In this document: one piece after another, positions 1 through 64,000 of the stretch
Layout of the letters: every line of letters starts with the position of its first letter
Numbering within the stretch: the first letter of the stretch is position 1
NCBI GenBank assembly: GCA_910584085.1
Contig: CAJTZY010000003.1
Coordinates: 1,701-65,700 of the forward strand
Origin: an uncultured Bacilli bacterium
GTDB taxonomy: Bacteria > Bacillota_I > Bacilli_A > RF39 > UBA660
Direction: 5' to 3'
Length of the DNA stretch: 64,000 nucleotides
Made by a program: the position numbers and the translations under genes
The notes under the pieces: model-generated
Told to the model about the DNA's origin: nothing
The model's database searches: none
Seen by the model: the letters and a program-made list of their open reading frames with translations, nothing else

Positions 1-998
1 GATATAAGGCTATAGACGAATATGATGGAGATATAACAGATAAAGTTAAAAAGAATATTGACGGGCATGGAAATATTATATATGAAGTAAGCGATTCTAG
101 TGGCAATAAAACAAGTATAAAAAGAAAAATAGAAACAAAAGATAATGAATCACCCAAAATTAAACTTAAGGGTAATTCAACTATCTATATTAGATTAAAT
201 ACAAATTATCAGGATTATGGTTATGAAGTAACTGATAACTGTGATGACTTACCTAAAGTAGAGGTAATAAACAATTTAGATACTGCTAGACTCGGAACAT
301 ATACTATTACTTATAAAGCAATAGATTCATCAAATAATACTTCTAGTATTACTAGAAATATTATAGTATATGATGATAAAAAAGAAGGAATAGTTTATTT
401 AACATTTGATGATGGTCCAAGTGGTACAGGTTCAACTGAAAAAATATTAAATGTTTTAAAAAATCATGGGGTAAAAGCAACATTCTTTGTTACAAGTAAT
501 GGACCGGATTCTCTAATAACAAGAGCCTATAATGAGGGACATAAAATCGCACTTCACACAAGTACACATAAATATAGTTATGTATATGCAAGTGTTGATA
601 ATTATTTTGAAGATTTAAAAACCGTACAAAATAGAGTTTATAGATTAACTGGAGAATATTCTAAAATAATTAGATTTCCAGGAGGAAGTAATAATACAGT
701 AAGTAATAGATATTCAAATGGAATTATGGACATACTAACTAAAGAAGTAATAAAAGAGGGCTATTCATATTTTGATTGGAATGTTTCAAGTGGAGATGCA
801 GGTGAATGTTCAACACCAGAATGTGTATATAATAATGTTATAAATGGACTTTCTAAAAATAGAATTAATGTAATTTTGATGCACGATATTAAAATGTTTA
901 CGGCTGATGCACTAGATAACATAATAGAATATTGTAAACTAAATGGATATACATTTAAAGCTATAGATGAAACTACATATCCAGTAAGATTTAAATAA
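1..998 (+). CDS. polysaccharide deacetylase (CE4/NodB domain) preceded by Ig-like repeats; 5' end lies outside the window
   Basis: The frame starting at nt 3 is open from the window edge to the stop at 996-998. The translation has repeated Ig-like segments (YKAIDEYDGDIT..., TYTITYKAIDSSNN...). These are followed by IVYLTFDDGPSGTGSTEKILNVLKNHGVKATFFV and HKIALHTSTH, which are CE4 Asp-Asp and His-His motifs. Track ORF 726..998 is only the last Met-initiated part. Confidence 0.8.
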   Translation, partial: YKAIDEYDGDITDKVKKNIDGHGNIIYEVSDSSGNKTSIKRKIETKDNESPKIKLKGNSTIYIRLNTNYQDYGYEVTDNCDDLPKVEVINNLDTARLGTYTITYKAIDSSNNTSSITRNIIVYDDKKEGIVYLTFDDGPSGTGSTEKILNVLKNHGVKATFFVTSNGPDSLITRAYNEGHKIALHTSTHKYSYVYASVDNYFEDLKTVQNRVYRLTGEYSKIIRFPGGSNNTVSNRYSNGIMDILTKEVIKEGYSYFDWNVSSGDAGECSTPECVYNNVINGLSKNRINVILMHDIKMFTADALDNIIEYCKLNGYTFKAIDETTYPVRFK

Positions 999-1008
999 GG
1001 GAGGACAC

Positions 1009-1452
1009 ATGAAGAATATAATAGTTAATATAGAAAATAAATCAGATATATATGAAAAATATAATAATACTTTATCAAGGGATCTTATAAATTATTTAAT
1101 AAGAGAAAGTAAATTTGTACATGATAGTATAAAAATTACAATAAACACTAATATAAAACTAGATAATATAGAAACATTTATAAAAGATGGATTAAAAAAT
1201 ACTTATAATGAAACTAGAATAATTGATAGAGCCCATAATATTAAACAACTATTATTACTTCTTATTGGCACAATATTTTTAATAATCTCAACACTTACAT
1301 TTAACATTATAAAAGAAATAATAATAATTGCTGGATGGGTTGCTATATGGGAAGTTGTTGATATATCTTTAAATGTAGATAGCGAATTAAAACTAACTAG
1401 AAAACTTATAAAAAAGCTTATTAACTGTAAAATTGAAGTAAATGAAATATAA
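1009..1452 (+). CDS. hypothetical membrane protein
   Basis: ORF with SD gggagga 8 nt upstream of the ATG. Hydrophobic stretch LLLLLIGTIFLIISTLTFNIIKEIIIIAGWVAIWEVV. No family recognised. Confidence 0.5.
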   Translation: MKNIIVNIENKSDIYEKYNNTLSRDLINYLIRESKFVHDSIKITINTNIKLDNIETFIKDGLKNTYNETRIIDRAHNIKQLLLLLIGTIFLIISTLTFNIIKEIIIIAGWVAIWEVVDISLNVDSELKLTRKLIKKLINCKIEVNEI

Positions 1453-1488
1453 AATAAGTAAATATAAAAAAAATAATGATATAATAAA

Positions 1489-3214
<1,726 letters not shown>

Positions 3215-3423
3215 TTTTCTTTTAGTATTTATAAGAAACTATGATATATAATTTGATAAATTAATACTAAATATACAAAAATTAAAAAATTTAATAGTAA
3301 AAATAGCAGAAATTCTAAAAAATGACAACAAAAATTAAAATACTGCAAAAAAATATGCACAAAAAATAAAAAAAGTGATTTGAACATAAAATAGTAATAT
3401 GTTATAACCTTGTTGGTGATTAC

Positions 3424-4260
3424 ATGAACTATTTAAAAAATATAAAAGAATTAATAGAAAATGATATAGTATTAAGAAAGAAAAATAGAATATATGAAGA
3501 AAATCATAGATTAAATACATATTTTGAAATAGGAAGACTTATAGTAAATGCGCAAGGTGGAGAAAGAAGAGCAAAATATGGAAATGGACTTATAAAAGAG
3601 TGGAGTAATATATTAACCAAAGAATATGGTAAGGGATATGATATATCTAATTTAAAGAGAATGAGGCAATTATATTTAGTGTTTCAAAAAGGTGCTACAG
3701 TGTGGCACCAATTGACATGGAGTCATTTAAAATGCGTCTTAAGCTTAAACCCTATTTCGAAAATGAATTATTATATTAATTTATGTATAAAGCAAAATTT
3801 AAGTGTAAGGAATTTAGAAGAAAAAATAAAAAATGGAGAATATGAAAGATTAGAGTATAAAGAAAATATAGAACTTATAGATGAAAAGCAAGAATTAACA
3901 ATAAAAGATATGATAAAAAAACCAATACTTATAAAAACTGATAAAAGAGTTGATAAGCTAAGTGAGAAGGCTTTAAAAAGGTTTATCTTAGAAAAAATAG
4001 AAGAATTTTTAATAGAACTTGGTGTAGGATTTGCATTTATAGGTAGTGAGTATAAACTATGGAACTATAGATGTGACTTATTATTTTTTAATACGGAATT
4101 AACTTGTTATACAGTTATAGAATTAAAGATAAGAAAGTTAAAACCATCTGATATAGGACAAATAAAATACTATATGAATTACATAGATAAAAATATGAAA
4201 AAGGATTATATGAATAAGACAATAGGTATTATACTATGCAGGGAAGATAATGAGAAGTAG
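3424..4260 (+). CDS. PDDEXK-nuclease-domain protein, YhcG/DUF1016 family
   Basis: The N-terminal segment (NTYFEIGRLIV...RAKYGNGLIKEWSNILTKEYGKGYDISNLKRMRQLYLVF) and the C-terminal restriction-endonuclease-like core (CDLLFFNTELTCYTVIELKIRKLKPSDIGQIKYYMNY) are typical of DUF1016 proteins. This is recalled from memory. Confidence 0.7.
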   Translation: MNYLKNIKELIENDIVLRKKNRIYEENHRLNTYFEIGRLIVNAQGGERRAKYGNGLIKEWSNILTKEYGKGYDISNLKRMRQLYLVFQKGATVWHQLTWSHLKCVLSLNPISKMNYYINLCIKQNLSVRNLEEKIKNGEYERLEYKENIELIDEKQELTIKDMIKKPILIKTDKRVDKLSEKALKRFILEKIEEFLIELGVGFAFIGSEYKLWNYRCDLLFFNTELTCYTVIELKIRKLKPSDIGQIKYYMNYIDKNMKKDYMNKTIGIILCREDNEK

Positions 4261-4365
4261 TAAAATATGTAACGGATGAGAGAGTACTTATGACAACCTA
4301 TAATCTAATTAATTCATAAATTTATCACATTTATTTAAAATTTATCATATTTATTTATAAAAAAT

Positions 4366-4373
4366 TGTATAAT
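4366..4373 (+). promoter_or_regulatory. extended -10 promoter element (tgtataat)
   Basis: TGnTATAAT match 19 nt upstream of ATG 4392. It overlaps the TTG that the ORF track used as a start. Confidence 0.45.
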
Positions 4374-4391
4374 ATTAGTGTAGGTGATTAT

Positions 4392-5759
4392 ATGAATAAA
4401 AAAACAATACTCTGTGTAGCAGGACTTATTATATTAATTATAACTTTGGGATTTATAATCTCATCAAATAAAGAAAAAACAGTAGAAACAAACAAGATAG
4501 AAGCTACAGTTTTAAGCCTAGAGGATGGACTTTTAATTATCCAAAGTAATGATAATATTATTTACACATTTAAGGAAGAAACTGTAAATTTAGTTGTAGG
4601 TGATTCTATAGTTTTAGAATATTCAGGATTACTTGATAGAAATAAATCTATTCAAGATGGTGAAGTAATAAGTTATAAAACCATAGAGAAGACTACAAAA
4701 GAAAATGGAATTCCTAATGTATATGATGATAATGGAATTTTCAGCACGTACTATGTTCTAGCTAATAACAAATTAAAGGAATTAACACTCGATGAAAAAA
4801 TAGGTCAAATACTTTTAGTTCGTTATCCAGATAGTGGAGCTATTACTGACTTGAAAAAATATAATTTTGGAGGATTTGTTTTCTTTGAAAAAGACTTTAA
4901 AAATAAGACAAAAGAGCAAGTATTATCTATGATAAATGAACTCCAAAAAAATTCTAAAATTCCACTTTTAACAGCAGTAGATGAAGAGGGAGGTAAAGTA
5001 GTTAGAGTTAGTAGTAACCCTAACTTAGCAAGTTCTCCATTTAAATCTTCAAGTGAATTATATAAAGATGGTGGATTTGATTTAATAAGAAAAGACACAA
5101 AAGAAAAAAGTGCTTTACTAAAAAGTTTAGACCTCAATGTTAATTTAGCGCCTGTTGTCGATGTATCAACTGATCCTAATGATTATATGTATCCAAGAAC
5201 AATAGGTGAGAATACTTCCATTACAAGTACATTTGCAAAAACTGTTATTGAAGCTAGTAAAGGAACTGGAGTTTCATATACTTTAAAACATTTTCCAGGA
5301 TACGGAAATAATAAAGATACTCATACAGGAAGTTCAATTGATTCAAGAACCTATGATGATATTATTTCAAAAGATATTCCACCTTTTAAGGCAGGAATAG
5401 AGGCAGGTGCTGAAGCAATACTTGTAAGTCATAATATAGTTAGCAGCATAGATCCAGACAATCCTGCATCACTTTCTCCAAGTATACATAATCTACTTAG
5501 AAATGAGTTAGATTTTACTGGAATTATTATGACAGATGATATATCTATGGGAGCAACTTCATCACTAAGTGATATTGCAGTTAAAGCAGTTTTAGCTGGA
5601 AATGATTTAATCATAACAACGGATTATGAACAAAGCTTTAACGAAATAAAAAGTGCTATAAATAATGGAATAATTAGTGAAGAACAAATTAATAAATTAG
5701 CATTTAGAGTTATTGCTTGGAAATACTATAAAGGACTTATGATAGAAAATAGTAAATAA
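4392..5759 (+). CDS. glycoside hydrolase family 3 N-terminal domain protein (beta-N-acetylhexosaminidase-like), membrane-anchored
   Basis: SD aggtga precedes ATG 4392. There is an N-terminal TM/signal segment. GH3 motifs present are IGQILLVRY, VDEEGGKVVR and KHFPGYGNNKDTH. Confidence 0.8.
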   Translation: MNKKTILCVAGLIILIITLGFIISSNKEKTVETNKIEATVLSLEDGLLIIQSNDNIIYTFKEETVNLVVGDSIVLEYSGLLDRNKSIQDGEVISYKTIEKTTKENGIPNVYDDNGIFSTYYVLANNKLKELTLDEKIGQILLVRYPDSGAITDLKKYNFGGFVFFEKDFKNKTKEQVLSMINELQKNSKIPLLTAVDEEGGKVVRVSSNPNLASSPFKSSSELYKDGGFDLIRKDTKEKSALLKSLDLNVNLAPVVDVSTDPNDYMYPRTIGENTSITSTFAKTVIEASKGTGVSYTLKHFPGYGNNKDTHTGSSIDSRTYDDIISKDIPPFKAGIEAGAEAILVSHNIVSSIDPDNPASLSPSIHNLLRNELDFTGIIMTDDISMGATSSLSDIAVKAVLAGNDLIITTDYEQSFNEIKSAINNGIISEEQINKLAFRVIAWKYYKGLMIENSK

Positions 5760-5794
5760 AATTAAACGTGGAATCAGGTATTTATAATGATTTT

Positions 5795-5845
5795 ATAACA
5801 CAAAAGGATAGTAAAAAAATACTATCCTTTTGTGTTATAAAAAAT
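5795..5845 (+). terminator. Rho-independent terminator
   Basis: A ~17-19 bp perfect stem pairs ataacacaaaaggatagta with tactatccttttgtgttat. An A/T-rich tail follows. Confidence 0.85.
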
Positions 5846-5881
5846 CGATATGCATGATATAATTAATAAAAGAGGTGTTTT

Positions 5882-6634
5882 ATGAATTTTTTGGGTATTA
5901 TTTTAGGAACAATTATAGGAATAATAATTTTTTTAGGACTTATTGTATTTATAATTTATATGAAAATAAAAAAATTTGGTAGCGATTTAGGATTTGGTAA
6001 CATAAATGAACTAAAATCATTAATAAAAAATGGCGAATATGAAGCAAAATATAATCATAAAAATGCGACAGGAATGACTAAATTATTACTTCCTAAAATA
6101 GTAAAAGATTTTCCTAATTTTAGTGAAAGTGAGTTATATAATAAAGTTGAGGTAAGTTTACTTGCTATATTTAAATCACTAGAAGATAAAAAGGTTAGTA
6201 ATGTAGATGAATTAACACTTATTAAAGGTAATTTAAAAGAAATAATAGATGACCATAAACAAAATAAAATAAGTGTTTTATATGATGATACTAAATTTCA
6301 CGCACATGCAATTAAATATTATAAAAAAACTCCAGGAGCCCTTAACATAACTGTTTCAACCTCACTAGAGTATTTTTATGAAAAAAGTATTGATAAAAAA
6401 GTAGTAGTAAAAAAAGAAAATTATAAAAAACAAACTTCATATACAACAGAATTTATATATATATATGATCCTGAAAAATATGATTCAAAACAAAACCTAA
6501 TTGGGGTTAATTGTCCAAATTGTGGCGCACCTGTAAAAAGTTTAAGTGCGAAAGTATGTGCATATTGTAATTCAGGACTTGAAGACATTAATTTAAAACA
6601 TTGGTATATTAGCTCATATAAAGAAAATTATTAA
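5882..6634 (+). CDS. hypothetical membrane-anchored protein with C-terminal zinc-ribbon
   Basis: N-terminal TM helix. The C-terminus has CPNCGAPV...CAYCNS, a CxxC...CxxC motif. Confidence 0.5.
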   Translation: MNFLGIILGTIIGIIIFLGLIVFIIYMKIKKFGSDLGFGNINELKSLIKNGEYEAKYNHKNATGMTKLLLPKIVKDFPNFSESELYNKVEVSLLAIFKSLEDKKVSNVDELTLIKGNLKEIIDDHKQNKISVLYDDTKFHAHAIKYYKKTPGALNITVSTSLEYFYEKSIDKKVVVKKENYKKQTSYTTEFIYIYDPEKYDSKQNLIGVNCPNCGAPVKSLSAKVCAYCNSGLEDINLKHWYISSYKENY

Positions 6635-6642
6635 CATTTAAA

Positions 6643-6681
6643 AAAGAATAAATTTACTTCATAGTTTATTCTTTCTTTTTT
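6643..6681 (+). terminator. Rho-independent terminator
   Basis: A 10-bp stem pairs aaagaataaa with tttattcttt. It is followed by cTTTTTT. Confidence 0.8.
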
Positions 6682-6723
6682 CTATGTTATAATTAATGTA
6701 TATATAAAATTAGGAAGTGAATT

Positions 6724-7410
6724 ATGTTGTTTTTTAAGTTTTTATTTATATTTTGCTTATTTTCAACAGTAGGTTGGGTAATAGAATTAGTATATAGAAG
6801 TATAAGTATGAAAAAACTTGTGAATCCAGGATTTATGAGTGGTTGTGTACTTCCAATTTATGGATTTGGAACAATTATTATGTATATAATATGTAATATA
6901 TTTTCAAAGATGAATTTTAATTTGAAAATACTTCCAATATTTATATTATCATTCATCTTTTTAAGTTTACTTGAGTTTGTAGCTGGGTACTTCTTATTAA
7001 AAATATTTCATATTAGATTATGGGATTATTCAAATAAGAAATTTAATTATGAAGGATTTATCTGCTTAGAATTTTCTAATTATTGGGGGCTTTTATCGCT
7101 CATTTTTTACCTTTTTATATATCCTTGGCTAAATGATTTTACAACTAATTTTGTAAATAACAATATTTGTTTATTTATACTTGGAATGTATTTTGGAATA
7201 TTCCTAATAGATTTATGTGCTTCTATTAACCTTTTAAATAAATTGACTAAGTATGCGAATATTGTAAAAGATACAATTGATGTAGAAAGACTAAAATTAG
7301 AGGCAAGAAGAAAAGCTAGTAGAAAGAAATTTTTAAATGCAATATATCCATATATTTCTACCAATAAATTTTTGAAAGATAAAATAAAAAATGATAAAAT
7401 AGATAAGTGA
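6724..7410 (+). CDS. polytopic membrane protein (resembles the 'putative ABC-transporter type IV'/DUF1113 family)
   Basis: Multiple TM helices. The N-terminal TVGWVIELVYRSI motif is recalled from that family. Confidence 0.5.
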   Translation: MLFFKFLFIFCLFSTVGWVIELVYRSISMKKLVNPGFMSGCVLPIYGFGTIIMYIICNIFSKMNFNLKILPIFILSFIFLSLLEFVAGYFLLKIFHIRLWDYSNKKFNYEGFICLEFSNYWGLLSLIFYLFIYPWLNDFTTNFVNNNICLFILGMYFGIFLIDLCASINLLNKLTKYANIVKDTIDVERLKLEARRKASRKKFLNAIYPYISTNKFLKDKIKNDKIDK

Positions 7411-7419
7411 TGATGTTTT

Positions 7420-8055
7420 ATGATATACGAATTAGATGGAATAAAGTACGATGTGGTAATAGAAAAAAAGAATAATAAAAATTTATATATAAGAGTTAAG
7501 AGTGATATGAAAATTCATGTTACATGTAATTACTTTGTTAGTAAAGGTATGATAAAAAAAGTATTAGATGAAAATGAGAATGCTTTACGAAAAATGGTAA
7601 AACAAATTAATAGGGGGATTGAAAAAAATAACAAATTCTTTTATTTAGGACATGAATATGATATAATTATTAGTGAAGATATAAATGAAGTAAAAATAAT
7701 AGATAATAAAATATTTGCTAAAAATGAAAAAATGTTAAATAAGTGGTACAACAATGAAATTATTAGAATATTTGATGAAAGATACGTCTATGTATTTAAT
7801 CACTTTAAAGAAAATGTAAAATCCCCAATACTTAAAATTAGGAATATGAAAACGCGTTGGGGTGTATACAATAGAAAAAATCATACGATAACCTTGAACT
7901 CTAGATTGATAGAATTTGATATATCAAAAATAGATTATGTTATAATACATGAACTTTCTCACATATTACATTTTAATCACTCTAAAGAATTTTGGGGTGT
8001 TGTTAGTAAATATTGTAATAATTATAAAGAAATAAGAAAAGAGATGAGAGAATAA
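7420..8055 (+). CDS. YgjP/DUF45-type (M48-like) metal-dependent hydrolase
   Basis: C-terminal HELSHILHFNHSKEFW (HExxH...H...FW) is typical of DUF45. Confidence 0.8.
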   Translation: MIYELDGIKYDVVIEKKNNKNLYIRVKSDMKIHVTCNYFVSKGMIKKVLDENENALRKMVKQINRGIEKNNKFFYLGHEYDIIISEDINEVKIIDNKIFAKNEKMLNKWYNNEIIRIFDERYVYVFNHFKENVKSPILKIRNMKTRWGVYNRKNHTITLNSRLIEFDISKIDYVIIHELSHILHFNHSKEFWGVVSKYCNNYKEIRKEMRE

Positions 8056-8058
8056 ATT

Positions 8059-9273
8059 ATGAAGTATTTAAAAAAAATTATTTGTTTAATTTTATTAATT
8101 ACAATTCTTTTAATTAAAAATAATAATGTTCAGGCTAAAACACTTGGACAGTTTAAAAGTGAATTAGAAGAAACAGAAACAAAATTAAAAAATAATCAAA
8201 TTGAAAAAGCAGAGACAGAGGAGGAAATAGCAAACACTAAAGAAAGAATAAACGAATTAAATAGAGAAAAAGTTAGAATTCATGATGAAATGGATAAACT
8301 AAATGAGGAAATAGAAACCCTTACTGCTGATATTGAAAAAATGCAAAAAGAGATTAAATCCATCATGAATTATTATCAATTATCAAGTTCAAATTCAATT
8401 TATCTAGAATATGTATTTAATGCCTCTAGTCTTACAGATTTTATTTATAGATTAGCGGTTACAGAACAACTTAGTGTATATAGAAAAAATACTATTGATA
8501 AGTATAACAAATTAATAGAAGAAATGAAACAAAAAATATCTGATTTAGCAGCAAGACAAGTCGCACTTAATAAACTTGAAGTAGAACTTTCTAATGAACT
8601 TGCAAAACTAGGTAATAATTTAGAAAGTATTTCAGAAGCTGCTATTGATATTCAAGATGAAATTAAAGATTTAAAATCAAAAATTAAATTATATGAGGAA
8701 ACATACAAATGTAAAGACAGTGAAGAAATATCTGCTTGTGAAGATAGATATTATCAAAGTTTAAATGGTTCTGGATCAATGCCATCTGCATATGGATTTT
8801 ATAGACCGGTAACATCAGGTAGAATAAATGCAAATTATGGATATTCAGATATTTATGGTTCCGCATATCACTACGGAATAGATATAGGTGTATCTCATGG
8901 AACCCCAGTCTATTCAATTGCAAATGGTCAAGTAGTTAAGGTAACATATAGATCTAGTTGTGGTGGGAATATGGTATATATCGCACATATAGTTAATGGT
9001 GTAAAATATACATCTGGCTATTTCCATCTATCATCTATAAATGTTAAAGAGGGGCAAATTGTAACTTATGATACACTTATAGGATATTCAGGTGGAGCTC
9101 CTTGGATTGAATATTGGGATAAATGTTCTACAGGTGCACATCTTCATCTTCAAATGGGAACAGGATTGTATACAAAAGATTACTTATGGTATTCTAATTT
9201 CCAAGCTCGTTCATTTAACCCAAGAAATATATTAAATTTCCCAGGATGGGGAGAATGGTTCTCTGGCAGATAA
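8059..9273 (+). CDS. M23/LytM-family peptidoglycan endopeptidase with N-terminal coiled coil
   Basis: A signal peptide is followed by a long heptad-rich region. The M23 motifs are HYGIDIG and GAHLHLQ. Confidence 0.8.
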   Translation: MKYLKKIICLILLITILLIKNNNVQAKTLGQFKSELEETETKLKNNQIEKAETEEEIANTKERINELNREKVRIHDEMDKLNEEIETLTADIEKMQKEIKSIMNYYQLSSSNSIYLEYVFNASSLTDFIYRLAVTEQLSVYRKNTIDKYNKLIEEMKQKISDLAARQVALNKLEVELSNELAKLGNNLESISEAAIDIQDEIKDLKSKIKLYEETYKCKDSEEISACEDRYYQSLNGSGSMPSAYGFYRPVTSGRINANYGYSDIYGSAYHYGIDIGVSHGTPVYSIANGQVVKVTYRSSCGGNMVYIAHIVNGVKYTSGYFHLSSINVKEGQIVTYDTLIGYSGGAPWIEYWDKCSTGAHLHLQMGTGLYTKDYLWYSNFQARSFNPRNILNFPGWGEWFSGR

Positions 9274-9293
9274 ATATCGACAAAAAAACATAG

Positions 9294-9327
9294 TCATCAC
9301 TATTAAAATAATAGTGGTGATTTTTTT
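9294..9327 (+). terminator. Rho-independent terminator
   Basis: An 11-bp stem (one G-U) pairs tcatcactatt with aatagtggtga. It is followed by T7. Confidence 0.8.
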
Positions 9328-9498
9328 ATGAAAGTAAAATTATTTGATGAATCTCATGAATTAGATTTAGAAAAAAGTATTAATAATTTTTTAAGCAATA
9401 ATGATGTAGACTTACTAGACATAAAATATGAGGTTGCGGTAACTATTTGTGGTGAAGAACAGATATATTGTTTTAGTGCGATGATAATATATAGGTAA
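9328..9498 (+). CDS. Cse60-family small sporulation protein (56 aa; not in the ORF track)
   Basis: Hand translation gives MKVKLFDESHELDLEKSINNFLSNNDVDLLDIKYEVAVTICGEEQIYCFSAMIIYR*. The pattern KVKLFDE.HE.DLE..IN.FL...DIKY.V......IYCFSA.IIYR matches my memory of Cse60/YteV. Confidence 0.55.
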   Translation: MKVKLFDESHELDLEKSINNFLSNNDVDLLDIKYEVAVTICGEEQIYCFSAMIIYR

Positions 9499-9559
9499 AA
9501 TTGAATAAATTAAAAAATTTTTGATTATTATAATCATAGAATATTAGAGGAGGGATATC

Positions 9560-11866
9560 ATGTATAATAGTTTTACTGAAGACGCAAGAAGAATACTTAT
9601 AAGTGCTAAAGAAGAGATGAAAAAATTAAAACATCCTTATGTAGGTAGTGAACATTTAATGCTTGCTATATTAAGGGATAAAAATGAAATAAGTGATAGA
9701 TTAAAGGATTATGAATTAGACTATGATAGATTAAGACATGAGATAATTGATATAGTAGGAATTGGCAGTAAAGAAGTAGAATGTTTTTTATACACTCCAC
9801 TTTTAAAAAGAGTTATGGAAAATGCAATTTATGATAGTAAGGAAAATAATAATGGTAAAGTAACAATATCACATTTATTTTCATCACTTTTAGAAGAAGG
9901 TGAAGGAATTGCTATTAGAATTCTCATTGGAATGGATATAGATATAGATGATTTATATCAGGAATTTGCGTTTAAATTTCATACAAAAAAAACTAAAAAT
10001 AAAAAATTGTTAATAGATGAACTCGGTATAGATCTAACAAAAAAGGCTAAAGAAGGTGTCCTGGATTCAGTAGTCGGTAGAGATGATGAAATAAAAATGG
10101 TTATTGAAATATTATGCAGAAGGAAGAAAAATAACCCTATACTAATTGGAGAAGCAGGAGTTGGAAAAACTGCAATAGTAGAAGAACTTAGTAGACTTAT
10201 AAATCTAGGTGAAGTTCCAAATGCACTAAAAAATAAAAGAATAATAAGTTTAGATATGTCATCCACTGTGGCAGGAACTAAATATAGAGGAGAGTTTGAA
10301 GAAAGGGTAAATAAAATATTAAAAGAATTAGAAGAAAATGAGGATATAATTTTATTTATAGATGAAATACATACACTAGTTGGTGCAGGAGGCGCAGAGG
10401 GGGCAATAGATGCATCTAATATATTTAAACCTGCTTTAGCTAGAAATAAAATGAGATGTATAGGTGCCACAACAACCATGGAATATAAAAAATTTATAAC
10501 AAGTGATAAGGCACTCGATAGAAGATTTCAAAAAGTAGAAGTAAATGTACCTAATAAAAGTGCAGTAAAGCAAATACTACTAAATGCAAGAGATACTTAT
10601 TCAAACTTCCACAAAGCCCTAATTTCTGATGAAATAATAGATTATATTATTGAATTATCAGATAAATATATAAAAAACAGATATGAACCAGATAAATCTA
10701 TAGATATATTAGATGAGGTATGTGCACATGTATCACTAAAAGAAAACAGCAAATTAAAAAAGTATAATACTCTAACTAAAAAATTAAATGAGATATTGAA
10801 AACTAAAAAAAGTTATTTACTAAAAAAGGACTATGATAAAGCATCTTTGTATAAAGAAGAAGAAAATAGATTAATGACAAAAATAAATAAACTAGAATTA
10901 GAACTTTCAAAAGAAAAAACCAATGTAGTAACTAAAGATGATGTAATAAATGTTGTAAGTAGAAAAAGTAATGTACCAATATATGAATTAAAAGATTTTA
11001 ATATAGATGATATAAATCGATTTGAAAAAGAGTTAAAACAAAAAATAATAGGTCATGATAAAATAATAGATGAATTAGTAAAAGTGTATAAAAAACTTAA
11101 ACTGGGACTTAAAGATGATAATATGTGTTATTCAATGATGTTTGTTGGACCTAGTGGAGTTGGAAAAACAGAACTTGCTAAGCTTTTTTCAAAAAAAATA
11201 GTTAATAACGTTATAAAACTTGATATGAGTGAATTTAGCGAACCACACCAAATAAGTAAACTGATAGGATCTCCTGCAGGATATGTAGGATATAATGACA
11301 ATAAAAATATACTAGAAAGTGTTAAAGATAATCCTTTTTCAATACTTATATTAGATGAAATAGAAAAAGCAAACCCTAGTATAATTAATCTTCTATATCA
11401 GATACTAGACGATGGTAAATTAAAAGATTCTAAGGGGGAAGATATATATTTCAATAACTCAATGATTATAATGACATCAAATATAGGGTTTAATAAGCAA
11501 AATATAGGATTTAATAGTGATAACAAGATAAATAATGAATTAAAAGATAACTTTAGTATACCTTTTATAAATAGAATAGATAATATATTCACCTTTAACT
11601 ATTTAAATGAATATGATATAAGATATATTATAAATAATAAACTAAAAAAATTAAGAGATAAATATAAAAATAAAAATGTTTCAGTTAAAATAAGTAATAC
11701 GGTAATAGACGATATAGTTAAATTATCTAATTATCATGAATTTGGAGCCAGAAAAATAGAAAAAATAATAAAAAATAATATAGAAAGTATAATTATAAAT
11801 GAAATACTAAATGATAAAAAAATAGTAAATATAAAAAATATAGATAATAGTGTAGTAAAAAGCTAG
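9560..11866 (+). CDS. clpC: class I Clp/Hsp100 AAA+ ATPase, ClpC-like
   Basis: N-terminal Clp_N repeat (GSEHLMLAIL). Two Walker A motifs, GEAGVGKTA and GPSGVGKTE. A short middle/UVR-like motif (KKDYDKASLYKEEEN). SD ggaggg precedes the ATG. Confidence 0.75.
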   Translation: MYNSFTEDARRILISAKEEMKKLKHPYVGSEHLMLAILRDKNEISDRLKDYELDYDRLRHEIIDIVGIGSKEVECFLYTPLLKRVMENAIYDSKENNNGKVTISHLFSSLLEEGEGIAIRILIGMDIDIDDLYQEFAFKFHTKKTKNKKLLIDELGIDLTKKAKEGVLDSVVGRDDEIKMVIEILCRRKKNNPILIGEAGVGKTAIVEELSRLINLGEVPNALKNKRIISLDMSSTVAGTKYRGEFEERVNKILKELEENEDIILFIDEIHTLVGAGGAEGAIDASNIFKPALARNKMRCIGATTTMEYKKFITSDKALDRRFQKVEVNVPNKSAVKQILLNARDTYSNFHKALISDEIIDYIIELSDKYIKNRYEPDKSIDILDEVCAHVSLKENSKLKKYNTLTKKLNEILKTKKSYLLKKDYDKASLYKEEENRLMTKINKLELELSKEKTNVVTKDDVINVVSRKSNVPIYELKDFNIDDINRFEKELKQKIIGHDKIIDELVKVYKKLKLGLKDDNMCYSMMFVGPSGVGKTELAKLFSKKIVNNVIKLDMSEFSEPHQISKLIGSPAGYVGYNDNKNILESVKDNPFSILILDEIEKANPSIINLLYQILDDGKLKDSKGEDIYFNNSMIIMTSNIGFNKQNIGFNSDNKINNELKDNFSIPFINRIDNIFTFNYLNEYDIRYIINNKLKKLRDKYKNKNVSVKISNTVIDDIVKLSNYHEFGARKIEKIIKNNIESIIINEILNDKKIVNIKNIDNSVVKS

Positions 11867-11897
11867 TTTAATAATTTAATGTTATTAAACTTTTTTT
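11866..11897 (+). terminator. Rho-independent terminator
   Basis: A 9-bp stem pairs gtttaataa with ttattaaac. It is followed by T7. Confidence 0.75.
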
Positions 11898-11945
11898 ATT
11901 TAAAACGACAAAAAAAACAAAAATACTTTCCTTTTTTTTAAAATA

Positions 11946-11954
11946 TGTTATAAT
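11946..11954 (+). promoter_or_regulatory. extended -10 element (tgttataat)
   Basis: TGnTATAAT match 19 nt upstream of ATG 11973. Confidence 0.45.
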
Positions 11955-11972
11955 TAATATTAGGGTGATACT

Positions 11973-12515
11973 ATGGACTCTTTAGAAGCAATTAAAGTAA
12001 GCTTAAGAAATAATCCTAATTTAAATAATGAAATAAGAAATAAAATATTTGAATTAATTATAATTTTCCATAAAAAATTACCTGAGGTTAGTTTAGTTAG
12101 ATTAAACGAAAGATTAAAAAGAGTAAAAATAGGGAAAATAGGAAAATTTGAAAGAAGAGGCACTTATTTCTATGACATTTTTAAAAACGAAATATTGTTT
12201 TCTGCTAATATAAGTGGTAATTATGATTTAGATAATTTATTTATGAAAGCAATATTGCAAATGGCTACAAGTACAGATACCTTTACTGGGTTTAATTCAG
12301 ATGAAAGGCTTAGAGCGCTTAATTTAGCCTATACAGAAATACTTGCTAATTATTTAGTTGGGAATGAAGGGGATTCTGATTTAGAAGAAGAGATGTTAGT
12401 TACAAATCTTTTAAGTCATATTGTTGGCAAAGATACTATGTTTAATTCATATTTTACAAATAACGGTGAGCCTATAATTAAGGCTATGCAAGATGCGGAG
12501 GTAGGAATGTTATGA
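11973..12515 (+). CDS. hypothetical protein
   Basis: ORF with SD agggtga. Its stop overlaps the next start (ATGA). No family recognised. Confidence 0.5.
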   Translation: MDSLEAIKVSLRNNPNLNNEIRNKIFELIIIFHKKLPEVSLVRLNERLKRVKIGKIGKFERRGTYFYDIFKNEILFSANISGNYDLDNLFMKAILQMATSTDTFTGFNSDERLRALNLAYTEILANYLVGNEGDSDLEEEMLVTNLLSHIVGKDTMFNSYFTNNGEPIIKAMQDAEVGML

Positions 12516-12910
12516 CTAGTATAGTAAATTTTGAAGACAGATTAAATGATAGAGTAAGTAATGTTATCTTGGAGTCATTAAATAGAATGCATGATGCAAA
12601 ACAAAATGGTGTATTAGGACCAGATGAACTTTCTAAAATAATTGTTTTAGAAGGGGATCTATTTGCTAATAAAATTAAACAAGGAAGAGTAACTTTTGAT
12701 GAAATAGAGTCTGCAGAAACATTTGTAACAGGATTTGTGGGACCAAATAAAGATAAATATTTTAGTTATAATCATGCAGATTTAGATAAAGCATCTAAAG
12801 CATTTTTAGAGGGTACTTTCTTTGCAAGAGAAGAACTTGAGAGAAGACAAAGAAGTACAATTCAAAGAGAAGAAGAAATAAATTATAGAGATGGGTTTAA
12901 AAGATTATAG
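12512..12910 (+). CDS. hypothetical protein
   Basis: Translationally coupled to the previous ORF by a 4-nt overlap. No family recognised. Confidence 0.5.
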   Translation: MTSIVNFEDRLNDRVSNVILESLNRMHDAKQNGVLGPDELSKIIVLEGDLFANKIKQGRVTFDEIESAETFVTGFVGPNKDKYFSYNHADLDKASKAFLEGTFFAREELERRQRSTIQREEEINYRDGFKRL

Positions 12911-12940
12911 TTATGAAATTAATAATTCGTAACTTTTTTT
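12910..12940 (+). terminator. Rho-independent terminator
   Basis: An 8-bp stem (one G-U) pairs gttatgaa with ttcgtaac. It is followed by T7. Confidence 0.75.
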
Positions 12941-13012
12941 CTTGACTTAAAATAATATATATAATAAAATTAGTTTGTAGGAAAGAAGATATAAATCGGA
13001 TTGGAGGTTTAT

Positions 13013-13270
13013 ATGCAGGAAAAAGTAGAGTTAGTTAAGTTTACTCTAACACCTAATATGTCTTTAGAACTTATAAAATTTAATAAACTAAAGAAACAAT
13101 TATTTGAAATAAAAAAACTATACAATCTAGATAAAAAAGAAGAACTGCTATTAAAAATAGAACAATTAGAACTTGAATTAGCAAGTTCAAGAGATAAATT
13201 TATTAAAGAATTTAGATTAGTTAATACTAAAGAGATAGAAGAGTATATGAAAATAAAAGATCAACTTTGA
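13013..13270 (+). CDS. hypothetical coiled-coil protein
   Basis: ATG 13013 follows SD ggaggt. The track's TTG at 13001 contains the SD. The sequence is Lys/Glu/Leu-rich. Confidence 0.45.
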   Translation: MQEKVELVKFTLTPNMSLELIKFNKLKKQLFEIKKLYNLDKKEELLLKIEQLELELASSRDKFIKEFRLVNTKEIEEYMKIKDQL

Positions 13271-13280
13271 TCTTTTATTT
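13254..13280 (+). terminator. Rho-independent terminator overlapping the stop codon
   Basis: A 9-bp stem pairs aaaagatca with tgatctttt. A T-rich tail follows. Confidence 0.65.
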
Positions 13281-13294
13281 TATAAAAAAATGAA

Positions 13295-13322
13295 TTTGAC
13301 ATAAACAATATATGTAGTATAA
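13295..13322 (+). promoter_or_regulatory. sigma-A-type promoter (TTGACA-N16-TATAAT)
   Basis: ttgaca at 13295-13300 and tataat at 13317-13322, 28 nt upstream of ATG 13350. Confidence 0.6.
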
Positions 13323-13349
13323 TAATTTTAAAAAAAAAGGAGATTTTGT

Positions 13350-14696
13350 ATGAAAAATAAAAAAGTAATTAAACAAATGTCAAGATTTAAAATAGTAGTA
13401 AAAGAAACCTTATTAAATAATATCCCACCAATAGTTTTATTTGATTTATATGAACTTAATGATGATCAAATAAATTATTTATATCAAAAAGTTAATGGAA
13501 TATATAATACTGACTCAAAGAAAGACGAAGAATTTGATTCATTTCATATTCCAGAAAAAAATAGAAAACTTACAGGCTATAATTTAAATTTTTTATTTCA
13601 GAAGTTAGATAGTTTTAAAAAATCAAATTTTGAACAAGAATATCAAAATGTTAGAGAAGAAATTATCATTCGTAATATTACTTTAGTAAAAGATTGTGTA
13701 AGAAACCTATTTAAAGATATTCCATTTACAGAAGAAGATGCAATAATGTTTGGTGTAGAGGGCTTATTAGATGCAATTGATTCTTATGACATTAAATCGG
13801 AAATTTCATTTTCTGCTCATGCTATAAAACATATAGTATTAAATATACAAAATCATTTTGTCGAGCTTACTGGAATAACCTATAAAGAGTATAAGCAAGG
13901 TATAAATATACCAACTATTCCTATATCCTTAATTAAACTTGAATCACCAGTAATAATTGAAGATGGACAAATGCCAACAACATTTGAAGATTATGATGAA
14001 GTAGATGCTATTGAAGATGAAGAATTGGGCTATTATGGAGTAGAAGTATTCAATTTTGATAATAAAGAGTTAAGAGTAATATTAGACAAAATACTTAAAT
14101 TATTAAAACCAGAACAAAGGACAGTAATAAAACAACATTTTGGTTTTGATAATAGTGAACCTATGACATATACCCAAATAGGTAAAATGGAAAATGTTAG
14201 TATTACAACAATAAGTAATAGGATTAATGATGGACTTAGGCATATGATAAGGCCATGTAGCAAACAATTACCCGAATTTAGTATAAGTTATAATAAAAAG
14301 TTTGAATATTTGAAAAATAATTTAATAAAAAAGCAAGAGGAATATAGTGCCAAATATATAAGAATTTGTGAATTATTGCTTCATGATATAAGCGCTGAAG
14401 CATTTCCTAATTTTATGAAAATGGCTGGATTTGAATTAGAACCATATAATATAGAAGAATTAGTTAATGACATAGAAAAAATTTGCAATATTGCTAAAGA
14501 AGAGAATTTTAATATTTCATACATCTATTATAGAGTAGAAAATCTATCAAAATTTAATAAGATTTCTAGAAATGTATATGAATTTATATGTCAAAATTAT
14601 AATGAATTAAGGATAGGTATAAGAAATTTTAGAAGTGATATAGATGGTAAATCAAAACAAAAGGCAATAGGTTATAGTAAATCATTTGGTAAATAG
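13350..14696 (+). CDS. sigma-70-family-like protein with N- and C-terminal extensions
   Basis: Region-2-like segment EDAIMFGVEGLLDAIDSYD...FSAHAIKHIVLNIQNHF. Region-4-like HTH LKPEQRTVIKQHFGF...MTYTQIGKMENVSITTISNRINDGLRHM. At 448 aa it is much longer than ordinary alternative sigmas. Confidence 0.55.
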   Translation: MKNKKVIKQMSRFKIVVKETLLNNIPPIVLFDLYELNDDQINYLYQKVNGIYNTDSKKDEEFDSFHIPEKNRKLTGYNLNFLFQKLDSFKKSNFEQEYQNVREEIIIRNITLVKDCVRNLFKDIPFTEEDAIMFGVEGLLDAIDSYDIKSEISFSAHAIKHIVLNIQNHFVELTGITYKEYKQGINIPTIPISLIKLESPVIIEDGQMPTTFEDYDEVDAIEDEELGYYGVEVFNFDNKELRVILDKILKLLKPEQRTVIKQHFGFDNSEPMTYTQIGKMENVSITTISNRINDGLRHMIRPCSKQLPEFSISYNKKFEYLKNNLIKKQEEYSAKYIRICELLLHDISAEAFPNFMKMAGFELEPYNIEELVNDIEKICNIAKEENFNISYIYYRVENLSKFNKISRNVYEFICQNYNELRIGIRNFRSDIDGKSKQKAIGYSKSFGK

Positions 14697-14709
14697 CCAA
14701 GGAATAAGT

Positions 14710-14745
14710 AAAAGTATCAAAAAAAAATGATACTTTTTTATTTTG
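14710..14745 (+). terminator. Rho-independent terminator
   Basis: A 10-bp stem pairs aaaagtatca with tgatactttt across an A8 loop. A T-rich tail follows. Confidence 0.8.
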
Positions 14746-14876
14746 ACATATTTTTTAATAATTTCTTATTTTATAATTTCCAAAAGTAGTAAACTTTCTG
14801 AAATTAATTGTATTTTTTTATATTAGATATTTAAAAAAAATACTATGGTATTATATAGTATTAAATATATACATTA

Positions 14877-14942
14877 GCGAGACCAGTGGAGGGTAGCCAC
14901 TAGATTCTTCAGTATTACCCCTACTATGTAGCAAGAAGAATG
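14877..14942. other. isolated GC-rich structured element (candidate small RNA or gene remnant)
   Basis: It starts with a ~27-nt stretch of about 60% G+C inside a long AT-rich spacer. There are two hairpins, 14885-14901 and 14904-14941. The loop sequence gggta (14891-95) is complementary to taccc (14916-20). The element lies between two convergent terminators. Confidence 0.3.
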
Positions 14943-15014
14943 TATTATGTTAATTTCCAAAAATTTAGTAATTATTAAAAGATAGCAATTGCAAAACTAT
15001 AGATTTATAAATTA

Positions 15015-15048
15015 AATTTTTTCAAACAAAAATCGCATTTCTGCGATT
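15015..15048 (-). terminator. Rho-independent terminator for the minus-strand gene
   Basis: A 7-bp stem pairs aatcgca with tgcgatt. On the minus strand it is followed by tttgtttgaaaaaa. Confidence 0.65.
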
Positions 15049-15070
15049 AGTCAATTAAAAGTTAGCTATA

Positions 15071-15775
15071 TTATTTTCTAAAAGAAATTGGCTCATTACT
15101 TGATTCATGCTCTTTAGAAAACTTAGACAATTTTTCTATAATATCATTATAGTTAATTTCCCTTGTCATTTTGTTAATATCATCAATTATTTCCCCATGA
15201 GAACGCTCTTTATCAGAAGATTGTTTTTCTTCCCAAATAGTTATATCAGGAACAAATCCCAAATTGGTAATTTTTTCTGATGTAGTTCCTATCAAATCAA
15301 TTAAATCATTTTTTGATTGATTTAAAAGATATAAATCTTGGATTATCTTTAACGTATTAGCATCATAATATGCATATTGTCCTCTATGCATATACTTACC
15401 ATTTAGGGTAGCAAATACATCTGGATTATAGTAATAAATTCCTGAACAACTATTATTTTCTTTATCAAATAAAATCGAGTAACATACCTTAGGCATAAAA
15501 AGCGAATATTGAATGCTAATAATAATATCTTGAATTGATGCACTAATAAGTATCTGGTATTCTTTAGGGTTAATAATGACTCTATGTATCTTTAAGTCAC
15601 TATTGGGCAAAGACATGCTTAATGTTAGTAAATTACTTTCTTCATCATATTTTATTGAGCCAGGTTCTATAACAAACCCAGCTAAAAATCTAAAACAATT
15701 TTCAATGTAGCTTTCTTCTAATTTTGTTTTTTCTTTTAAATAATACATTAGATACATTGTTGAATCAAATTGCAT
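15071..15775 (-). CDS. hypothetical protein
   Basis: 234-aa ORF with a strong SD (aaaggagggg) and its own consensus promoter. No family recognised. Confidence 0.6.
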   Translation of the reverse strand: MQFDSTMYLMYYLKEKTKLEESYIENCFRFLAGFVIEPGSIKYDEESNLLTLSMSLPNSDLKIHRVIINPKEYQILISASIQDIIISIQYSLFMPKVCYSILFDKENNSCSGIYYYNPDVFATLNGKYMHRGQYAYYDANTLKIIQDLYLLNQSKNDLIDLIGTTSEKITNLGFVPDITIWEEKQSSDKERSHGEIIDDINKMTREINYNDIIEKLSKFSKEHESSNEPISFRK

Positions 15776-15808
15776 CTAAAATTCCCCTCCTTTTTATTAA
15801 TGGCTACT

Positions 15809-15837
15809 ACTATACAATAAAATAATCATTTTGTCAA
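15809..15837 (-). promoter_or_regulatory. sigma-A-type promoter (TTGACA-N17-TATAGT) on the minus strand
   Basis: The reverse complement reads ttgaca aaatgattattttattg tatagt. It lies ~35 nt upstream of the start codon at 15775. Confidence 0.65.
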
Positions 15838-16024
15838 ATTCTCCCAAATTAGACCATAGATATTTTTTAAGTATAAAGATAAAAAGAAAATAAACTTATC
15901 AAATCTAATATTCCTGACACATATTCGTAAAGTAGTAAATTGGTAGTAATTTAAATATAAAATTTTTTATATTTATCTTTAAGTAAAGACATTTTGATAA
16001 TATTTATTTATTTTTTATAAAAAA

Positions 16025-16053
16025 AAAGGAAATACGAATTTTTTGTAGAATAA
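16025..16053 (+). promoter_or_regulatory. sigma-H-type promoter (AAAGGAAAT-N11-GTAGAATAA)
   Basis: Matches RNAGGAWWW-N11-RNNGAATWW, the B. subtilis sigma-H consensus as I recall it. It lies upstream of the STAS/sigma operon. Confidence 0.55.
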
Positions 16054-16083
16054 TATATATATAGGGTAAATAAATTCTAGTTT

Positions 16084-16100
16084 TGTCGAAACTGTATAAT
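16084..16100 (+). promoter_or_regulatory. Spo0A-box-like heptamer TGTCGAA followed by an extended -10 (tgtataat)
   Basis: tgtcgaa at 16084-16090 is an exact 0A-box consensus. tgtataat lies at 16093-16100, 42 nt upstream of ATG 16142. Confidence 0.4.
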
Positions 16101-16141
16101 TAGAAAAAAAATTGTGCTAAATTAAATAGGAAGGTGAATAT

Positions 16142-16489
16142 ATGCTTAATGTAAGTACTGAATTTAGAAAGGGAATATTATTTGTAAGACTTAAAGGACA
16201 TTTAAATAAGAATACAATATCTAAGTTAAATAAAAAAGTAACAAATATAGTAAAAGAAAATGGGATAAGAAATATTGTATTTAATTTTGCTAATTTAAAA
16301 TCAATAGATATAAAGGGAATTAATACTATATTTTATAATTATGAACTATGTAAAAATAACAATGGAAGAAGTTTTATGTGTGGAAATAATGATAACATAA
16401 GAAATAAATTAAAAAGAAGTAGGCTTATTAATTATGTATATGAAACAACAGATGAACTGAATGCAATAAAGCTAATGAATATTGGGTGA
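16142..16489 (+). CDS. STAS-domain protein (SpoIIAA/anti-sigma-factor-antagonist-like)
   Basis: 115 aa. It aligns by eye with SpoIIAA: GILFVRLKGHLNKNT..., IRNIVFNFANLKSIDIKGINTI against [22 protein letters not shown]. The phosphorylatable Ser position is Lys here. Confidence 0.7.
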   Translation: MLNVSTEFRKGILFVRLKGHLNKNTISKLNKKVTNIVKENGIRNIVFNFANLKSIDIKGINTIFYNYELCKNNNGRSFMCGNNDNIRNKLKRSRLINYVYETTDELNAIKLMNIG

Positions 16490-16493
16490 AAAT

Positions 16494-17144
16494 ATGAAAG
16501 AAAAAATTATAATAGAAAATCAAAATCTAATTTATTATATTGCTAATTTTTTTAAGGGATATCCATATAAGGAAGATTTATATCAAGCTGGTAGACTTGG
16601 TATGATTAAAGCCTATGATAAATATAATCCTAATATGGATTGTAAATTTACAACATATGCATTTTCTTATATATTAGGTGAAATGAAAAAACTGGTAAGA
16701 GAGGATAAAGGAATTAAAATATCCCGTGAAATATCAAAATTAAATTTAAGAATAGAGAAGGCTTATGTATTACTATCCCAAAAACTAATGAAAGAGCCAA
16801 CTGAAAAAGAGATTGCCGATTTCCTTGAAATACCGGAATATTATGTATCAGAAGCTATTTTAAGTTTAAACAAGATAAAAAGTATAGATGAACCAGTAAA
16901 TAGTGAAGGCAGAGAGTTAACATTACAAGATGTAATAGGTGAAACTCAAAATATTGATGATTTAATTTTACTTAGAGAAAGTCTAACAACCCTAAATAAT
17001 GAAGAAATGGCAATAATAAATAATAGATATATTAAAGATTATACACAATCAGAGACATCAAAAATAGTAGGTATGAGTCAAGTACAAGTATCAAGAAAAG
17101 AAAAAAAGGTATTAGAAAAATTAAAACAAAAAATGGTCGCATAG
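16494..17144 (+). CDS. RNA polymerase sigma factor, SigB/F/G subgroup
   Basis: Region 2 is DLYQAGRLGMIKAYDKYNPNMDCKFTTYAFSYILGEMKK. Region 4.2 is YTQSETSKIVGMSQVQVSRKEKKVLEKLK. ATG 16494 lies just after the STAS stop codon. The track start TTG 16482 is less likely. Confidence 0.8.
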   Translation: MKEKIIIENQNLIYYIANFFKGYPYKEDLYQAGRLGMIKAYDKYNPNMDCKFTTYAFSYILGEMKKLVREDKGIKISREISKLNLRIEKAYVLLSQKLMKEPTEKEIADFLEIPEYYVSEAILSLNKIKSIDEPVNSEGRELTLQDVIGETQNIDDLILLRESLTTLNNEEMAIINNRYIKDYTQSETSKIVGMSQVQVSRKEKKVLEKLKQKMVA

Positions 17145-17302
17145 ATTTATATAATTATAAGATTAAGCATATGTTTTACCCTCAAATATATAAATTAAGT
17201 AAATTTTTAAATTAACTATAATATATTTTGTAGATATTATAGTTGCTTAATTAATAAAAATGAAAAAAATCAAAGTTTAATATTGAAACGATTAATTATT
17301 TA

Positions 17303-17311
17303 TGCTATAAT
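17303..17311 (+). promoter_or_regulatory. extended -10 element (tgctataat) for tRNA-Ser
   Basis: TGnTATAAT match 15 nt upstream of the tRNA 5' end. Confidence 0.5.
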
Positions 17312-17325
17312 CTATATGTGGCCAT

Positions 17326-17416
17326 GGAGTAGTACTCAAGAGGCTGAAGAGGCGCCCCTGCTAAGGGTGTAGACCGGGCAACTGGTGCGAGGGTTCAAAT
17401 CCCTCCTGCTCCGCCA
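17326..17416 (+). tRNA. tRNA-Ser (anticodon GCU), CCA encoded
   Basis: Folded by hand. The acceptor stem pairs ggagtag with ctgctcc. The anticodon stem-loop is cgccc-CTGCTAA-gggtg. A long variable arm is present. The T arm is gaggg-ttcaaat-ccctc, followed by discriminator G and CCA. Confidence 0.9.
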
Positions 17417-17426
17417 TCTGGAATTT

Positions 17427-17454
17427 AAACCCTTTTAGGGTTTTTCTTTTTTTT
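17427..17454 (+). terminator. Rho-independent terminator
   Basis: A stem pairing aaaccc with gggttt is followed by a long T-run. Confidence 0.75.
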
Positions 17455-17550
17455 GAAATATTGATGTAAAGCAAATATGTTCATAACTAGATTAATACTA
17501 TAATCATGGAAAAACGTATAAATCTATGTTATAATGAGTATGGTGATAAT

Positions 17551-18246
17551 ATGAAAAATAAATTATGGAAATCTTTAGTATTTATTTTTTATTTATTATC
17601 ATTTTTTATTTTATTATTTTGTATAAGGGTTAGATTAACACCTAATATATATATAAAAACAAATATTAGGATTATATTGTTATTACTCAGTTGTTTATTT
17701 ATACATATATCTGGCTACATACTTATAAAAAAATTAAATTATGATAAAAAAATACTTAGAATAAATTTAATAGTATATTTCCTAATATATACAGTAACTA
17801 TTTGTACATTAACATTATTTGATGAAATTTTTGGAAGACAAGGGCTTGTAATCGTGAAATGGAATAAAGAATTACTTGATTTATATATGAAGTATTCATT
17901 TAATATAGTACCATTTAGAACAATAAATTTATTTATATCAGGATATGCTAAGGGAATTGTAAATTTCAGAAGTTTTAATATTAATATCCTTGGTAATCTA
18001 ACCGCATTTATGCCATATGCCATATTTTTACCACTAATATTTAAAAAAATGAATAAATTTAAAAATTTTATTATTACTATAACACTTACAGTAATAGTAA
18101 TAGAAATATTGCAATTCGTAACAATGTCAGGATCATGTGATATAGATGATTTAATATTAAATGTATTTGGCGCTAGTGTAGTTTATTTTGTAGCAAAAAT
18201 AAAGTGTATAAATAAATTTATACATAAAGTATTTTTATATGAATAG
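17551..18246 (+). CDS. VanZ-family membrane protein
   Basis: IVPFRTINLF..., NILGNLTAFMPYAIFLPL and CDIDDLILNVFGASVVYF are typical VanZ-like motifs. SD ggtga precedes ATG 17551. Confidence 0.7.
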   Translation: MKNKLWKSLVFIFYLLSFFILLFCIRVRLTPNIYIKTNIRIILLLLSCLFIHISGYILIKKLNYDKKILRINLIVYFLIYTVTICTLTLFDEIFGRQGLVIVKWNKELLDLYMKYSFNIVPFRTINLFISGYAKGIVNFRSFNINILGNLTAFMPYAIFLPLIFKKMNKFKNFIITITLTVIVIEILQFVTMSGSCDIDDLILNVFGASVVYFVAKIKCINKFIHKVFLYE

Positions 18247-18253
18247 GTGATAT

Positions 18254-18856
18254 ATGAAAAAATATTTAAAATGGATAATATGTGTATTATCTATAATCAT
18301 TTTTATAGTACTATCAGTACTTGTATTAAATGGCAAAGATATTGCTATAGATTCAAACTTTTATAATTTTATATCAAAATATATATCAGATAATTTGACT
18401 AATTATGTTAAATATTTGACCTATATTGGAAGTGGTGCAGTTGTTATAGGAATTACATTATTTGTATTTATATATTTTAAGAATAAAAAGTATGCACTAT
18501 ATATGTCTATAAACCTAATAGCAATAACAATAATTCAGTTAATTTTAAAAAATATATTTTCTAGAACTAGACCAATAGATATAAATTTAATTGAGGAAAC
18601 AGGATACAGCTTTCCATCAGGGCATTCACTCACAGCCATGGCATTTTATGGATTTATAATTTATTTAATCTACAATTCTAATATAAGTAAAATAAGCAAA
18701 GTAATATTTATATTATTATTTTCAGTATTAATACTTGTAACAGGTTTAAGTAGAATTTATTTAGGTGTACATTTCTTTACAGATGTATTAGGTGGATTTA
18801 CATTTTCTGTTTTCTATCTAATAATATATACAAGTATAATAAAAAATAAATTATAG
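18254..18856 (+). CDS. PAP2-family phosphatase (undecaprenyl-diphosphatase/BcrC-like)
   Basis: PAP2 motifs KNIFSRTRP, SFPSGHS and SRIYLGVHFFTD. Confidence 0.8.
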   Translation: MKKYLKWIICVLSIIIFIVLSVLVLNGKDIAIDSNFYNFISKYISDNLTNYVKYLTYIGSGAVVIGITLFVFIYFKNKKYALYMSINLIAITIIQLILKNIFSRTRPIDINLIEETGYSFPSGHSLTAMAFYGFIIYLIYNSNISKISKVIFILLFSVLILVTGLSRIYLGVHFFTDVLGGFTFSVFYLIIYTSIIKNKL

Positions 18857-18903
18857 TTTATATTAATTATGATACATAATAAGTATTATAACATAATGCC
18901 GTT

Positions 18904-18930
18904 AAAAAGTTAGAGATAACTTTTTTTGTT
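18904..18930 (+). terminator. Rho-independent terminator
   Basis: A 9-bp stem pairs aaaaagtta with taacttttt and runs into a T-tract. Confidence 0.7.
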
Positions 18931-19022
18931 TATATATAATTTTCAAAAAAATATATTGTGAGTATAATATATTGAATATAGTTATTAAATAAAAACTATA
19001 TTTGAAAATGGAGGTGAATCAT

Positions 19023-19910
19023 TTGCAAAAGGCAGTACTTATGATGAATTATCTAAATGTAACACAAAAAGGCGGAGGAGAATTTTCACATAGAGGAGAC
19101 AAGGCATTAGATCTCGCCGGAAAAGATGGTGGGATAGACTCCTTAAAAGCACCCTTTACAGGTATAATAAAAAAAATATACCCAAATGGTAATGCAGTGT
19201 GGCTTGAAAGTTTAGAAAAAGTAAAATATGCTGATGGAACAGTAGATTATATGACAGTCTTGACTATGCATGATAATGATATATCAAACCTTAAGGTTGG
19301 AGATATAATAAAACAAGGTGAAGTATATTATAATGAGGGAACTAATGGATATGCTACAGGAAATCATATACATTTAACAGTAGGAAAGGGTAAATTTACT
19401 GGAAGCGGATGGTATCAAAATGAATATGGGTATTGGTGTATAAATAATCAAATAGATGTATATAAATCTTTATTTTTATTGGATACTACAGTTATAATAA
19501 ATAGTGGAGGATATGATTGGATTAAAACTAGTACGTTAAGTGATGACACACAAATTCCAATTCCAGTACCCAACACTTATGTAATAGTAAAGGGAGATAA
19601 CTTAACCAATATTGCAAAAAGATATAATACAACAGTAGAGGAACTAGTAAGATTAAACAATATAAAGAATAAAAACTTAATATATGTAGGTCAGGTATTA
19701 AAATTACCTAATAATTTAGACTACTTTAAAAGATACACTGGTAGTAGTGTATCAATAGTTGATGCATTAAAATCATTAAATGAACAATCATCATATGAAT
19801 ATAGAACTAAAATCGCACTTGCTAATGGAATAAAAAATTATGCTGGAACAACAACTCAAAATAATCATTTATTAAAATTACTTAAAGAGGGAAAACTAGT
19901 AAAACCATAA
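19023..19910 (+). CDS. M23-like peptidase with LysM domain and C-terminal cell-wall-binding-like tail
   Basis: [11 protein letters not shown] and GNHIHLTVG are M23-like metal ligands. The LysM segment is [29 protein letters not shown]...VGQVLKLP. The start is ambiguous. TTG 19023 follows SD ggaggtg, and the ORF is open from 19002. Confidence 0.65.
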
Positions 19911-20471
19911 TTAATAAATATTATCAGGAAGTAATTGATTTAAATAGTCAATTACTTTTTCTTTTGAAATATTTTTAGGATTTCTTAAATAATCAATTCC
20001 AACATTAATAACCGCACTTACATAAAATCTTGATACAAAATCAATTGGAATATTTCCAGTATTACTTTGCTTTAAGTTAGATTTAATATCATTAAGTAAT
20101 GTATCATAAATCATATCCATAAGAATACTATTTTTATTATTTTTAATAATCGCTGAGTATGTGTCAATATTTTCATCTATATGGTTTAAAAATAGTTCTA
20201 TCATTTTCATATAATACTCTTTTTGATTTTCAGAACATTCATTTTTATTTAAAACATTTGTAAGTCCTTCTTTTAAATCAGATATAAGACAATATAAAAG
20301 TTCATACTTATCATTAAAATGTGCATAAAATGTTGATCTATTTATTAAAGCATTCTCACATATATCAGATACCTTTATTTCTTCAAATGGTTTATCACGC
20401 ATAATATTTAAAATACTATTATATAAATTTTTTTTAGTCTTTATTATTCTTAAATCGATTTTTTCACTCAT
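19911..20471 (-). CDS. TetR/AcrR-family transcriptional regulator
   Basis: N-terminal HTH KVSDICENALINRSTFYAHFNDKYEL. The stop codon abuts the stop of the convergent + gene. Confidence 0.8.
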   Translation of the reverse strand: MSEKIDLRIIKTKKNLYNSILNIMRDKPFEEIKVSDICENALINRSTFYAHFNDKYELLYCLISDLKEGLTNVLNKNECSENQKEYYMKMIELFLNHIDENIDTYSAIIKNNKNSILMDMIYDTLLNDIKSNLKQSNTGNIPIDFVSRFYVSAVINVGIDYLRNPKNISKEKVIDYLNQLLPDNIY

Positions 20472-20570
20472 AATAAATATTCATTCCTTTCTTTTTATTT
20501 AAATATATTTCTAAAAAATTATATCTTAAATAAAAAAATAAATCAAATATTAAATTTTTAGTGTATAAAA

Positions 20571-20599
20571 AAAGGAAATACAAAAGTTTTGCCGAATAA
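20571..20599 (+). promoter_or_regulatory. second sigma-H-type promoter (AAAGGAAAT-N11-GCCGAATAA)
   Basis: Same -35 element, same spacer length and same GAATAATATATATA downstream sequence as the element at 16025-16053. It lies 25 nt upstream of ATG 20624. Confidence 0.5.
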
Positions 20600-20623
20600 T
20601 ATATATAGGAGGTTATTACTAAT

Positions 20624-21043
20624 ATGGTAGAAAAATTAGAAATAGAAAATTTAATATATGAAATAAGAGGAAAGCAAGTAATGTTAGATAGTGATTTGGC
20701 AAGACTTTATCAGGTAGAGACCAAAAGAATAAATGGGGCAGTAAAAAATAATCCTATGAAATTTCCAGAAAGATATAGTTGGATATTATCAGAAAATGAA
20801 TATAATTATTTGAGGTCGAAAATTTCGACCTCAAATAATAAGAGTAACTATGGAGGTAGAAGATACATACCAAGAGTCTTCACAGAAGAGGGTGTAGCAA
20901 TGCTTGCAACTGCACTAAAATCCGATATTGCAATAAGGACTAGCATAAAAATAATGGATACGTTTGTAAACATGAGAAAATTTATAATAGAAAATAAAGA
21001 TATGTTTAAAAGACTTACAACAGTTGAATATAAATTATTATAA
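20624..21043 (+). CDS. ORF6N-domain (KilA-N-like) DNA-binding protein
   Basis: IYEIRGKQVMLDSDLARLYQVETKRINGAVKNNPMKFPERY... and GGRRYIPRVFTEEGVAMLATALKS are hallmark ORF6N segments. Confidence 0.8.
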   Translation: MVEKLEIENLIYEIRGKQVMLDSDLARLYQVETKRINGAVKNNPMKFPERYSWILSENEYNYLRSKISTSNNKSNYGGRRYIPRVFTEEGVAMLATALKSDIAIRTSIKIMDTFVNMRKFIIENKDMFKRLTTVEYKLL

Positions 21044-21158
21044 ATATTTTTAAGGAAACCCCAAAGTTATTAATACATTGTTTTGTTTAGGCAAGTTTAT
21101 TGTAAAAAAATATAACTTTTATGATATAATAACAACTAATTGATTTAGGAGATAGATT

Positions 21159-22064
21159 ATGTATAAAAGTGATATTAATTTAAATTTATATAAAATATTT
21201 TACGAAGTTGCTTCAAATGAGAGTATATCTAGTGCATCTAAAAAATTGGTTATTACACAATCAGCTGTAAGTAAAGCTATAAAGAAATTAGAGGAAGATT
21301 TAAATACTAAATTATTCTATAGAAATTCAAAAGGAGTTAAATTAACAGATAAAGGTGAAGAACTACTTTTTTATGTAGAAGAAGCATTTAACAATTTAAT
21401 TACTGCCGAAAGGGCAATAGTAGAAAGTAAAACTTTAAATAAAGGTAAAATATCTATAGGAGTTCCCTCACAGATTGGGTCATTTTACATATTTGAAGAT
21501 ATTACCAATTTTCATAAAAAGTATCCAAATATAGAAATAACAATAATAAGTAAAACTACTACTCAATTATTAAAATTATTGGAACGACATGAAATTGATT
21601 TTATTATTGATACATCTCCAATTGATTCTAAAATGGATGATATAGTAATAAAATCTTTAATTGAAGTAGAAAATTGTTTTGTGGTTAATTCAGATACATC
21701 TATTTCTGTTGATAGAATTAAATCAATTAAAGATTTATCCAATTATCCTTTAGTTTTACCCATTAAAGGAGCAGATAACAGAAAGCAATTAGATAAAATT
21801 TTTGAAAAGAACAATGTTGAATTAAATAATGTAATAAATATCCATACAAGTGAAATGATAATTGGTTCAATAAAAAAAGATTTAGGTATAGGTTATATTA
21901 TATATGATGTAGTAAAGGATAATGTAAACAGTGGCGAATTTAAAATTATTAATATAAAAGAAAATTTACCAAAAGTGACCATTAATTTAGTATATATAAA
22001 AAAATATTTAACAATTGCGCCCAAGTTTTTTATAGAAAATTACCTAAATATCAATATTAATTAG
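21159..22064 (+). CDS. LysR-family transcriptional regulator
   Basis: The N-terminal HTH is ISSASKKLVITQSAVSKAIKKLEEDL. A LysR substrate-binding-type C-terminal half follows. Confidence 0.85.
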   Translation: MYKSDINLNLYKIFYEVASNESISSASKKLVITQSAVSKAIKKLEEDLNTKLFYRNSKGVKLTDKGEELLFYVEEAFNNLITAERAIVESKTLNKGKISIGVPSQIGSFYIFEDITNFHKKYPNIEITIISKTTTQLLKLLERHEIDFIIDTSPIDSKMDDIVIKSLIEVENCFVVNSDTSISVDRIKSIKDLSNYPLVLPIKGADNRKQLDKIFEKNNVELNNVINIHTSEMIIGSIKKDLGIGYIIYDVVKDNVNSGEFKIINIKENLPKVTINLVYIKKYLTIAPKFFIENYLNININ

Positions 22065-22149
22065 ATATGAATTTATTTCATATTACTTATGAAAAATCGA
22101 GAGGGTTTATTTAGTAAATTCAATGTTATAATTACTACAGGAGGTAAAT

Positions 22150-23280
22150 ATGGAAAACATAAAAACTACCGATTTAGCGGTACTAGCAAAATCATTTTAT
22201 TTGTTAGGCGATTCCCTTGATTACTGTTATGATTGTAAATATTGTAGATTAAATGGTGAAAAGTGTGAGGAAAAACATTACAATATTTTACCTAGTGAAA
22301 TTAATCCAAATTTTACTAATATACCTGTCGCCGTAAATTTATTTTATGGTGATCCACTATTACAAATTGATAATACTGTTAATTACCTAAGGAGGTTAGA
22401 AAAAGTTAAACATAAAGGTCCAGTTATAATTATAACAAAGGGAGATTATTCAAAATTTCCGGATGTAAAATTTAATTTAGATTTACATATAGCATTTTCT
22501 ACCTTTGGTGTTGATTCATATTTGGATGGAAATACTATGGAACGCTTTGAAAATAATTTAAAAGAAATAAAAAAACGAAAAAATAATTATAAATATTCAA
22601 TAGAATATCGACCAATAATATATAATGTTAATGATAGTATTGAAGCATTCGATAGAGTATTTAGCCTAGCAAAACAATATAATCTAGTCATAGGTTATTC
22701 TGGATTGCAGGGAAAGTCAGAAAGTGTAAAAATATGGAAAGAGCAAAAAATAGAATTACAACCATATCCGGGTTTCAAATTTGGACATAAAAAAATAATA
22801 GATGAAAAAATAATACAGTTATTTGAAAAATTAGCCCAAAGCTATAATGTGTCAGTATTCAGAAAAACATCCTGCTTATTTTCCTATGTACATGATTTAC
22901 CACGTGATTATAATGCTCATTACTATAGACCAACCGAGTTAGCTTGTAATAAATGTGTTATGCAGGAAAAGTGCAAAGCTTTCAAATCAAGTTTACCAAT
23001 TGAAAATGATTTACACAATATTATACCATTTGATTATGAAATAATAAATAAGCAAGAACATATATGTATATTAAAAAAGAAAGGTATTTGTGAATTTCCA
23101 ACTGAGGATTGTAGTCACATAAACGGGAATATTATTCATATTTCACAAATGCTTACAACCTCTGATGTAAGAATTATAAAATGGTTAACAGGATATACGG
23201 TTGATGCTAATTTTTACGAATCCCCTAAAATTAGTGAAGCTTGGGTAAAAGACAAATCATTGATACTAAGGAGAAAATAA
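22150..23280 (+). CDS. Cys-rich protein, possibly radical-SAM/SplB-like with a non-canonical CxxCxxC cluster
   Basis: The N-terminal motif is DYCYDCKYC. VNLFYGDPLLQ is GGEPLL-like. C-terminal Cys clusters are CNKCVMQEKC and CILKKKGICEFPTEDCSH. The family assignment is tentative. Confidence 0.4.
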   Translation: MENIKTTDLAVLAKSFYLLGDSLDYCYDCKYCRLNGEKCEEKHYNILPSEINPNFTNIPVAVNLFYGDPLLQIDNTVNYLRRLEKVKHKGPVIIITKGDYSKFPDVKFNLDLHIAFSTFGVDSYLDGNTMERFENNLKEIKKRKNNYKYSIEYRPIIYNVNDSIEAFDRVFSLAKQYNLVIGYSGLQGKSESVKIWKEQKIELQPYPGFKFGHKKIIDEKIIQLFEKLAQSYNVSVFRKTSCLFSYVHDLPRDYNAHYYRPTELACNKCVMQEKCKAFKSSLPIENDLHNIIPFDYEIINKQEHICILKKKGICEFPTEDCSHINGNIIHISQMLTTSDVRIIKWLTGYTVDANFYESPKISEAWVKDKSLILRRK

Positions 23281-23906
23281 TGAAGATAGGATTAGATATA
23301 GATGGAATTATATTAGATTTTGAAAGAACCATGAGAACATATGCTGAACTATATGATTTGTTAATATTAAGAAAAAATGGAGTAAATAATCCAGATCAAT
23401 TTGATTATTTAAAACGATATGATTGGACTGATGAAGAAAGAAAAAATTTTGTTAATAACTATTTAATATATGCAACAATTAATTCAACTCCACTAATTCC
23501 ATTAGTTAAAGAAATGTTAGAGTTGTTTAAAGTAGAGGGATATCAATTTGAATTTATAACTGCTAGGGGATTAATAAAAAAAGAAACTAAAGATGCAGTA
23601 ATTCAAGTATTTAAAAAGAATAATTTACCAACTGATAACATACATTGGGGTGTTAAGGATAAAGTTTCAAAATGTAAAGAATTGGGAATTGATTTAATGG
23701 TAGAAGATAATCCTAATACATGTAAATTATTAAAAAATCAAAAAATAAGAACTATATATTTTAGATATAAAGATAACGAAAAGATTGAAGAGAATGAATT
23801 TTTAATTGAAGTATCAAATGTTGGTGAAATATGTAGATATATATTTAATCTTAATGGATTAAAAAATTCAAAAGAAACATACAAAAAAATATTAAAAAGT
23901 GAGTAA
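23280..23906 (+). CDS. HAD-superfamily 5'(3')-deoxyribonucleotidase-like hydrolase
   Basis: MKIGLDIDGIILDF carries the DxD nucleophile motif. The start overlaps the previous stop (taATGa). ITARG and VEDNP match HAD motifs II-IV. Confidence 0.6.
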   Translation: MKIGLDIDGIILDFERTMRTYAELYDLLILRKNGVNNPDQFDYLKRYDWTDEERKNFVNNYLIYATINSTPLIPLVKEMLELFKVEGYQFEFITARGLIKKETKDAVIQVFKKNNLPTDNIHWGVKDKVSKCKELGIDLMVEDNPNTCKLLKNQKIRTIYFRYKDNEKIEENEFLIEVSNVGEICRYIFNLNGLKNSKETYKKILKSE

Positions 23907-24094
23907 TCAATATATGATTAATAATAGATATATGAAACTGATAGACTATGTAAGAAATCGCATAGTTTAAAAAAGTATTTACTAATAAAATGAATGGTAT
24001 ATAAGTACGTTTATATGATATATATCAATAAAAAAACAACACTAGTTGATTATTTATTGATACAATTATAGATAAGTGTTGGATAACATACATT

Positions 24095-24123
24095 GTTGCA
24101 TATTTGTTGATGCAACTTTTTTT
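24095..24123 (+). terminator. terminator-like hairpin with T-run 36 nt upstream of the MMPL gene start (upstream terminator or leader attenuator)
   Basis: A stem pairing gttgca(t) with (a)tgcaac is followed by T7. Confidence 0.6.
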
Positions 24124-24158
24124 ATAAAAGAATAAAATGTAAGGATGAGGAGGGAAAT

Positions 24159-27100
24159 ATGAAAAAAATTAGAGAATTTATAACTAATCATAGTTTACTA
24201 ATAGTTATTATTTCAATATTACTTATGGCCCCAGCACTCATAGGCTATGTAAATACTAGAATAAACTATGATATATTAGTTTATTTACCAGAAGATATAG
24301 AGACAATTAAAGGAGAAAATATATTAACAGATGAATTTGGACTAGGTGCATACGCATTTGTCATGGTTGATAATATGTCTAATTATGATATTTTAAAATT
24401 AGAGGATGAAATAAAAAATATAGATGATGTTAATATTGCGGTCAGTTTGGCAGATATATTAGATACATCTATCCCATATGAGATATTGCCTGATGAAATT
24501 AAAGACAAACTATATAAAGATAATGAGACTATCATAATGGTAACATTTAACGGAGGTACAAGTGAAGACTCTACAATAGAAGCAATAGATAAATTAAGAG
24601 AAGTAGTAGGTGATTCTACTAAAATAAGTAGTATGACTGCAATGGTACTAGATACTATGAATTTATCTGATCAAGAAATAGTTGCATACGTTCTAATAGC
24701 AGTAATATTTTGTTTAATAGTATTATTAATTGCAACGGATTCATACTTAATACCACTTTTCCTACTTTCAAATATAGGTATTGCAATATTATATAACCTA
24801 GGTAGTAATATTTTTCTAGGGCAAATTTCCTATATTACAAAAGCAATAACTGCAATTTTACAACTTGGTGTTACAACAGACTTTTCAATATTTTTATATC
24901 ACAAATATGAACTATACAAAAGTGAAGATAGTGATAAAAAAATAGCTATGGGTAAAGCTATAAAAGATACATTTAAATCAGTAATAGGTTCATCACTTAC
25001 AACAGTTGCGGGATTTCTCGCACTTTGCTCGATGGATTTAACACTAGGACGTGATATTGGCATAGTAATGGCCAAGGGAGTAGTATGTGGTCTTATATGT
25101 GTACTTACACTTTTCCCATCATTGTTACTTGTATTTGATAAATTAATAGAAAAAACAAAACATAAGAGTATATTTCCAAAATTTAAAGGTATTCAAAAAT
25201 TTTCTATTAAACACCATATATTAATATTAATTATATTTGTAGTACTTATGATACCAGCTTATATTGGTAATAGTAATTACAAAGTCTATTACAAACTTGA
25301 TGAGTCATTACCAGATGATTTAGCATTTAATATAGCAAACACAGAGCTTGCAGAAAAATTTAATATAGTTTCACCTGAAATTATATTAATAGATAAAGAT
25401 ATAAAAAGCAATGATATAATTGAACTTACGGATGAACTAAAAAATATAGAGGGAATTGACTTAGTTCTTACCCCAGCTAGTATATTAGATTTTGGACTTC
25501 CAGAATTCATGATTCCAGATAGTTTAATGAATATTATGAATAATAATAAATATCAACTTATAATATTAAATTCTACATATGAAATTGCAAGTGATGAATT
25601 AAATAAACAAGTAGGTATTATAAAAGATATTGTAAATAAATATGATAAAAATGGTTTGGTAGCAGGAGAAGGTCCTCTTATGAAAGACTTAGTAGAAATA
25701 GCAGATCATGATTTTAAAATGGTAAATTATACATCAATAATAGTCATATTTGTAATAATGTTATTTGTATTAAAATCTATAGGACTCCCAGTAATATTAA
25801 TATTTTCAATAGAATTTGCGATATTTATAAATATGGCGGTCGCATACTATACAGGTGTAGAACTTCCATTTATCGCATCAATAGTAGTTGGAACAATACA
25901 ACTTGGTGCGACTATAGATTATGCAATACTTATGTCTACAAAATATTTGGAAGAAAGGAAATATGAAAAAGATAAATATAAAGCTATAGAAAATACCCTT
26001 AGTGTAACTGTACCATCCATAATAGTTTCATCACTTTGCTTCTTTGCTGCTACAATTGGAGTTGCAGTTTATACTAAGATAGATATGATAGGAGCTATTT
26101 GTGAATTACTTTCACGTGGTTCGATAATAAGTATGTTAGTAGTTGTACTTATTCTTCCAAGTTTACTTCTTGTATTTGATAAGATAATTATGAAAACTAC
26201 TATGATAGGAGGAAAAAATAAAATGAAAAAAAGTTTAAAATTATTAATTATTGCAATTTTAATTATTCCAAGTAGCTCTTTTGCATTAACTAAAAAAGAA
26301 ACAGTTTATTCAAATCTGGATTATTACGGTAAAGTAAATAATACTATGGTAACAAATCATATATATAATAGTGAAACAACAACTTTAGAAGATGAAACAG
26401 AACTTACTAATATATTAAATATAAATGGTAAAGAAAAATTTGAATTAAATGAAAATAAACTTTCTTGGAATGCTATTGGTAATGATATATTTTATAGGGG
26501 GAGTGCAACTAAAGTACTTCCAATAGAAACTACGGTTACATATTATTTAAACAATAAAAAAATGGATATCAAAGATATGATAGGTAAGAGTGGTAAAGTT
26601 AAAATAGTGTTAAATTTTAAAAATAATATATCTAACTTAACTAAAATAAATAATAAACTTGAAACATTATATACACCATTTGTAGTAACTGTAGGAACTA
26701 TTCTTGATATAAATAGTACAAATATAAATGTTACCAATGGCAAAGTTATAAATACTGGAACAAGAAATATGGTAGTAGGATTGTCATCTCCAGGTATCTA
26801 TGAAAGTATGCATATAGAAAGTTTGAAAGGACTAGATGAGATAACTATTTCCTATGACACAACTAAATTTAATTTAAATAATATTTATATAGTATCTACG
26901 CCTAAATTACTTGAAGAAAGTGATTTAGAAATATTTGATAAAATGGATTCTCTAACTCAAAGTGTAAATTCGTTAAAAAGTAATATGGGTTTAATAGAAA
27001 GTAGCGTTAAAGAATTAGAGAGTGGAATATCTACTATAGGTAGTGGTTCAGATAATATTACGACTAATTTAAAAACTGTTTTAGATTCTTTAAAATTAAT

Positions 27101-27785
27101 AGAAAATGGTTCAATTAGTTTAAACGATGGGTTAAATGAGGCAATAGGTAAATTAAAAAATTCTATAAGTGGTATAAATTTTACTGATTCTTTAACAAAT
27201 TTAAATGTGTTAAAAGAGGGAAATAATAGTGCAATAAGTAAATTAGAACAAGCAAATAGTGAAATTGAACCAATTTATACTAAGTATGATTTATCAAACA
27301 TTGAAATAGCTAATATAAGTGAACAGAGTCTCTTAGCAGTAAAGAAAACTTATGAAAGTAATTTATCACTAATTGCTTTATTAAGTAAAAATAATGAAGC
27401 CATTGATAGTACAATATCAACACTTACAAATATTCCTACACTTATAAATAGTCTTAGTAATGGATTAGAAGAATTAAAAAATGGTTCAAGTATGATTTCA
27501 TCAAACTTAACTAAATTAAGAATTGGTGTAGATGAATTGTATAATGGGATGCAAAGCTTAAATGCTGGTATAATAAAAATAAATGATGGAACTAAAAAAC
27601 TAAGTAGTGGCATTAGTGAATTTAGTAATAAAGGAATAAACACTTTATATAATTATTCATTAAACATAAGTAGTTACAGTAATAAAGCAGAAGCACTTAT
27701 AAATTTAAGTAATAATTATAAAGGTTATACATCACAACTTGCAGATTCTACATTATTTATTTCAATGATAAAGTCTGCTAAATAA
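24159..27785 (+). CDS. MMPL/RND-type membrane transporter fused in frame to a YhgE/Pip-like secreted domain
   Basis: The first ~690 aa contain two 6-TM bundles, each with a large extracytoplasmic loop. An internal SD, ATG (26223) and signal-peptide-like MKKSLKLLIIAILIIPSSSFA follow. The C-terminal region has LxxGxxxL repeats (LNDGLNEAIGKL, LSNGLEELKNGS, INDGTKKLSSGISEF). Confidence 0.7.
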   Translation: MKKIREFITNHSLLIVIISILLMAPALIGYVNTRINYDILVYLPEDIETIKGENILTDEFGLGAYAFVMVDNMSNYDILKLEDEIKNIDDVNIAVSLADILDTSIPYEILPDEIKDKLYKDNETIIMVTFNGGTSEDSTIEAIDKLREVVGDSTKISSMTAMVLDTMNLSDQEIVAYVLIAVIFCLIVLLIATDSYLIPLFLLSNIGIAILYNLGSNIFLGQISYITKAITAILQLGVTTDFSIFLYHKYELYKSEDSDKKIAMGKAIKDTFKSVIGSSLTTVAGFLALCSMDLTLGRDIGIVMAKGVVCGLICVLTLFPSLLLVFDKLIEKTKHKSIFPKFKGIQKFSIKHHILILIIFVVLMIPAYIGNSNYKVYYKLDESLPDDLAFNIANTELAEKFNIVSPEIILIDKDIKSNDIIELTDELKNIEGIDLVLTPASILDFGLPEFMIPDSLMNIMNNNKYQLIILNSTYEIASDELNKQVGIIKDIVNKYDKNGLVAGEGPLMKDLVEIADHDFKMVNYTSIIVIFVIMLFVLKSIGLPVILIFSIEFAIFINMAVAYYTGVELPFIASIVVGTIQLGATIDYAILMSTKYLEERKYEKDKYKAIENTLSVTVPSIIVSSLCFFAATIGVAVYTKIDMIGAICELLSRGSIISMLVVVLILPSLLLVFDKIIMKTTMIGGKNKMKKSLKLLIIAILIIPSSSFALTKKETVYSNLDYYGKVNNTMVTNHIYNSETTTLEDETELTNILNINGKEKFELNENKLSWNAIGNDIFYRGSATKVLPIETTVTYYLNNKKMDIKDMIGKSGKVKIVLNFKNNISNLTKINNKLETLYTPFVVTVGTILDINSTNINVTNGKVINTGTRNMVVGLSSPGIYESMHIESLKGLDEITISYDTTKFNLNNIYIVSTPKLLEESDLEIFDKMDSLTQSVNSLKSNMGLIESSVKELESGISTIGSGSDNITTNLKTVLDSLKLIENGSISLNDGLNEAIGKLKNSISGINFTDSLTNLNVLKEGNNSAISKLEQANSEIEPIYTKYDLSNIEIANISEQSLLAVKKTYESNLSLIALLSKNNEAIDSTISTLTNIPTLINSLSNGLEELKNGSSMISSNLTKLRIGVDELYNGMQSLNAGIIKINDGTKKLSSGISEFSNKGINTLYNYSLNISSYSNKAEALINLSNNYKGYTSQLADSTLFISMIKSAK

Positions 27786-27812
27786 AGGGAAACTTAATCC
27801 CTTTTTATTTAT
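27784..27812 (+). terminator. Rho-independent terminator
   Basis: A stem pairing aaaggga with tcccttt runs into a T-rich tail and overlaps the stop codon. Confidence 0.7.
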
Positions 27813-27879
27813 TATAAAATTTTTTATTTCTTTTTAATTATTTTTTAATATATACATATTATTAATTGAGGAGAGATTT

Positions 27880-28959
27880 ATGAAAAGGAAAATTTTAATA
27901 TTTTTTATAACCCTTTTATTAGGAATTACTTGTGTTAAAGCCGCCAGCATTGATTATTTAAATGTATCTGATGAAAAAGATTTAGAAGCTTGTTTTAATA
28001 GAGATAATTTATGTAAACTTACAGCAGATATCGCACTTACTTCATCTAAAAGTATAAGTAATCAAGTGGTTCTTGATTTAAATGGGCATGTAATCGCACC
28101 TGATGCGAAGTTAAATTTATCAACGGGATTAATATCTGTTGAAAGGGGTGGGAAACTTACAATAGATGATTCCAAGGGAAATGGAAAAATAACTTCCGGA
28201 AACAATATTTATGCTGCAATTCAGATGCTTACTAAAAGTGATACAGGTAATACACCAGCAGAGTTAGTAGTTAATAATGGAACACTTGAAGGGTATTACT
28301 ATGGAATAACAGGAAACGGAACTAGAGATAATACTAAAATTACAATAAATGGTGGTACCATAAAAACATTAAATGATGATAGTGCAGGTATTTTCGAACC
28401 ACAAACAGGAGAAATAATTGTTAATGGTGGATCCATTCAAGGTGGAACAGGAATTGAGATAAGGGCAGGTAGCTTAACCGTAAATGGGGGAACTATAAAG
28501 GGAACTTCAGTATTTACAAAAACTCCTAATGGAAGTGGAACAACAACAAATGGTGTTGGAATTACAGTAGCTCAACATGTTACTAAAAAACCAATAAATG
28601 TTAATATAAAAAATGGAGATATAAGTGGTCAATATGCATTCTATGAATGGAATCCACAAAAGAGTACCAAGGAAGAATTAAGTAAAATAAGTCTATCAAT
28701 AAATGGTGGTGACTTTAAAACAACATTAACTGATGGGCTTGCCGTTTATAGTGAAGATTTTACAGGATTTATTCATGGAGGTAAATTCAATTCAGATGTT
28801 TCAAAATATCTAGCTAGTGGAGCTCAAACAACAGCAAAAATAATAGATGGGGTGCAAACTGAAAAAAAAGGACATGGAATGCTTTATGGAATAATTATTG
28901 CTATTACATTTGTGGCTTGCTACCTACTATATAGACAATATAAATTTAAATTAAAATAG
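27880..28959 (+). CDS. secreted, C-terminally membrane-anchored protein with beta-helix-like NGG(T/S)I repeats
   Basis: Signal peptide present. Repeated motifs are VNNGTLEG, INGGTIKT, VNGGSIQGG, VNGGTIKGT and INGGDFKT. A C-terminal TM segment (MLYGIIIAITFVACYLLY) is followed by basic residues. Confidence 0.6.
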   Translation: MKRKILIFFITLLLGITCVKAASIDYLNVSDEKDLEACFNRDNLCKLTADIALTSSKSISNQVVLDLNGHVIAPDAKLNLSTGLISVERGGKLTIDDSKGNGKITSGNNIYAAIQMLTKSDTGNTPAELVVNNGTLEGYYYGITGNGTRDNTKITINGGTIKTLNDDSAGIFEPQTGEIIVNGGSIQGGTGIEIRAGSLTVNGGTIKGTSVFTKTPNGSGTTTNGVGITVAQHVTKKPINVNIKNGDISGQYAFYEWNPQKSTKEELSKISLSINGGDFKTTLTDGLAVYSEDFTGFIHGGKFNSDVSKYLASGAQTTAKIIDGVQTEKKGHGMLYGIIIAITFVACYLLYRQYKFKLK

Positions 28960-28973
28960 TAAATAAAAAATTA

Positions 28974-28998
28974 AAATAGAGCAATCTATTTTTTTTCT
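28974..28998 (+). terminator. Rho-independent terminator
   Basis: An 8-bp stem pairs aaaataga with tctatttt across the loop gcaa. A T-run follows. Confidence 0.75.
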
Positions 28999-29097
28999 TT
29001 TAAAATGTATAGACAAATTAGGTATTTATGATACAATAGAATTATTATTAATATAGTAATTTAACAATATTATAAATTTTAAAATGGGAGGAAAATT

Positions 29098-29499
29098 ATG
29101 AGTAAAGTTTATTTTACAAAAGAAATTACAGAAAATAGTTTAATAAGAATATATGAAGCAGTAGGTAAAAATTTAGAGGGAAAAGTAGCAGTAAAAATTT
29201 CAACTGGAGAACCTGGAGGACATAACTTTTTAAATCCAAATTTAATTAAAGGATTAGTTCAAAAGTTAAACGGAACAATAGTTGAATGTAATACAGCATA
29301 TCAAGGAAGAAGAAATACAACTGATGAATATTTAAAGGTAGTAGATAAGGCCTGTATAGATTTAATATATGATTCAAAAGATTCAGGAAGAGATCATTTT
29401 GTAGAAAGAGTCGAAAGACAAAATGGGACACATATAATTGACTATGCTGAAAACATTGGTATAGGAACAACTAATTATGAATTAATTACATTAGATTAA
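29098..29499 (+). CDS. DUF362-family remnant (apparent large in-frame internal deletion)
   Basis: The N-terminus MSKVYFTKEIT...VAVKISTGEPGGHNFLNPNLIKGLVQKLNGTIVECNTAYQGRRNTT joins directly to a C-terminal-type segment, DKACIDLIYDS...GIGTTNYELITLD. The middle of the family as I remember it is missing, including a DCDCD-type Cys motif. Confidence 0.5.
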   Translation: MSKVYFTKEITENSLIRIYEAVGKNLEGKVAVKISTGEPGGHNFLNPNLIKGLVQKLNGTIVECNTAYQGRRNTTDEYLKVVDKACIDLIYDSKDSGRDHFVERVERQNGTHIIDYAENIGIGTTNYELITLD

Positions 29500-29528
29500 A
29501 AAAATCAAACAAAAATAAAAAATTTTTC

Positions 29529-29557
29529 TTGAAAAAATTTAAAAAAAGTTTTATAAT
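29529..29557 (+). promoter_or_regulatory. sigma-A promoter (TTGAAA-N17-TATAAT)
   Basis: ttgaaa at 29529-34 and tataat at 29552-57. Confidence 0.65.
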
Positions 29558-29602
29558 TAATTAGTCGACCAGCTTATGGAATAAAATAATATTAATAATC
29601 CT

Positions 29603-29639
29603 AATGCGTATAATGTCAAATTATATGCATTATTTTTTT
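29603..29639 (+). terminator. intrinsic terminator inside the leader of the MATE gene (candidate attenuator)
   Basis: A 12-bp stem (one G-U) pairs aatgcgtataat with attatatgcatt across a 5-nt loop, then aT7. It lies downstream of the promoter at 29529-57 and 46 nt upstream of ATG 29685. Confidence 0.7.
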
Positions 29640-29684
29640 GCAAAAAAAAGTTGGTTTTAGATTTTCAAAGTAGGAGGATGAAAA

Positions 29685-31664
29685 ATGGAAAATCAAGAAA
29701 ATAATAAATATTTAGGACAAGAAAAAATATCAAAATTACTGTTAAAATTTTCTATACCTTGCATATTATCTTTACTTATAAGTTCTCTATACAATATAGT
29801 AGATCAAATATTTATAGGTAATAGTGAACTTGGATATTTAGGTAATGCCGCAACGACAGTAGTATTTCCAATTACAATTATAGCAGTAGCGTTTGCATGG
29901 TGTTTTGGTGATGGAACTGCTGCATTTTTATCACTATGTCAAGGTAGAAAAGATACAAAAAATGTGCATAAAGCAGTAGGTAATAGTATTTTAGTTACAC
30001 TCATAATAAGTATAATATTTGTAATTATAGGTTTCTTATTTATGGATAAAATATTATATTTATTTGGTGCTTCCGATACGTCAATTATACTTGCACGTGA
30101 TTACTTTAAAATAATACTCGCAGCAATCCCAGTTTATATGTTAGGTAATATGATGAATGCAGTAATACGTGCAGATGGCTCACCAGCGTTTTCAATGGCA
30201 TCAACACTCATTGGAGCAATAATTAATATCATATTAGATCCAATATTTATATTTGGACTTAAATGGGGAATAAAAGGAGCTGCATGGGCAACTATAATTG
30301 GACAAATAGCTTCATTCATTATTGCTATAATTTATTATTTTAGAAGTAAAACATTTAGATTAAAATTAGATAGTTTTAAAATAAATACTAAATTATTTAG
30401 TAATGTAATTAAGCTTGGGATATCAACATTCATAACCCAAATGTCAATTGTAATTATTTCATTAGTTTGTAATATTATGCTTGCAAGATATGGAGTAAAA
30501 TCTAAATATGGAGCAGATATCCCAATAGCTGTAATAGGAATATCTATGAAAGTTTTTACAATAGTAATAAACATAGTAGTTGGATTAATCTTAGGCGCAC
30601 AACCAATACTTGGATATAATTATGGTTCAAATAACTATGACAGAGTTAAAAAGACATTAAAAAAAGTTTTACAAATAACTGTTATAGTGGGAATAGTAGC
30701 CACATTAATATTTGAACTATGCCCACAAATTGTTATTAAAATGTTTGGAACAGAATCAGATTTATATATGGAATTTGCTACTATGACATTTAGAATTTTC
30801 TTAATGTTTATAATATTTACATGTATAATAAAAATGTCTTCAATTTTCTTTCAGGCAGTAGGTTCACCTTTAAAATCATCAATAGTTTCATTATCTAGAG
30901 ATATTGTATGCTTTGTACCACTTGTTATAATATTACCAAATTATATGGGTATAAAGGGTATTTTATATGCTGCCCCTGTTGCAGATTTTGTGGGTATAAT
31001 AATAACAATTATTTTAATTATTAATTTCTTTAAACATTTAGACAGTAAAAAAGAATTAGTAAATGATAGTGATGCTGTAATAAAGAAATCAAGTAGTGGA
31101 GTTATTATAACCATATCAAGAGAACATGGCTCACAAGGTAAATATATTGGTGAATTAGTCGCTAAAAAATTAGGTATTCCTTATTATTATAAAGAGGTAA
31201 CCGCACTTGTAGCAAGTAAAAGCGGATTAGATAAAGAATTTGTATCTAAGTTAAATGATAGTTCTAATATATTACATGATTTATATTTAACAACAACACC
31301 CATAAAATATGCTATAGAGGCACAAGAAAAGGTAATAAAAGAAATTGCTCAAAATGGATCCTGTGTAATAGTAGGTCGTGCAGCTGATTATGTATTAAAA
31401 GATAAAGAGAATTTAGTTAAAATATTTATTTACGCACCAAAAGATTATCGTATAACTAAAGTAATGGAAATGTATAATGATAATAAGGTAAGTGCTAAAA
31501 AGAATATAGAAAAATCGGATAAAGCAAGAAGAAGCTATTACTCTATTATTTCGGGTAAAGAATGGGGTAATAAAGAAAATTATGATTTATGTATAGATTC
31601 TAAATTAGGTACAGAGAAGACTGCAGACATAATTGTTGATTATATAAAGAATATTAATAAATAA
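29685..31664 (+). CDS. MATE-family efflux transporter fused to a cytidylate-kinase-like (PF13189-type) domain
   Basis: About 450 aa of 12-TM MATE-like sequence (LYNIVDQIFIGN...). A soluble C-terminal domain starts VIITISREHGSQGKYIGELVAKKLGIPYYYKE. Confidence 0.75.
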   Translation: MENQENNKYLGQEKISKLLLKFSIPCILSLLISSLYNIVDQIFIGNSELGYLGNAATTVVFPITIIAVAFAWCFGDGTAAFLSLCQGRKDTKNVHKAVGNSILVTLIISIIFVIIGFLFMDKILYLFGASDTSIILARDYFKIILAAIPVYMLGNMMNAVIRADGSPAFSMASTLIGAIINIILDPIFIFGLKWGIKGAAWATIIGQIASFIIAIIYYFRSKTFRLKLDSFKINTKLFSNVIKLGISTFITQMSIVIISLVCNIMLARYGVKSKYGADIPIAVIGISMKVFTIVINIVVGLILGAQPILGYNYGSNNYDRVKKTLKKVLQITVIVGIVATLIFELCPQIVIKMFGTESDLYMEFATMTFRIFLMFIIFTCIIKMSSIFFQAVGSPLKSSIVSLSRDIVCFVPLVIILPNYMGIKGILYAAPVADFVGIIITIILIINFFKHLDSKKELVNDSDAVIKKSSSGVIITISREHGSQGKYIGELVAKKLGIPYYYKEVTALVASKSGLDKEFVSKLNDSSNILHDLYLTTTPIKYAIEAQEKVIKEIAQNGSCVIVGRAADYVLKDKENLVKIFIYAPKDYRITKVMEMYNDNKVSAKKNIEKSDKARRSYYSIISGKEWGNKENYDLCIDSKLGTEKTADIIVDYIKNINK

Positions 31665-31684
31665 TAAATATTTTAATTATATAG

Positions 31685-31713
31685 AAACCTCTGAAAAATT
31701 CAGAGGTTTTATT
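31685..31713. terminator. bidirectional terminator between convergent genes
   Basis: An 11-bp perfect stem pairs aaacctctgaa with ttcagaggttt. It is flanked by A/T runs on both sides. Confidence 0.85.
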
Positions 31714-31750
31714 ATACCAAATATTTTTATTGATTTTGTCAATATATAGA

Positions 31751-32725
31751 TTATTTATTAATTATTTCGGCTTTACATAAAGATACAAATGCAGGATTAC
31801 TATTATTGTTTCCCACTACTACAACCATACCATATTCACTTTTTAAAATAGTGCCTTGTGCAACAGTTTGACCTCCAGCATTAATGTCTACACCAGTAGT
31901 CCCGACTGGTAAATATGAACGACTTGCAGCCTCACAGTTAGAATCGCATCCAGTAGGTGTAGGAATAGGCGCTGGCAAATAAGTGATTGCATCATTATAT
32001 GTACTACTAGTTATTGTGATAGATGCTATTCTACATATAGATACTGCCTCTTCAGGTACACCTTGATTATTAACTAGTTGAAATAGTCCAGAATTTGGAT
32101 TATTATTTGGTCCAGGTAAAAGTGATCCAGGCCTTCCACTAGCATTATTACCACTTTCCATTGCTATAATTAAGTTATCATTTGGATATAAGGTAATAAT
32201 TTGTTGTATAATATTTCTCATTTGATCTACACATAAACAAGTTGTTGTATTCGCATTACTTCCGGTAGGTCCAGTAGGTCCAGTAGGTCCAGTAGGTCCG
32301 GTAGGTCCAGTAGGTCCGGTAGGTCCAGTAGGTCCAGTAGGTCCGGTAGGTCCAGTAGCTCCAGTAGCTCCAGTAGCTCCAGTAGGTCCGGTAGGTCCAG
32401 TAGCTCCAGTAGCTCCAGTAGGTCCAGTAGCTCCAGTAGGTCCGGTAGGTCCGGTAGGTCCAGTAGCTCCAGTAGGTCCAGTAGGTCCAGTAGGTCCAGT
32501 AGCTCCAGTAGCTCCAGTAGGTCCAGTAGCTCCAGTAGGTCCGGTAGGTCCGGTAGGTCCAGTAGCTCCAGTAGGTCCAGTAGGTCCAGTAGGTCCACCA
32601 GATGGTCCAGTAGGTCCAGTAGGCCCAGTAGGACCTATAATTTGACAACAATTAGGCTTGAGTTTATTATCCTTTTCTATTTTTTTTAAGGCTCTTTTAT
32701 ATAAACTATCATTATTACAATTCAT
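31751..32725 (-). CDS. collagen-like triple-helix-repeat protein, BclA-like exosporium/surface protein
   Basis: A long G-P-T/G-A-T triplet array lies between a short N-terminal region and a ~170-aa globular C-terminal domain. SD aaaggag precedes the ATG at 32725 ([12 protein letters not shown]...). The track start at 32743 contains the SD. Confidence 0.8.
32261..32636 (-). repeat. 9-nt-periodic coding repeat (GPT/GAT collagen triplets) with a higher-order internal duplication
   Basis: ggtccagta/ggtccggta/gctccagta units are tandemly iterated. One phase break occurs at GPSGGPTG. A roughly 70-100-nt block recurs (about 32420-32490 and 32520-32590). Confidence 0.9.
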
Positions 32726-32819
32726 AGATTTTACTCCTTTCAAACTATTATATGACGCATAATGTTATACACTAATAAAAAATGTTTAGTATTTAAATAT
32801 TTCTTTAAAAAAATATTTA

Positions 32820-32828
32820 TGCTATAAT
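32820..32828 (+). promoter_or_regulatory. extended -10 promoter (tgctataat) for the retron transcript
   Basis: TGnTATAAT match. The predicted start ~7 nt downstream coincides with the a1 repeat at 32832-42. Confidence 0.5.
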
Positions 32829-32831
32829 TTA

Positions 32832-33003
32832 TTTGAGCAATAGTGTTTGGATAATTCCAGCTTTAGCGAGTCGTTAAAGTACATAAGTATTTGATTAAAT
32901 AATTGTAATACTACAAAGGACTATTCTACACGTTGTGTAGCCGCTTCGTTACACTTCGCTTTTAGTCCATTTCCATATTACAATATAATTAGTATTGCTT
33001 AAA
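32832..33003 (+). ncRNA. retron msr-msd-like non-coding RNA
   Basis: a1 tttgagcaata (32832-42) pairs with a2 tattgcttaaa (32993-33003): 11 bp with one G-U. G residues at 32843/32845 lie just 3' of a1. The msr-like hairpin spans 32861-32879. The long msd-like stem pairs 32902-10 with 32976-84 and 32918-23 with 32963-68, with an apical hairpin at 32926-40. It sits immediately upstream of the RT on the same strand. Confidence 0.65.
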
Positions 33004-33016
33004 GGAGGTAATAAAA

Positions 33017-33967
33017 ATGTGGAAGTATATAACAAAAAAAGATTGTACCGAATTTTTATTATCTCTAAATTTAATTGATAATAAACTAAGTGATAAAGAA
33101 AAGGTAAAATTACTTTATTCAATTAGTAATAATATAGAAAATAATTACAAAATTCATAAAATAAAGAAACATAATGGAAAATTTAGAACTATTCATGAGC
33201 CTAGTTATTTGCTTAAATCTGTTCAAAGAAAAATATTAAATAATATTTTAAATAATAAATCAATATCTAAATATGCCAAGGCATATCACAAAGGAATAAG
33301 TCTTAAAGATAATGCATTACCACATTTAAGTAAAAAAATAGTTCTCAAATTAGATATTAAAAATTTTTTTGATAGTGTTAACTTTGTAGATATTTATAAT
33401 ACCTGTTTTGGAATAGAATATTTTCCAAAAACTATTGGGATGCTTTTAACTCATCTTTGTACATATTATGATTATCTTCCTCAAGGCGCACCCACCTCAT
33501 CATATATTTCTAATTTAGTTATGAAAGAATTCGATGAAGAAATAGGTGAATATTGTGATAGTTTAAATATATCATATACTAGGTATTCTGATGATATGAC
33601 ATTTTCTGGAGATTTTAACACGAGTGAAATTATAAAAAAAGTAAGAACTATGTTACATAAACTAGGACTTGAATTAAATAATGAAAAAATAAGTGTTATT
33701 AAATATGGTAATAGGCAAAGTGTAACGGGGATAAATGTAAATGAAAAAATACAAGTTCAGATAGATTATAGAAAAAAGATAAGACAAGAGATATATTTTA
33801 TAAGAAAATATGGAATAGAGTCACATTTAAAATATATAAATTATGTTGATAGTAAAGAGACCTATTTAACTAGTTTAATTGGAAAAGTAAATTATGTATT
33901 ACAAATAAATAATAGTGATAAAGAATTTTTAGAATATAAAAAATATTTAAAGGAGTTATATAAATGA
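33017..33967 (+). CDS. retron-type reverse transcriptase
   Basis: 316 aa with no extra domains. RT motifs are LDIKNFFDS, LPQGAPTSSYISN and YSDDMTF. The retron-typical NAxxH (NALPH) and VTG (SVTGINV) motifs are present. SD aaggagg. Confidence 0.85.
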   Translation: MWKYITKKDCTEFLLSLNLIDNKLSDKEKVKLLYSISNNIENNYKIHKIKKHNGKFRTIHEPSYLLKSVQRKILNNILNNKSISKYAKAYHKGISLKDNALPHLSKKIVLKLDIKNFFDSVNFVDIYNTCFGIEYFPKTIGMLLTHLCTYYDYLPQGAPTSSYISNLVMKEFDEEIGEYCDSLNISYTRYSDDMTFSGDFNTSEIIKKVRTMLHKLGLELNNEKISVIKYGNRQSVTGINVNEKIQVQIDYRKKIRQEIYFIRKYGIESHLKYINYVDSKETYLTSLIGKVNYVLQINNSDKEFLEYKKYLKELYK

Positions 33968-34380
33968 AAAAAATAGTTATTGCAGGAAGTGCAAAATTAC
34001 AAAGTGATATAGAATATTTTAAAGAACATTTTGAAAATAAAGGTTATATTATCTTAGACTATCCCCAAAAAATAGATGAATCTAAATTTATGGAAATATA
34101 TCCAAATGTGCATAAAAATTTTTTTGAGTGTATAACAAAAACTGATATATTATTTATTATGAATGCTGACAAAAATGGTACTAATGGATATATTGGTGCG
34201 GAAACTTTTGCAGAATTAACATTTGGTTTAGCACAAAAATTAGTTTATAATAAGGATATTGAATTAGTTATACTAAAAATGCCAGGTAAAGAAGTTGCAT
34301 GTTATGATGAAATTAGTTTATGGCTTAAGCTTGGTTGGATAAAACTATATGAAGGAGATTATTATGAATTTAAGAAATGA
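33964..34380 (+). CDS. nucleoside 2-deoxyribosyltransferase-like (NDT/DNPH1-fold) small protein; candidate retron effector
   Basis: The ATG overlaps the RT stop (ATGA). KIVIAGS forms the first strand. TDILFIMNADKNGTNGYIGAETFAELTFGLA fits the NDT pattern (acidic catalytic residue in a G..E..LG.A context). 138 aa with no DNA-binding extension. Confidence 0.55.
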   Translation: MKKIVIAGSAKLQSDIEYFKEHFENKGYIILDYPQKIDESKFMEIYPNVHKNFFECITKTDILFIMNADKNGTNGYIGAETFAELTFGLAQKLVYNKDIELVILKMPGKEVACYDEISLWLKLGWIKLYEGDYYEFKK

Positions 34381-34924
34381 AATAGAAAATTATATACCAT
34401 TTGATATCGAGGAGGAAAAAATTAAAGAACACTTATTAAAATGGATTGATGAATTTGATGATGTTTTAACTAGAAATAATGAATTTGGTCATTTTACATC
34501 ATCAGCATTCGTAGTAAACAAGGATAGAACTAGAATGCTTGCTGTATATCACAATATATATGATGCTTGGATTTTCCCAGGTGGTCATGCTGATGGAGAA
34601 GGGGATTTACTTTCTGTTGCAGTACGTGAAGTAGAAGAAGAAACAGGCGTAAAGCCCAAAATATTAGATAATTCAATTTTTGCAATTTCAGCCTCACCAA
34701 TAGTTGGTCATGTAAAAAGAGGAAAATATATTCCAGCGCACACACATTTAGATGTTATATATCTATTAGAAGCAGATGATAAAGAACAATTAACTTTTAG
34801 AAAAGATGAAAGCAAAGGTGTAAAGTGGATTACATTTGAAGAGGCAACTTCAAGTAATGTTGTTGATTTTATAAGACCTGTAAATAAAAGATTAATAAAA
34901 AAATTAGAATCATTAAAAAAATAA
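34364..34924 (+). CDS. NUDIX hydrolase
   Basis: Nudix box GGHADGEGDLLSVAVREVEEETGV. SD gaaggag precedes ATG 34364. It overlaps the preceding ORF by 17 nt. Confidence 0.85.
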   Translation: MNLRNEIENYIPFDIEEEKIKEHLLKWIDEFDDVLTRNNEFGHFTSSAFVVNKDRTRMLAVYHNIYDAWIFPGGHADGEGDLLSVAVREVEEETGVKPKILDNSIFAISASPIVGHVKRGKYIPAHTHLDVIYLLEADDKEQLTFRKDESKGVKWITFEEATSSNVVDFIRPVNKRLIKKLESLKK

Positions 34925-34935
34925 AAGTTTTACTT

Positions 34936-34960
34936 AAGACAAATTTTTGTCTTTTTTCTT
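34936..34960 (+). terminator. Rho-independent terminator closing the RT-NDT-NUDIX unit
   Basis: A stem pairing aagacaaa with tttgtctt is followed by a T-run. Confidence 0.75.
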
Positions 34961-35022
34961 ACAAAACTGTAAGGTTTATAATACTTATTTAGTGATATAA
35001 TAAAATTAATGGAGGAGTTAGT

Positions 35023-36129
35023 ATGAACTATATAAATACAATAAAAACTGCAATAATTATATTTCCTTTTATTGCTTTATTATTCACAATACCATTTATA
35101 CTTCATCAGTATCACAAATATGGTTCTATTAATAAACTTAGAGTGCTTATTATTTACTCATTTATTCTTTATATGATAACTATTTATTTTTTAGTTATAT
35201 TACCACTTCCAAGTAGGAATAGTGTTGTACCAAAGAAAAATATGATTCATTTAATTCCATTTGGATTTATTAATGATTTTTTGAGCGAATCGAATTTTGT
35301 ACTAAGTGATCCATCAACATACTTAAATGCAATAAAACACCCAAGTTTTTATACGGTTGCATTTAACATATTAATGACTATTCCATTTGGAATGTATTTA
35401 AGATACTATTTTAAATGTAGTTTTAAAAAAACTTTCATTTTAAGTCTTACACTCAGTTTGTTTTTTGAGATGACACAAATTACTGGATTATACTTTATTT
35501 ATCCATATCCATACCGTGTATTTGATGTTGATGATTTAATAACAAACACACTAGGTGGGGTACTTGGATATCTTATTATTGGAATTTTTATTCGTCATTT
35601 GCCAACTAGAGATGAATTAGACGAAAAATCAAGAACTACTGGAGAAGTTGTTTCAGGATTAAGGAGAGTAACTGTATTTTGTTTAGATATGTTTATATAT
35701 TTATTTATAAGTTTATTTTGTGTAAATAATTATATTAGATTAACCATATTTATAATCTATTATATAATTTGTCCATTATGTATGAATGGAAAAACATTGG
35801 GTAGTAAATTTTTAAATGTAAGATTAGAATTCACTAGATATAAATTTATTAAATGTATGTTAAGGATAATATTTTTATATATTTATTATTTTGCTATACC
35901 ATTTGGCTTAATGTTTGTAAGTTATATAGCAGTTCAAAATTTAAATTTAGAGGCAACTTATTCTATTTATTTTTATGTGATAATTATGTTTATTATCTTT
36001 ATGTTTTATATGATTAATATATTTACTATATTAATAAAGAAAAAAATATTTTATGATAAGTTATTTAAAGTTAACTATAAAAGTACAATAAATGAAAATA
36101 AATTAAGCAAAGCTAATTTAGAGGAGTAG
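35023..36129 (+). CDS. VanZ-like N-terminal domain fused to an RDD-like C-terminal membrane domain
   Basis: VanZ-type motifs are IPFGFINDF, ILMTIPFGMYLRYYF and VDDLITNTLGGVLGYLI. A second multi-TM module follows GLRRVTVFCLDMFIY. Confidence 0.55.
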   Translation: MNYINTIKTAIIIFPFIALLFTIPFILHQYHKYGSINKLRVLIIYSFILYMITIYFLVILPLPSRNSVVPKKNMIHLIPFGFINDFLSESNFVLSDPSTYLNAIKHPSFYTVAFNILMTIPFGMYLRYYFKCSFKKTFILSLTLSLFFEMTQITGLYFIYPYPYRVFDVDDLITNTLGGVLGYLIIGIFIRHLPTRDELDEKSRTTGEVVSGLRRVTVFCLDMFIYLFISLFCVNNYIRLTIFIIYYIICPLCMNGKTLGSKFLNVRLEFTRYKFIKCMLRIIFLYIYYFAIPFGLMFVSYIAVQNLNLEATYSIYFYVIIMFIIFMFYMINIFTILIKKKIFYDKLFKVNYKSTINENKLSKANLEE

Positions 36130-36131
36130 GT

Positions 36132-36470
36132 ATGAAAAAGGAATTAATATTTGGAATAGTTAGTAGTTTTATACTAATAATAATTTTAATTATAAGTTTT
36201 TATTTTATAAAAGATATAAAAACTTATATACTTAATTTACCAAGTTTAGATAATTTAGAAAGTATAAATATAGAAAATATTAATGAAAGTAAAGAATATA
36301 GTTTAAAATCTGATATTGAAAAAATATTAAATAATTTAAATGGTATAAAAAGAGTAACAAATAAAGAGAGTATACAAGATTATCCTATCGATGTTGTAGA
36401 TAAAATAAAAATTGACTTTATTCATAAAGAGGGTGGAATATCCACAATATATGTGTATAAAAAAAAATAA
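36132..36470 (+). CDS. hypothetical membrane-anchored protein, apparently truncated at an A9 homopolymer
   Basis: N-terminal TM segment. The ORF ends right after the A9 run at 36459-67. The +1 frame continues as NNKYFIEQPYNGIYAISKYEYELIEKLL* to 36552. Confidence 0.5.
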   Translation: MKKELIFGIVSSFILIIILIISFYFIKDIKTYILNLPSLDNLESINIENINESKEYSLKSDIEKILNNLNGIKRVTNKESIQDYPIDVVDKIKIDFIHKEGGISTIYVYKKK

Positions 36471-36603
36471 TAAATACTTTATTGAGCAACCATATAATGG
36501 TATTTATGCAATATCTAAATATGAATATGAGTTAATAGAAAAACTATTGTAAAATAAAAAATGAACCAAATGTTCATTAATTAATTAAAAATAATATATA
36601 CTA

Positions 36604-36632
36604 TTGATATATGAATATATGTTTGGTATAAT
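36604..36632 (+). promoter_or_regulatory. sigma-A promoter (TTGATA-N17-TATAAT with TG extension)
   Basis: ttgata at 36604-09 and tgg-tataat at 36624-32. It drives the small hydrophobic ORF. Confidence 0.65.
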
Positions 36633-36707
36633 ATACATGGATATATTTGAAAATATCAGATGCTTTCCCTTTCTATTTATCGATGATAAAGGAAAGGTGG
36701 TGGTTTT

Positions 36708-36785
36708 ATGACAAAAAGAGAATTATCTCAGTTTATTATAATTCTACTATTATTTTTTATAGTAATCACCTTACTATTTAAATAA
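36708..36785 (+). CDS. 25-aa hydrophobic peptide, candidate type I toxin (not in the ORF track)
   Basis: MTKRELSQFIIILLLFFIVITLLFK*. SD ggaaaggtgg lies 8 nt upstream. The upstream CU-rich tract ctttccctttc (36663-73) can sequester the SD. Confidence 0.5.
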   Translation: MTKRELSQFIIILLLFFIVITLLFK

Positions 36786-36899
36786 TAAAAACATCTGATT
36801 TCAACGATAGTTGACTTCAGATGTAACCCAAAACAAGGGATAACATCTGATTCGCATAATCAAATGTATCCACTTTTATTATATGAAATTTCTTTCAAC
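36782..36899 (-). ncRNA. candidate antisense (antitoxin) small RNA, convergent with the toxin mRNA
   Basis: It runs from the minus-strand consensus promoter at 36906-34 to a minus-strand intrinsic terminator. That terminator is the hairpin at 36791-36824 followed by ttttattatt. Its 3' end overlaps the toxin stop codon region. Confidence 0.45.
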
Positions 36900-36905
36900 A
36901 TATAC

Positions 36906-36934
36906 ATTATCCCAAATTTTAGATTGTTTGTCAA
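36906..36934 (-). promoter_or_regulatory. sigma-A promoter on the minus strand (TTGACA-N17-GATAAT with TG extension)
   Basis: The reverse complement reads ttgaca aacaatctaaaatttgg gataat. Confidence 0.6.
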
Positions 36935-37079
36935 TTTTTTTGATACAAATATTGTAAAATATATTTTAATTTATATATTTTATAATACTTTTGTTATAAT
37001 ATTGTTGAAATAAGTTATATAAAGTGTTAATCTAATATTAGATATATAATTATAAATTAACTGATGGAGGATGGATAAA

Positions 37080-37730
37080 ATGAAAGTAAAAATATGCGCT
37101 AATAGAAGTATTGAGGATGCTAGTGCCTGCATAACAGCTGGTGCAGATATAATAGGTGTATTAGTTGGACAAGAACATACTAGTAGTGATTTTATTGATA
37201 AAGAAACTGCAAAATCAATTGTGAACTTTGTAGATGGTAGATGTGATGTTTCCCTAGTTACGCATCTTAAAAACGCAGAACAAATTATAGAACTTACAAA
37301 GTACATAGGAAATAATATTATTCAGTTACATTCTGATATATTAGAAAGTGAAGTTGAAAAAATAAGAAAATCATTACCTGATGTCAAATTAGTTAGATTG
37401 ATACATATATCTAGTGATGGAAAAATATGTACAGATTATAAGAATATGAAATATGTGGATTTTTATTTATTAGATAGCTTTAATTTATCTACTAATCAAG
37501 TTGGTGGTACAGGATTAACACATGATTGGAATAAAAGTAAAGAATTAATTGAAATGCTTGATAAACCTACTTTTTTAGCGGGCGGATTAAATCCTGATAA
37601 TGTAGCGAGTGCTATAAAATTATCAAATCCATATGGCGTAGATGTTAATAGTGGTTGCAAAAATGAACTAGGATTTAAATCTAGTGATAAAGTAAAAAAA
37701 TTTGTATACAATGCAAAAAATGCGAAGTAA
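37080..37730 (+). CDS. trpF: phosphoribosylanthranilate isomerase-like (TrpF family), stand-alone
   Basis: MKVKICANRSIEDASACITAGADIIGVLVG... and FLAGGLNPDNV...PYGVDVNSG are TrpF-like. No other trp genes are nearby. Confidence 0.65.
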   Translation: MKVKICANRSIEDASACITAGADIIGVLVGQEHTSSDFIDKETAKSIVNFVDGRCDVSLVTHLKNAEQIIELTKYIGNNIIQLHSDILESEVEKIRKSLPDVKLVRLIHISSDGKICTDYKNMKYVDFYLLDSFNLSTNQVGGTGLTHDWNKSKELIEMLDKPTFLAGGLNPDNVASAIKLSNPYGVDVNSGCKNELGFKSSDKVKKFVYNAKNAK

Positions 37731-37741
37731 AGGAAAAAAAT

Positions 37742-38341
37742 ATGAAGAATAAAGATATATTAGATAAGATAAACAGTTTATCAAATGAAGAAAAAAGAAA
37801 TTTAGATTACAATGAATTGGTAAATATTATTAATGTATTATCACCCGATGAAATTATAAGCTTAAGTAATATAATTGGCTATCCCGTTTTTACAAGACTT
37901 TGCATGGGAGATTTAAAACATAAATTTGTATTATTACAGGATGGGGCAGCAGCAATAATAGTAAATAATAAAGGACAAATTTTATTGCAGAGTAGAGCTG
38001 ATCGTGATAAATGGGGATTACCAGGAGGATGTCAAGAACTTGGTGAAAGATTTCAGGATACAGTAATACGTGAGGTAAAAGAGGAAACAAATTTAGATGT
38101 TTTAGAGAAAGACTTAGAATTAATTGATATAGTGTCTGGAAAAAGTAGGAGAAATGAATATCCAAACGGAGATGTTGTTATTAATAATACAGCACTCTAC
38201 CTAATAAAGAACTATTCTGGTGAATTAAAATGGGATACAGAATCTAAAGAAATGAAATTTTTTGATTTGGATAAATTACCAATTAACCAAAATGATCCAG
38301 ATTTAATTAAAATATATATTAATTATGTAAATAAAATGTAG
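37742..38341 (+). CDS. NUDIX hydrolase
   Basis: Nudix box GGCQELGERFQDTVIREVKEETNL. Confidence 0.85.
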   Translation: MKNKDILDKINSLSNEEKRNLDYNELVNIINVLSPDEIISLSNIIGYPVFTRLCMGDLKHKFVLLQDGAAAIIVNNKGQILLQSRADRDKWGLPGGCQELGERFQDTVIREVKEETNLDVLEKDLELIDIVSGKSRRNEYPNGDVVINNTALYLIKNYSGELKWDTESKEMKFFDLDKLPINQNDPDLIKIYINYVNKM

Positions 38342-38362
38342 TAATTTTAATGTTACTACATT

Positions 38363-39250
38363 TTATTTTGTTATTATTTCAATTAATTTTTTTGTACTAA
38401 AATTTGGCAAATGATTTTTTGATACTGCAATACCAATATATCTATTTGGTATTTTTTCTTTTAAGTTAACTATATTTAACTCCCCACTTTTTAATTCTTT
38501 TTTTATATATTCTTTTGTTACATATCCAATGCCAAGTCCTATTTTAGCAAAGTCTACAACTAACGAATAACTAGCAAGTTCAATATTAGGTCTTAAAGTT
38601 ATTCTTTTTTCTTTTGCAAAATTATCTAAAAATTCTCTAGTATTAGAGCCCTTTGCTTGAAGAATCAATGGATAATTATTTAATTCATTAATAGAAATCT
38701 CCTTATTAATTAATTCTTTAAATGAATCATTAAAAACAAAACAATCACTAATTTTTTTACATTTAATTACTTCAATATCACTCCCATAATTTTTATCATT
38801 TAAATTTAATATAATCATATCAATTAATCCATTTCTTAGTTTTGTAAAAAGTTCAGATGACACATTTGTAGCAATTTGTATATCAATTTTAGGATATCTA
38901 TCGTGAAATTCTTTTAAATATGGAAGCAAAAATTCTCTAGTTAGTGTCACACTTATTCCTATCTTTATAGAACCTACCTCAAGATTAATTAAATCCGTAA
39001 ACTTATTTTCTGCATTGCCAATAAACTCTATAGCCTGTTTTATATAATTATAAAATTCCTTTCCTTCCACTGTTAAAACAACACCTCTTTTAGTTCTAAC
39101 AAATAATTTTCCACCCAACCCATCTTCAAGATTTTTAATAGATTTGCTAATAGCAGGTTGAGAAATGTTTAATTCGTCTGCCGCTTTAGTAATATTTCCA
39201 TGATTTGCAACCGTATAGAAAATTCTATATAATTCAAAATTTATATTCAT
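38363..39250 (-). CDS. LysR-family transcriptional regulator
   Basis: HTH ITKAADELNISQPAISKSIKNLEDGL. Confidence 0.85.
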   Translation of the reverse strand: MNINFELYRIFYTVANHGNITKAADELNISQPAISKSIKNLEDGLGGKLFVRTKRGVVLTVEGKEFYNYIKQAIEFIGNAENKFTDLINLEVGSIKIGISVTLTREFLLPYLKEFHDRYPKIDIQIATNVSSELFTKLRNGLIDMIILNLNDKNYGSDIEVIKCKKISDCFVFNDSFKELINKEISINELNNYPLILQAKGSNTREFLDNFAKEKRITLRPNIELASYSLVVDFAKIGLGIGYVTKEYIKKELKSGELNIVNLKEKIPNRYIGIAVSKNHLPNFSTKKLIEIITK

Positions 39251-39338
39251 AATAACCTCCAGTTATATCTAACATAACAAATATGTATTTTAATTATATC
39301 AAAAATAGTTATATAATACAAGTAGAGAGGTGATAATT

Positions 39339-39893
39339 ATGATAATTGGAATTTGTGGAAAGTCAGGTTCAGGTAAAAGTACACTTTCAAGAACGTTAGC
39401 TAGTAAATACGAAAATGCCACTTTGCTTGATATTGATAAGATTGGACATAGTGTGCTTACAATACCTGAAGTAAAACAGGAGCTTATAAATGCTTTTGGA
39501 AGTGAGATATTAGGTGAAGGCCAGGTTGATAGAAAAAAGCTAGGTGAGATAGTTTTTGAGTCAAGAAAAGATATGCAAAAACTATCAGATATAACATGGA
39601 AATATATGCAAATAGAAATAGATAAATTTATGAGTAGTAATGAAGGCAAAATTATTATATTGGATTGGATATTACTACCAATATCTAAATATTTTGAAAT
39701 GTGTGATTTAAAAGTACTACTTGATATTCCTTATGAAATTAGGAAAGAAAGGGCTATGAAAAGAGATAATATTAGTGAGGATAAATTCGATTTAAGAGAA
39801 AAAGCTAGTATAGATTTTGATATAAATAATTTTGATTATGTTATTAAACAAAATAGTGAAGATGAATTTAAAAGGTTGGTGAAGTTAATATGA
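39339..39893 (+). CDS. coaE: dephospho-CoA kinase
   Basis: P-loop GICGKSGSGKST. CoaE-like DKIGHSVL...VDRKKLGEIVF. It is coupled to coaD by a 4-nt overlap. Confidence 0.7.
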   Translation: MIIGICGKSGSGKSTLSRTLASKYENATLLDIDKIGHSVLTIPEVKQELINAFGSEILGEGQVDRKKLGEIVFESRKDMQKLSDITWKYMQIEIDKFMSSNEGKIIILDWILLPISKYFEMCDLKVLLDIPYEIRKERAMKRDNISEDKFDLREKASIDFDINNFDYVIKQNSEDEFKRLVKLI

Positions 39894-40387
39894 CAAAAGT
39901 TTTATATCCAGGAAGTTTTGATCCAATAACAAAAGGACACATGAACATCATTGAACAAGCAAGTAACTTGTTTGATGAAGTTGTTATTGCAGTTTTACAA
40001 AATCCTATGAAAAAATCTGGTTTATTTACGGTAGAAGAAAGATTTGAAATAATTAAAGAATTATATAAAAATTTTGATAATATAAAAGTTGTTACAGGAA
40101 GTGGCGCATCCGTTGATATTGCAATTGCTTATGGATGTAAAGCCATAATAAGGGGTCTTAGAAGTTTAAGTGATTATGATTATGAAGTTGGTCTAGAGCA
40201 AATTAATAAAGATATTTCAGATAATTTGGTAAATACAGTATGTTTATTTGCAGATAGAGAATATCAATTTATATCATCTAGTGTTGTTAAAGAAGTTTTA
40301 AATCTAGGTAAAGATATTTCAAAATATGTAGAACCATTAGTTAAAGAAAAAATGTTAGTGAAAAGAGGTATGATACATGAAAAATGA
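39890..40387 (+). CDS. coaD: phosphopantetheine adenylyltransferase
   Basis: VLYPGSFDPITKGHMNIIEQAS (HxGH-type motif) and ISSSVVKEV. Confidence 0.9.
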   Translation: MTKVLYPGSFDPITKGHMNIIEQASNLFDEVVIAVLQNPMKKSGLFTVEERFEIIKELYKNFDNIKVVTGSGASVDIAIAYGCKAIIRGLRSLSDYDYEVGLEQINKDISDNLVNTVCLFADREYQFISSSVVKEVLNLGKDISKYVEPLVKEKMLVKRGMIHEK

Positions 40388-41144
40388 TGATATAGTTGTA
40401 ACACCCTTAGGTACAGTATCTACATACTGCACAAAGAGTAGTAATTGTCCAGGGTTTCTTGTAGAATATAAGAACCATAAAATTTTATTAGATTGTGGGA
40501 ATGGAATTTCGAGATTTTTAAATATTCCAGATGATTTAAAGAATTTAAGTATTATAATAAGTCATCTACACAGTGATCACTATGGAGAAATATTTAGTCT
40601 CGCACAGACTTCACTTGTTTTAAAAAGATTAGGATATATAGATGAAAAAATTAAAGTTTATATTCCCGAGGGAACTAAAGAGGATTTTATGCATATAAAA
40701 AGTTTAGAAAATAAAAGTCACTTTGATATTATAACTTATCCTTATAAATGTTCTAAACTAAATTTTGATGACTTAAATGTAAGTTTTTCATTAAATCCAC
40801 ATGATATATTAACTTACAGCACTAAACTTCAAACAAAAAATTTAAAACTTGTTTACTCTAGTGATACTGGGTACAAAGGAAACACTTTAGAAGAATTTGC
40901 TAAAGATGCTAATTTATTAATATGTGAATCTACCTTTTTAAGAGGACAAACAAAGGCAGAGGATTTTCACTTATTCGCACATGAAGCAGGTAAGATAGCA
41001 AAGGGTGCAAATGTAGAAAAATTATTACTTACACATTTTTGGCCTAGTATTGATAAACAAAAATATGTAGATGAAGCAAAAGAATTTTTTGAGAATACTG
41101 AAGCTGCAGAAGAAGGTAAAAAATTAGTATTAAGGAGAATGTAG
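40377..41144 (+). CDS. MBL-fold metallo-hydrolase
   Basis: SHLHSDHYG (HxHxDH). It overlaps coaD by 11 nt. Confidence 0.8.
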   Translation: MKNDDIVVTPLGTVSTYCTKSSNCPGFLVEYKNHKILLDCGNGISRFLNIPDDLKNLSIIISHLHSDHYGEIFSLAQTSLVLKRLGYIDEKIKVYIPEGTKEDFMHIKSLENKSHFDIITYPYKCSKLNFDDLNVSFSLNPHDILTYSTKLQTKNLKLVYSSDTGYKGNTLEEFAKDANLLICESTFLRGQTKAEDFHLFAHEAGKIAKGANVEKLLLTHFWPSIDKQKYVDEAKEFFENTEAAEEGKKLVLRRM

Positions 41145-41146
41145 AT

Positions 41147-42043
41147 ATGGAAAATAGTGATATGATTAGAATCTATAAAACTAGTGAAAAACTTATTGAT
41201 TTACATACACATACAAATTTTTCTGATGGAGATATGTCACCTAGTGAATTAATTAATCATGCAATAAAAAATAAAATTAGTGTGATTGCTATAACTGATC
41301 ATGACACTCTAAATGGGGCTAAAAGTATTAATAGAAATGATTATTTAATAACTAAAACTGGTATAAAAATTATAGATGGAATTGAACTTTCTGCCAAAGT
41401 AGAAAAAGGAACAATGCATATTTTGGGAATTAATATTGATATAAATAATGAAGATCTAAATAAAAAAATGGACATTTTAAGAGATATTAGTGTAAATTCT
41501 ACTTTATCAGTAATGGAACAAATTAAAAGAGATTATGGTATTGTTTTTAGATATGAAGATATTAAAAATTTGATAAATTCAAACCATAATTTAGGTAGAC
41601 CAGATTTGGCAAAACTATGTATTAAGTATGGATATGCAACAAGCGTACAAGAGGCCTTTGATAAATACCTAATAGAGGCACATAAAAAAACGAGAAAAGT
41701 AGGTAAGGGATTACCATACCAAGAATGTATAAATTTAATAAAAAATAGTGGAGGAATTCCAGTACTTGCCCATCCAAAATCATTAGAGTTAGAAGATAAA
41801 GAATTTTTGCTTTTACTTAAGGAAATGATATCTTGTGGTTTAATGGGAATAGAAGTATATCATTCAAGTCATTCAAAGGATGAAATGGAATATTATTTAG
41901 AAATAGCTAAAAAATACAATCTCCTTATTAGTGGTGGAAGTGATTTTCATGGAATTACAGTAAAACCTGATATAGAAATAGGAACTGGTAAAAATCATAA
42001 TTTAAAGATAAAAAAATTAAGTATATTAGATAAAATATATTAA
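41147..42043 (+). CDS. PHP-domain phosphoesterase (TrpH/YciV-like)
   Basis: DLHTHTNFSDG, AITDHDT, HILG and GGSDFHG. Confidence 0.8.
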   Translation: MENSDMIRIYKTSEKLIDLHTHTNFSDGDMSPSELINHAIKNKISVIAITDHDTLNGAKSINRNDYLITKTGIKIIDGIELSAKVEKGTMHILGINIDINNEDLNKKMDILRDISVNSTLSVMEQIKRDYGIVFRYEDIKNLINSNHNLGRPDLAKLCIKYGYATSVQEAFDKYLIEAHKKTRKVGKGLPYQECINLIKNSGGIPVLAHPKSLELEDKEFLLLLKEMISCGLMGIEVYHSSHSKDEMEYYLEIAKKYNLLISGGSDFHGITVKPDIEIGTGKNHNLKIKKLSILDKIY

Positions 42044-42080
42044 TAAAGAATTATTATATAATTATGTTAAATTTATATAT

Positions 42081-42115
42081 AACAATTATGAAAAAACATA
42101 ATTGTTATTTTTTTA
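42081..42115 (+). terminator. Rho-independent terminator
   Basis: A 10-bp stem pairs aacaattatg with cataattgtt. It is followed by aT7. Confidence 0.8.
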
Positions 42116-42147
42116 TAAAAAAAGTGTAACAAATACATAAATAACTA

Positions 42148-42176
42148 TTGACAAGTGTAAAAATAACGCATATAAT
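42148..42176 (+). promoter_or_regulatory. perfect-consensus sigma-A promoter (TTGACA-N17-TATAAT)
   Basis: ttgaca at 42148-53 and tataat at 42171-76. The ~85-nt leader contains the 14-nt palindrome taatactagtatta. Confidence 0.7.
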
Positions 42177-42265
42177 TAAATTGTTATTGGATGCTAATAG
42201 TGAATAACCTAATAGACCAATAAGTTAATACTAGTATTAAAATAGAAAAATTAAATGGAGGTTTC

Positions 42266-43135
42266 ATGAATTTTGCAATAGTTGGACTAGGACATGCATT
42301 TTTAAAACAGTATGATGCATTAAAAAAGATAAAAGAAATGAGTGGGATTGAACTGTGTGATAATGATCTAACTAAGGTTAGTAAATATAATTGTAAAACT
42401 GATTATTTAAAACTTAACTCAGATAATATTGTAATAGCTACATCTCCTAGATGTCATTTAGAAATAATTAGTAATTTAATAAAAAACAATAAAAAAATAA
42501 TATGTGAAAAACCAGTAGTTACTAATTTATTTGAACTTGATAAATTAAAATCCATTATTACATCTGATAATTATTATAATTCACTTCACTTTTCCTTTGG
42601 ATTAGAAGTTGAATATTTTATAGACAATATAAAAATTAAACCTAATAAAATATATTGCTACATTAGCGATAATTACGTTTCTGATAATCATATAAAAAAA
42701 GAGCAGGTTGGTTTATGTGGCTCATACCTAGATGAAGCAATTAATCCATTATCTGCAGTATCAAGAATGTTTGGATATGATATTAAATTTATTTCTTGTG
42801 AAAAGAAAAAATATGATGGTGATAATTATGATTATTATTCATTATCTAAATTTAATGTGGAAAATATTCCTGTAGAAATAGAGGTATTATGGGATAACAA
42901 TATAAGCCAAAAATATATTGATTTGTATTATGATAAAAATATTATCAGATTAGATAGTATGAATGAACAGGTAATAGATTTAACAAATAACAAAATTTTA
43001 TTTAAAGGTACTGGCGATAGAATGACAAACCATTATACTGGAGTATTTAATGATTATTTAAAAAATGGAAGTAATATTGAAATATCAATTAAACTACACG
43101 AAGAATTACTTAAAGGAGTAGAAAATGAAAACTAA
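42266..43135 (+). CDS. Gfo/Idh/MocA-like oxidoreductase (tentative)
   Basis: The N-terminal Rossmann-like start is FAIVGLGHAF. EKP is present in ICEKPVVTN. The assignment is weak. Confidence 0.45.
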   Translation: MNFAIVGLGHAFLKQYDALKKIKEMSGIELCDNDLTKVSKYNCKTDYLKLNSDNIVIATSPRCHLEIISNLIKNNKKIICEKPVVTNLFELDKLKSIITSDNYYNSLHFSFGLEVEYFIDNIKIKPNKIYCYISDNYVSDNHIKKEQVGLCGSYLDEAINPLSAVSRMFGYDIKFISCEKKKYDGDNYDYYSLSKFNVENIPVEIEVLWDNNISQKYIDLYYDKNIIRLDSMNEQVIDLTNNKILFKGTGDRMTNHYTGVFNDYLKNGSNIEISIKLHEELLKGVENEN

Positions 43136-43688
43136 ATTAATTTTACTTGGAGGAGTTCCAGGAACAGGAAAAACAACAATAGCGTATAATCTAGCCTTAA
43201 AGTTAAAAATTGATAAAGTTATAAGTGTGGATTTATTAAAAATGTTTGCTAAAACATATAACTCTATCTTTGATAAATATATTTTGACAACTACACATGA
43301 GGCATATAAATTAGAAAATTTATCTGTTATAGATGGATATTTAAAACACTCATTAAAAATGAATGAAGTAGTTTTAAATGTTTTAAACAATATTAAAGAT
43401 AATGTAGTAATAATAGAGGGATGTACAATCAATAAAGATTTTATAGAAAAAATTGATAAATCTAAATATGATGTAGTATATTTTAACCTTTGTTTACCTA
43501 CTAAAGATTTAATAAAAAGATATGAAATAAAAAGTAAACTTAGGAAAAGTAATTGGATAGAGAATATAGAAAACATAAATAAAATTTCTGAATTTTTATA
43601 TAAAGATAACAACAATATTATAAATTATGATTTAGAAGAATCAGTAGAAAGGATTGTTTACGATGTTAAAGAAGTATTACATATATAA
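43125..43688 (+). CDS. P-loop kinase/ATPase (2-phosphoglycerate-kinase-like, tentative)
   Basis: Walker A LLGGVPGTGKTTIA. It overlaps its neighbours on both sides. Confidence 0.5.
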   Translation: MKTKLILLGGVPGTGKTTIAYNLALKLKIDKVISVDLLKMFAKTYNSIFDKYILTTTHEAYKLENLSVIDGYLKHSLKMNEVVLNVLNNIKDNVVIIEGCTINKDFIEKIDKSKYDVVYFNLCLPTKDLIKRYEIKSKLRKSNWIENIENINKISEFLYKDNNNIINYDLEESVERIVYDVKEVLHI

Positions 43689-44841
43689 TAGTGGAACATG
43701 TACAAGAGTTAAACTATATGGCATGGATGTTAATAATTTATTTAGTATTAATGACTATAAACTAGTAGATAAGGTAAATGAAGCAGATTGTATAATAATT
43801 AATACTTGTAGTTTCTTAAAATGTAAGGAAGAGTATTTTCTAGACTTTATCAAAAAAGTAAATAATGATTTAAATGAGAATCAAAATATTATAATTATAG
43901 GTTGCCTACCTAGTATAGTAAAAGATAAAATATTAGAAATAAATAAAAATATAATTATGTTTGGAAGAGATTTAGAGGAGATTAAAAAATATTTTAAATT
44001 TGATCATGATATTTTAACTAAGGCAACTTGTGTAACTGATAAATTAGATAGAAAAAAAAGAATTTTATATAATTTTAATAAATACTTTTTACACAGTAGT
44101 CATATAGAATATAGATTAAAAAGAGAAAAAGTTTGTTATTTACAAATATCAACAGGGTGTATGGGTAAGTGTACTTATTGTTCTGAAAAATTTACAACAA
44201 AGTTAAAAAGTAGGAGTATAGACGAAATAAAGGAAGCAATATACGATGGAATAAGTCGTGGTTACAAACTATTCGGATTAAATTCAGATGATGCTTCTGC
44301 TTATGGTAAAGATATAAATAGTTCACTTGGAGAATTACTTAAAGAAATAGTAAAAATAAAAGAAGATATATACTTTTCAATACCAGAATTTAATCCTAAT
44401 GGATTAACGGATGAAGTAATAGAATGTTTAAAAGATAAAAAATTTCTTTATATAACTGTACCAATACAAAGTGGTTCACAAAAAATATTAAATTTAATGA
44501 AAAGACCATATAAGATAGATGAAGCTATAGAAAAAATTAAATTAGTAAAAAGGAATAATAAAAAACTTAAAATTAATACACATGTTATTGTTGGATTTCC
44601 AGGTGAGACTGAAGCAGATTTCTTAGAGACATATAAAATTTTAAATAGTGGAATATTTGATAGAGTAAAAGTATTTATGTATAATGAAAGACCAAAAACT
44701 GAGGCAATTAATTTTGATAATAAAGTTACAAGAGAAGAAAAAATAAGAAGAAGAGATAAGTTACTTAAAGTTATGAAAAAACAGAATATAAAGCACTTTT
44801 CTTTAACTAACTTAATTCTTAATAGGGAGCAATTAAAATGA
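43663..44841 (+). CDS. radical-SAM methylthiotransferase-like enzyme (MiaB/RimO family)
   Basis: N-terminal MTTase-type Cys residues (SGTC, NTCSF, IGCLP). The radical-SAM cluster is CMGKCTYC. Confidence 0.7.
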   Translation: MLKKYYIYNSGTCTRVKLYGMDVNNLFSINDYKLVDKVNEADCIIINTCSFLKCKEEYFLDFIKKVNNDLNENQNIIIIGCLPSIVKDKILEINKNIIMFGRDLEEIKKYFKFDHDILTKATCVTDKLDRKKRILYNFNKYFLHSSHIEYRLKREKVCYLQISTGCMGKCTYCSEKFTTKLKSRSIDEIKEAIYDGISRGYKLFGLNSDDASAYGKDINSSLGELLKEIVKIKEDIYFSIPEFNPNGLTDEVIECLKDKKFLYITVPIQSGSQKILNLMKRPYKIDEAIEKIKLVKRNNKKLKINTHVIVGFPGETEADFLETYKILNSGIFDRVKVFMYNERPKTEAINFDNKVTREEKIRRRDKLLKVMKKQNIKHFSLTNLILNREQLK

Positions 44842-45683
44842 TAGAATTACTAGATTATATATTAGATTATGATGATAATTTTTGGATAATTAACAATATA
44901 ACAGATGGTGTACCTAAAGGATATATTGTTTATAGAACATGTGATGAAGGGAGATCCAATCATATAACTAAAAAACAATACTTTAAAGAAATTGAAACTA
45001 AAATAGTAAATATTCCACTTAAGTATAAAATGATTTTTAAACCGCGAGAGTTTTATCAAAATAATAAAAATAATTTAAATGGTATTTGGAAAGATTATGT
45101 TGATACATTAAATGAAATTGGAATCGATGATAGTGATATTGGAATATTTGGTTCTTATTTAATAGGATTTGATATTGAAAAAGATGTTGATTTTGTTATT
45201 TATGGTAAAGACAATTTATATAAGTATCACGACAATATAGAGTATATAAAAAACAAATGCAATGTCACATCTATTACAGAAAATCATATTTTACATCAAT
45301 ATAACAAACATAAATTTAAATTTAGTGAGAAATGCGATTTAAAAGAAATTATAAGTAGAAATTGGAGTGGCATAGAACTTAGTAATGGAGTTTTATCTAC
45401 ACCTAGATTTATTGATTTAAATAATATGAATATTCCATTAAAAAAAGGAGAGGATAAGATTATTACGGTAGAGGTAATAGAAGGCCTTACAAGTGTTATG
45501 TTGCCAAGAGTAGCAAAGGTAAAATATAAGGAAGAAGAATACACAATATATTCAACATTGTGGAAATTTCAAAGTTTTACTAAAGATGGAGATATTTTAG
45601 AAATATTTGCAAATGTCGATGAGAAAGATAAAGTAATAATCATTGATGAGTGTAATTATTATATAAGATATATAAAATCTTGA
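44838..45683 (+). CDS. hypothetical protein with pol-beta-type nucleotidyltransferase motif
   Basis: IGIFGSYLIGFDIEKDVDFVIYG fits the GS...D.D motif. The start overlaps the previous stop (ATGA). Confidence 0.45.
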   Translation: MIELLDYILDYDDNFWIINNITDGVPKGYIVYRTCDEGRSNHITKKQYFKEIETKIVNIPLKYKMIFKPREFYQNNKNNLNGIWKDYVDTLNEIGIDDSDIGIFGSYLIGFDIEKDVDFVIYGKDNLYKYHDNIEYIKNKCNVTSITENHILHQYNKHKFKFSEKCDLKEIISRNWSGIELSNGVLSTPRFIDLNNMNIPLKKGEDKIITVEVIEGLTSVMLPRVAKVKYKEEEYTIYSTLWKFQSFTKDGDILEIFANVDEKDKVIIIDECNYYIRYIKS

Positions 45684-45758
45684 TATTCGTTATAGTAAAA
45701 TTAATAGTGTATAATATTTATAGATTTTATAGTATAATAATGTTATAAACTTTATGAG

Positions 45759-46649
45759 GTGATTGTTTTGAAAGTAAATACTGATTGTAACTTCTTTATG
45801 AATATTTTTTTCTTTGTTTGGCCTAAATGTAGAATGAAGTGTAAATATTGTTTAGAGAATAATACAAATAATTATGGTGAGTTTAGTAAAGAAAATATAA
45901 TACAGATTTTAAGTGTATTTGCACATGAGGGAGTAAAACGTCTTTGGCTAACTGGTGGTGAGGCAACTTTATGCCCATATATTTTAGAGTATATAAATAT
46001 ATGTAAAGAAAGTAAAATAAAACCTATGTTTTCAACACAAGATGGGCTCGCACTAAAAAAATTGTCAAAAGATTTATATGATATTGATGTCCAATTAAGC
46101 CTAAATGGATTATATAAAGATCATGATGAAATAACACAAATTGAAGGTTCATTTATTGATATTGAAAACGCAGTATATGAAATTAATAATAAATACTCTA
46201 GCCATGATATAAGAATAAGTGCTAGATTTATATTAAGGCCTGAATGTGTAAGTAAAATTGATGATTACATTAAATGGTGCATAAAAAATAAAATAAAAAA
46301 AGTTTACTTATCTAATATTTCAAGTGGAGGTAAGGGAAAAAATTATATAAAAGAAAATGGTAAAATATCAAAAGATGAGTTTGCAAATATATTAATGAAT
46401 ATATCTACAAAGTATAAAGATATTATTGATATAGAAATTAAATCTAATGGTAAACAAGGTGATTTATGTGGGGTTTATCCAAATGCTAACATATACATAA
46501 GACCTGTAGATTCAGTTGAAGAAGGTAACTTGTTATTAGGAAATTTATTTAAAGATAATCCCAAAGAAATTTATAAACATTTTAAAGAAAATTATCCAGA
46601 TTTATATAACAATTATATAGATAAAATAAAAGGTGATGGAACACTATAA
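45759..46649 (+). CDS. radical-SAM enzyme
   Basis: CRMKCKYC (CxxxCxxC) and LTGGEATLCPY. The start is either GTG 45759 or TTG 45768, both after SD gaggtga. Confidence 0.7.
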   Translation: MIVLKVNTDCNFFMNIFFFVWPKCRMKCKYCLENNTNNYGEFSKENIIQILSVFAHEGVKRLWLTGGEATLCPYILEYINICKESKIKPMFSTQDGLALKKLSKDLYDIDVQLSLNGLYKDHDEITQIEGSFIDIENAVYEINNKYSSHDIRISARFILRPECVSKIDDYIKWCIKNKIKKVYLSNISSGGKGKNYIKENGKISKDEFANILMNISTKYKDIIDIEIKSNGKQGDLCGVYPNANIYIRPVDSVEEGNLLLGNLFKDNPKEIYKHFKENYPDLYNNYIDKIKGDGTL

Positions 46650-46840
46650 TAAATTTTAGAATGTATTGTTTATAAAGATGACTAAATTGAAAGTATAGAA
46701 AAATCTGCAGAGATCCCAGCGGATTTACTATGTCTTCATATAGAGATATAAGTTTATTAAATCAATTGATAAATAAAATATATTCGTTTTTTTTAGTATG
46801 GTATTTAAAAATTATCATCTTTATATTATAATATATTTAG

Positions 46841-48307
46841 GTGATTCATTTGAATATAAAGTTTATATCTATTGATTTTCAAAAAGATTTTAGTAATCCT
46901 ATTGGGAAAAATTTTAATAGGGGAAAAAGCATTAATTTTATAAAAAATACTTTTATTCCATACTGTAGAGAAAATGGTATTGTCATTAATGAAATAATAC
47001 CCGATTATCGACATCCAAGACCAAATAAACTTGGGATAGAGTGTAGTTGTATTCCTGGAACTGCAGGATTTGAAAGTGAAATTCCTAGTGATATTAAAAA
47101 TCCTAACCAATGGATAAAATGCATGAATAATCCTATATGGACTAGAAAAAATGCTGGTATTACAAATAAACAAGCTGGTATTCCATATCAAGATCCAAAA
47201 GGATTTGATAAATGGTTAGAGGATACAATAGGTACTCCTAGTGAGGTTGATTTAGTTGTGCTATTAGGACTTACTATGGATTGCTGTGTCTTGTGCACTA
47301 GCCAAGAACTTAAATTTAGAGGATATAAAGTAAAAGTGTTATATGAAGCAACAGATCCCATGGAAAACGATGAACAGCACAAAGATTATCTATTAACACA
47401 TTCTCCAATGAATATATGGACTAATTACATTAGATTTAACGAATTAAAGGAATACCTTAAGTTTGAAAAAGATGTAACATTAAAACCAGATTTTATAAAA
47501 AAATATGGATATGATTTTCCAAAAGATACTGAAAAGGTATGGAAATTAGATTGTAAAGTAGAAGAATTAAATATAAATGAAATAACGTGGCATTTTGAAC
47601 TCCCTTTTTGGAATTATAATAATATCCCTTATTCTGTAAAACCCCTAGATGTAATTAATTTTAAGGATAAGTATATAGAACAATATAAAAGAATAGAAGC
47701 TGCTGACATAAGTTATCCAATTGATTTAATAGACGATAGAGCAAGAACTGGAAAATTACTTATTTTAGATGGTTTGCATAGATTAGCAAAATTATATATT
47801 AATGGACAATCTGTTGTCAAAGTTAGAATTATTCCAAGAAATAAAATACCATATATTTGTAAAGATAATACTTTGATTGATAATCTTAAGAATATTTTTG
47901 AAAGTAATAAAGATAAAAAAATTTGTGTAGTTGGTACAACTTGTACTGGTAAAACAACCCTAGTAAATATCTTTGAAAATACAGAGGATATGGATGAAAA
48001 AATTTTTCCATTATTAACAAAAGAGGAAACTGAATATGTATGTTCTACTCCATGGACTGAGGAAATTGGTAAGAAAATGGATGAACTTGTAAGAACTAGA
48101 TTATCTATTATACCAGGTGTGCCAATGTTTGGAACAGTATTATTAGACTGTGATTTAATTATATATCTACATATAAATGATGAACTATTATTAGAGAGAA
48201 CAAAACTTAGAAATGTAGATTTTACTAATGCGAAAAATATGCAAACTAATATTGAAAATGAAATAAAAAAATCAAATATATCAACTATTACGTTAGAAGT
48301 TGAATAA
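46841..48307 (+). CDS. three-domain fusion: isochorismatase-like cysteine hydrolase, ParB/Srx-like domain and P-loop kinase-like domain
   Basis: FISIDFQKDF and GLTMDCCVLCTSQE are the isochorismatase Asp/Cys motifs. LILDGLHRLAK is DGxHR ParB/Srx-like. VVGTTCTGKTTL is a Walker A motif. The start is uncertain (GTG 46841 or TTG 46850 after aggtga). Confidence 0.6.
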   Translation: MIHLNIKFISIDFQKDFSNPIGKNFNRGKSINFIKNTFIPYCRENGIVINEIIPDYRHPRPNKLGIECSCIPGTAGFESEIPSDIKNPNQWIKCMNNPIWTRKNAGITNKQAGIPYQDPKGFDKWLEDTIGTPSEVDLVVLLGLTMDCCVLCTSQELKFRGYKVKVLYEATDPMENDEQHKDYLLTHSPMNIWTNYIRFNELKEYLKFEKDVTLKPDFIKKYGYDFPKDTEKVWKLDCKVEELNINEITWHFELPFWNYNNIPYSVKPLDVINFKDKYIEQYKRIEAADISYPIDLIDDRARTGKLLILDGLHRLAKLYINGQSVVKVRIIPRNKIPYICKDNTLIDNLKNIFESNKDKKICVVGTTCTGKTTLVNIFENTEDMDEKIFPLLTKEETEYVCSTPWTEEIGKKMDELVRTRLSIIPGVPMFGTVLLDCDLIIYLHINDELLLERTKLRNVDFTNAKNMQTNIENEIKKSNISTITLEVE

Positions 48308-48353
48308 ATGAAACGCATAGTAAAAATTAATGTATAAGATAATTGGTGATAAA

Positions 48354-49157
48354 ATGAGCTACGATTTATTAAATGAAATGATAAAATATATTGAAGAAAA
48401 TTTAGATCAAGAGATTGAATATAAAAAATTATGTAAAATAGTTGGAATATCAGAGTACTCATTACAAAGAATATTTATTTTTTTAACAGGAATATCTATA
48501 TCGGAATATATAAGAAAAAGAAGATTAAGCAAAGCATATGAGGAATTAAAAACGACTGATATAAAAATAATAGACTTAGCTATTAAATATAATTATGATT
48601 CATCAATTTCTTTTGCTAGAGCATTTAAAAAATACTTTAATATTACTCCAACAGAATGTAGAGAAAGTAAAGGAGAGTATAAATTATTTCCAATCATAAA
48701 CTTTAGTAATAATAATATATTGGTTGAACTTAATTATGAAATTAAGAATATAGATGATAAGGTTTTATACTGTTTTGGGGTAAGTGCAGTAGAGTATCAA
48801 GATTTATTATATAAAATTAGAGAATTATATAATACACTTCATAGTAATGGTTTGTATGAAAAAATGAGTAATAATGGATTATATGGAATATGTATAGATG
48901 ACGAGAACTCGTATAACTATTATGTTGGAAGTGATATTAATTTTAAAGGTACTAAAAAAATAACTATACCAAATGGTAAGTATGCAATATTTAATGTTGG
49001 AACTGACGAACAAAAAGATATTGTAAATACATATAATTTAATATGCAATGAATGGCTTAAATCAACTAATTATAAAATTTTAGATAAACCAGAAATTGAA
49101 TTATATGATGATAATAATTGTTATATTTATATACCTATAAAGGATAAACAAAACTGA
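48354..49157 (+). CDS. AraC-family regulator with GyrI-like effector-binding domain
   Basis: The HTH segments are LCKIVGISEYSLQRIF and ISEYIRKRRLSKAYEEL. A GyrI-like C-terminal half follows. Confidence 0.8.
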   Translation: MSYDLLNEMIKYIEENLDQEIEYKKLCKIVGISEYSLQRIFIFLTGISISEYIRKRRLSKAYEELKTTDIKIIDLAIKYNYDSSISFARAFKKYFNITPTECRESKGEYKLFPIINFSNNNILVELNYEIKNIDDKVLYCFGVSAVEYQDLLYKIRELYNTLHSNGLYEKMSNNGLYGICIDDENSYNYYVGSDINFKGTKKITIPNGKYAIFNVGTDEQKDIVNTYNLICNEWLKSTNYKILDKPEIELYDDNNCYIYIPIKDKQN

Positions 49158-49180
49158 TACCAGAAATGTTTATCCTTTTA
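49142..49180 (+). terminator. Rho-independent terminator overlapping the stop codon
   Basis: A 9-bp stem pairs ggataaaca with tgtttatcc. It is followed by tttta. Confidence 0.65.
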
Positions 49181-49219
49181 TATTTATCTATTTTATAATT
49201 TTACATAGAGGTGGGCAAA

Positions 49220-49777
49220 ATGGAATTAAGTGAAGTTATAAAGAAAAGGAGAAGTATAAGAAAATTTAAAAATGAAAAACTGGGAAAGAGTGTAGTCGAA
49301 GATATATTAAATTTTGGAAGGCTTGCTCCATCAGCGAAAAATAAACAACCTTGGTATTTTGTTGTTTTAGAAGATGACATAAAAAATAAAGTTGCAGATT
49401 TAATGATAGAAAATTATAAAAGGGGAAAAGAGAAAGAAAAAATTGGATTTAATAGCAGTGTACTACAAACTGCAAAGGTAATATTCGAAGCACCTATTCT
49501 AGTTATTATATTTAGAAAAAAAGACGATAATTGGATAATTGGAGATAATTTATCAATCGGTGCCTGTGTAGAAAATATTTGCTTAAGAGCAACTGATTTG
49601 GGAATTGGAAGTTTATGGATAAGAGATATAAGATATGTTTCTAGTGAGGTATCAAAAATGTTAAATCATGAAGATTTAGAATTAAATTGTGCAGTTTGTT
49701 TGGGTATACCAAATGAATCGCCTAAACAAAGATTAAGAAAAAATTTGAAAGATATAATGGAGTGGAGAAATTTATGA
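49220..49777 (+). CDS. nitroreductase-family protein
   Basis: IKKRRSIRKF and APSAKNKQPW. SD gaggtg precedes ATG 49220. Confidence 0.8.
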   Translation: MELSEVIKKRRSIRKFKNEKLGKSVVEDILNFGRLAPSAKNKQPWYFVVLEDDIKNKVADLMIENYKRGKEKEKIGFNSSVLQTAKVIFEAPILVIIFRKKDDNWIIGDNLSIGACVENICLRATDLGIGSLWIRDIRYVSSEVSKMLNHEDLELNCAVCLGIPNESPKQRLRKNLKDIMEWRNL

Positions 49778-50652
49778 AAAATAAAAAAATATTTAACTTT
49801 TATAGACAAACAAGTTTATATACTGATTTAGGATTATATAAAGATTTTACTAAGCAATTAACTGATGATATAAATGAGCTTTGCATATTACAAAGAATGC
49901 AGATAATTCATCCTGTATCTGTAAACCAAGAAGATATTATAATTCAAAAAAATAAAAATACTAATCTTTATGTTACTAGATTAAAATATGAAGATGACTT
50001 ATTTCCTACTGCAATAAGTATGATTAGTGAGTTATTAAGAAAAGATAAAAATTATAGTGTAAATAGAAAGCAAGAAGATATGATACATGTTACTTGTAGG
50101 GGACAAGCAATATTACTTGCTAGTATTTTAAAAGCAAAAGGCTATTCCGCAAGAGTTAGAAGTGGATTTGCTACTTATATAAAAAATGATGGTGTAAATT
50201 ATGATCACTGGATTACAGAATACTATGATGAAGGGAAAGATAGATGGGTATTAGTAGATGCAGATCTTCATTGTAGTGATTGTGACTTTGATTTAAATGA
50301 TATTCCAAGGCAAAAATTTATATTTGGTGCAGAGGCATATCTAGGGATGAGAAATAATAAATATAAAAATGAAGAAATATACTATGATTCCGACCCAGCT
50401 ACATTAGGTTTAAAAGCTACTTTAAGAGGGTTATTTTATGATTTTCATTCATTAATGAATGATGAAATAATATTTTTACATTTACCAAAATATATTCAAG
50501 ATAAAAATTTAAATCTTTCAGAGGAGGAATATGTTGAGTTAGATAAATTAGCAAATTTATTATTAAACCCAGATGAAAATTTTGATGAATTATTAAAAAT
50601 ATGGAATAGTGAATCAAAGTATAGAATTATGTCTGGGGCACTTAATAGTTAA
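49774..50652 (+). CDS. transglutaminase-like cysteine-protease-fold protein
   Basis: CRGQAILLASILKAKGYSARV, DHWITEYY and VLVDAD supply a Cys-His-Asp triad. ATGA overlap with the nitroreductase stop. Confidence 0.7.
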   Translation: MKNKKIFNFYRQTSLYTDLGLYKDFTKQLTDDINELCILQRMQIIHPVSVNQEDIIIQKNKNTNLYVTRLKYEDDLFPTAISMISELLRKDKNYSVNRKQEDMIHVTCRGQAILLASILKAKGYSARVRSGFATYIKNDGVNYDHWITEYYDEGKDRWVLVDADLHCSDCDFDLNDIPRQKFIFGAEAYLGMRNNKYKNEEIYYDSDPATLGLKATLRGLFYDFHSLMNDEIIFLHLPKYIQDKNLNLSEEEYVELDKLANLLLNPDENFDELLKIWNSESKYRIMSGALNS

Positions 50653-50657
50653 AAAAA

Positions 50658-50690
50658 CAGTGATTTTAATAAAAAATTCACTGCTTTTTC
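50658..50690. terminator. hairpin with T-run between convergent genes
   Basis: A 6-bp stem pairs cagtga with tcactg. It is followed by cTTTTT. Confidence 0.5.
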
Positions 50691-50775
50691 TTTAATTAAA
50701 TTATTATTAAAACAAAATATTATATAGCTAAAATCAAATTAAATATTTAAATGAGTTTGTGATAATTTTCATATA

Positions 50776-51495
50776 CTATATTTTTTTCTTTAACTCTAAT
50801 AATTTATTTATAGTCATAGTAGGGCAATATTCTTTAGGAGTGGGAATATTGTTAGGATTAAGCCAACAAGTATCAATTCCATTGTTCATTCCTCCTAGAA
50901 TATCAGTTGTTAATGAATCCCCTATTAATAGCATTTTCTTTTTATCCTTATTTTGTGTTTTATCGTATAAAAAATCAAAAAATTCTTTCATAGGTTTTGA
51001 AAATCCAACTTCTTCTGAACAAACAATTGAAGATATATATTCTTTTAATTTTGCTTTTTCCAATTTATTGATTGCAGCTTTTTTAGGACCATTTGTTGCT
51101 ATTAAAATTTCATAATTAGGATTTAGTTCTTCTAATAATTTGGCAGCACCTTCAATTTCTACTATATTAACTCCAAGCATACTACAATATAATTCATTAA
51201 GTGAAATTGCAGCATTAAAATCTAAATTTAGCTTTTTAAAGAAAATAATGAATCTATTTGCTCTTAAATATGTTATTTTTTCTTCAAGTGTTTTTATTGA
51301 ATTTGGAATAACCATTTTCCCACTTTCCCAAGTATGCCAATAAGCTGTATCAAACTTTTTCCATTCTAAAAACAAATCATCACTGTATTTTATTCCTAAA
51401 CTATTAATCATAATATCAAATGCATATTTAATAGATTGATTATTGTCTATTAAAGTATCATCTAAATCAAAAATAAGTGTTTCATACTTTTTCAT
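50776..51495 (-). CDS. HAD-superfamily hydrolase (YjjG-like nucleotidase subfamily)
   Basis: LIFDLDDTLID and LLIGDSLTTDILGG. Confidence 0.8.
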   Translation of the reverse strand: MKKYETLIFDLDDTLIDNNQSIKYAFDIMINSLGIKYSDDLFLEWKKFDTAYWHTWESGKMVIPNSIKTLEEKITYLRANRFIIFFKKLNLDFNAAISLNELYCSMLGVNIVEIEGAAKLLEELNPNYEILIATNGPKKAAINKLEKAKLKEYISSIVCSEEVGFSKPMKEFFDFLYDKTQNKDKKKMLLIGDSLTTDILGGMNNGIDTCWLNPNNIPTPKEYCPTMTINKLLELKKKI

Positions 51496-51666
51496 AAAAC
51501 CTCAACTCCAATAGCATTTATTATATCAAATTTAACTTTTTGTTTCAATAGTATAATATAGAAATCCAATTATATATATGACTTTTTGAAAATATAATAT
51601 TAATAGTACATTATAGACGTGTTAAAATGTAATTTTTATGATAAAATTATTTTAGGAAGTGAGATT

Positions 51667-52455
51667 ATGCAGTCGATAGAGAAAACTTTAAAATATTTTG
51701 AATTACTAATGAGTTATGAAGATACATCAGTATTTTTAAATTATGATTTACCTAATGGCTATCACTATGAATTTTATAAAAATGGTGACGAGCATGATTG
51801 GGTAAATATTCATATATCAAGTGGTGAATTTACAAATTTTGATAGGGGACTTCACTATTTTCACCAATTTTACGATAGTTTTATAAATGATTTACACAGA
51901 AGATGTATTTTTATTGTAAATGAGAATGGTGAAAAGGTTGGAACTGCTACTATATCTTTATTAAATAATATTGAGGATGGATATGATGCTGCAGTAGATT
52001 GGGTTGCTATAAAAAAAGAATATCAAGGACATGGATTATCTAAACCACTTATATCTAGATTCATACAGCTTGCTAATGAACTGGGACATAATAAACTTAT
52101 TTTGCACACTCAAACTCATACTTGGTTAGCAGCAAAATTATATTTAGATTTAGGATTCACACCATATAAAGTAAAAGAAAATTACGAAGGCTGGCAGATT
52201 CTAAAAACAATCACTAATCATCCTAAGTTAGACTTTATTAGCCCTATACCAATTAAAGATATTTACTGGGATACAGCTATTTTAATTTTTAAGGAACTAA
52301 AAAATATGCATGGTAATAATTTTAATTATGAAATATGGTATAAAGATGGAAAAAATGATGTTTATGTATATGATTTTAAAAATTACTATGAATACAAGTA
52401 TTTTATAAAAGAAGATGGAATAGCATTAGAAAAAGTAGAACATAAAAAGTTATAA
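51667..52455 (+). CDS. GNAT-family N-acetyltransferase
   Basis: VDWVAIKKEYQGHGLSKPLISRFIQLA (Q/RxxGxG/A motif). Confidence 0.7.
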   Translation: MQSIEKTLKYFELLMSYEDTSVFLNYDLPNGYHYEFYKNGDEHDWVNIHISSGEFTNFDRGLHYFHQFYDSFINDLHRRCIFIVNENGEKVGTATISLLNNIEDGYDAAVDWVAIKKEYQGHGLSKPLISRFIQLANELGHNKLILHTQTHTWLAAKLYLDLGFTPYKVKENYEGWQILKTITNHPKLDFISPIPIKDIYWDTAILIFKELKNMHGNNFNYEIWYKDGKNDVYVYDFKNYYEYKYFIKEDGIALEKVEHKKL

Positions 52456-52511
52456 TGATAATAAAAATTAATAGCTGTATAGGAATTTATGGGTGTTTAT
52501 AGTATAATTAT
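52451..52511 (+). repeat. copy A of a ~60-nt intergenic promoter-like repeat
   Basis: It shares ttata(a)tgataa...aaaaatYaatagNNgtataggaatttat-N7-tatagtataatt with 61338-61404. Confidence 0.6.
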
Positions 52512-52544
52512 ATCAATAGGAATGTTTGCGAAAGAGAATTCATA

Positions 52545-52679
52545 ATGAATATAAAAATTAATAGAGTAAAAATATTTGTAACAATACCAAGTGAAATTGC
52601 AAAACTAGTTACATTTTTAGTAAGTGATGATTCAGATTTTATAAATGATAAAGTTATAAAAATTGATGGTGGATATTAA
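52545..52679 (+). pseudogene. chimeric remnant: the first 15 codons of a YqfO-C-terminal/Nif3-insert-like gene fused to the last ~29 codons of an SDR
   Basis: MNIKINRVKIFVTIP is followed by SEIAKLVTFLVSDDSDFINDKVIKIDGGY*. The latter is a classical SDR C-terminus (P.EIA..V.FL.SD...I....I.IDGG). Confidence 0.55.
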
Positions 52680-52698
52680 GAAAAGGAGATATTAAATT

Positions 52699-53370
52699 AT
52701 GAAAATAACAAAATATAATCAATCATGTTTATTAGTTGAAACAAATAATAAAAGAATTTTAGTGGATCCAGGAAATATTGGATATACTGAAAAATTGTTA
52801 AATGAATGGAGGGGTATTAACTACATTTTAGTTACTCACAGGCATGGAGATCATTGTAATGCAAATGTAATTAATGCTATTATTAAAAGAGATAATTCTA
52901 AATTATATACTACTAAAGAAGTAAGTGATAATATTGAATTATTAAATGTAACTATAGTTAAAGCTGATGATATTATTGATTTAGGTAACATAAAGATCGA
53001 AGTTACAAAAGCTATACATGGATTTTTCACTAAAATGAAATATGGGAACGGAGAAATATTTGAAAATGTTGGATATATAATAGATGATGGGAAAAATAGA
53101 TTATATATAACAAGTGATACAATTAATTTCAACCATAATTATAAATGTGATATTTTATGTATGCCATTTAATGGTAATGGCTTAACATTAGGAATAGTAG
53201 ATGGAGTTATGTTTGCAAAAGATATTAATCCTAAAATAGTTTTGCCAATTCATACAGAACATCCATTACCGTTTATGAATCCAAATATAGATGAATTAAA
53301 AAAACAATTAGAAGAAAATGAATTAAATTACAAAATTTTAGATATTAAAGAATCAATTATTTTTGATTAA
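52699..53370 (+). CDS. MBL-fold metallo-hydrolase
   Basis: VTHRHGDHCN (HxHxDH). Confidence 0.8.
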   Translation: MKITKYNQSCLLVETNNKRILVDPGNIGYTEKLLNEWRGINYILVTHRHGDHCNANVINAIIKRDNSKLYTTKEVSDNIELLNVTIVKADDIIDLGNIKIEVTKAIHGFFTKMKYGNGEIFENVGYIIDDGKNRLYITSDTINFNHNYKCDILCMPFNGNGLTLGIVDGVMFAKDINPKIVLPIHTEHPLPFMNPNIDELKKQLEENELNYKILDIKESIIFD

Positions 53371-53565
53371 ATATAAATAAATGATAAGATGACAGTTGTT
53401 TGAGATACCATTATTATTATTGTTATCTTGTATAAAAAGGGGGCTGAATAAATTTCAACTACCATAATTTTAAATTTTATAAATACTAAATAAATGAATT
53501 ATTTTAAAATGTATTAAAATAAAGGTAAAAGTATTTAAATAAACTTTGAGGTGCATGAACTCTAA

Positions 53566-53868
53566 TTGTCCCTAGAAAGTGTTGAAAAGGTTAGAAATGC
53601 AATATGTGAAGTAGGGGCAGGAATAATTGGAGATTATACTTACTGTACTACATCAACAAAATCAATAGGTACTTTCAAGCTAAATGATAATGCTAATCTA
53701 TACATTGGTGAAAATAATAAGTTAGAGTTTGTAGAAGAAGAAAAATTAGAATTTGTATGCGATATAGACAAATTTAAAACAGTAATATCTAAATTAAGAG
53801 AAGTACATCCTTATGAAAAACCAGCTATAGATATTGTTCCATTATTGGATAAATACTTATTTGATTAA
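53566..53868 (+). pseudogene. 3' portion of the split YqfO-C-terminal/Nif3-insert-like gene
   Basis: LESVEKVRNAICEVGAGIIGDYTYC...REVHPYEKPAIDIVPL continues the family pattern exactly where the 52545 fragment stops. An in-frame TAA lies at 53563. The only start is a TTG, and it has no SD. Confidence 0.55.
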
Positions 53869-53902
53869 ACAACTATTAATTAAATTACTTAGGAGGAATT
53901 GT

Positions 53903-55039
53903 ATGAATTCAAAAATATATTTAGATAATAATGCCACTACTAAATGTGATGAAGAGGTATTAAATGTAATGTTACCTTATTTGAGTGATAAATATGGTAA
54001 TCCTAGCAGTACATATTCTTTTGGTAGGGATGTAAAAAATGAAATTACAAAAGCAAGAGAGAATGTGGCTAAATTATTAAATGCAAGTGAAGATGAGATT
54101 ATATTTACAAGTTGTGCCAGTGAGAGTAATGTAACTGCAATAATGAGTGCTATTAAAAATTATCCTAAAAAGAGGCATATAATTACAACAAAGGTAGAAC
54201 ATGCTTCTATTATTGAGACAATGAAATATTTAGAAAGTATAGGCTATGACGTTACTTATTTATCAGTTGATAAATTTGGTAAAATAAATTTACAAGAATT
54301 AGAAAATTCTATAACTGAAAGTACTTGCTTAATTGCCATCATGATGGCTAACAATGAAATTGGTAATATATATCCAATAAAAGAAATAGGACAAATAGCA
54401 AAGAAGCATAATATTTTATTTCATTCAGATTCAGTTCAAGCAATTGGCAAAGTAAAAATAGACGTTAAAGAATTAAATATTGATACATTATCTCTATCAG
54501 GTCATAAAATTAATGCGCCAAAGGGGATTGGTGTTTTATATGTTAAAAATGGAATACCTTTTACCCCATTAATATTCGGTCATCAAGAAAGAAATAGACG
54601 TGGTGGGACTGAAAATGTTGCTTACATTGTGGGTCTTGGAAAGGCTATAGAACTAATACTAAATGATAATTATAAATCCAACAATCAACTAAAAGAATTA
54701 AGAGATTATATGGAAATGGAAATCAAAAAGAATATCAATGATGTTGTAATATATGGGGATTTAGAAAATAGATTACCTAATACATCGAGTATAGCATTCA
54801 AAGGCGTAAAGGCAGAAGAATTATTATTAATGTTAGAATCATTTAATATATTCGTTTCAACAGGTTCCGCTTGTAATTCAGAAATTGCGGAACCATCCCA
54901 TGTTTTAACTGCTTGTAATGCTGATTTAGATAATTATAGCCCAATAAGAGTAAGTTTAGGAAAATATAATACAAAAGATGAAATTGATATCTTTGTAAAA
55001 AGACTATATAATACAGTTAATATGCTAAGGAGGAAATAA
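53903..55039 (+). CDS. nifS: cysteine desulfurase (NifS/IscS class)
   Basis: YLDNNATT, SLSGHKINAPKGIGVLY (PLP Lys) and GSACNS (active-site Cys loop). SD aggagg precedes ATG 53903. Confidence 0.85.
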   Translation: MNSKIYLDNNATTKCDEEVLNVMLPYLSDKYGNPSSTYSFGRDVKNEITKARENVAKLLNASEDEIIFTSCASESNVTAIMSAIKNYPKKRHIITTKVEHASIIETMKYLESIGYDVTYLSVDKFGKINLQELENSITESTCLIAIMMANNEIGNIYPIKEIGQIAKKHNILFHSDSVQAIGKVKIDVKELNIDTLSLSGHKINAPKGIGVLYVKNGIPFTPLIFGHQERNRRGGTENVAYIVGLGKAIELILNDNYKSNNQLKELRDYMEMEIKKNINDVVIYGDLENRLPNTSSIAFKGVKAEELLLMLESFNIFVSTGSACNSEIAEPSHVLTACNADLDNYSPIRVSLGKYNTKDEIDIFVKRLYNTVNMLRRK

Positions 55040-55041
55040 TT

Positions 55042-55932
55042 ATGCAAGATAAATTTAGACAACCAGATTTATTTTTGGTAATGAATGAAGAAGAAATGGA
55101 AAGTGCATTAACATATGCAGAGGATTTAATAGGAGAAAATGAAAAAAATGTAGAGATGTATTTAAATTTTTCCATTGATGATGATATTGGACAATATAAA
55201 TTATATATAAATAATGTAGATGTTAGGGAATATATATTAGATGAAAATAATAATTACAGATTTGAATTCCCAATGATTCCATATTATTGTTTAATATTTT
55301 TTGAAAATGATGGAAAAAGAGATTGTATATCTTTAGCAATACCTATATCTGTATGGCCTGAAGCTTATGATATAGAGTATATTAAATCTTTTTTTATAAA
55401 ACACAATTTTAAAATAAAAGATTATATTCATAAATTCTTTTTGAATGAAGAATTTTTATCTACAATTAAACCAGAATCTGAGCAAGCCAAGATTAAACAA
55501 ATAGATTCGCCATGGACAATAAGGGATAAAGATACACTTAGAGAATCAATGATACCAGGTAATGAGTCTAGTGCAATTGCTAATCTAGAAGATGTATATA
55601 AAATATTATTAATTAAAAATTTCAATATGACATTAGATTTTAATGCAACGGCTGTTATCTCAACTAGATATGATACCACTAAAATAGATTATTCAACTTT
55701 CCATTTTCAAAATGCAATTATTATATATACAAAAGATGGTAAAAAAACTCCAATATATATAGGTAATGAGGTTAGTTATGAAGAAATTATAAGCATATTA
55801 AAAGAAAATAATCTATCAAATTTTGTTAGTAATAAGGATTTGAATGATTTTTCAAAGGATATGGCAGAGTTAATAGTTGAAGTAATGCCTTTTGCACGTT
55901 TTCAAAAAAAGCCGGTAAATAAGTTAATGTAA
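55042..55932 (+). CDS. hypothetical protein
   Basis: It starts 2 nt after the nifS stop. No family recognised. Confidence 0.5.
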   Translation: MQDKFRQPDLFLVMNEEEMESALTYAEDLIGENEKNVEMYLNFSIDDDIGQYKLYINNVDVREYILDENNNYRFEFPMIPYYCLIFFENDGKRDCISLAIPISVWPEAYDIEYIKSFFIKHNFKIKDYIHKFFLNEEFLSTIKPESEQAKIKQIDSPWTIRDKDTLRESMIPGNESSAIANLEDVYKILLIKNFNMTLDFNATAVISTRYDTTKIDYSTFHFQNAIIIYTKDGKKTPIYIGNEVSYEEIISILKENNLSNFVSNKDLNDFSKDMAELIVEVMPFARFQKKPVNKLM

Positions 55933-55958
55933 AAATATATAGAGAGGATGTATAAAAT

Positions 55959-56567
55959 ATGGCAGTATTAGTTAATTTTAAAATTTGTGATAATGCAAAA
56001 GAATGTAGTGGGGTAGCTGTTTGTCCAACAGGAGCATTATCTTGGAATGAAGAAGAAGAAACAATTGAGATTGATAATGATAAATGTATTTCTTGTGGAT
56101 TATGTGAAAAGGAATGTCCAATTGGAGCTTTTACAGTTGTTAAAAATGAAGAAGAATATAATAAAATAAAAAAAGAGATAGATGAAGATCCTAGAACTAC
56201 AAAAGATTTATTTGTTGATAGATATGGAGCAGTAGCTATATCAGATTTTTTCAAAATTAAACTAGAGGAAATAAAAGAAAAAGCTAAAAAAGATTGTTTA
56301 ACATTAATAGAAATATATAATCCAGATGCTGCAGAATGTTTATTAAAATCAATTCCTATAAAAGAATTAACATATGAACTACCAAAAGACACTTTATTTT
56401 ATAAGGTTGAAAGTAGTGAAAATGTTGATGAGTATAAGATTGAAGAACTACCATCATTACTAGTATTTAAAAATGGTCAGTTACTTGGACACATAGATGG
56501 TTATTATACTGTAGATGATAAAAGAATAGTTCTATCTAAACTAGATGATATTTTAAAAAATAGTTAA
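55959..56567 (+). CDS. 4Fe-4S ferredoxin domain fused to a thioredoxin-fold domain lacking CxxC
   Basis: CSGVAVCPTGA and CISCGLCEKECP. The C-terminal thioredoxin-like segment is LPSLLVFKNGQLLGHIDG, with no CxxC. Confidence 0.6.
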   Translation: MAVLVNFKICDNAKECSGVAVCPTGALSWNEEEETIEIDNDKCISCGLCEKECPIGAFTVVKNEEEYNKIKKEIDEDPRTTKDLFVDRYGAVAISDFFKIKLEEIKEKAKKDCLTLIEIYNPDAAECLLKSIPIKELTYELPKDTLFYKVESSENVDEYKIEELPSLLVFKNGQLLGHIDGYYTVDDKRIVLSKLDDILKNS

Positions 56568-56590
56568 TTTAGGAAAAGAGGTTAATTATA

Positions 56591-57025
56591 ATGGCAATAA
56601 TTATTGTAGGAGGAGTAATTGAGAAGGATGGCAAATTTTTATTAGTTCAAGAGGCAAAAGAAAAATGTAAAGGAAAATGGAATATTCCAACAGGACATCT
56701 AGAACCAAATGAAACCATTTTCGAAGGTACTAGAAGAGAAATATTTGAAGAAACAGGATGTAGCGTTGAATTAACAGGTATATTACAAATTGGCAACATA
56801 GCACTAGAGAAGGACAATTTAATAAGTGTAATATTTTCAACAAATCTAATAGAAGATAAAATCCTTTATAATAAATCTGAAATATTAAATGCTAAATGGT
56901 TTAGCTATGAAGAAATTTTAAGTATGAAAGAGGAGTTAAGGTCGCCCGACTTGATAATAAATAGTATATCAAACTTTGTAGAAAACAAAGGTTCAGATAT
57001 TAGTATTATAAAAATAATAAAATAG
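56591..57025 (+). CDS. NUDIX hydrolase
   Basis: Nudix box TGHLEPNETIFEGTRREIFEETGC. Confidence 0.8.
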   Translation: MAIIIVGGVIEKDGKFLLVQEAKEKCKGKWNIPTGHLEPNETIFEGTRREIFEETGCSVELTGILQIGNIALEKDNLISVIFSTNLIEDKILYNKSEILNAKWFSYEEILSMKEELRSPDLIINSISNFVENKGSDISIIKIIK

Positions 57026-57058
57026 AAAATAAATTCTATTTAAGGAGGGAAAAGTAAT

Positions 57059-57919
57059 ATGAAACAAGAATTAGTTAGAATTAACTCTATCGATGGAATA
57101 GAACAACCAGGTATTTTATATACTCCAAATGAAAATACAAATAAAATAGTAATTCATGTTCATGGATTAAGTGGTAACTTCTATGAAAATAGATTTTTAG
57201 ATGTCTTAGCAAAATCATATACAGATAAGAATTATGCTTTCTTAACTTTTAATAATAGAGGTAGAGGCCTTATTTCAGAACTACTTAAGGGTAATGATTT
57301 TACTATTATTGGTGGAAGTTTAGAGAAATTTAAAGACTGTATATTAGATATTGAAGGAGTAGTAAATTGGGTTAAGAAAAAAGGATATAGTGAAATAGTA
57401 CTAGAAGGGCATAGTTATGGTTGTAATAAAGTTTTATATTATTATAATCATAAGAAAGATGATAGTATTAAGAAAATAGTATTACTTTCCCCATGTGATA
57501 TACCATCTGAAACTAAAAAGTTTTTAAGTGAAGAAGAATATAAAATTGCTAAGGAAGAATCAACTAAATTAGTAAGTGAAGGTAAATATAATGAATTAAT
57601 AGATTTTTCAGTTATGGCAAATGAAAAAATTGCAGCAGGAACATATTATAATGATTTTCTACCAAATGGAGAAAATGATTTTATTAGATATGTAGATGGT
57701 AAAAATGGAAAAAGCGAAATTCTAAGTAGTATAGATATTCCAGTATTAGTAGTATTTGGGGATATTGATGAATGTGTTTTAACTCAACCCATTGATGTAG
57801 TTAAAGAATATTTAAATAATAATATAAGTAATTGTAATATTCAAATAATTGAGGGAGCAGATCATTCATATACGAATAAATATAAAGAATTAGGAAAAAT
57901 AGTAATTGATAATATTTAG
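57059..57919 (+). CDS. alpha/beta-fold hydrolase
   Basis: HVHGLSGN, the nucleophile elbow EGHSYG and a C-terminal GADHSY. Confidence 0.7.
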   Translation: MKQELVRINSIDGIEQPGILYTPNENTNKIVIHVHGLSGNFYENRFLDVLAKSYTDKNYAFLTFNNRGRGLISELLKGNDFTIIGGSLEKFKDCILDIEGVVNWVKKKGYSEIVLEGHSYGCNKVLYYYNHKKDDSIKKIVLLSPCDIPSETKKFLSEEEYKIAKEESTKLVSEGKYNELIDFSVMANEKIAAGTYYNDFLPNGENDFIRYVDGKNGKSEILSSIDIPVLVVFGDIDECVLTQPIDVVKEYLNNNISNCNIQIIEGADHSYTNKYKELGKIVIDNI

Positions 57920-58009
57920 TATATATATGAATAGAGAACTCGTAAAAAAATGGTTAGCAAAATTAAAAGAATATAAAATGTATTTATTTTAAAGGATGGG
58001 AAATGTTAG

Positions 58010-58681
58010 ATGAGTAAGAAATATATAATAGTCACTTGTATTTGTACACTAATATCACTAGTTTTTGGAATAATATCTAATGATATTGTAATTGGTGGAA
58101 TTATTCTATTAACAGGATTATTATGTGCTTACTTTGCAAGTGAAGGAAAAAGAATTAATTATATATTGGGTTTAATTAATTATATTTTAATGGGATATGT
58201 ATCATTTAAAAATAATTTATACGGAATATTTTTCTTTTATATATTTATATTCTCACCACTTCAAGTTCAAGGCTTTATAACTTGGAATAAAAATTTAAGT
58301 GATGAAAAAAATGTAAAAGTTCGAGAATTTACTTTAAAAAACTCTATTATTATTACACTATCTTGTATTATTGGAAGCTTGATACTAGGGTATTTATTAA
58401 CTCTCATTCCAAGTCAAAGACTCGCATTTATGGATGCAAGTTCTAACTGTATTAATTTATGTGGAATAGTACTTATGATACTTAGATTTAAAGAGTCATG
58501 GTGGCTATGGCTAATTAATAATGTTATAGATTTAGGTATTTGGATTATAACCTTTGCAAGTAAAGGTGAAGGATCCACAATGATGTTGCTTGTGTCTATT
58601 GGGTATTTAGTTATAAATATTTATGGAATAATTAAATGGAATATAGAAGCAAAGAAAGGAAAAATTGAAAATGAAAAATAA
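58010..58681 (+). CDS. pnuC: nicotinamide riboside transporter PnuC
   Basis: 7-TM protein. WWLWLINNVIDLGIW is a PnuC signature Trp/Asn motif. Confidence 0.75.
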   Translation: MSKKYIIVTCICTLISLVFGIISNDIVIGGIILLTGLLCAYFASEGKRINYILGLINYILMGYVSFKNNLYGIFFFYIFIFSPLQVQGFITWNKNLSDEKNVKVREFTLKNSIIITLSCIIGSLILGYLLTLIPSQRLAFMDASSNCINLCGIVLMILRFKESWWLWLINNVIDLGIWIITFASKGEGSTMMLLVSIGYLVINIYGIIKWNIEAKKGKIENEK

Positions 58682-59225
58682 TTATTTATTAATACATGGA
58701 AGTTTTGGAAGTCCATTCTCTAATTGGATTCCATATTTAAGAAAAGAAATTGAAAATAAAGACTTAGAGGTTTACACTCCAGATTTTCCAACAGGAGTGG
58801 GTTATCAAAATTATGAAAACTGGTCTAAACTTTTGAATGTTTATGTAGATACAAATATAATTAATAAAAGCACAATTATATTTGCTCATTCAATCGCGCC
58901 TATCTTTATCTGTAAATTTTTAGTTGAGAATAAGATTAAAGTTAAAAGGTTAGTTTTTGTTTGTGGGTTTAATAATTACCTTGGAATTAATGAAGATTAC
59001 GATACTGTTAATGAAAGTATGTATTTTGATAATCTTTCAGATGTTAAAAATTATTGTGATGATATTGTTTGTTTTTATTCAGACAATGATCCCTATGTTA
59101 AATATGAAGCTGAAAAGAAATTTGCAGATACTATAACTGAAAATCAAATTATGATTTCTCATGGAGGGCATCTCAATTCTGAAAGTGGGTATACAGAGTT
59201 TACTGATTTATTAAAATATTTGTAA
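58665..59225 (+). CDS. YdeN/RBBP9-like serine hydrolase
   Basis: LLIHGSFGSPFSNW, FAHSIAP and DNDPYV. It overlaps pnuC by 17 nt. Confidence 0.6.
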   Translation: MKMKNNYLLIHGSFGSPFSNWIPYLRKEIENKDLEVYTPDFPTGVGYQNYENWSKLLNVYVDTNIINKSTIIFAHSIAPIFICKFLVENKIKVKRLVFVCGFNNYLGINEDYDTVNESMYFDNLSDVKNYCDDIVCFYSDNDPYVKYEAEKKFADTITENQIMISHGGHLNSESGYTEFTDLLKYL

Positions 59226-59320
59226 TTTGTAAATACGTTGTTTGATTGATTAAATTAAGAATTAGAAAAGCATATATGATTTTTAGTCGAATTATGGTAT
59301 AATTATGATGGGTGATAACT

Positions 59321-59800
59321 ATGAAAATAATAGAGTATTCTAGTAAATATGATGAAGTTATTAAAGATTTACTTGTTGAGTTACAAGAACATATTGTAGA
59401 GATAGACAAAGAGAAATATAATATTTTAACCCCTGAATATAGAGAAAAATATTTTGAAAAAACTATGAACGAAGTAACTAAATATGAAGGGAAAATATTT
59501 TTAGCAAAAGAATTAGATTCAATAGTTGGACTTATCATTGGTGTTATTAATAATGAAGATGAAAAAACTTATGATTTTTCTGCACCAAAGAGGGGTCGAG
59601 TAATTGAATTAGTAGTATCAAATACTTGTCGTTCAAATGGTATTGGGAAACAATTATTAAATAAAATGGAGAGTTATTTTAAGAAAATTGGCTGTAAAGG
59701 TGTCTTAATTGATGTTTTTGCTTATAATGAGGGTGCTCAAAGATTTTATTATAAAAATGGTTATTTCAATAGAAATATAGAGATGATGAAAAAAATATAA
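59321..59800 (+). CDS. GNAT-family N-acetyltransferase
   Basis: LVVSNTCRSNGIGKQLLNKME. SD gggtga precedes ATG 59321. Confidence 0.75.
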   Translation: MKIIEYSSKYDEVIKDLLVELQEHIVEIDKEKYNILTPEYREKYFEKTMNEVTKYEGKIFLAKELDSIVGLIIGVINNEDEKTYDFSAPKRGRVIELVVSNTCRSNGIGKQLLNKMESYFKKIGCKGVLIDVFAYNEGAQRFYYKNGYFNRNIEMMKKI

Positions 59801-59812
59801 GGAGGATATGCA

Positions 59813-60499
59813 ATGAGAAATATTATTATAACTGGTGGAGATGATGGTTTAGGAAGAGCAATAGCAAAATTATTAAGTGAAAATGAAAATGTTATTACTA
59901 TTTCTAAAACAAAAGAAAATGCTATGCGAATAGCAAAAGAAATACCTAGTGCTAAATGTTATACTTGTGATATTACTAAACCCGAAGAGGTTAACAATAC
60001 AATTAAAACGATTATTGAAAATCAAGGAGATATTGACATTTTGATTAATAATGCTGGTGTTTGGCTAGCAGGAGACTTAACTGAAAATACTTATGAGCAA
60101 ATTAGTAATTGTATAGATGTAAACACTAAAGGGCCTATCTATATGACAAAAGCAATATTACCAAATATGTATGAAACAGGACATGGATTAATTATTAATG
60201 TTTGTTCCCAAGCAAGTTTCGATAGTGACGATTTTTCAACAGTGTATAATGCTTCTAAATGGGCTATGAGAGGTTTTAATAGATCTATTCAAAAATATGT
60301 TAGTAAAAAAGGAATTAAAGTTACTGGATTTTACCCTGGATTTATGCAAACTAACATTTTTAAAAAAGCTGGAAATGATTATGATACTTCTACAGGATTA
60401 GAAGTAGAGAAAGTTGCTAAAGCAATTGAATTTATTATAAATTGTGATGAAGATGTAATTATACCTGAGTTTGGTATAAAAGATATTGAAAATTACTAA
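59813..60499 (+). CDS. short-chain dehydrogenase/reductase (SDR)
   Basis: ITGGDDGLGRAIA, NNAG and YNASKWA (YxxxK). Confidence 0.85.
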   Translation: MRNIIITGGDDGLGRAIAKLLSENENVITISKTKENAMRIAKEIPSAKCYTCDITKPEEVNNTIKTIIENQGDIDILINNAGVWLAGDLTENTYEQISNCIDVNTKGPIYMTKAILPNMYETGHGLIINVCSQASFDSDDFSTVYNASKWAMRGFNRSIQKYVSKKGIKVTGFYPGFMQTNIFKKAGNDYDTSTGLEVEKVAKAIEFIINCDEDVIIPEFGIKDIENY

Positions 60500-60521
60500 T
60501 CAAAAAGGGAGAAAAAATAAT

Positions 60522-61205
60522 ATGAAAAAAGTAATTATAATAACAGGAGGAAGTGATGGTTTAGGTAAAACTTTGACTGAATCATTATCAAAAGAAAATG
60601 ATGTAATTATTTTAGCTACAAGTGAAGAAAAATTGATAAATGTTGCAAATAATAATGGGTGTAATTATAAAGTTTGTGATGTAAGTAATTATTTTTTAGT
60701 AGAAAAATGTATTAATGAAATTATTGAAAAATTTGGAAAAATTGATGTACTAATTAATAATGCAGGATTATGGATTCAAGAAGAATTAGATAACAATGAC
60801 AGTGAAAGAATTAATTCTGTAGTTGATGTTAATTTACTTGGAGTTATAAATTGCACTAAAGCAGTAATTCCAGTTATGAAACAAAATAAGAATGGTTTGA
60901 TTATTAATATTAACTCACAAGCTGGTATAAATCATAAAGCTGAGAGAGTAGTTTACAATGCTACAAAATGGGGTGTCACTGGCTTTTCTAAATCTTTAGC
61001 AGATGAAGTAGCTAAATATGGAATTAGAGTTTCTAATGTTATGCCCGGAATGATGAAAACAGATATGTTTAACAAAATGAATATTCAAAAAAATATGATA
61101 AATGGAATAGATACAAAAGAAGTTGCAAGATTAATACAATTCATTATTGATACTCCTTCTGATGTTATGATACCGGAAGTTGGAATTAAAAATATTAATA
61201 ATTAA
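60522..61205 (+). CDS. short-chain dehydrogenase/reductase (SDR), tandem paralogue
   Basis: ITGGSDGLGKTL, NNAG and YNATKWG. The end is collinear with the preceding SDR (IPEVGIKNINN against IPEFGIKDIENY). Confidence 0.85.
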   Translation: MKKVIIITGGSDGLGKTLTESLSKENDVIILATSEEKLINVANNNGCNYKVCDVSNYFLVEKCINEIIEKFGKIDVLINNAGLWIQEELDNNDSERINSVVDVNLLGVINCTKAVIPVMKQNKNGLIININSQAGINHKAERVVYNATKWGVTGFSKSLADEVAKYGIRVSNVMPGMMKTDMFNKMNIQKNMINGIDTKEVARLIQFIIDTPSDVMIPEVGIKNINN

Positions 61206-61236
61206 AAGATGATGCTAATATCATCTTTTAACGTTT
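61204..61236 (+). terminator. terminator hairpin
   Basis: A 10-bp stem pairs aaaagatgat with atcatctttt. The downstream U-tract is weak. Confidence 0.55.
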
Positions 61237-61337
61237 ATAAAAATAACATTACTAGTCCAAATAAGATTTGAATGGATCATATGATAATAGGTTTTTAAAC
61301 TTAAAATCTAAAAAAATATCCCTCAATCGTTAAATAG

Positions 61338-61404
61338 ATTATATGATAAACCCTAGGAAAAATCAATAGTCGTATAGGAATTTATTATGAAATATAGTAT
61401 AATT
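61338..61404 (+). repeat. copy B of the ~60-nt intergenic promoter-like repeat
   Basis: See 52451-52511. The conserved core is gtataggaatttat-N7-tatagtataatt. Confidence 0.6.
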
Positions 61405-61431
61405 TAGTTAGTCGAAATACTTGGAGGAACT

Positions 61432-62366
61432 ATGATAGATATTAATGTTGTTAAAGATAATGTAAGTATACTTTCAAAAAGATTAGATAGCTTGAATATT
61501 GATAGTATTTTTATAGAACAAGATGGTAAAATGGATAAAATTTTTTATAACGAAGAACAATTACATGAGTTAAGAAGCTGTGCAAAACTATTAGTGTCTA
61601 TGGCAATAGGAATAGCAATAGAAGATAAAATGTTAGTTGATGGGATTCCTTTATCGTTAGATACTAAAATATATCCTTCAATAAAAAAATTGGTAGATAT
61701 AAAAGACCAAAATAATTTACTAAAAGTTCAAAAATGGACAGTCAAAAATTTACTAACACATACTACAGGCTATGAAAGTCAAATGATGTCAGAAAGATAC
61801 ATTAAAGATGTTGATAAAAATGAATTGTTAAATTATGCTTTAAACTATGATATTCCATTTGAGGTAGGAACAAGATTTGCTTATAACAATGTAGAACCTT
61901 TTGTTTTATCAGTATTTTTTCAAGAAACATTTGGAGTTAATTTAAAAGATTATATAAATGAAAAGATATTTAAAAATTGAACATTAAAGAATTTGAATGG
62001 GATAATTATGGGAAGTATTGTCCAGCATCTACAGGCTTGTATTTAAAACATTCTGATTTTCATAAAATAGGCAAACTTTTATTGAATAATGGAAAATACG
62101 ACGGAGAACAAATCATTCCAGAAAATTGGATAAGAGAAATGTCATCAATGCAATTAGAAACTCCTTCTATATATAAACCAGAAAGAGTTTTACCTAAAAT
62201 TGGAATAGGATATTATACTTTCATTTCAAGAGATGGTTATTTTTTTAGAGATGGATCTAATGGGCAATACATTATTGTAAACAAAGGGAGAAATTTGTTA
62301 ATAACTATAATGTCAATAGAAAATGATATGAAGAATGTTACAGAAATTTTCAGAAATATTATTTAA
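61432..62366 (+). pseudogene. beta-lactamase-family serine hydrolase disrupted by a frameshift in an A5 run
   Basis: SxxK is present as SCAK, plus HTTGY. ORFs 61432..61980 and 61977..62366 join as ...EKIFKKLNIKEFEW if one A is added at 61972-76. Confidence 0.65.
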
Positions 62367-62526
62367 AGGGAATTATTATGACCACAGAAAAGTAAGTAAG
62401 AGAATTAATAGACTGTTAAAGAAGGAGATTATTCTAGTCAATATAAAAATGAATCAATTAAAGGCTTAATTTTCACACAAGTGTGAGTATTTTCTTAATC
62501 AAAAGTATTGTCAAGTTTAATTATAT

Positions 62527-62556
62527 CAAACTGATAACGTGTAGGTCCGACACCCG
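62527..62556 (+). other. degenerate fragment of the tRNA-Gly 3' half, inverted relative to the real gene
   Basis: tcaaactgataacgtg-ta-ggtccga-cacccg resembles tRNA-Gly ccaagctgataacgtg-g-gtccga(ttcccat)cacccg. Confidence 0.5.
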
Positions 62557-62562
62557 TGAAAT

Positions 62563-62589
62563 GCAAAAAAAAACGTGAATTCACGTTTT
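62563..62589 (-). terminator. Rho-independent terminator downstream of tRNA-Gly
   Basis: The perfect palindrome aaaacgtgaattcacgtttt is followed on the minus strand by T8. Confidence 0.85.
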
Positions 62590-62598
62590 ATTTTTAAA

Positions 62599-62672
62599 TG
62601 GAGCGGGTGATGGGAATCGGACCCACGTTATCAGCTTGGAAGGCTGGAGTTCTACCATTGAACTACACCCGC
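62599..62672 (-). tRNA. tRNA-Gly (anticodon UCC), CCA encoded
   Basis: The reverse complement is gcgggtgtagttcaatggtagaactccagccTTCCAAgctgataacgtgggtccgattcccatcacccgctcca. It folds by hand into a cloverleaf with anticodon loop cTTCCaa. Confidence 0.9.
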
Positions 62673-62904
62673 ATTTCGTAGACAATTAACATTATACTAT
62701 TAACAGTTCACTAAGTCAATACTTTTTTTGAAAAAAATGGTAGAAACTCCAGTCTTACATAAAAATATAAACTTATAAAAAATGTAATTATATAAATATT
62801 ATATGCAATAAACACTATTAAATTCACTATAAATCATAAAAAAGATAATTATTACAAATAATTAAACTATTAACTAAATTTCCTTTTTTTAAAACTCAAA
62901 ATAT

Positions 62905-62912
62905 TGTATAAT
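62905..62912 (+). promoter_or_regulatory. extended -10 element (tgtataat)
   Basis: 17 nt upstream of ATG 62929. Confidence 0.45.
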
Positions 62913-62928
62913 ATAAAGAGGTGGTAGT

Positions 62929-64000
62929 ATGCTAGAGGATATAAAAGATGATTCTATAGTAATATGTAATAATGAATATAAAAATCAAATATTAAAAGAA
63001 TTAAGAAAACTTATTAATATTAAATTTATTAGTATGGATGAATTCATTAAATCATATTATTTTGATTATGATGAAAAAACAATCCTATACTTAATAAAAA
63101 AATATAACATTAAATATGAAATCGCACTTGAATACCTAAAAAATATTTATTATGTAGAAGATATACACTTTAATGATGAAAAATTAGACTTTCTAGTTCA
63201 TTTAAAACAAGAGTTGATACAAAATAATTTACTTATATTTAATAATAGATTTAAAAAGTATATAAAAGATAAAAATATTATAGTGTATAATTATTCACTA
63301 ACTAAATTTGAAAAACATTTACTTAAAGATATACCCGTAACTATAATAAATAGTGAGAGTAAAAATTATACACCAAGCATATACGAATTTAATAGTATAG
63401 AAGAAGAAATAGAATTTGTTGCTAAAAAAATATCTAGTCTTATAAATAATGGAGTAGAAATAAATAAAATAAAATTAACTAATATAAGTAATGATTATAT
63501 AAATATGATAAATAAAATATTTGATTTCTATAATTTAAAAATAAATAAATTTAATCAAATACCCATTATATCAAGTTTGATAGGAAGTATATTTTATAAA
63601 AACTTAGATAAAGGTATAGAAGAAGCAATTAAATCAATAGATGATTATAATACAACAATCACATATAATAAAATAATTAATATATGTAATAAATATATTT
63701 GGTGTACTGACATTAATGATTTAAAGATATTAATAGAACATGAATTAAAACATACATATATTGAAAATACACTTTATACTAATATGATAGAAGTAGTTGA
63801 TTATAAGACATATTTATTTGATGATGAATATGTGTTTATGTTAGGTTTTAATCAAGGTATAATACCAAAAATATTTAAAGATGAAGATTATATTAGTGAT
63901 TCTATAAAGCCAAGTTATTTAGATAATACAATAGAAAAAAATAAAAAAGAAAAAAATGATACAATTAATTCAATTAAGAATATAAAAAATTTAATTATAA
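62929..64000 (+). CDS. addB: helicase-nuclease complex subunit B (AddB/RexB-like), 3' end outside the window
   Basis: I translated it by hand and it stays open to the window end. SD gaggtgg. MLEDIKDDSIVICNNEYKNQILKEL..., IYEFNSIEEEIEFVAKKISSLI and FMLGFNQGIIPKIFKDEDYISD match the AddB N-terminal (inactive helicase-like) region as I recall it. It is not in the ORF track because it has no stop. Confidence 0.6.
   Translation, partial: MLEDIKDDSIVICNNEYKNQILKELRKLINIKFISMDEFIKSYYFDYDEKTILYLIKKYNIKYEIALEYLKNIYYVEDIHFNDEKLDFLVHLKQELIQNNLLIFNNRFKKYIKDKNIIVYNYSLTKFEKHLLKDIPVTIINSESKNYTPSIYEFNSIEEEIEFVAKKISSLINNGVEINKIKLTNISNDYINMINKIFDFYNLKINKFNQIPIISSLIGSIFYKNLDKGIEEAIKSIDDYNTTITYNKIINICNKYIWCTDINDLKILIEHELKHTYIENTLYTNMIEVVDYKTYLFDDEYVFMLGFNQGIIPKIFKDEDYISDSIKPSYLDNTIEKNKKEKNDTINSIKNIKNLII

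Follow-up and report, generated by a model that had tools for sequence, protein, structure and literature searches.

A probable standalone Ec107-like retron directly upstream of an NDT-fold and NUDIX gene pair in an uncultured Bacilli bacterium

The Ec107-like retrons, which bear the name 'clade2_Ec107like' in a 2026 SPIRE survey (10.64898/2026.05.14.725207) and form the Retron-Eco5/Ec107 branch in Mestre et al. 2020 (PMC7736814), have been described as a lineage without accessory genes (PMC7736814; bioRxiv 10.64898/2026.05.14.725207). The survey ranks them as the second most abundant retron group, with a distribution mainly in host-associated Bacillota (10.64898/2026.05.14.725207). Ec107 itself, from E. 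coli, adjoins a phosphoribosyltransferase gene. Type II retrons (Ec86/Eco1, St85/Sen2 and Ec73) use NDT-like effectors (PMC7736814), while type III-A, the sister of the Ec107 branch, has a PRTase-like effector and accessory genes with a nucleotide-metabolism flavour. The locus considered here lies in a 64,000-nucleotide stretch of DNA from an uncultured Bacilli bacterium, hereafter the window. An initial annotation had interpreted it as a complete retron-like locus of an undescribed type, with a small NDT-fold protein and a NUDIX hydrolase as effectors. The promoter, the structured RNA and the reverse transcriptase (RT) indeed constitute a genuine retron, but a new tripartite type is not supported: related RT loci lack the two downstream genes and the gene pair exists without the RT. 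We favor, with a probability of about 0.8, a reading in which a standalone ('orphan') Ec107-like retron sits directly before a pre-existing nucleotide-metabolism pair encoding the NDT-fold and NUDIX proteins (Table 1).

Table 1. Features of the retron and of the adjoining gene pair, in window coordinates
Feature	Position	Strand	Basis or remark
Extended -10 promoter TGCTATAAT	32820..32828	+	conserved across the family; left edge of family-wide conservation
Retron ncRNA (msr-msd)	32832..33003	+	fold, inverted repeats, covariation
a1; a2	32832-32842; 32993-33003	+	terminal inverted repeats of the ncRNA
Candidate branching (priming) guanosine	32843..32845	+	G32843 or G32845, directly 3' of a1
msr hairpins	32848-32859 and 32860-32880	+	
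msd hairpin	32902-32984	+	long stem 32902-23/32963-84
Inner msd hairpin CTACAC/GTGTAG	32926-32940	+	conserved
Shine-Dalgarno GGAGG of the RT gene	33004..33008	+	read from sequence; columns conserved in homologue alignment
Retron RT, clade 2 Ec107-like, 316 aa	33017..33967	+	PADLOC, Pfam, motifs
NDT-superfamily-fold protein, 138 aa	33964..34380	+	AF2 model, Foldseek
NUDIX hydrolase, 186 aa from probable start ATG 34364	34364..34924	+	Pfam, PDB match; ORF open from 34349
Weak terminator-like hairpin AAGACAA/UUGUCUU, then U-run (probable end of unit)	34936..34960	+	7-bp stem 34936-34953

The three ORFs are present where they had been annotated (the NUDIX frame as 34349-34924). The first was called a retron RT on the strength of its NAxxH, YSDD and SVTG motifs, and this call holds: NALPH (aa 99-103), YSDD (190-193) and VTG (236-238) show little or no variation across 24 homologues, and the best PADLOC matches are all retron RT models. 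The PADLOC check that had been proposed for the locus recovered RT_Ec107-like at 1.9e-129 (429.4 bits), with the alignment covering profile positions 2-306 of 307. The next-best model, RT_III-A, reached 358.8 bits, RT_II-A 227 bits, and the NCBIfam model for St85 217, below its cut-off of 235; the Pfam RVT_1 match had an E-value of 8.2e-25. Judged from these profile scores, the protein falls within the known clade-2 Ec107-like lineage and is distinct from the sister type III-A. Homologues number 4272 at E <= 1e-20, thousands of them at 60-80% identity; relatives come from Bacillota and gut-associated MAGs. A possibility that the RT C-terminus arose by read-through into an old leader of the downstream small gene was rejected, as the RT ends at the normal length of its family. 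In scans of viral contigs the RT had no close relative (best 35% identity) and the small protein none at all, and hence a prophage origin is not indicated.

Alignment of 78 homologous upstream regions showed that the TG and TATAAT positions of the promoter element TGCTATAAT are nearly invariant, which bears out its annotation as a real extended -10 element at 32820-32828. Conservation ends just upstream of this element, and further upstream the loci are mutually unrelated in sequence. A generic two-hexamer promoter scan, which requires a -35 element, did not list it. The structured RNA proposed downstream of the promoter, about 175 nt long, was likewise confirmed in its terminal inverted repeats and long central stem: the non-coding stretch has a computed minimum free energy of -47.9 kcal/mol (z = -4.2), and RNAalifold combined with pair counts gave 98.7% paired cells across the 78 sequences. 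Compensatory changes occur in 18 of 32 pairs, against 5.7 +/- 1.4 in shuffled alignments (0/500 shuffles equal the observed value) and 0-6 compensatory pairs in slid controls. By these comparative criteria it is a conserved, covarying RNA of the msr/msd type. G32843 and G32845 (numbered 42 and 44 in the first aligned sequence) are both nearly invariant in the homologue alignment, and general retron anatomy suggests one or the other as a candidate priming guanosine. An Rfam scan of 32000-35500 at E <= 10 returned chance matches to miRNAs and sRNAs, but neither a retron msr family nor any other RNA of relevance. The sole plus-strand terminator predicted by a scan of the region (32935-32954) was rejected as such, since it lies inside the msd hairpin. 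The locus thus resembles the Ec107-like group in its full-length match to the lineage model and in its layout, in which an ncRNA bounded by a1/a2 repeats and containing msr and msd hairpins precedes the RT.

The NDT-fold call for the small protein also proved right. Its AlphaFold2 model (pLDDT 92) is a single domain spanning the 138 aa, as expected of the minimal form without a DNA-binding extension that had been described. Foldseek searches with this model recovered NDT-superfamily structures, with 4mcj (a putative NDT), 4jen, 2a0k, BcmB, MilB, NDTs and DNPH1 as top matches (E 2e-4 to 1e-2, TM 0.5-0.6, probability 1.00). The fold is thus shared with NDT N-glycosidases such as DNPH1/Rcl, MilB and BcmB, although sequence similarity to solved members is not detectable: no Pfam (including PF05014 and PF15891) or NCBIfam model matched, and a profile of the family recovered only chance matches among PDB sequences. 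The small protein has 591 homologues. Its family shows an invariant acidic motif, GYIGAExxAELxFG, E80 and E84 are invariant, and the window protein retains 42/42 invariant columns of its family. It is probably an N-glycosidase or a transferase that acts on nucleotides or nucleosides. No PADLOC retron effector model matched it; low-scoring PADLOC matches to AbiO and Nhi (18.7 and 16.1 bits) were judged to reflect Rossmann-like or compositional similarity.

The NUDIX identity of the third protein was confirmed by Pfam PF00293 (2.8e-14), by a match to PDB 3fcm over its full length (2.4e-52), and by a NUDIX box visible in the translation, GGHADGEGDLLSVAVREVEEETG (expected form GX5EX7REUXEEXGU). 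The start at ATG 34364 is favored because 186-aa orthologues match it, and with this start the annotated overlap of 17 nt with the small gene is obtained. A marginal match to PDC-S07 (E 0.0066) reflects the generic NUDIX fold. As for the terminator annotated at 34936-60, a 7-bp hairpin followed by a U-run is present but weak (-5.5 kcal/mol, z = -1.2), and a terminator scan that needs at least 3 GC pairs did not report it. The genes around the locus (Pfam: NUDIX, VanZ, collagen-like, MatE/cytidylate-kinase-like, DUF5301 and PRAI) are of a housekeeping nature and do not form a defence island; unlike in type III-A systems, no PRTase-like gene is found among the window neighbours examined with Pfam.

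The proposed effector role of the two downstream genes predicts that they accompany the RT across genomes. The neighbourhoods of related RTs, which share 59-73% identity with that of the window, were surveyed in 80 species-level genome loci. The small protein was found within 6 kb of the RT in 0/80 of these, and even at E <= 10 its profile detected nothing near any of the RTs; a weak match to the window NUDIX protein occurred near one RT (1/80). The largest cluster of neighbouring proteins comprised 8/80 loci and no family recurred more often, in agreement with the literature on this lineage. RTs 79-83% identical to that of the window adjoin other genes, namely mnmA (3-nt gap), iscS (17-nt overlap) and an NPCBM gene, and the loci of the closest other RTs (83%; L093/L094) have an intact RT and ncRNA but no more of the small gene than a ~50-nt stub. 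Homologous RT loci without NDT or NUDIX neighbours, the outcome that had been named beforehand as contrary to the effector reading, are thus what was found.

The converse comparison gave the same picture. Outside the window lineage, 0/37 loci of the small protein have an RT beside it, and among its metagenome loci the count is 0/29. Eight loci without an RT (L001-L008) share the gene order HAD-NUDIX-small-tsaE-tsaB-rimI, and 4 of the 29 RT-less metagenome loci (L103, L105, L107 and L115) have the small gene followed by a window-type NUDIX gene (63-82% identity). In L103 and L105 these genes share a 1-nt overlap, and in L103 a PF05014 NDT gene lies directly upstream. The genomic partners of the small protein comprise NUDIX, HAD phosphatase and PF05014 NDT genes, a setting that recalls NDT-superfamily nucleotide N-glycosidases and NUDIX sanitation enzymes. 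The window arrangement was recovered elsewhere only on three short contigs of sister strains or species, with RTs 82-89% and small proteins 86-88% identical. An identical copy of the window locus was additionally found on a 4.3-kb Logan contig from run ERR3199593.

Against these observations have to be weighed the features that suggested a functional unit in the first place. These would be accounted for by a lineage-specific capture of the NDT-fold and NUDIX proteins as effectors of a tripartite or quadripartite abortive-infection system. The N-glycosidase-like protein and the NUDIX enzyme could then form a nucleotide-depleting effector pair in this lineage only, with NUDIX proteins more broadly acting as occasional, independently recruited partners; we consider both the capture and this particular form of it improbable. 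The junction is certainly precise: the RT stop and the start of the small gene overlap in an ATGA (4 nt), as annotated, an AAGGAG within the last RT codons serves as the ribosome-binding site of the small gene, no terminator separates the two genes in the window, and a single promoter and a single terminator-like hairpin bracket the whole unit. The order RT-small-NUDIX is retained in L100-L102 and L132. Effector-module swapping is moreover known for retron cassettes, and a retron RT near a protein of NDT-like fold recalls type II systems (PMC7736814). However, the window RT scores far better on the Ec107-like than on the RT_II-A model, and the small protein differs from the type II effectors in lacking a C-terminal DNA-binding domain, in matching no retron effector model and in not co-occurring with the RT family. 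The arrangement occurs in one narrow lineage only and resembles a single orthologous locus (the VanZ gene downstream in L102 is 93% identical), the NUDIX gene appears split in L100, and the gene pair is unchanged where the RT is missing.

Nor is the tightness of the junction peculiar to this gene pair. A downstream same-strand ORF lies within 10 nt of the RT in only 7/59 loci, and the seven partners (NUDIX twice, GNAT twice, FtsA-like, LiaF and MnmA) are functionally unrelated. As relatives join mnmA, iscS, FtsA-like and GNAT genes equally tightly, the ATGA overlap is no evidence of coupling. Two of the closely joined partners are NUDIX genes directly downstream of the RT (L076 and L026), which with the window gives three such cases. 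Beyond their fold the three NUDIX proteins show no relation to one another, and moderate PDC-S07 matches of the L076 and L026 proteins again reflect that generic fold. An enrichment of NUDIX genes beside Ec107-like RTs was considered and rejected: they make up 2/59 immediate downstream ORFs versus 6/734 ORFs elsewhere in the flanks (Fisher p = 0.11), which is above the background of ~1% in RT flanks, though not significantly. Since the cassette has repeatedly come to lie in front of unrelated host operons, a stop/start overlap and a shared promoter do not prove a functional module in the Ec107-like family. Literature searches found no retron-NUDIX or retron-NDT-NUDIX system.

Under the preferred reading of a standalone retron, the promoter would transcribe the ncRNA and the RT, which would bind the msr hairpins, prime from the 2'-OH of a conserved G just 3' of a1 and copy the msd hairpin, yielding a branched msDNA some 70-90 nt long. 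Many related loci have a terminator hairpin at the RT stop (e.g. L039, L012, L046, L051 and L069). The window copy differs from most relatives in lacking this terminator and in being fused head-to-tail, through the ATGA, to the host gene pair. Because the terminator is absent in the window lineage, transcription probably runs on into the small and NUDIX genes. Such read-through would be an accident of placement rather than a tripartite design, and we judge the small gene, though probably co-transcribed with the retron, to be a host nucleotide-metabolism gene and not a part of it. Its product and the NUDIX enzyme would most likely cooperate in the salvage or sanitation of nucleotides, with or without a retron beside them: the NUDIX enzyme might generate an NMP from an NTP or NDP-X, and from this NMP the putative N-glycosidase could then free the base and a sugar phosphate.

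A further alternative, to which we give slightly less credence than to the capture of local effectors, is that the retron acts together with a product of another locus, such as a trans-acting effector or host factor, for instance a defence-type ATPase, and that its local neighbours are irrelevant. Strong purifying selection on the RT and ncRNA in many species implies a function that the RT alone may not deliver. In L009-L012 and in 5/80 genome loci a 288-aa AAA_15/SMC_N ATPase is encoded ~200 nt upstream of the retron on the same strand, with matches to the PtuA, AriA, AbiLi and retron ATPase-Toprim_I-B models (E 1e-11 to 1e-15). This ATPase is, however, limited to one closely related sub-lineage, where the element carries relaxase, TnpV and resolvase genes, and no such ATPase is found among the examined parts of the window; most orphan-retron genomes, moreover, lack homologues of known retron-associated proteins (Mestre et al., PMC7736814). 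It is very unlikely that the cassette is a decaying or inactive relic whose promoter simply drives the downstream metabolic genes, for although Ec107-like retrons lack a demonstrated function, this RT retains its full length and every catalytic motif, the ncRNA carries compensatory changes and the RT family is large and well conserved.

The locus is thus one more copy of an abundant, known retron group, and the effector architecture proposed for it dissolves on comparison of genomes. As such it could offer a convenient natural test case for the role of effector-less Ec107-like retrons. The small-protein family, which is highly conserved, possesses an NDT fold, is not represented in Pfam and has NUDIX, HAD and NDT genes as partners, probably comprises nucleotide-metabolism enzymes and may merit attention of its own.

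The RT, the reverse transcriptase of the retron in the window, was recovered over its whole length by the PADLOC model RT_Ec107-like (E = 1.9e-129, 429 bits), with RT_III-A (at most 359 bits) and RT_II-A (at most 227 bits) as runners-up; the NCBIfam St85 retron model scored 217 bits, under its cut-off of 235. It contains NALPH, YSDD and VTG motifs that are invariant or nearly so across 24 homologues. These scores and motifs bear out the retron RT proposed in the initial annotation and, on sequence grounds, place it in the clade-2 Ec107-like branch. Ec107 has been placed in a clade-2 branch without an associated protein cluster, in which 2 of 59 RTs adjoin a phosphoribosyltransferase that its authors considered possibly unrelated (Mestre et al. 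2020, PMC7736814). A 2026 survey lists clade2_Ec107like as the second most abundant retron group, with 192 members, 93% in Bacillota and 91% host-associated (bioRxiv 10.64898/2026.05.14.725207). There is good support for a real retron, a member of a described effector-less lineage; the new type that had been proposed, ordered ncRNA-RT-NDT-NUDIX, is not supported. A literature search for a retron-NUDIX system found none, and both the RT clade and the 138-aa NDT-fold protein encoded downstream (the small protein) were absent from the viral contigs scanned.

The region upstream of the RT gene (32830-33010) has a predicted folding energy of -47.9 kcal/mol (z = -4.2) and contains terminal inverted repeats and a long hairpin. 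At 78 distinct loci the 215 nt preceding the RT start were aligned; their DNA has a median identity of 76% to the window. TGnTATAAT is nearly invariant in this alignment and similarity stops just upstream of it, which marks the left boundary of a mobile cassette. RNAalifold recovered 32 pairs in six helices, and pair counting found 98.7% of cells paired and 18 pairs with compensatory changes, as against 5.7 +/- 1.4 in shuffles (0 of 500 reaching 18) and 0-6 in slid controls. The a1/a2 helix covaries: at one of its pairs, 59 sequences have GC and 17 have AU. The promoter and msr/msd-type RNA of the initial annotation are upheld by these features. No Rfam family matches the ncRNA; the literature does report a covariance model for msr/msd named 'Ec107_like' (Mestre et al.).

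The previously assigned ORF positions all agree with the ORF map (see table). Read from its likely start, the NUDIX protein has 186 aa, the same length as its orthologues, and its gene overlaps that of the small protein by 17 nt. Other neighbors encode an MMPL transporter, DUF5301, a PRA isomerase and a LysR regulator, and the neighborhood is no defence island. The collagen-like protein combines a long GPT/GAT triple-helix repeat region with a globular C-terminal domain, and presumably resembles BclA-type exosporium proteins. The second NUDIX gene, unrelated to the RT-linked one, illustrates the frequency of such genes in this genome.

Features of the retron locus and its surroundings, with an ATPase gene found in related loci
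Feature	Position	Strand	Remarks
MatE-cytidylate kinase-like fusion	29685-31664	+	659 aa; MATE efflux/flippase-like membrane domain, C-terminal PF13189 domain
Collagen-repeat protein	31751-32743	-	330 aa; Pfam Collagen 7e-16; flanks retron cassette
ncRNA terminal inverted repeats	32832-42 and 32993-33003		
ncRNA long hairpin	32902-23/32963-84		
RT	33017-33967	+	316 aa
Small protein	33964-34380	+	138 aa; ATG overlaps RT stop (ATGA)
NUDIX hydrolase	34349-34924 (open)	+	likely start ATG 34364
VanZ-family membrane protein	35023-36129		flanking gene
Second NUDIX hydrolase	37742-38341	+	199 aa; 3 kb downstream, adjoins PRA isomerase gene
Upstream ATPase (related loci)	L009-L012 ~2926-3792; L046 4938-5807; four other genome loci	as ncRNA	

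The small protein has no match in Pfam, NCBIfam or PDB sequences. Its confident AlphaFold model (pLDDT 92.2) best matches 4mcj (a putative nucleoside deoxyribosyltransferase), the CMP N-glycosidases BcmB and MilB, bona fide NDTs and DNPH1 (E = 2e-4 to 1e-2, TM 0.5-0.6), and hence the earlier NDT assignment is right at the level of the fold. At least 591 proteins belong to its family, in which mean column identity is 78% and the motif GYIGAExxAELxFG is invariant. No Pfam or NCBIfam model covers the family; since NUDIX, HAD-phosphatase and PF05014 NDT genes are its recurrent neighbors, it has the look of an uncharacterised enzyme of nucleotide metabolism. In PADLOC the small protein weakly matches the central part of the models AbiO and Nhi (E = 1.5e-4 and 8e-4, 16-19 bits), which probably reflects Rossmann-like or compositional similarity. 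The NUDIX assignment is secured by an intact NUDIX box, a Pfam match and similarity to PDB 3fcm along the full length (2.4e-52). The terminator proposed downstream of it is plausible but weak: the 7-bp AT-rich hairpin and U-run exist, with -5.5 kcal/mol and z = -1.2, but are not on the terminator scan list.

The initial annotation took the NDT-like and NUDIX proteins for retron effectors, a reading it tied to their co-occurrence with homologous RTs. This association fails in both directions. One genome per species gave 80 loci, mostly from gut Bacilli, RF39-like and Erysipelotrichaceae MAGs, with RTs 59-73% identical; the small protein lies within 6 kb of the RT in none of them, its family profile finds no match near any of the 80 RTs at E <= 10, and one locus, L076, has a weak match (27%) to the window NUDIX. 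Neighbor clustering within 4 kb at the 80 loci found no recurrent partner, the largest cluster covering 8. Even RTs 79-83% identical to that of the window have different neighbors, one following infC-rpmI-rplT and preceding an NPCBM gene (P0003), one 3 nt from mnmA (P0005) and one overlapping an iscS-like gene by 17 nt (P0004). The RT-small-NUDIX order is common only to L100, L101, L102 and L132 (the last identical to the window), with VanZ also common to L102 and L132; at 82-93% protein identity to the window these appear to be a single locus, orthologous between sister strains or species. In L100 the NUDIX gene (1890-2449) is called as two pieces of 34 and 129 aa, which suggests a frameshift, either an assembly error or decay.

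Conversely, none of the 29 metagenome loci carrying the small protein has an RT, and two homologues of 76-77% identity, on 79 and 173 contigs, occur in HAD-NUDIX-small-tsaE-tsaB-rimI-lon neighborhoods without one. In four of the 29 (L103, L105, L107, L115) the small gene is directly followed by an orthologue of the window NUDIX (63-82% identity), with 1-nt overlaps in L103 and L105 and a PF05014 nucleoside deoxyribosyltransferase gene just upstream in L103. The pair is thus a module with translational coupling that exists independently of the RT, in a setting of nucleotide metabolism. The reading we favor, with a probability of about 0.8, is that these are two host genes for nucleotide salvage or sanitation, and that in a single narrow lineage the cassette lies ahead of them by chance and is probably co-transcribed with them. 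Transcription from the cassette would probably read through into both genes; this, like msDNA synthesis and the enzymology of the pair, is predicted.

As the RT ends at the usual length of its family (316 versus 315-322 aa), the two genes abut precisely at the ATGA overlap. Many relatives (e.g. L039, L012, L046, L051, L069) have a terminator hairpin across or after the RT stop, and in 7 of 59 loci a same-strand ORF lies within 10 nt of the RT. The products of ten downstream genes that are tightly joined to the RT gene, or close to it, are functionally mixed (NUDIX in L076 and L026, two GNATs, FtsA-like, LiaF, MnmA, kinase-like, and two without a Pfam match); tight coupling to any downstream gene is thus a recurrent accident of the cassette's landing site. 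The NUDIX genes of L076 (6984-7508) and L026 (6953-7429), from other species, immediately follow Ec107-like RTs with an 11-nt gap and a 23-nt overlap; both match PDC-S07, a candidate family of PADLOC (E = 2.6e-10 and 1.4e-12). The same flanks hold 8 NUDIX among 793 ORFs, spread from -4.8 to +3.3 kb; 2 of 59 immediately downstream versus 6 of 734 elsewhere is not a significant enrichment (Fisher p = 0.11), and the three NUDIX proteins encoded next to RTs have only the fold in common. NUDIX as a partner of Ec107-like RTs thus stays at the level of a hint. Genuine lineage-specific effector capture is unlikely, and a partner encoded in trans slightly less likely still.

Two loci with RTs 83% identical to that of the window, L093 and L094 (upstream ncRNA region of the latter 92% identical), carry at the RT stop a 17-codon stub, MNKITITGSTKLKIYIK* (5948-6000 and 3972-4025, respectively), within a context unlike the window (infC-rpmI-rplT ... 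RT ... NPCBM). It aligns at ~75% with the opening ~50 nt of the small gene, diverging thereafter, and the tblastn match (E = 0.8, AT-rich region) is not significant alone. The stub may be what is left of an ancestral junction between the RT and small genes; if real, the retron stayed intact after loss of the small and NUDIX genes. That the retron in the window is a dead element, set against its conserved RT motifs and covarying RNA, is very improbable.

In one closely related Ec107-like sub-lineage, the gene for a 288-aa AAA_15/SMC_N ATPase precedes the ncRNA by ~200 nt, on an element that also bears relaxase, TnpV and resolvase genes. The ATPase matches the PtuA, AriA, AbiLi, mad3 and retron ATPase-Toprim_I-B models (E = 1e-11 to 1e-15), and is possibly an accessory or neighboring defence gene in a lineage said to have none.

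Follow-up and report, generated by a model that had tools for sequence, protein, structure and literature searches.

A predicted retron msr-msd RNA and Ec107-like reverse transcriptase cassette in an uncultured Bacilli bacterium

The Ec107-like retrons and the placement of the cassette

Stand-alone cassettes made up of an msr-msd RNA and a reverse transcriptase (RT) gene have been described in the Ec107 branch of RT clade 2 (Mestre 2020, PMC7736814). The same study asked whether the partners of such cassettes are encoded elsewhere or whether the cassettes serve another function. In the SPIRE survey of 2026 (10.64898/2026.05.14.725207), clade2_Ec107like is the second most abundant retron group: of its 192 candidates 93% belong to Bacillota and 91% are host-associated. 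The group is without recurrent accessory modules, and the published Ec107_like msr/msd covariance model is the one most often matched. Two further retron types serve for comparison. Ec86 (Retron-Eco1, type II-A) has a dedicated NDT-type effector; in type II-A effectors the NDT domain is accompanied by a DNA-binding domain. Type III-A, a sister RT lineage, has a PRTase-like effector.

The DNA analysed here (the window) is a stretch of 64,000 nucleotides from an uncultured Bacilli bacterium. At about 32835-33000 it very probably encodes a retron msr-msd non-coding RNA (ncRNA) that is transcribed together with an adjoining RT gene, the two forming a stand-alone Ec107-like cassette. A first-pass annotation, made from the letters of the DNA, had read this segment as msr/msd RNA, and that reading has held: a retron RT adjoins it, its helices covary across 76 loci, and a covariance model finds the RNA in loci on which it was not trained. 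Three retron features occur together: an RT with the NAxxH, VTG and YxDD motifs, an ncRNA whose msr and msd are enclosed by a1/a2 repeats, and opposed guanosines.

By homology and motifs, the open reading frame at 33017-33967 is a retron RT. Its best PADLOC model is RT_Ec107-like (429 bits, E 1.9e-129), matched over model positions 2-306 of 307. The RT_III-A model is second best (359 bits, 6.8e-108), and RT_II-A gives 227 bits (6e-68). The protein also matches Pfam RVT_1 and, below the model's own cutoff, an NCBIfam retron St85-family model (2.9e-64). Among solved structures the Ec86 RT comes closest (3.5e-33). The translation contains NALPH (an NAxxH motif), VTG and YSDD.

The cassette fits the clade-2 Ec107-like lineage (the Retron-Eco5/Ec107 branch), a placement drawn from the name of the PADLOC HMM and from shared properties rather than from a tree. 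The RT is a full-length best match to that HMM; the cassette likewise consists of msr, msd and RT without a recurrent accessory gene; and its relatives are likewise host-associated (gut) Bacillota. Ec107 is not prophage-borne (PMC7736814), which fits the outcome of a search through 2.9 million viral contigs, where no relatives were found. A phage or prophage origin was rejected on this result and on the housekeeping character of the neighbouring genes. The differences are that Ec107 itself comes from E. coli and that NDT-fold and Nudix genes follow the RT in the window's own sub-lineage (the window and loci L085, L094 and L095). The lineage has been described before, as has its RNA model, and the window cassette adds another member.

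Ec86 has the same general RNA layout: a1/a2 repeats that enclose msr hairpins and an msd stem, and a branching G opposite a second G. The Ec86 RNA sequence used for this comparison matched 48 E. coli genomes at 100%. A more specific likeness had been suggested by the octamer TTAGCGAG, and the string does occur in both RNAs. Its positions, however, are not homologous: in Ec86 it covers the end of a1 together with the branching guanosine, whereas in the window it lies inside msr hairpin 2, where the family majority reads TTAACGAG and the window carries a minority variant. Judged from these alignments, the likeness is a coincidence. The window lineage also lacks a conserved effector, and its RT matches the type II-A model far more weakly than the Ec107-like one. 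The combination that defines type II-A, a II-A RT with a co-occurring NDT effector bearing a DNA-binding domain, is not seen here. As for type III-A, no PRTase-like gene lies near the window RT.

Direct searches for nucleotide-level relatives yielded little. A blastn search of 5,426 complete E. coli genomes with the cassette returned only a 33-bp stretch in a type III-A RT, which, used as bait in turn, found only itself. Four conserved strings of the window RNA were absent from the supplements of the Khan census that were examined. A scan of positions 32000-35000 against Rfam release 15, at E up to 10, gave no retron family, the relevant one being the retron msr family RF00170. Its sole match, an sRNA inside the gene for p138 (see below), was rejected as chance.

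Structure and conservation of the RNA

The features of the cassette are collected in Table 1. The coordinates first proposed for a1/a2, the stems and the hairpins all proved correct when the sequence was read again. The 11 antiparallel pairs of a1/a2 include G32835-U33000 as their sole G-U. The msr-like hairpin with ttagcgag, at first placed at 32861-79, is present, a2 adjoins the Shine-Dalgarno (SD) sequence of the RT as had been described, and the reported enrichment in GC is borne out by a content of 0.33-0.34 over 32850-32999 as against 0.15-0.24 in the flanks.

Table 1. [quoted passage not shown]
Feature	Position	Strand	Basis or remark
Extended -10 promoter box TGCTATAAT	32820-28	+	Sequence and homologue alignment
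a1 arm tttgagcaata	32832-42	+	Core 32836-42 AGCAATA; likely transcribed part 32835-42
Candidate branching guanosine G32843	32843	+	First unpaired base after a1; priming role inferred from known retrons
Second conserved G, alternative branching candidate	32845	+	Not stem-adjacent
msr hairpin 1, TGGA/TCCA, loop TAAT	32848-59	+	Fold and covariation
msr hairpin 2, GCTTTAGCG-AGT-CGTTAAAGT	32860-80	+	Octamer ttagcgag inside at 32864-71
AT-rich unstructured msr/msd spacer	32881-32901	+	About 21 nt
msd template stem-loop	32902-84	+	Fold and covariation
msd basal stem	32902-10/32976-84	+	Fold and covariation
msd 7x7 internal loop, CTACAAA opposite ATTTCCA	Between basal and middle stems	+	Near-invariant in homologues
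msd middle stem	32918-23/32963-68	+	Fold and covariation
msd apical hairpin CTACAC/GTGTAG	32926-31/32935-40	+	Covariation
msd 3'-side variable bulge	32941-62	+	Alignment
msd unpaired tail	32985-32992	+	A32991 predicted first templated base; G32992 opposes branching G
a2 arm tattgcttaaa	32993-33003	+	Core 32993-99 TATTGCT
RT Shine-Dalgarno AGGAGG	33003-08	+	Abuts a2; RT ATG at 33017
Retron reverse transcriptase, 316 aa	33017-33967	+	PADLOC, Pfam, motifs
p138, 138-aa NDT-fold protein	33964-34380	+	AF2 model; start overlaps RT stop as ATGA
Nudix hydrolase	34349-34924	+	32-nt overlap with p138

The a1/a2 repeat by itself carries no significance. Inverted repeats of 11 bp that contain no more than one G-U and have a spacing of 120-200 nt number 58 in this AT-rich window and about 52 in block shuffles, so that the repeat stands at chance level. 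Folding and covariation upstream of homologous RTs, the checks proposed with the first-pass annotation, are more telling. The whole element folds at a minimum free energy (MFE) of -48 kcal/mol (z = -4.25; one of 200 shuffles is as good). Its MFE and centroid structures both contain the a1/a2 stem.

The comparative analysis started from 4,272 relatives of the RT in a protein database (E < 1e-20). A scan of one genome per species gave 188 loci, of which 80 were kept, all in metagenome-assembled genomes (MAGs) of gut or rumen Bacilli, 'Tenericutes' or Erysipelotrichaceae with RT identities of 59-74%. For 76 distinct sequences the 200-nt region that precedes the RT was aligned by MAFFT without structural input, and these regions align end to end. 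When RNAalifold is applied to the 76 loci, a1/a2, the two msr hairpins and the msd stems all reappear, with compensatory changes in 18 of 28 pairs. The helices of the first-pass annotation were also scored directly, together with msr hairpin 1 (six helices, 45 pairs). Standard pairing occurs in 87.2% of cells, as against 32.9-44.1% when the 3' partners are slid by 1-3 columns, and double-sided changes occur in 30 of the 45 pairs, as against 8-13 with slid partners. The observed value was matched by none of 500 shuffles on any of five measures. This comparative evidence is decisive.

Each helix contributes to this result. All seven pairs of the a1/a2 core are kept in the 76 loci and six show double changes: one pair is GC in 59 loci and AU in 15, another UA in 47 and AU in 14, and the arms switch together from GCAATA/TATTGC to GCAGTA/TACTGC and GCAGTG/CACTGC. 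The three core pairs of msr hairpin 1 are likewise kept across the 76 loci, each with some double changes, and its loop varies in length. Hairpin 2 is the most conserved part of the RNA, in an msr of 79% identity. Its eight conserved pairs, five with double changes, are formed in 89.8% of cells, its closing GC pair is found in 76 of 76 loci, and of its AGT loop the A and T are invariant and the G nearly so. This hairpin may be the element that the RT recognizes.

The bipartite msd stem capped by a 6-bp apical hairpin, as originally drawn, is upheld in full: all its helices are kept in the 76 loci with compensatory changes. They are paired in 94% (basal), 81% (middle) and 98% (apical) of cells, 11 of 21 pairs show double changes, and paired positions are 86% identical. 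The 5' arm of the basal stem reads ATTGTAATA, ATAGTAATA or ATATTAATA, with a matching 3' arm in each case. The middle stem switches among GGAC/GTCC, GAAC/GTTC, GTAC/GTAC and GGGC/GCCC, and the apical hairpin among CTACAC/GTGTAG, CTACAT/ATGTAG and CTATAC/GTATAG. The least conserved segment is the spacer between msr and msd (57% identity). A third msr hairpin within it was considered and rejected, its folding across the 76 loci being no better than that of shuffles. In the msd it is the 3'-side bulge that varies, by 0-24 nt among loci.

For the apical region the window sequence alone is misleading. RNAfold favours GTGTAGC/GTTACAC (32935-54) over the apical hairpin CTACAC/GTGTAG. This alternative was rejected because its 3' arm sits in a segment that many homologues lack, and covariation backs CTACAC/GTGTAG instead. 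The same bases, GTGTAGC and GTTACAC followed by TTCGCTTTTA (32935-32954, + strand), were flagged by a scan as a terminator-like hairpin with a T-run inside the msd; it is unconserved, since its 3' arm falls in the variable bulge.

A covariance model, R1, was built from the 76-locus alignment. It gives one match in the window, at 32826-33005 with 174 bits, and it also recovers the RNA outside its training set, directly upstream of the RT in the unused loci L081-85, L094 and L096-98 (133-167 bits). No match was obtained in loci without this RT (L086, L087, L088-92 and the E. coli type III-A locus L093). One locus of the family departs in its spacing: in L048 (3737-4001) the ncRNA ends about 77 nt short of the predicted RT start, against about 12-25 nt elsewhere, which reflects either an insertion or a misplaced RT start.

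Transcription, priming and the predicted msDNA

A box of the form TGnTATAAT upstream of a1 was found through the alignment of homologues. In 74 of the 76 loci the a1 core is preceded, at a distance of 4-10 nt (mostly 5), by a -10-like hexamer, which in 62 of them carries the TGn extension as well. A simple promoter scan did not list the box at 32820-28, because it has no good -35 element. From its position the transcript would start near G32835, and the outer three pairs of the 11-bp a1/a2 stem would therefore be absent from the RNA. The contiguous stem ranges from 6 to 12 bp in the family, most often 7-8, which puts the 11 bp of the window at the long end. The pairs described in the first-pass annotation do exist, but the conserved core comprises only 7-8 bp (32836-42/32993-99); the outer three or four pairs are lineage-specific and are probably not transcribed, since the start would fall downstream of them.

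A hallmark of retrons is that two guanosines face each other at the inner end of a1/a2 (Mestre 2020, PMC7736814). In the window G32992, just before a2, is invariant (76 of 76 loci), and the two candidate branching guanosines named after a1, G32843 and G32845, are borne out as a pair, each being G in 74 of 76 loci. Conservation alone cannot separate the two as the branching residue. G32843 is the better candidate because it directly follows the stem and faces G32992. The geometry of Ec86 is alike, with a1 ending ...CCCTTA before a G and a G preceding a2 TAAGGG; the first of these is the branching G of Ec86. That G32845 primes instead is rather unlikely, although it is as well conserved and one locus could speak for it. 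Of the two exceptions at the G32843 position, one is a misaligned row with a G by eye; the other, L009 (about 3830), has an A there and keeps the second G. Inactivity of this copy, a fault in the assembly or priming by the second G could each account for it. Against the last of these, L012, a near-twin of L009, retains the first G, and L033 carries an A at the position of G32845.

The extent of the product can be predicted from these landmarks. By analogy with Ec86 the first templated base would be A32991, and reverse transcription probably ends in or near the spacer 32881-32901. A length of 70-90 nt had been proposed for the msDNA. The msd stem-loop and a 7-nt 5' tail already come to 90 nt, so that about 90-96 nt is probably nearer the mark. 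As DNA, a candidate of 96 nt has a folding energy of -11.9 kcal/mol (z -2.9). Because the 3'-side bulge differs so much in length among loci, the length of the msDNA must vary within the family.

The mechanism that would follow, with G32843 as the preferred priming residue, can be set out in steps. (i) The msr-msd RNA and the RT gene would be co-transcribed from the TGCTATAAT promoter. (ii) The a1 core would pair with the a2 core, enclosing the msr hairpins, the spacer and the msd. (iii) The RT would bind the msr hairpins, as in the established retron mechanism. (iv) The 2'-OH of G32843, opposite G32992, would serve as the primer. (v) The msd would be copied leftwards from A32991, with a stop near the foot of the stem at about 32896-32901. 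(vi) The resulting msDNA would be branched and would fold into a hairpin.

Neighbouring genes and biological role

No protein family recurs beside the RT in more than 7 of the 80 loci, and a dedicated effector gene conserved next to it was seen neither in these loci nor in the closest relatives. Retrons are otherwise tripartite, and the Ec107 branch is a known exception (PMC7736814). Even the closest RTs (78-83% identity) have differing neighbours. The gene after the RT encodes an NPCBM-domain protein in L081, MnmA in L083 and IscS, followed by MnmA, in L096. Same-strand housekeeping genes may lie very close: the RT overlaps IscS by 17 nt in L096 (552-2628) and abuts MnmA at 3 nt in L083 (4001-5989). 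In the window (33017-34380) it overlaps p138 by 4 nt. The cassette seems to occupy the first position in unrelated operons, which its promoter could drive.

The wider neighbourhood of the window cassette is not a defence island. It contains a MATE/cytidylate-kinase-like fusion, a collagen-like protein, VanZ, PRAI and LysR. The fusion is a 659-aa open reading frame (29685-31664, + strand) in which a MatE transporter is joined to a C-terminal Cytidylate_kin2 domain (2e-47). The collagen-like protein (31751-32743, - strand; Pfam Collagen, 7e-16) consists of long GPT/GAT triplet repeats; its gene is repetitive, has a GC content of 0.54-0.58 in a genome of about 20-30%, and diverges from the retron promoter.

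Of the genes downstream, p138 and the Nudix hydrolase invite a functional reading. The AF2 model of p138 (pLDDT 93) has 4mcj as its best Foldseek match (E 1.4e-4) and also resembles DNPH1 and MilB; no Pfam family is matched. A tripartite system, in which p138 and Nudix form the effector module of a new retron type paralleling type II-A, could be built on this nucleoside deoxyribosyltransferase-like fold and on gene order: RT-p132/138-Nudix recurs in L085, L094 and L095. The RT gene of L095 is truncated; in L085 and L094, as in the window, RT and p138 overlap as ATGA. It is nonetheless improbable. The order is confined to this small sub-lineage: neither p138 nor Nudix lies within 4 kb of the RT in any of the 80 loci, and both are absent near the RT in L081-84 and L096-98 as well. 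Orthologues of p138 (76-77% identity) occur on hundreds of contigs without an RT, beside an HAD hydrolase, Nudix and TsaE/TsaB, and R1 finds no ncRNA there. Nor does p138 match the PADLOC retron effector models, and it lacks the DNA-binding domain of type II-A effectors. The overlap itself is matched in tightness by the IscS and MnmA arrangements of other RTs in the lineage.

Members of the p138 family (131-134 aa, 65-89% identical) are found widely among gut Bacilli, and p138 and Nudix together look like an uncharacterised nucleotide-sanitation module. Because most p138 orthologues occur without an RT, the two genes are read as a housekeeping pair of nucleotide metabolism, and most likely they are neighbours that the cassette happens to precede.

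Two readings that dispense with reverse transcription or with function remain to be weighed. The structured RNA might be a cis-acting 5' leader that governs translation or stability of the RT and is never itself copied. In the window a2 ends at the SD, the Rfam msr family is not matched, and no published msDNA was found for Bacillota members of the Ec107-like lineage, all of which such a leader would accommodate. The architecture, however, is that of a canonical retron beside a retron-type RT, and a GGAGG-like SD follows a2 at a distance of 0-12 nt among homologous loci, so occlusion of the SD is not conserved; the leader is accordingly a highly improbable reading. That the repeats arose by chance in AT-rich intergenic DNA and have no RNA function, as their barely elevated number over shuffles might suggest, is already refuted by the covariation and the R1 matches in unused loci and can be dismissed.

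The preferred reading is therefore still that of a retron msr-msd RNA in a stand-alone cassette, and for this window the result is ordinary annotation. How retrons without a neighbouring effector function is a question of the lineage, raised by Mestre 2020, and not of this locus. The cassette may take part in phage sensing with a partner encoded elsewhere, or it may have a different role. With rather low probability, the effector-less retrons are something other than toxin-antitoxin modules of abortive infection, the RT and msDNA acting with a distant partner or in a domesticated role: they are kept in hundreds of species of gut Bacilli beside unrelated housekeeping genes, with an RNA as conserved as the RT. 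In a variant of this view, the sub-lineage of the window may be beginning to couple the cassette to the NDT-fold/Nudix pair.

A retron RNA, including its helices and priming region, could be called correctly from sequence without tools. The analysis provides a precise anatomy for one member of the most abundant host-associated retron lineage: promoter, a1/a2 core, guanosines, limits of the template and a predicted msDNA. It also points to the features that are under selection, namely the loop of msr hairpin 2, the 7x7 internal loop of the msd and the apical hairpin, and these offer a start for finding the partners of such retrons.

Follow-up and report, generated by a model that had tools for sequence, protein, structure and literature searches.

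P138 and the NUDIX hydrolase encoded after it probably constitute a conserved module of two nucleotide-processing enzymes that is independent of retrons and that, in the 64-kb stretch of DNA analysed here (hereinafter the window), lies beside an orphan retron and is not its dedicated effector. The best reading of this locus is that the pair is co-transcribed with the orphan retron by accident. The relevant features of the window were as follows.

32820 to 32828, plus strand: retron promoter of the extended -10 type (TGcTATAAT), with TGnTATAAT kept at equal spacing in 27 related loci
32835 to 33000, plus strand: predicted retron ncRNA (msr-msd), from inverted repeats and an RNAalifold consensus of 27 sequences
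33017 to 33967, plus strand: retron RT of the Ec107-like (orphan) branch, 316 aa, from PADLOC RT_Ec107-like and Pfam RVT_1
33964 to 34380, plus strand: P138, a single-domain protein of 138 aa and candidate nucleoside-monophosphate N-glycosidase, from the AF2 model, Foldseek and invariant residues
34364 to 34924, plus strand: NUDIX hydrolase, 186 aa, cognate partner of P138, from PF00293, PDB 3fcm, conserved adjacency and fusions
34936 to 34957, plus strand: weak AT-rich hairpin (AAGACA / TGTCTT) with a T-run after it, seen by reading the sequence itself

The predicted cassette, consisting of the extended -10 promoter, the ncRNA and the RT gene, is a genuine orphan retron of the Ec107-like branch. 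It spans 1.16 kb immediately 5' of P138, and retron copies elsewhere are homologous to the window DNA from 32808-32814 onwards. The RT matched the PADLOC model RT_Ec107-like (E=1.9e-129, residues 9-313) and Pfam RVT_1 (E=8e-25), and its match to the NCBIfam retron St85-family model (E=3e-64) was below the cutoff; a YSDD active site and a VTG motif were present. An inverted-repeat search placed the a1 and a2 segments of the ncRNA at 32837-32844 and 32991-32998, respectively. The msr part contained two hairpins (32849-32858 and 32861-32879), and the msd part a long stem (32902-32923 / 32963-32984). The RNAalifold consensus of the 27 sequences comprised 35 pairs, 13 with compensatory changes, three of these in the a1/a2 stem. 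The ncRNA was established through this comparative alignment rather than through Rfam, since the Rfam scan of 31000-36500 returned no retron ncRNA family and just chance miRNA matches. Within the sensitivity of the scan, the RT family was not found in IMG/VR viral contigs. The Ec107 (Retron-Eco5) branch of clade 2 has been described as (msr-msd)-RT cassettes that lack a conserved partner protein (Mestre et al., 2020, PMC7736814).

The stop codon of the RT gene and the start codon of P138 overlapped by 4 nt (ATGA, 33964-33967). P138, with its stop codon at 34378-34380, overlapped the NUDIX gene by 17 nt, the latter starting from the ATG at 34364 and having its own Shine-Dalgarno sequence (GAAGGAG) 6 nt upstream. 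Neither sequence reading nor a terminator scan identified a terminator between the RT, P138 and NUDIX genes. The promoter at 32820-32828 is probably the sole promoter 5' of the four-part transcription unit, and the P138-NUDIX pair is probably co-transcribed with the retron. The hairpin at 34936-34957, which has fewer than three G-C pairs in its stem and was not called by the terminator scan, is the likely end of the unit. All three genes were under purifying selection (dN/dS 0.14-0.24). A longer NUDIX ORF starting from 34349 (191 aa) was dropped; the gene callers picked 34364, and the orthologues aligned from residue 1. An alteration of the RT C-terminus by the P138 junction was likewise rejected, the RT having the same end point and length as in its relatives. 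No second P138 or NDT-like paralogue was found in the window. The ATGA overlap of RT and P138 was kept in three further lineages (L040, L041 and L042), whose RTs were 82-89% identical to that of the window; this, together with the lack of a terminator between the two genes, speaks against an accidental neighbour and also fits a real operon partnership.

An earlier description of this DNA, made from its letters only (the sequence-only reading), had proposed that P138 is a minimal protein of the NDT/DNPH1 type with a candidate catalytic Glu, coupled to the NUDIX hydrolase. Both ORFs, the 17-nt overlap and the Shine-Dalgarno sequence of the NUDIX gene were present as described, and so were KIVIAGS (residues 3-9) and GYIGAETFAELTFGLA (residues 75-90) in P138; the ATGA overlap with the RT gene had received no emphasis there. 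The AF2 model (pLDDT 92.3, pTM 0.87) predicted a three-layer alpha/beta protein with five parallel strands and Gly-Ser after strand 1, in one compact domain and with no extra module, as that reading had held. In Foldseek searches against the PDB, the best matches of the model were BcmB (4jen, E=2.7e-4), a putative NDT (4mcj, 3.6e-4) and the NDT of T. brucei (5.7e-4), followed by MilB and DNPH1; the top matches ranged from E 3e-4 to 1e-2 with TM 0.5-0.62, and the TIR domains of TIR-STING and SPARTA appeared further down. The top matches in BFVD were viral proteins annotated as nucleoside 2-deoxyribosyltransferases. The model thereby confirmed an NDT-like fold, with P138 as a divergent representative of the NDT/DNPH1/MilB class.

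Glu84, located at the N-terminus of the helix following strand 4, was invariant together with Asn67 in 50 divergent relatives of P138, and Tyr76 and Glu116 were conserved. An hhalign comparison with a neighbouring NDT-like paralogue (b) gave a probability of 96.8% and placed Glu84 on the conserved Glu of the paralogue. Glu84 was also in register with the ELG Glu of NDT-like paralogue a and with Glu104 of DNPH1, neither alignment being significant alone. The upstream paralogue of the second kind matched PF05014 (E=1.8e-6). For human DNPH1, whose sequence was checked against PDB entries, the hhalign probability with the P138 family was 0.9%, which is not significant, and the register was used solely as a hint. 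The catalytic residues of DNPH1 include Tyr24, Asp80 and Glu104. The Tyr and Asp partners were absent in P138: Asp80 fell on Phe53 in the hhalign register, and the KIVIAGS strand 1 has no Tyr.

P138 itself had no match at E<0.1 in Pfam or NCBIfam, including the NDT families (PF05014, PF15891, PF14359 or similar). A profile of the 50 relatives retrieved nothing relevant from PDB sequences, and the same relatives, scanned singly against Pfam, gave one weak DUF4406 match (E=0.028). Since no NDT family of Pfam was matched significantly and the Tyr/Asp partners of DNPH1 were not conserved, the chemistry of P138 could differ from that of these enzymes. Against PADLOC, P138 gave weak matches to AbiO, Nhi and JetA (E>=1.5e-4; AbiO best, over a partial region) and none to a retron effector model. 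With 591 homologues in 166 clusters at 50% identity, P138 is a small, highly conserved family without any Pfam model.

The NUDIX protein contained a PF00293 domain (E=2.8e-14). It had been credited with a perfect Nudix box, and this held for the core, REVEEETGV, which fits REUxEExGU; the strict 23-residue pattern Gx5Ex7REUxEExGU was not matched, the first Glu standing one residue early (GGHADGEGDLLSVAVREVEEETGV). The closest solved structure was PDB 3fcm (E=3.4e-52, full length), which also has the helical extension at the N-terminus and a Nudix box whose first Glu is shifted. 3fcm is a structural-genomics NUDIX protein without an assigned substrate and transfers no substrate information. Matches to the NCBIfam Nudix models of NMN-adenylyltransferase/ADPR-pyrophosphatase were weak and far below the cutoffs, and PADLOC-DB 2.0 gave no significant match (best PDC-S07, E=0.0066).

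Among the 29 species-level genomes carrying a 138-aa homologue of P138, an orthologous NUDIX gene was located directly 3' of P138 in 16-17 and was not adjacent in about 10. The identity of the pair was 63-82% in many species, and natural P138-NUDIX fusions were found (P0159 and P0142), as was a fusion of P138 with an HD domain. As judged from these genome comparisons, the pairing is far beyond chance, and because of the conserved adjacency and the natural fusions, P138 and NUDIX can be regarded as a true functional pair, in agreement with the coupling proposed earlier. The proposal that NUDIX serves as an antidote to P138 was weakened by the species in which P138 occurs without an adjacent orthologous NUDIX. 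The hosts were low-GC gut Bacillota, with genomes labelled uncultured Bacilli, Clostridia or Tenericutes. In other species, an NDT-like paralogue, a HAD phosphatase or a different Nudix gene took the place upstream of P138. Beyond the paralogue and NUDIX, the flanks of P138 were not conserved between species, the 213 neighbouring proteins falling into 130 clusters. Three loci had serine recombinases close to the module, and in L001 CRISPR-Cas lay 3 kb away. Since the flanks were not conserved and recombinases occurred near three loci, the pair does not correspond to a classic core-genome housekeeping operon. Neighbours of P138 elsewhere included tsaE-tsaD-rimI-lon, HAD phosphatases and salvage genes; the homologue of Enterococcus raffinosus was encoded among deoxynucleoside kinase, pnuC and 5'-nucleotidase, and in L021 an isochorismatase-family (nicotinamidase-like) fragment lay directly 5' of P138. 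A prophage origin of the pair was unsupported: within the sensitivity of the scans, P138 was absent from 50,697 phage records (tblastn) and from IMG/VR viral contigs.

The sequence-only reading had further proposed an effector role for the pair within the adjacent retron. No RT was found near P138 in any of the 29 species-level genomes, and neither P138 nor NUDIX was found in 80 metagenome loci containing related RTs (RT identity 42-71%), where the genes 3' of the RT were heterogeneous. The effector reading is not supported because the pair was found widely without RTs, the very outcome that its author had named as pointing to the contrary. The nearest relatives of P138 outside the retron-linked clade (74-78% identity) had no RT nearby, their upstream gene being a HAD hydrolase or another NUDIX. 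RT-P138 linkage was seen solely in L009, L040, L041 and L042, and P138 of this clade kept all family-invariant residues and showed no special changes. The next-closest RTs (77-80% identity) had no P138 or NUDIX beside them; one overlapped iscS by 17 nt, and another ended 4 nt before mnmA. Because these sister cassettes are joined equally tightly to iscS and mnmA, tight coupling with the RT is not diagnostic of an effector. The RT of L123 was nested in the P138-linked clade, sharing 89.8% identity with the RT of L042 and 82.5% with that of the window. In this locus P138 was reduced to a 17-codon remnant and NUDIX was lost, and the RT was intact (dN/dS 0.16-0.23). A literature search found no description of retron and Nudix, or NDT and Nudix, gene neighbourhoods of this arrangement; a 2026 SPIRE retron survey mentions an Ec107-like ncRNA model, and not NDT or Nudix.

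For the pair as an independent module, the Nudix enzyme would convert a pyrophosphate-linked nucleotide ((d)NTP, NDP-X or dinucleotide) into a nucleoside 5'-monophosphate. P138 would then cleave the N-glycosidic bond of the monophosphate via Glu84, yielding a free base and (deoxy)ribose 5-phosphate, and the two steps may form a salvage or house-cleaning route. We infer this order and the NMP substrate because the best structural matches of P138 (BcmB, MilB and DNPH1) are NMP N-glycosidases and Nudix enzymes release NMPs. The two-step attack on nucleotides suggested before, with N-glycosidic cleavage preceding pyrophosphate hydrolysis, was thus reasonable in its chemistry, and its order is probably reversed, the best structural matches acting on nucleoside 5'-monophosphates.

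Three other explanations were weighed against this module. It is improbable that an orphan Ec107-like retron recently captured a pre-existing P138-NUDIX pair as its effector in a narrow lineage. Such a capture would fit the operon layout (a single conserved promoter, the ATGA and 17-nt overlaps and no terminator), the retention of the arrangement in L040, L041 and L042 at an RT identity of 82-89% and the purifying selection on all three genes; further, NDT-like proteins are effectors of type II retrons, and modular effector swapping has been proposed for retron cassettes (PMC7736814). However, the association is limited to one small clade and a single chromosomal context, the pair predates it and stands apart from it, as the 29 RT-free species loci and the fusions indicate, and the RT of L123 stays constrained without P138 and NUDIX. 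The equally tight junctions of sister cassettes to iscS or mnmA, the missing DNA-binding module of type II and PADLOC effector match in P138, and the unchanged family-invariant residues of P138 in the linked clade also argue against a capture. We likewise give little credence to the mode of action that it would entail, in which RT-msDNA would restrain the NDT-fold enzyme until phage infection, upon which the nucleotide/NAD pool would be degraded. An orphan retron caught in mid-acquisition, its cassette joined through the start/stop overlap to the pair as a retron-controlled two-enzyme effector without a DNA-binding adaptor and L123 as a later effector loss, is a correspondingly doubtful description of the locus; should it hold, the locus would be a record of effector acquisition by retrons.

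Improbable, too, is a conflict system composed of the NDT-like paralogue, P138 and NUDIX, acting as a nucleotide-depleting defence or toxin-antidote and lying beside the retron through defence-island clustering. The variable genomic flanks, the nearby serine recombinases and CRISPR-Cas, and the small and patchy family would agree with it, as would the recurrence of NDT and TIR folds in immune systems, TIR-STING and the SPARTA TIR being present lower in the Foldseek list. Nevertheless, neither P138 nor NUDIX had a significant PADLOC match, P138 was missing from the phage records and IMG/VR contigs, and at 63-77% identity between species, with 45 invariant columns, it is very strongly conserved for a defence gene. 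The neighbours, including tsaE-tsaD-rimI-lon, HAD phosphatases and salvage genes, and the toleration of P138 without an adjacent NUDIX also disagree with such a system. The third explanation retains the architecture of the pair and differs in the substrate: Nudix would cleave NAD(H) or ADP-ribose, with P138 liberating nicotinamide as an N-glycosidase of NMN/NR (or NAD). We consider this assignment unlikely, and it is also rather unlikely that the role of the pair is NAD turnover or salvage instead of (d)NTP sanitation. The adjacency of the E. raffinosus homologue to pnuC, a nicotinamide riboside transporter, the nicotinamidase-like fragment of L021, the TIR-type NADases among the weaker fold matches and the weak NCBIfam Nudix matches point to NAD; however, the top fold matches were CMP/dNMP glycosidases and NDTs and not NADases, every NAD-family match of NUDIX was far below its cutoff, and the context evidence comes from single loci.

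Adjacency to a retron RT, even with translational overlap, is insufficient to call an effector, and a tempting false positive is removed. The analysis ties the P138 family functionally to a specific Nudix hydrolase, NDT-like paralogues and HAD phosphatases, and suggests that the P138 family and NUDIX may provide low-GC gut bacteria, so far known mainly from metagenome-assembled genomes, with a route for nucleotide salvage or sanitation.

Compared with known systems, P138 resembles DNPH1/Rcl and MilB/BcmB in being a small flavodoxin-like protein (about 130-150 aa), in having them as its best Foldseek matches, in the Gly-Ser after strand 1 and, putatively, in a conserved Glu (Glu84 in P138) that opens the helix after strand 4, in register with Glu104 of DNPH1 in an alignment that is not significant by itself. 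It differs from DNPH1 in the lack of significant sequence similarity (hhalign <1%) and of equivalents of Tyr24 and Asp80, and from DNPH1, MilB and BcmB in the invariant Asn67 and the conserved Tyr76 and Glu116, its activity being predicted only. The effector of type II retrons consists of an NDT-like domain plus a DNA-binding domain (PMC7736814, Table 1). Like this effector, P138 is an NDT-superfamily protein beside a retron RT and ncRNA; in contrast, it has no DNA-binding domain and did not match the PADLOC type II effector model, the RT of the window belongs to the Ec107-like/III-A-related group and not to clades 1 or 9, and co-occurrence of P138 and RT is confined to one small clade. With Retron-Eco5 (Ec107), the retron of the window shares an RT that fits the Ec107-like model over its full length, a covarying a1/a2 stem of the ncRNA and downstream genes that vary among relatives alike. 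Retron-Eco5 is from E. coli, whereas the retron described here belongs to a low-GC Bacillota gut lineage, is predicted from sequence and has its cassette joined to a pair of nucleotide enzymes in one transcription unit.

The open reading frame for the 138-aa protein (hereafter P138) lies in a + strand gene string of the window, which is very AT-rich (25% G+C). The features of this string are as follows:

32744-33016, + strand: intergenic region upstream of the retron reverse transcriptase (RT)
32820-32828, + strand: extended -10 promoter TGcTATAAT, in the conserved upstream region
32837-32844 and 32991-32998, + strand: a1/a2 stem of the retron ncRNA, with two msr hairpins and a long msd stem
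33017-33967, + strand: RT, 316 aa
33964-34380, + strand: P138, 138 aa, ATGA overlap with the RT stop codon
34364-34924, + strand: NUDIX gene, 186 aa, 17-nt overlap with P138, GAAGGAG Shine-Dalgarno sequence
after the NUDIX gene and before the VanZ-family gene, + strand: weak AT-rich hairpin and T-run
from 35023, + strand: separate VanZ-family membrane protein gene

The observation behind the sequence-only reading was confirmed: both peptide strings it quoted were found in P138 (residues 3-9 and 75-90), the start codon of P138 sits within the RT stop codon, and the 17-nt overlap and separate Shine-Dalgarno sequence of the NUDIX gene were borne out with ATG 34364 as the start. This start was preferred because gene callers chose it on identical public contigs and orthologues align from residue 1. 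The Nudix box, described as perfect, is canonical in its core (REVEEETGV), but the full pattern Gx5Ex7REUxEExGU was not matched, the first Glu being one residue early; the same shift is present in a solved NUDIX homologue (PDB 3fcm).

Just upstream of the retron, a divergent gene (31751-32743, - strand) encodes a 330-aa collagen triple-helix repeat protein (Pfam Collagen, E=7e-16). It contains long runs of GPT/GAT triplets and presumably resembles exosporium BclA-type proteins. At lower coordinates, a gene on the + strand (29685-31664) encodes a 659-aa protein in which a MatE efflux or polysaccharide-transporter domain is joined to a C-terminal cytidylate-kinase-like domain (PF13189, E=2e-47). 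Downstream, a PRA-isomerase-family gene (37071-37730, + strand) and, after a gap of 11 nt, a second NUDIX gene (37742-38341; PF00293, E=7e-17) unrelated to the partner of P138 make up a further Nudix pairing less than 3 kb from the P138-NUDIX pair.

The RT matched the PADLOC model RT_Ec107-like over its whole length (E=1.9e-129), and the III-A and II-A models ranked behind. The 200 nt upstream of the RT were conserved among relatives. No Rfam family matched the ncRNA, for which a consensus of 27 non-redundant sequences revealed compensatory double changes in 13 of 35 pairs, including three in a1/a2. The retron is genuine and belongs to an effector-less (Ec107-like) branch. Neither P138 nor this NUDIX gene was found near the RT relatives (42-71% identity) at 80 metagenome loci, where the downstream genes varied in family, size, strand, and spacing, in agreement with the effector-less situation described for such a branch (Mestre et al., 2020; PMC7736814).

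P138 had no match in Pfam or NCBIfam and no useful match in PADLOC. A profile of 50 family members gave no relevant match to PDB sequences, and the same relatives yielded a single weak Pfam match (DUF4406), in one of them only. Homologues, typically 131-134 aa long and 65-78% identical, numbered 591 in a 90%-clustered database; the family formed 166 clusters at 50% identity, and 45 invariant columns were common to 21 close relatives. Judging from these alignments, the family is real and strongly constrained. An AlphaFold2 model built from the 21-relative alignment was confident (pLDDT 92.3, pTM 0.87), and its best PDB matches all belonged to the fold class of nucleoside deoxyribosyltransferases (NDT; E 3e-4 to 1e-2, TM-score 0.5-0.62): the CMP N-glycosidases BcmB and MilB, a putative Parabacteroides NDT, trypanosomatid and cyanobacterial NDTs, and human DNPH1. 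The top matches in a viral structure library were annotated as nucleoside 2-deoxyribosyltransferases, and a 412-aa giant-virus Nudix protein was also among the matches. Across 50 divergent relatives, Asn67 and Glu84 were the sole invariant residues, with Ser9, Pro34, Tyr76-Ile77-Gly78, Phe82, and Glu116 nearly invariant. When P138 was aligned with an NDT-like paralogue by hhalign (probability 96.8%), Glu84 stood opposite the conserved Glu of the paralogue. It was also in register with Glu104 of DNPH1 and with the Glu in the ELG motif of a PF05014-like paralogue, neither alignment being significant by itself. The Tyr and Asp partners of DNPH1 were not conserved in P138. The structural matches and the invariant, aligned Glu84 support the NDT-type fold and candidate Glu noticed earlier, and P138 constitutes a distinct, unannotated family inside this fold class.

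A GTDB scan with one genome per species identified 29 loci with P138 relatives at 63-77% identity, all in metagenome-assembled gut genomes labelled as uncultured Bacilli, Clostridia, Tenericutes, or Firmicutes, except for one Muribaculaceae. By tblastn with the window proteins, an RT was found near P138 in none of the 29, and an orthologous NUDIX gene (63-82% identity) abutted or overlapped the P138 stop in 16; a seventeenth had a 29-residue NUDIX remnant at that position, and three ended too early to judge. P138 was also naturally fused to NUDIX (P0159 and P0142) and, elsewhere, to an HD domain. P138 and its NUDIX neighbour form a genuine pair that does not depend on retrons.

In other species, the slot upstream of P138 was most often occupied by one of two small NDT-like paralogues (e.g., L016:5601-5990 and L034:5675-6003, among loci L013-L034). 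One kind, with a GRGxHIELGMA motif (PF05014, E=1.8e-6), preceded P138 in 7/29 loci; the other, P138-like with CGSLRF and GSSTKSEIEFA motifs, did so in about 9/29, and in L018 it was joined to P138 in a single protein of 263 aa. Ancestrally, the module seems to have comprised two NDT-fold enzymes and a Nudix. Outside the clade of the window, the nearest relatives (74-78% identity) lay behind an HAD phosphatase or a different NUDIX gene, close to tsaE-tsaD-rimI-lon, with no RT beside them. Flanks beyond these partners were not conserved (213 neighbouring proteins in 130 clusters), and P138 was not found in a phage collection or IMG/VR within the sensitivity of the scans. A distant homologue was present on Enterococcus raffinosus megaplasmids, neighboured by deoxynucleoside kinase, pnuC, bifunctional 5'-nucleotidase, and metallophosphoesterase genes; on NZ_CP081847.1 (885606-885842; about 40% identity) just part of it was annotated, as a hypothetical protein of 81 aa. 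As the only match in a named, non-MAG organism, it offers a possible experimental entry point.

The order RT-P138-NUDIX with the same ATGA overlap was found on only four public contigs: L009 (identical to the window), L040 and L041 (P138 89% identical), and L042 (86%). Of these contigs, only L009 and L041 reach past the NUDIX gene, and in both VanZ followed. The NUDIX gene of L042 (1890-2449) was split into two frames of 34 and 129 aa, by either a real frameshift or an error of this single-run assembly.

The next RT relatives occupy other genomic positions. A 17-nt overlap with a cysteine desulfurase gene, itself followed by mnmA, was seen for P0274 (L127:1498-1514; 78.5-80% identity to the window RT), and mnmA began 4 nt after P0275 (78-79%; L125:4954-4958). 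P0273 (83%; L123) lay between infC-rpmI-rplT and a large NPCBM-domain protein. These neighbours indicate that tight downstream junctions are a habit of the cassette in compact genomes rather than the mark of an effector. The L127 and L125 cassettes directly precede housekeeping tRNA-thiolation genes; cassettes of this kind may routinely drive the transcription of the host genes behind them or be transcribed together with them. DNA homology of the window to L123, L125, L127, and L042 began at 32808-32814, within 6 nt of one position, and that of L125 and L127 stopped at the RT stop, delimiting a unit of about 1.16 kb (32809-33967) with promoter, ncRNA, and RT. Copies of this unit, within which no recombinase was found, occurred at unrelated chromosomal sites. 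The P0273 RT was 89.8% identical to that of L042 vs 82.5% to that of the window, and is thus nested in the P138-linked clade. Directly after its stop (L123:4945-5000), 17 degenerate codons left over from the 5' end of P138 (MNKITITGSTKLKIYIK*) gave way to unrelated sequence, implying a P138-linked ancestor from which the pair was lost or left behind. Since the P0273 RT was under purifying selection (dN/dS 0.16-0.23), as were P138, the NUDIX gene, and the RTs linked to them (0.14-0.24), the retron persists and is maintained in the absence of the pair.

The proposal that P138 and NUDIX form the effector of the adjacent retron is not supported, as the pair occurs widely without RTs, one of three outcomes that the sequence-only reading itself had named as refuting. 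Recent co-option by a small lineage would fit the operon wiring, which is real (a single conserved promoter, start codons that overlap the preceding stop codons, no intervening terminator) and was kept over roughly 10-18% protein divergence; further, NDT-fold proteins are bona fide effectors in type II retrons, and effector swapping is an accepted model of retron evolution (PMC7736814). For these reasons co-option retains a small probability. However, the linkage is limited to four contigs and absent from all 29 species loci, sister cassettes are joined as tightly to a cysteine desulfurase gene or mnmA, and the P0273 RT is constrained without the pair. A similarly small probability applies to the NDT-like/P138/NUDIX module being a conflict system in its own right that has gone unrecognised.

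Best supported is a conserved nucleotide-enzyme module that now lies behind a mobile orphan retron cassette. At other loci, the position of this cassette is filled by an NDT-like paralogue, an HAD phosphatase, or a further Nudix gene. The Nudix enzyme would act first, converting a pyrophosphate-linked nucleotide, its putative substrate, to a nucleoside 5'-monophosphate, whose N-glycosidic bond would then be cleaved by P138 through Glu84. This order is suggested by the closest structures (BcmB, MilB, and DNPH1), which act on nucleoside monophosphates, by the release of monophosphates by Nudix enzymes, and by the recurring partners, which are nucleotide phosphohydrolases. An NAD/NMN-directed version of this chemistry is a live alternative, suggested by pnuC (E. 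raffinosus) and a nicotinamidase-like neighbour, each in single loci.

The unannotated P138 family is of modest interest, as is the evidence that promoter, ncRNA, and RT relocate together as a discrete cassette. Overall, the locus is mostly ordinary, combining a known kind of orphan retron with an uncharacterised, conventional-looking nucleotide-metabolism pair.
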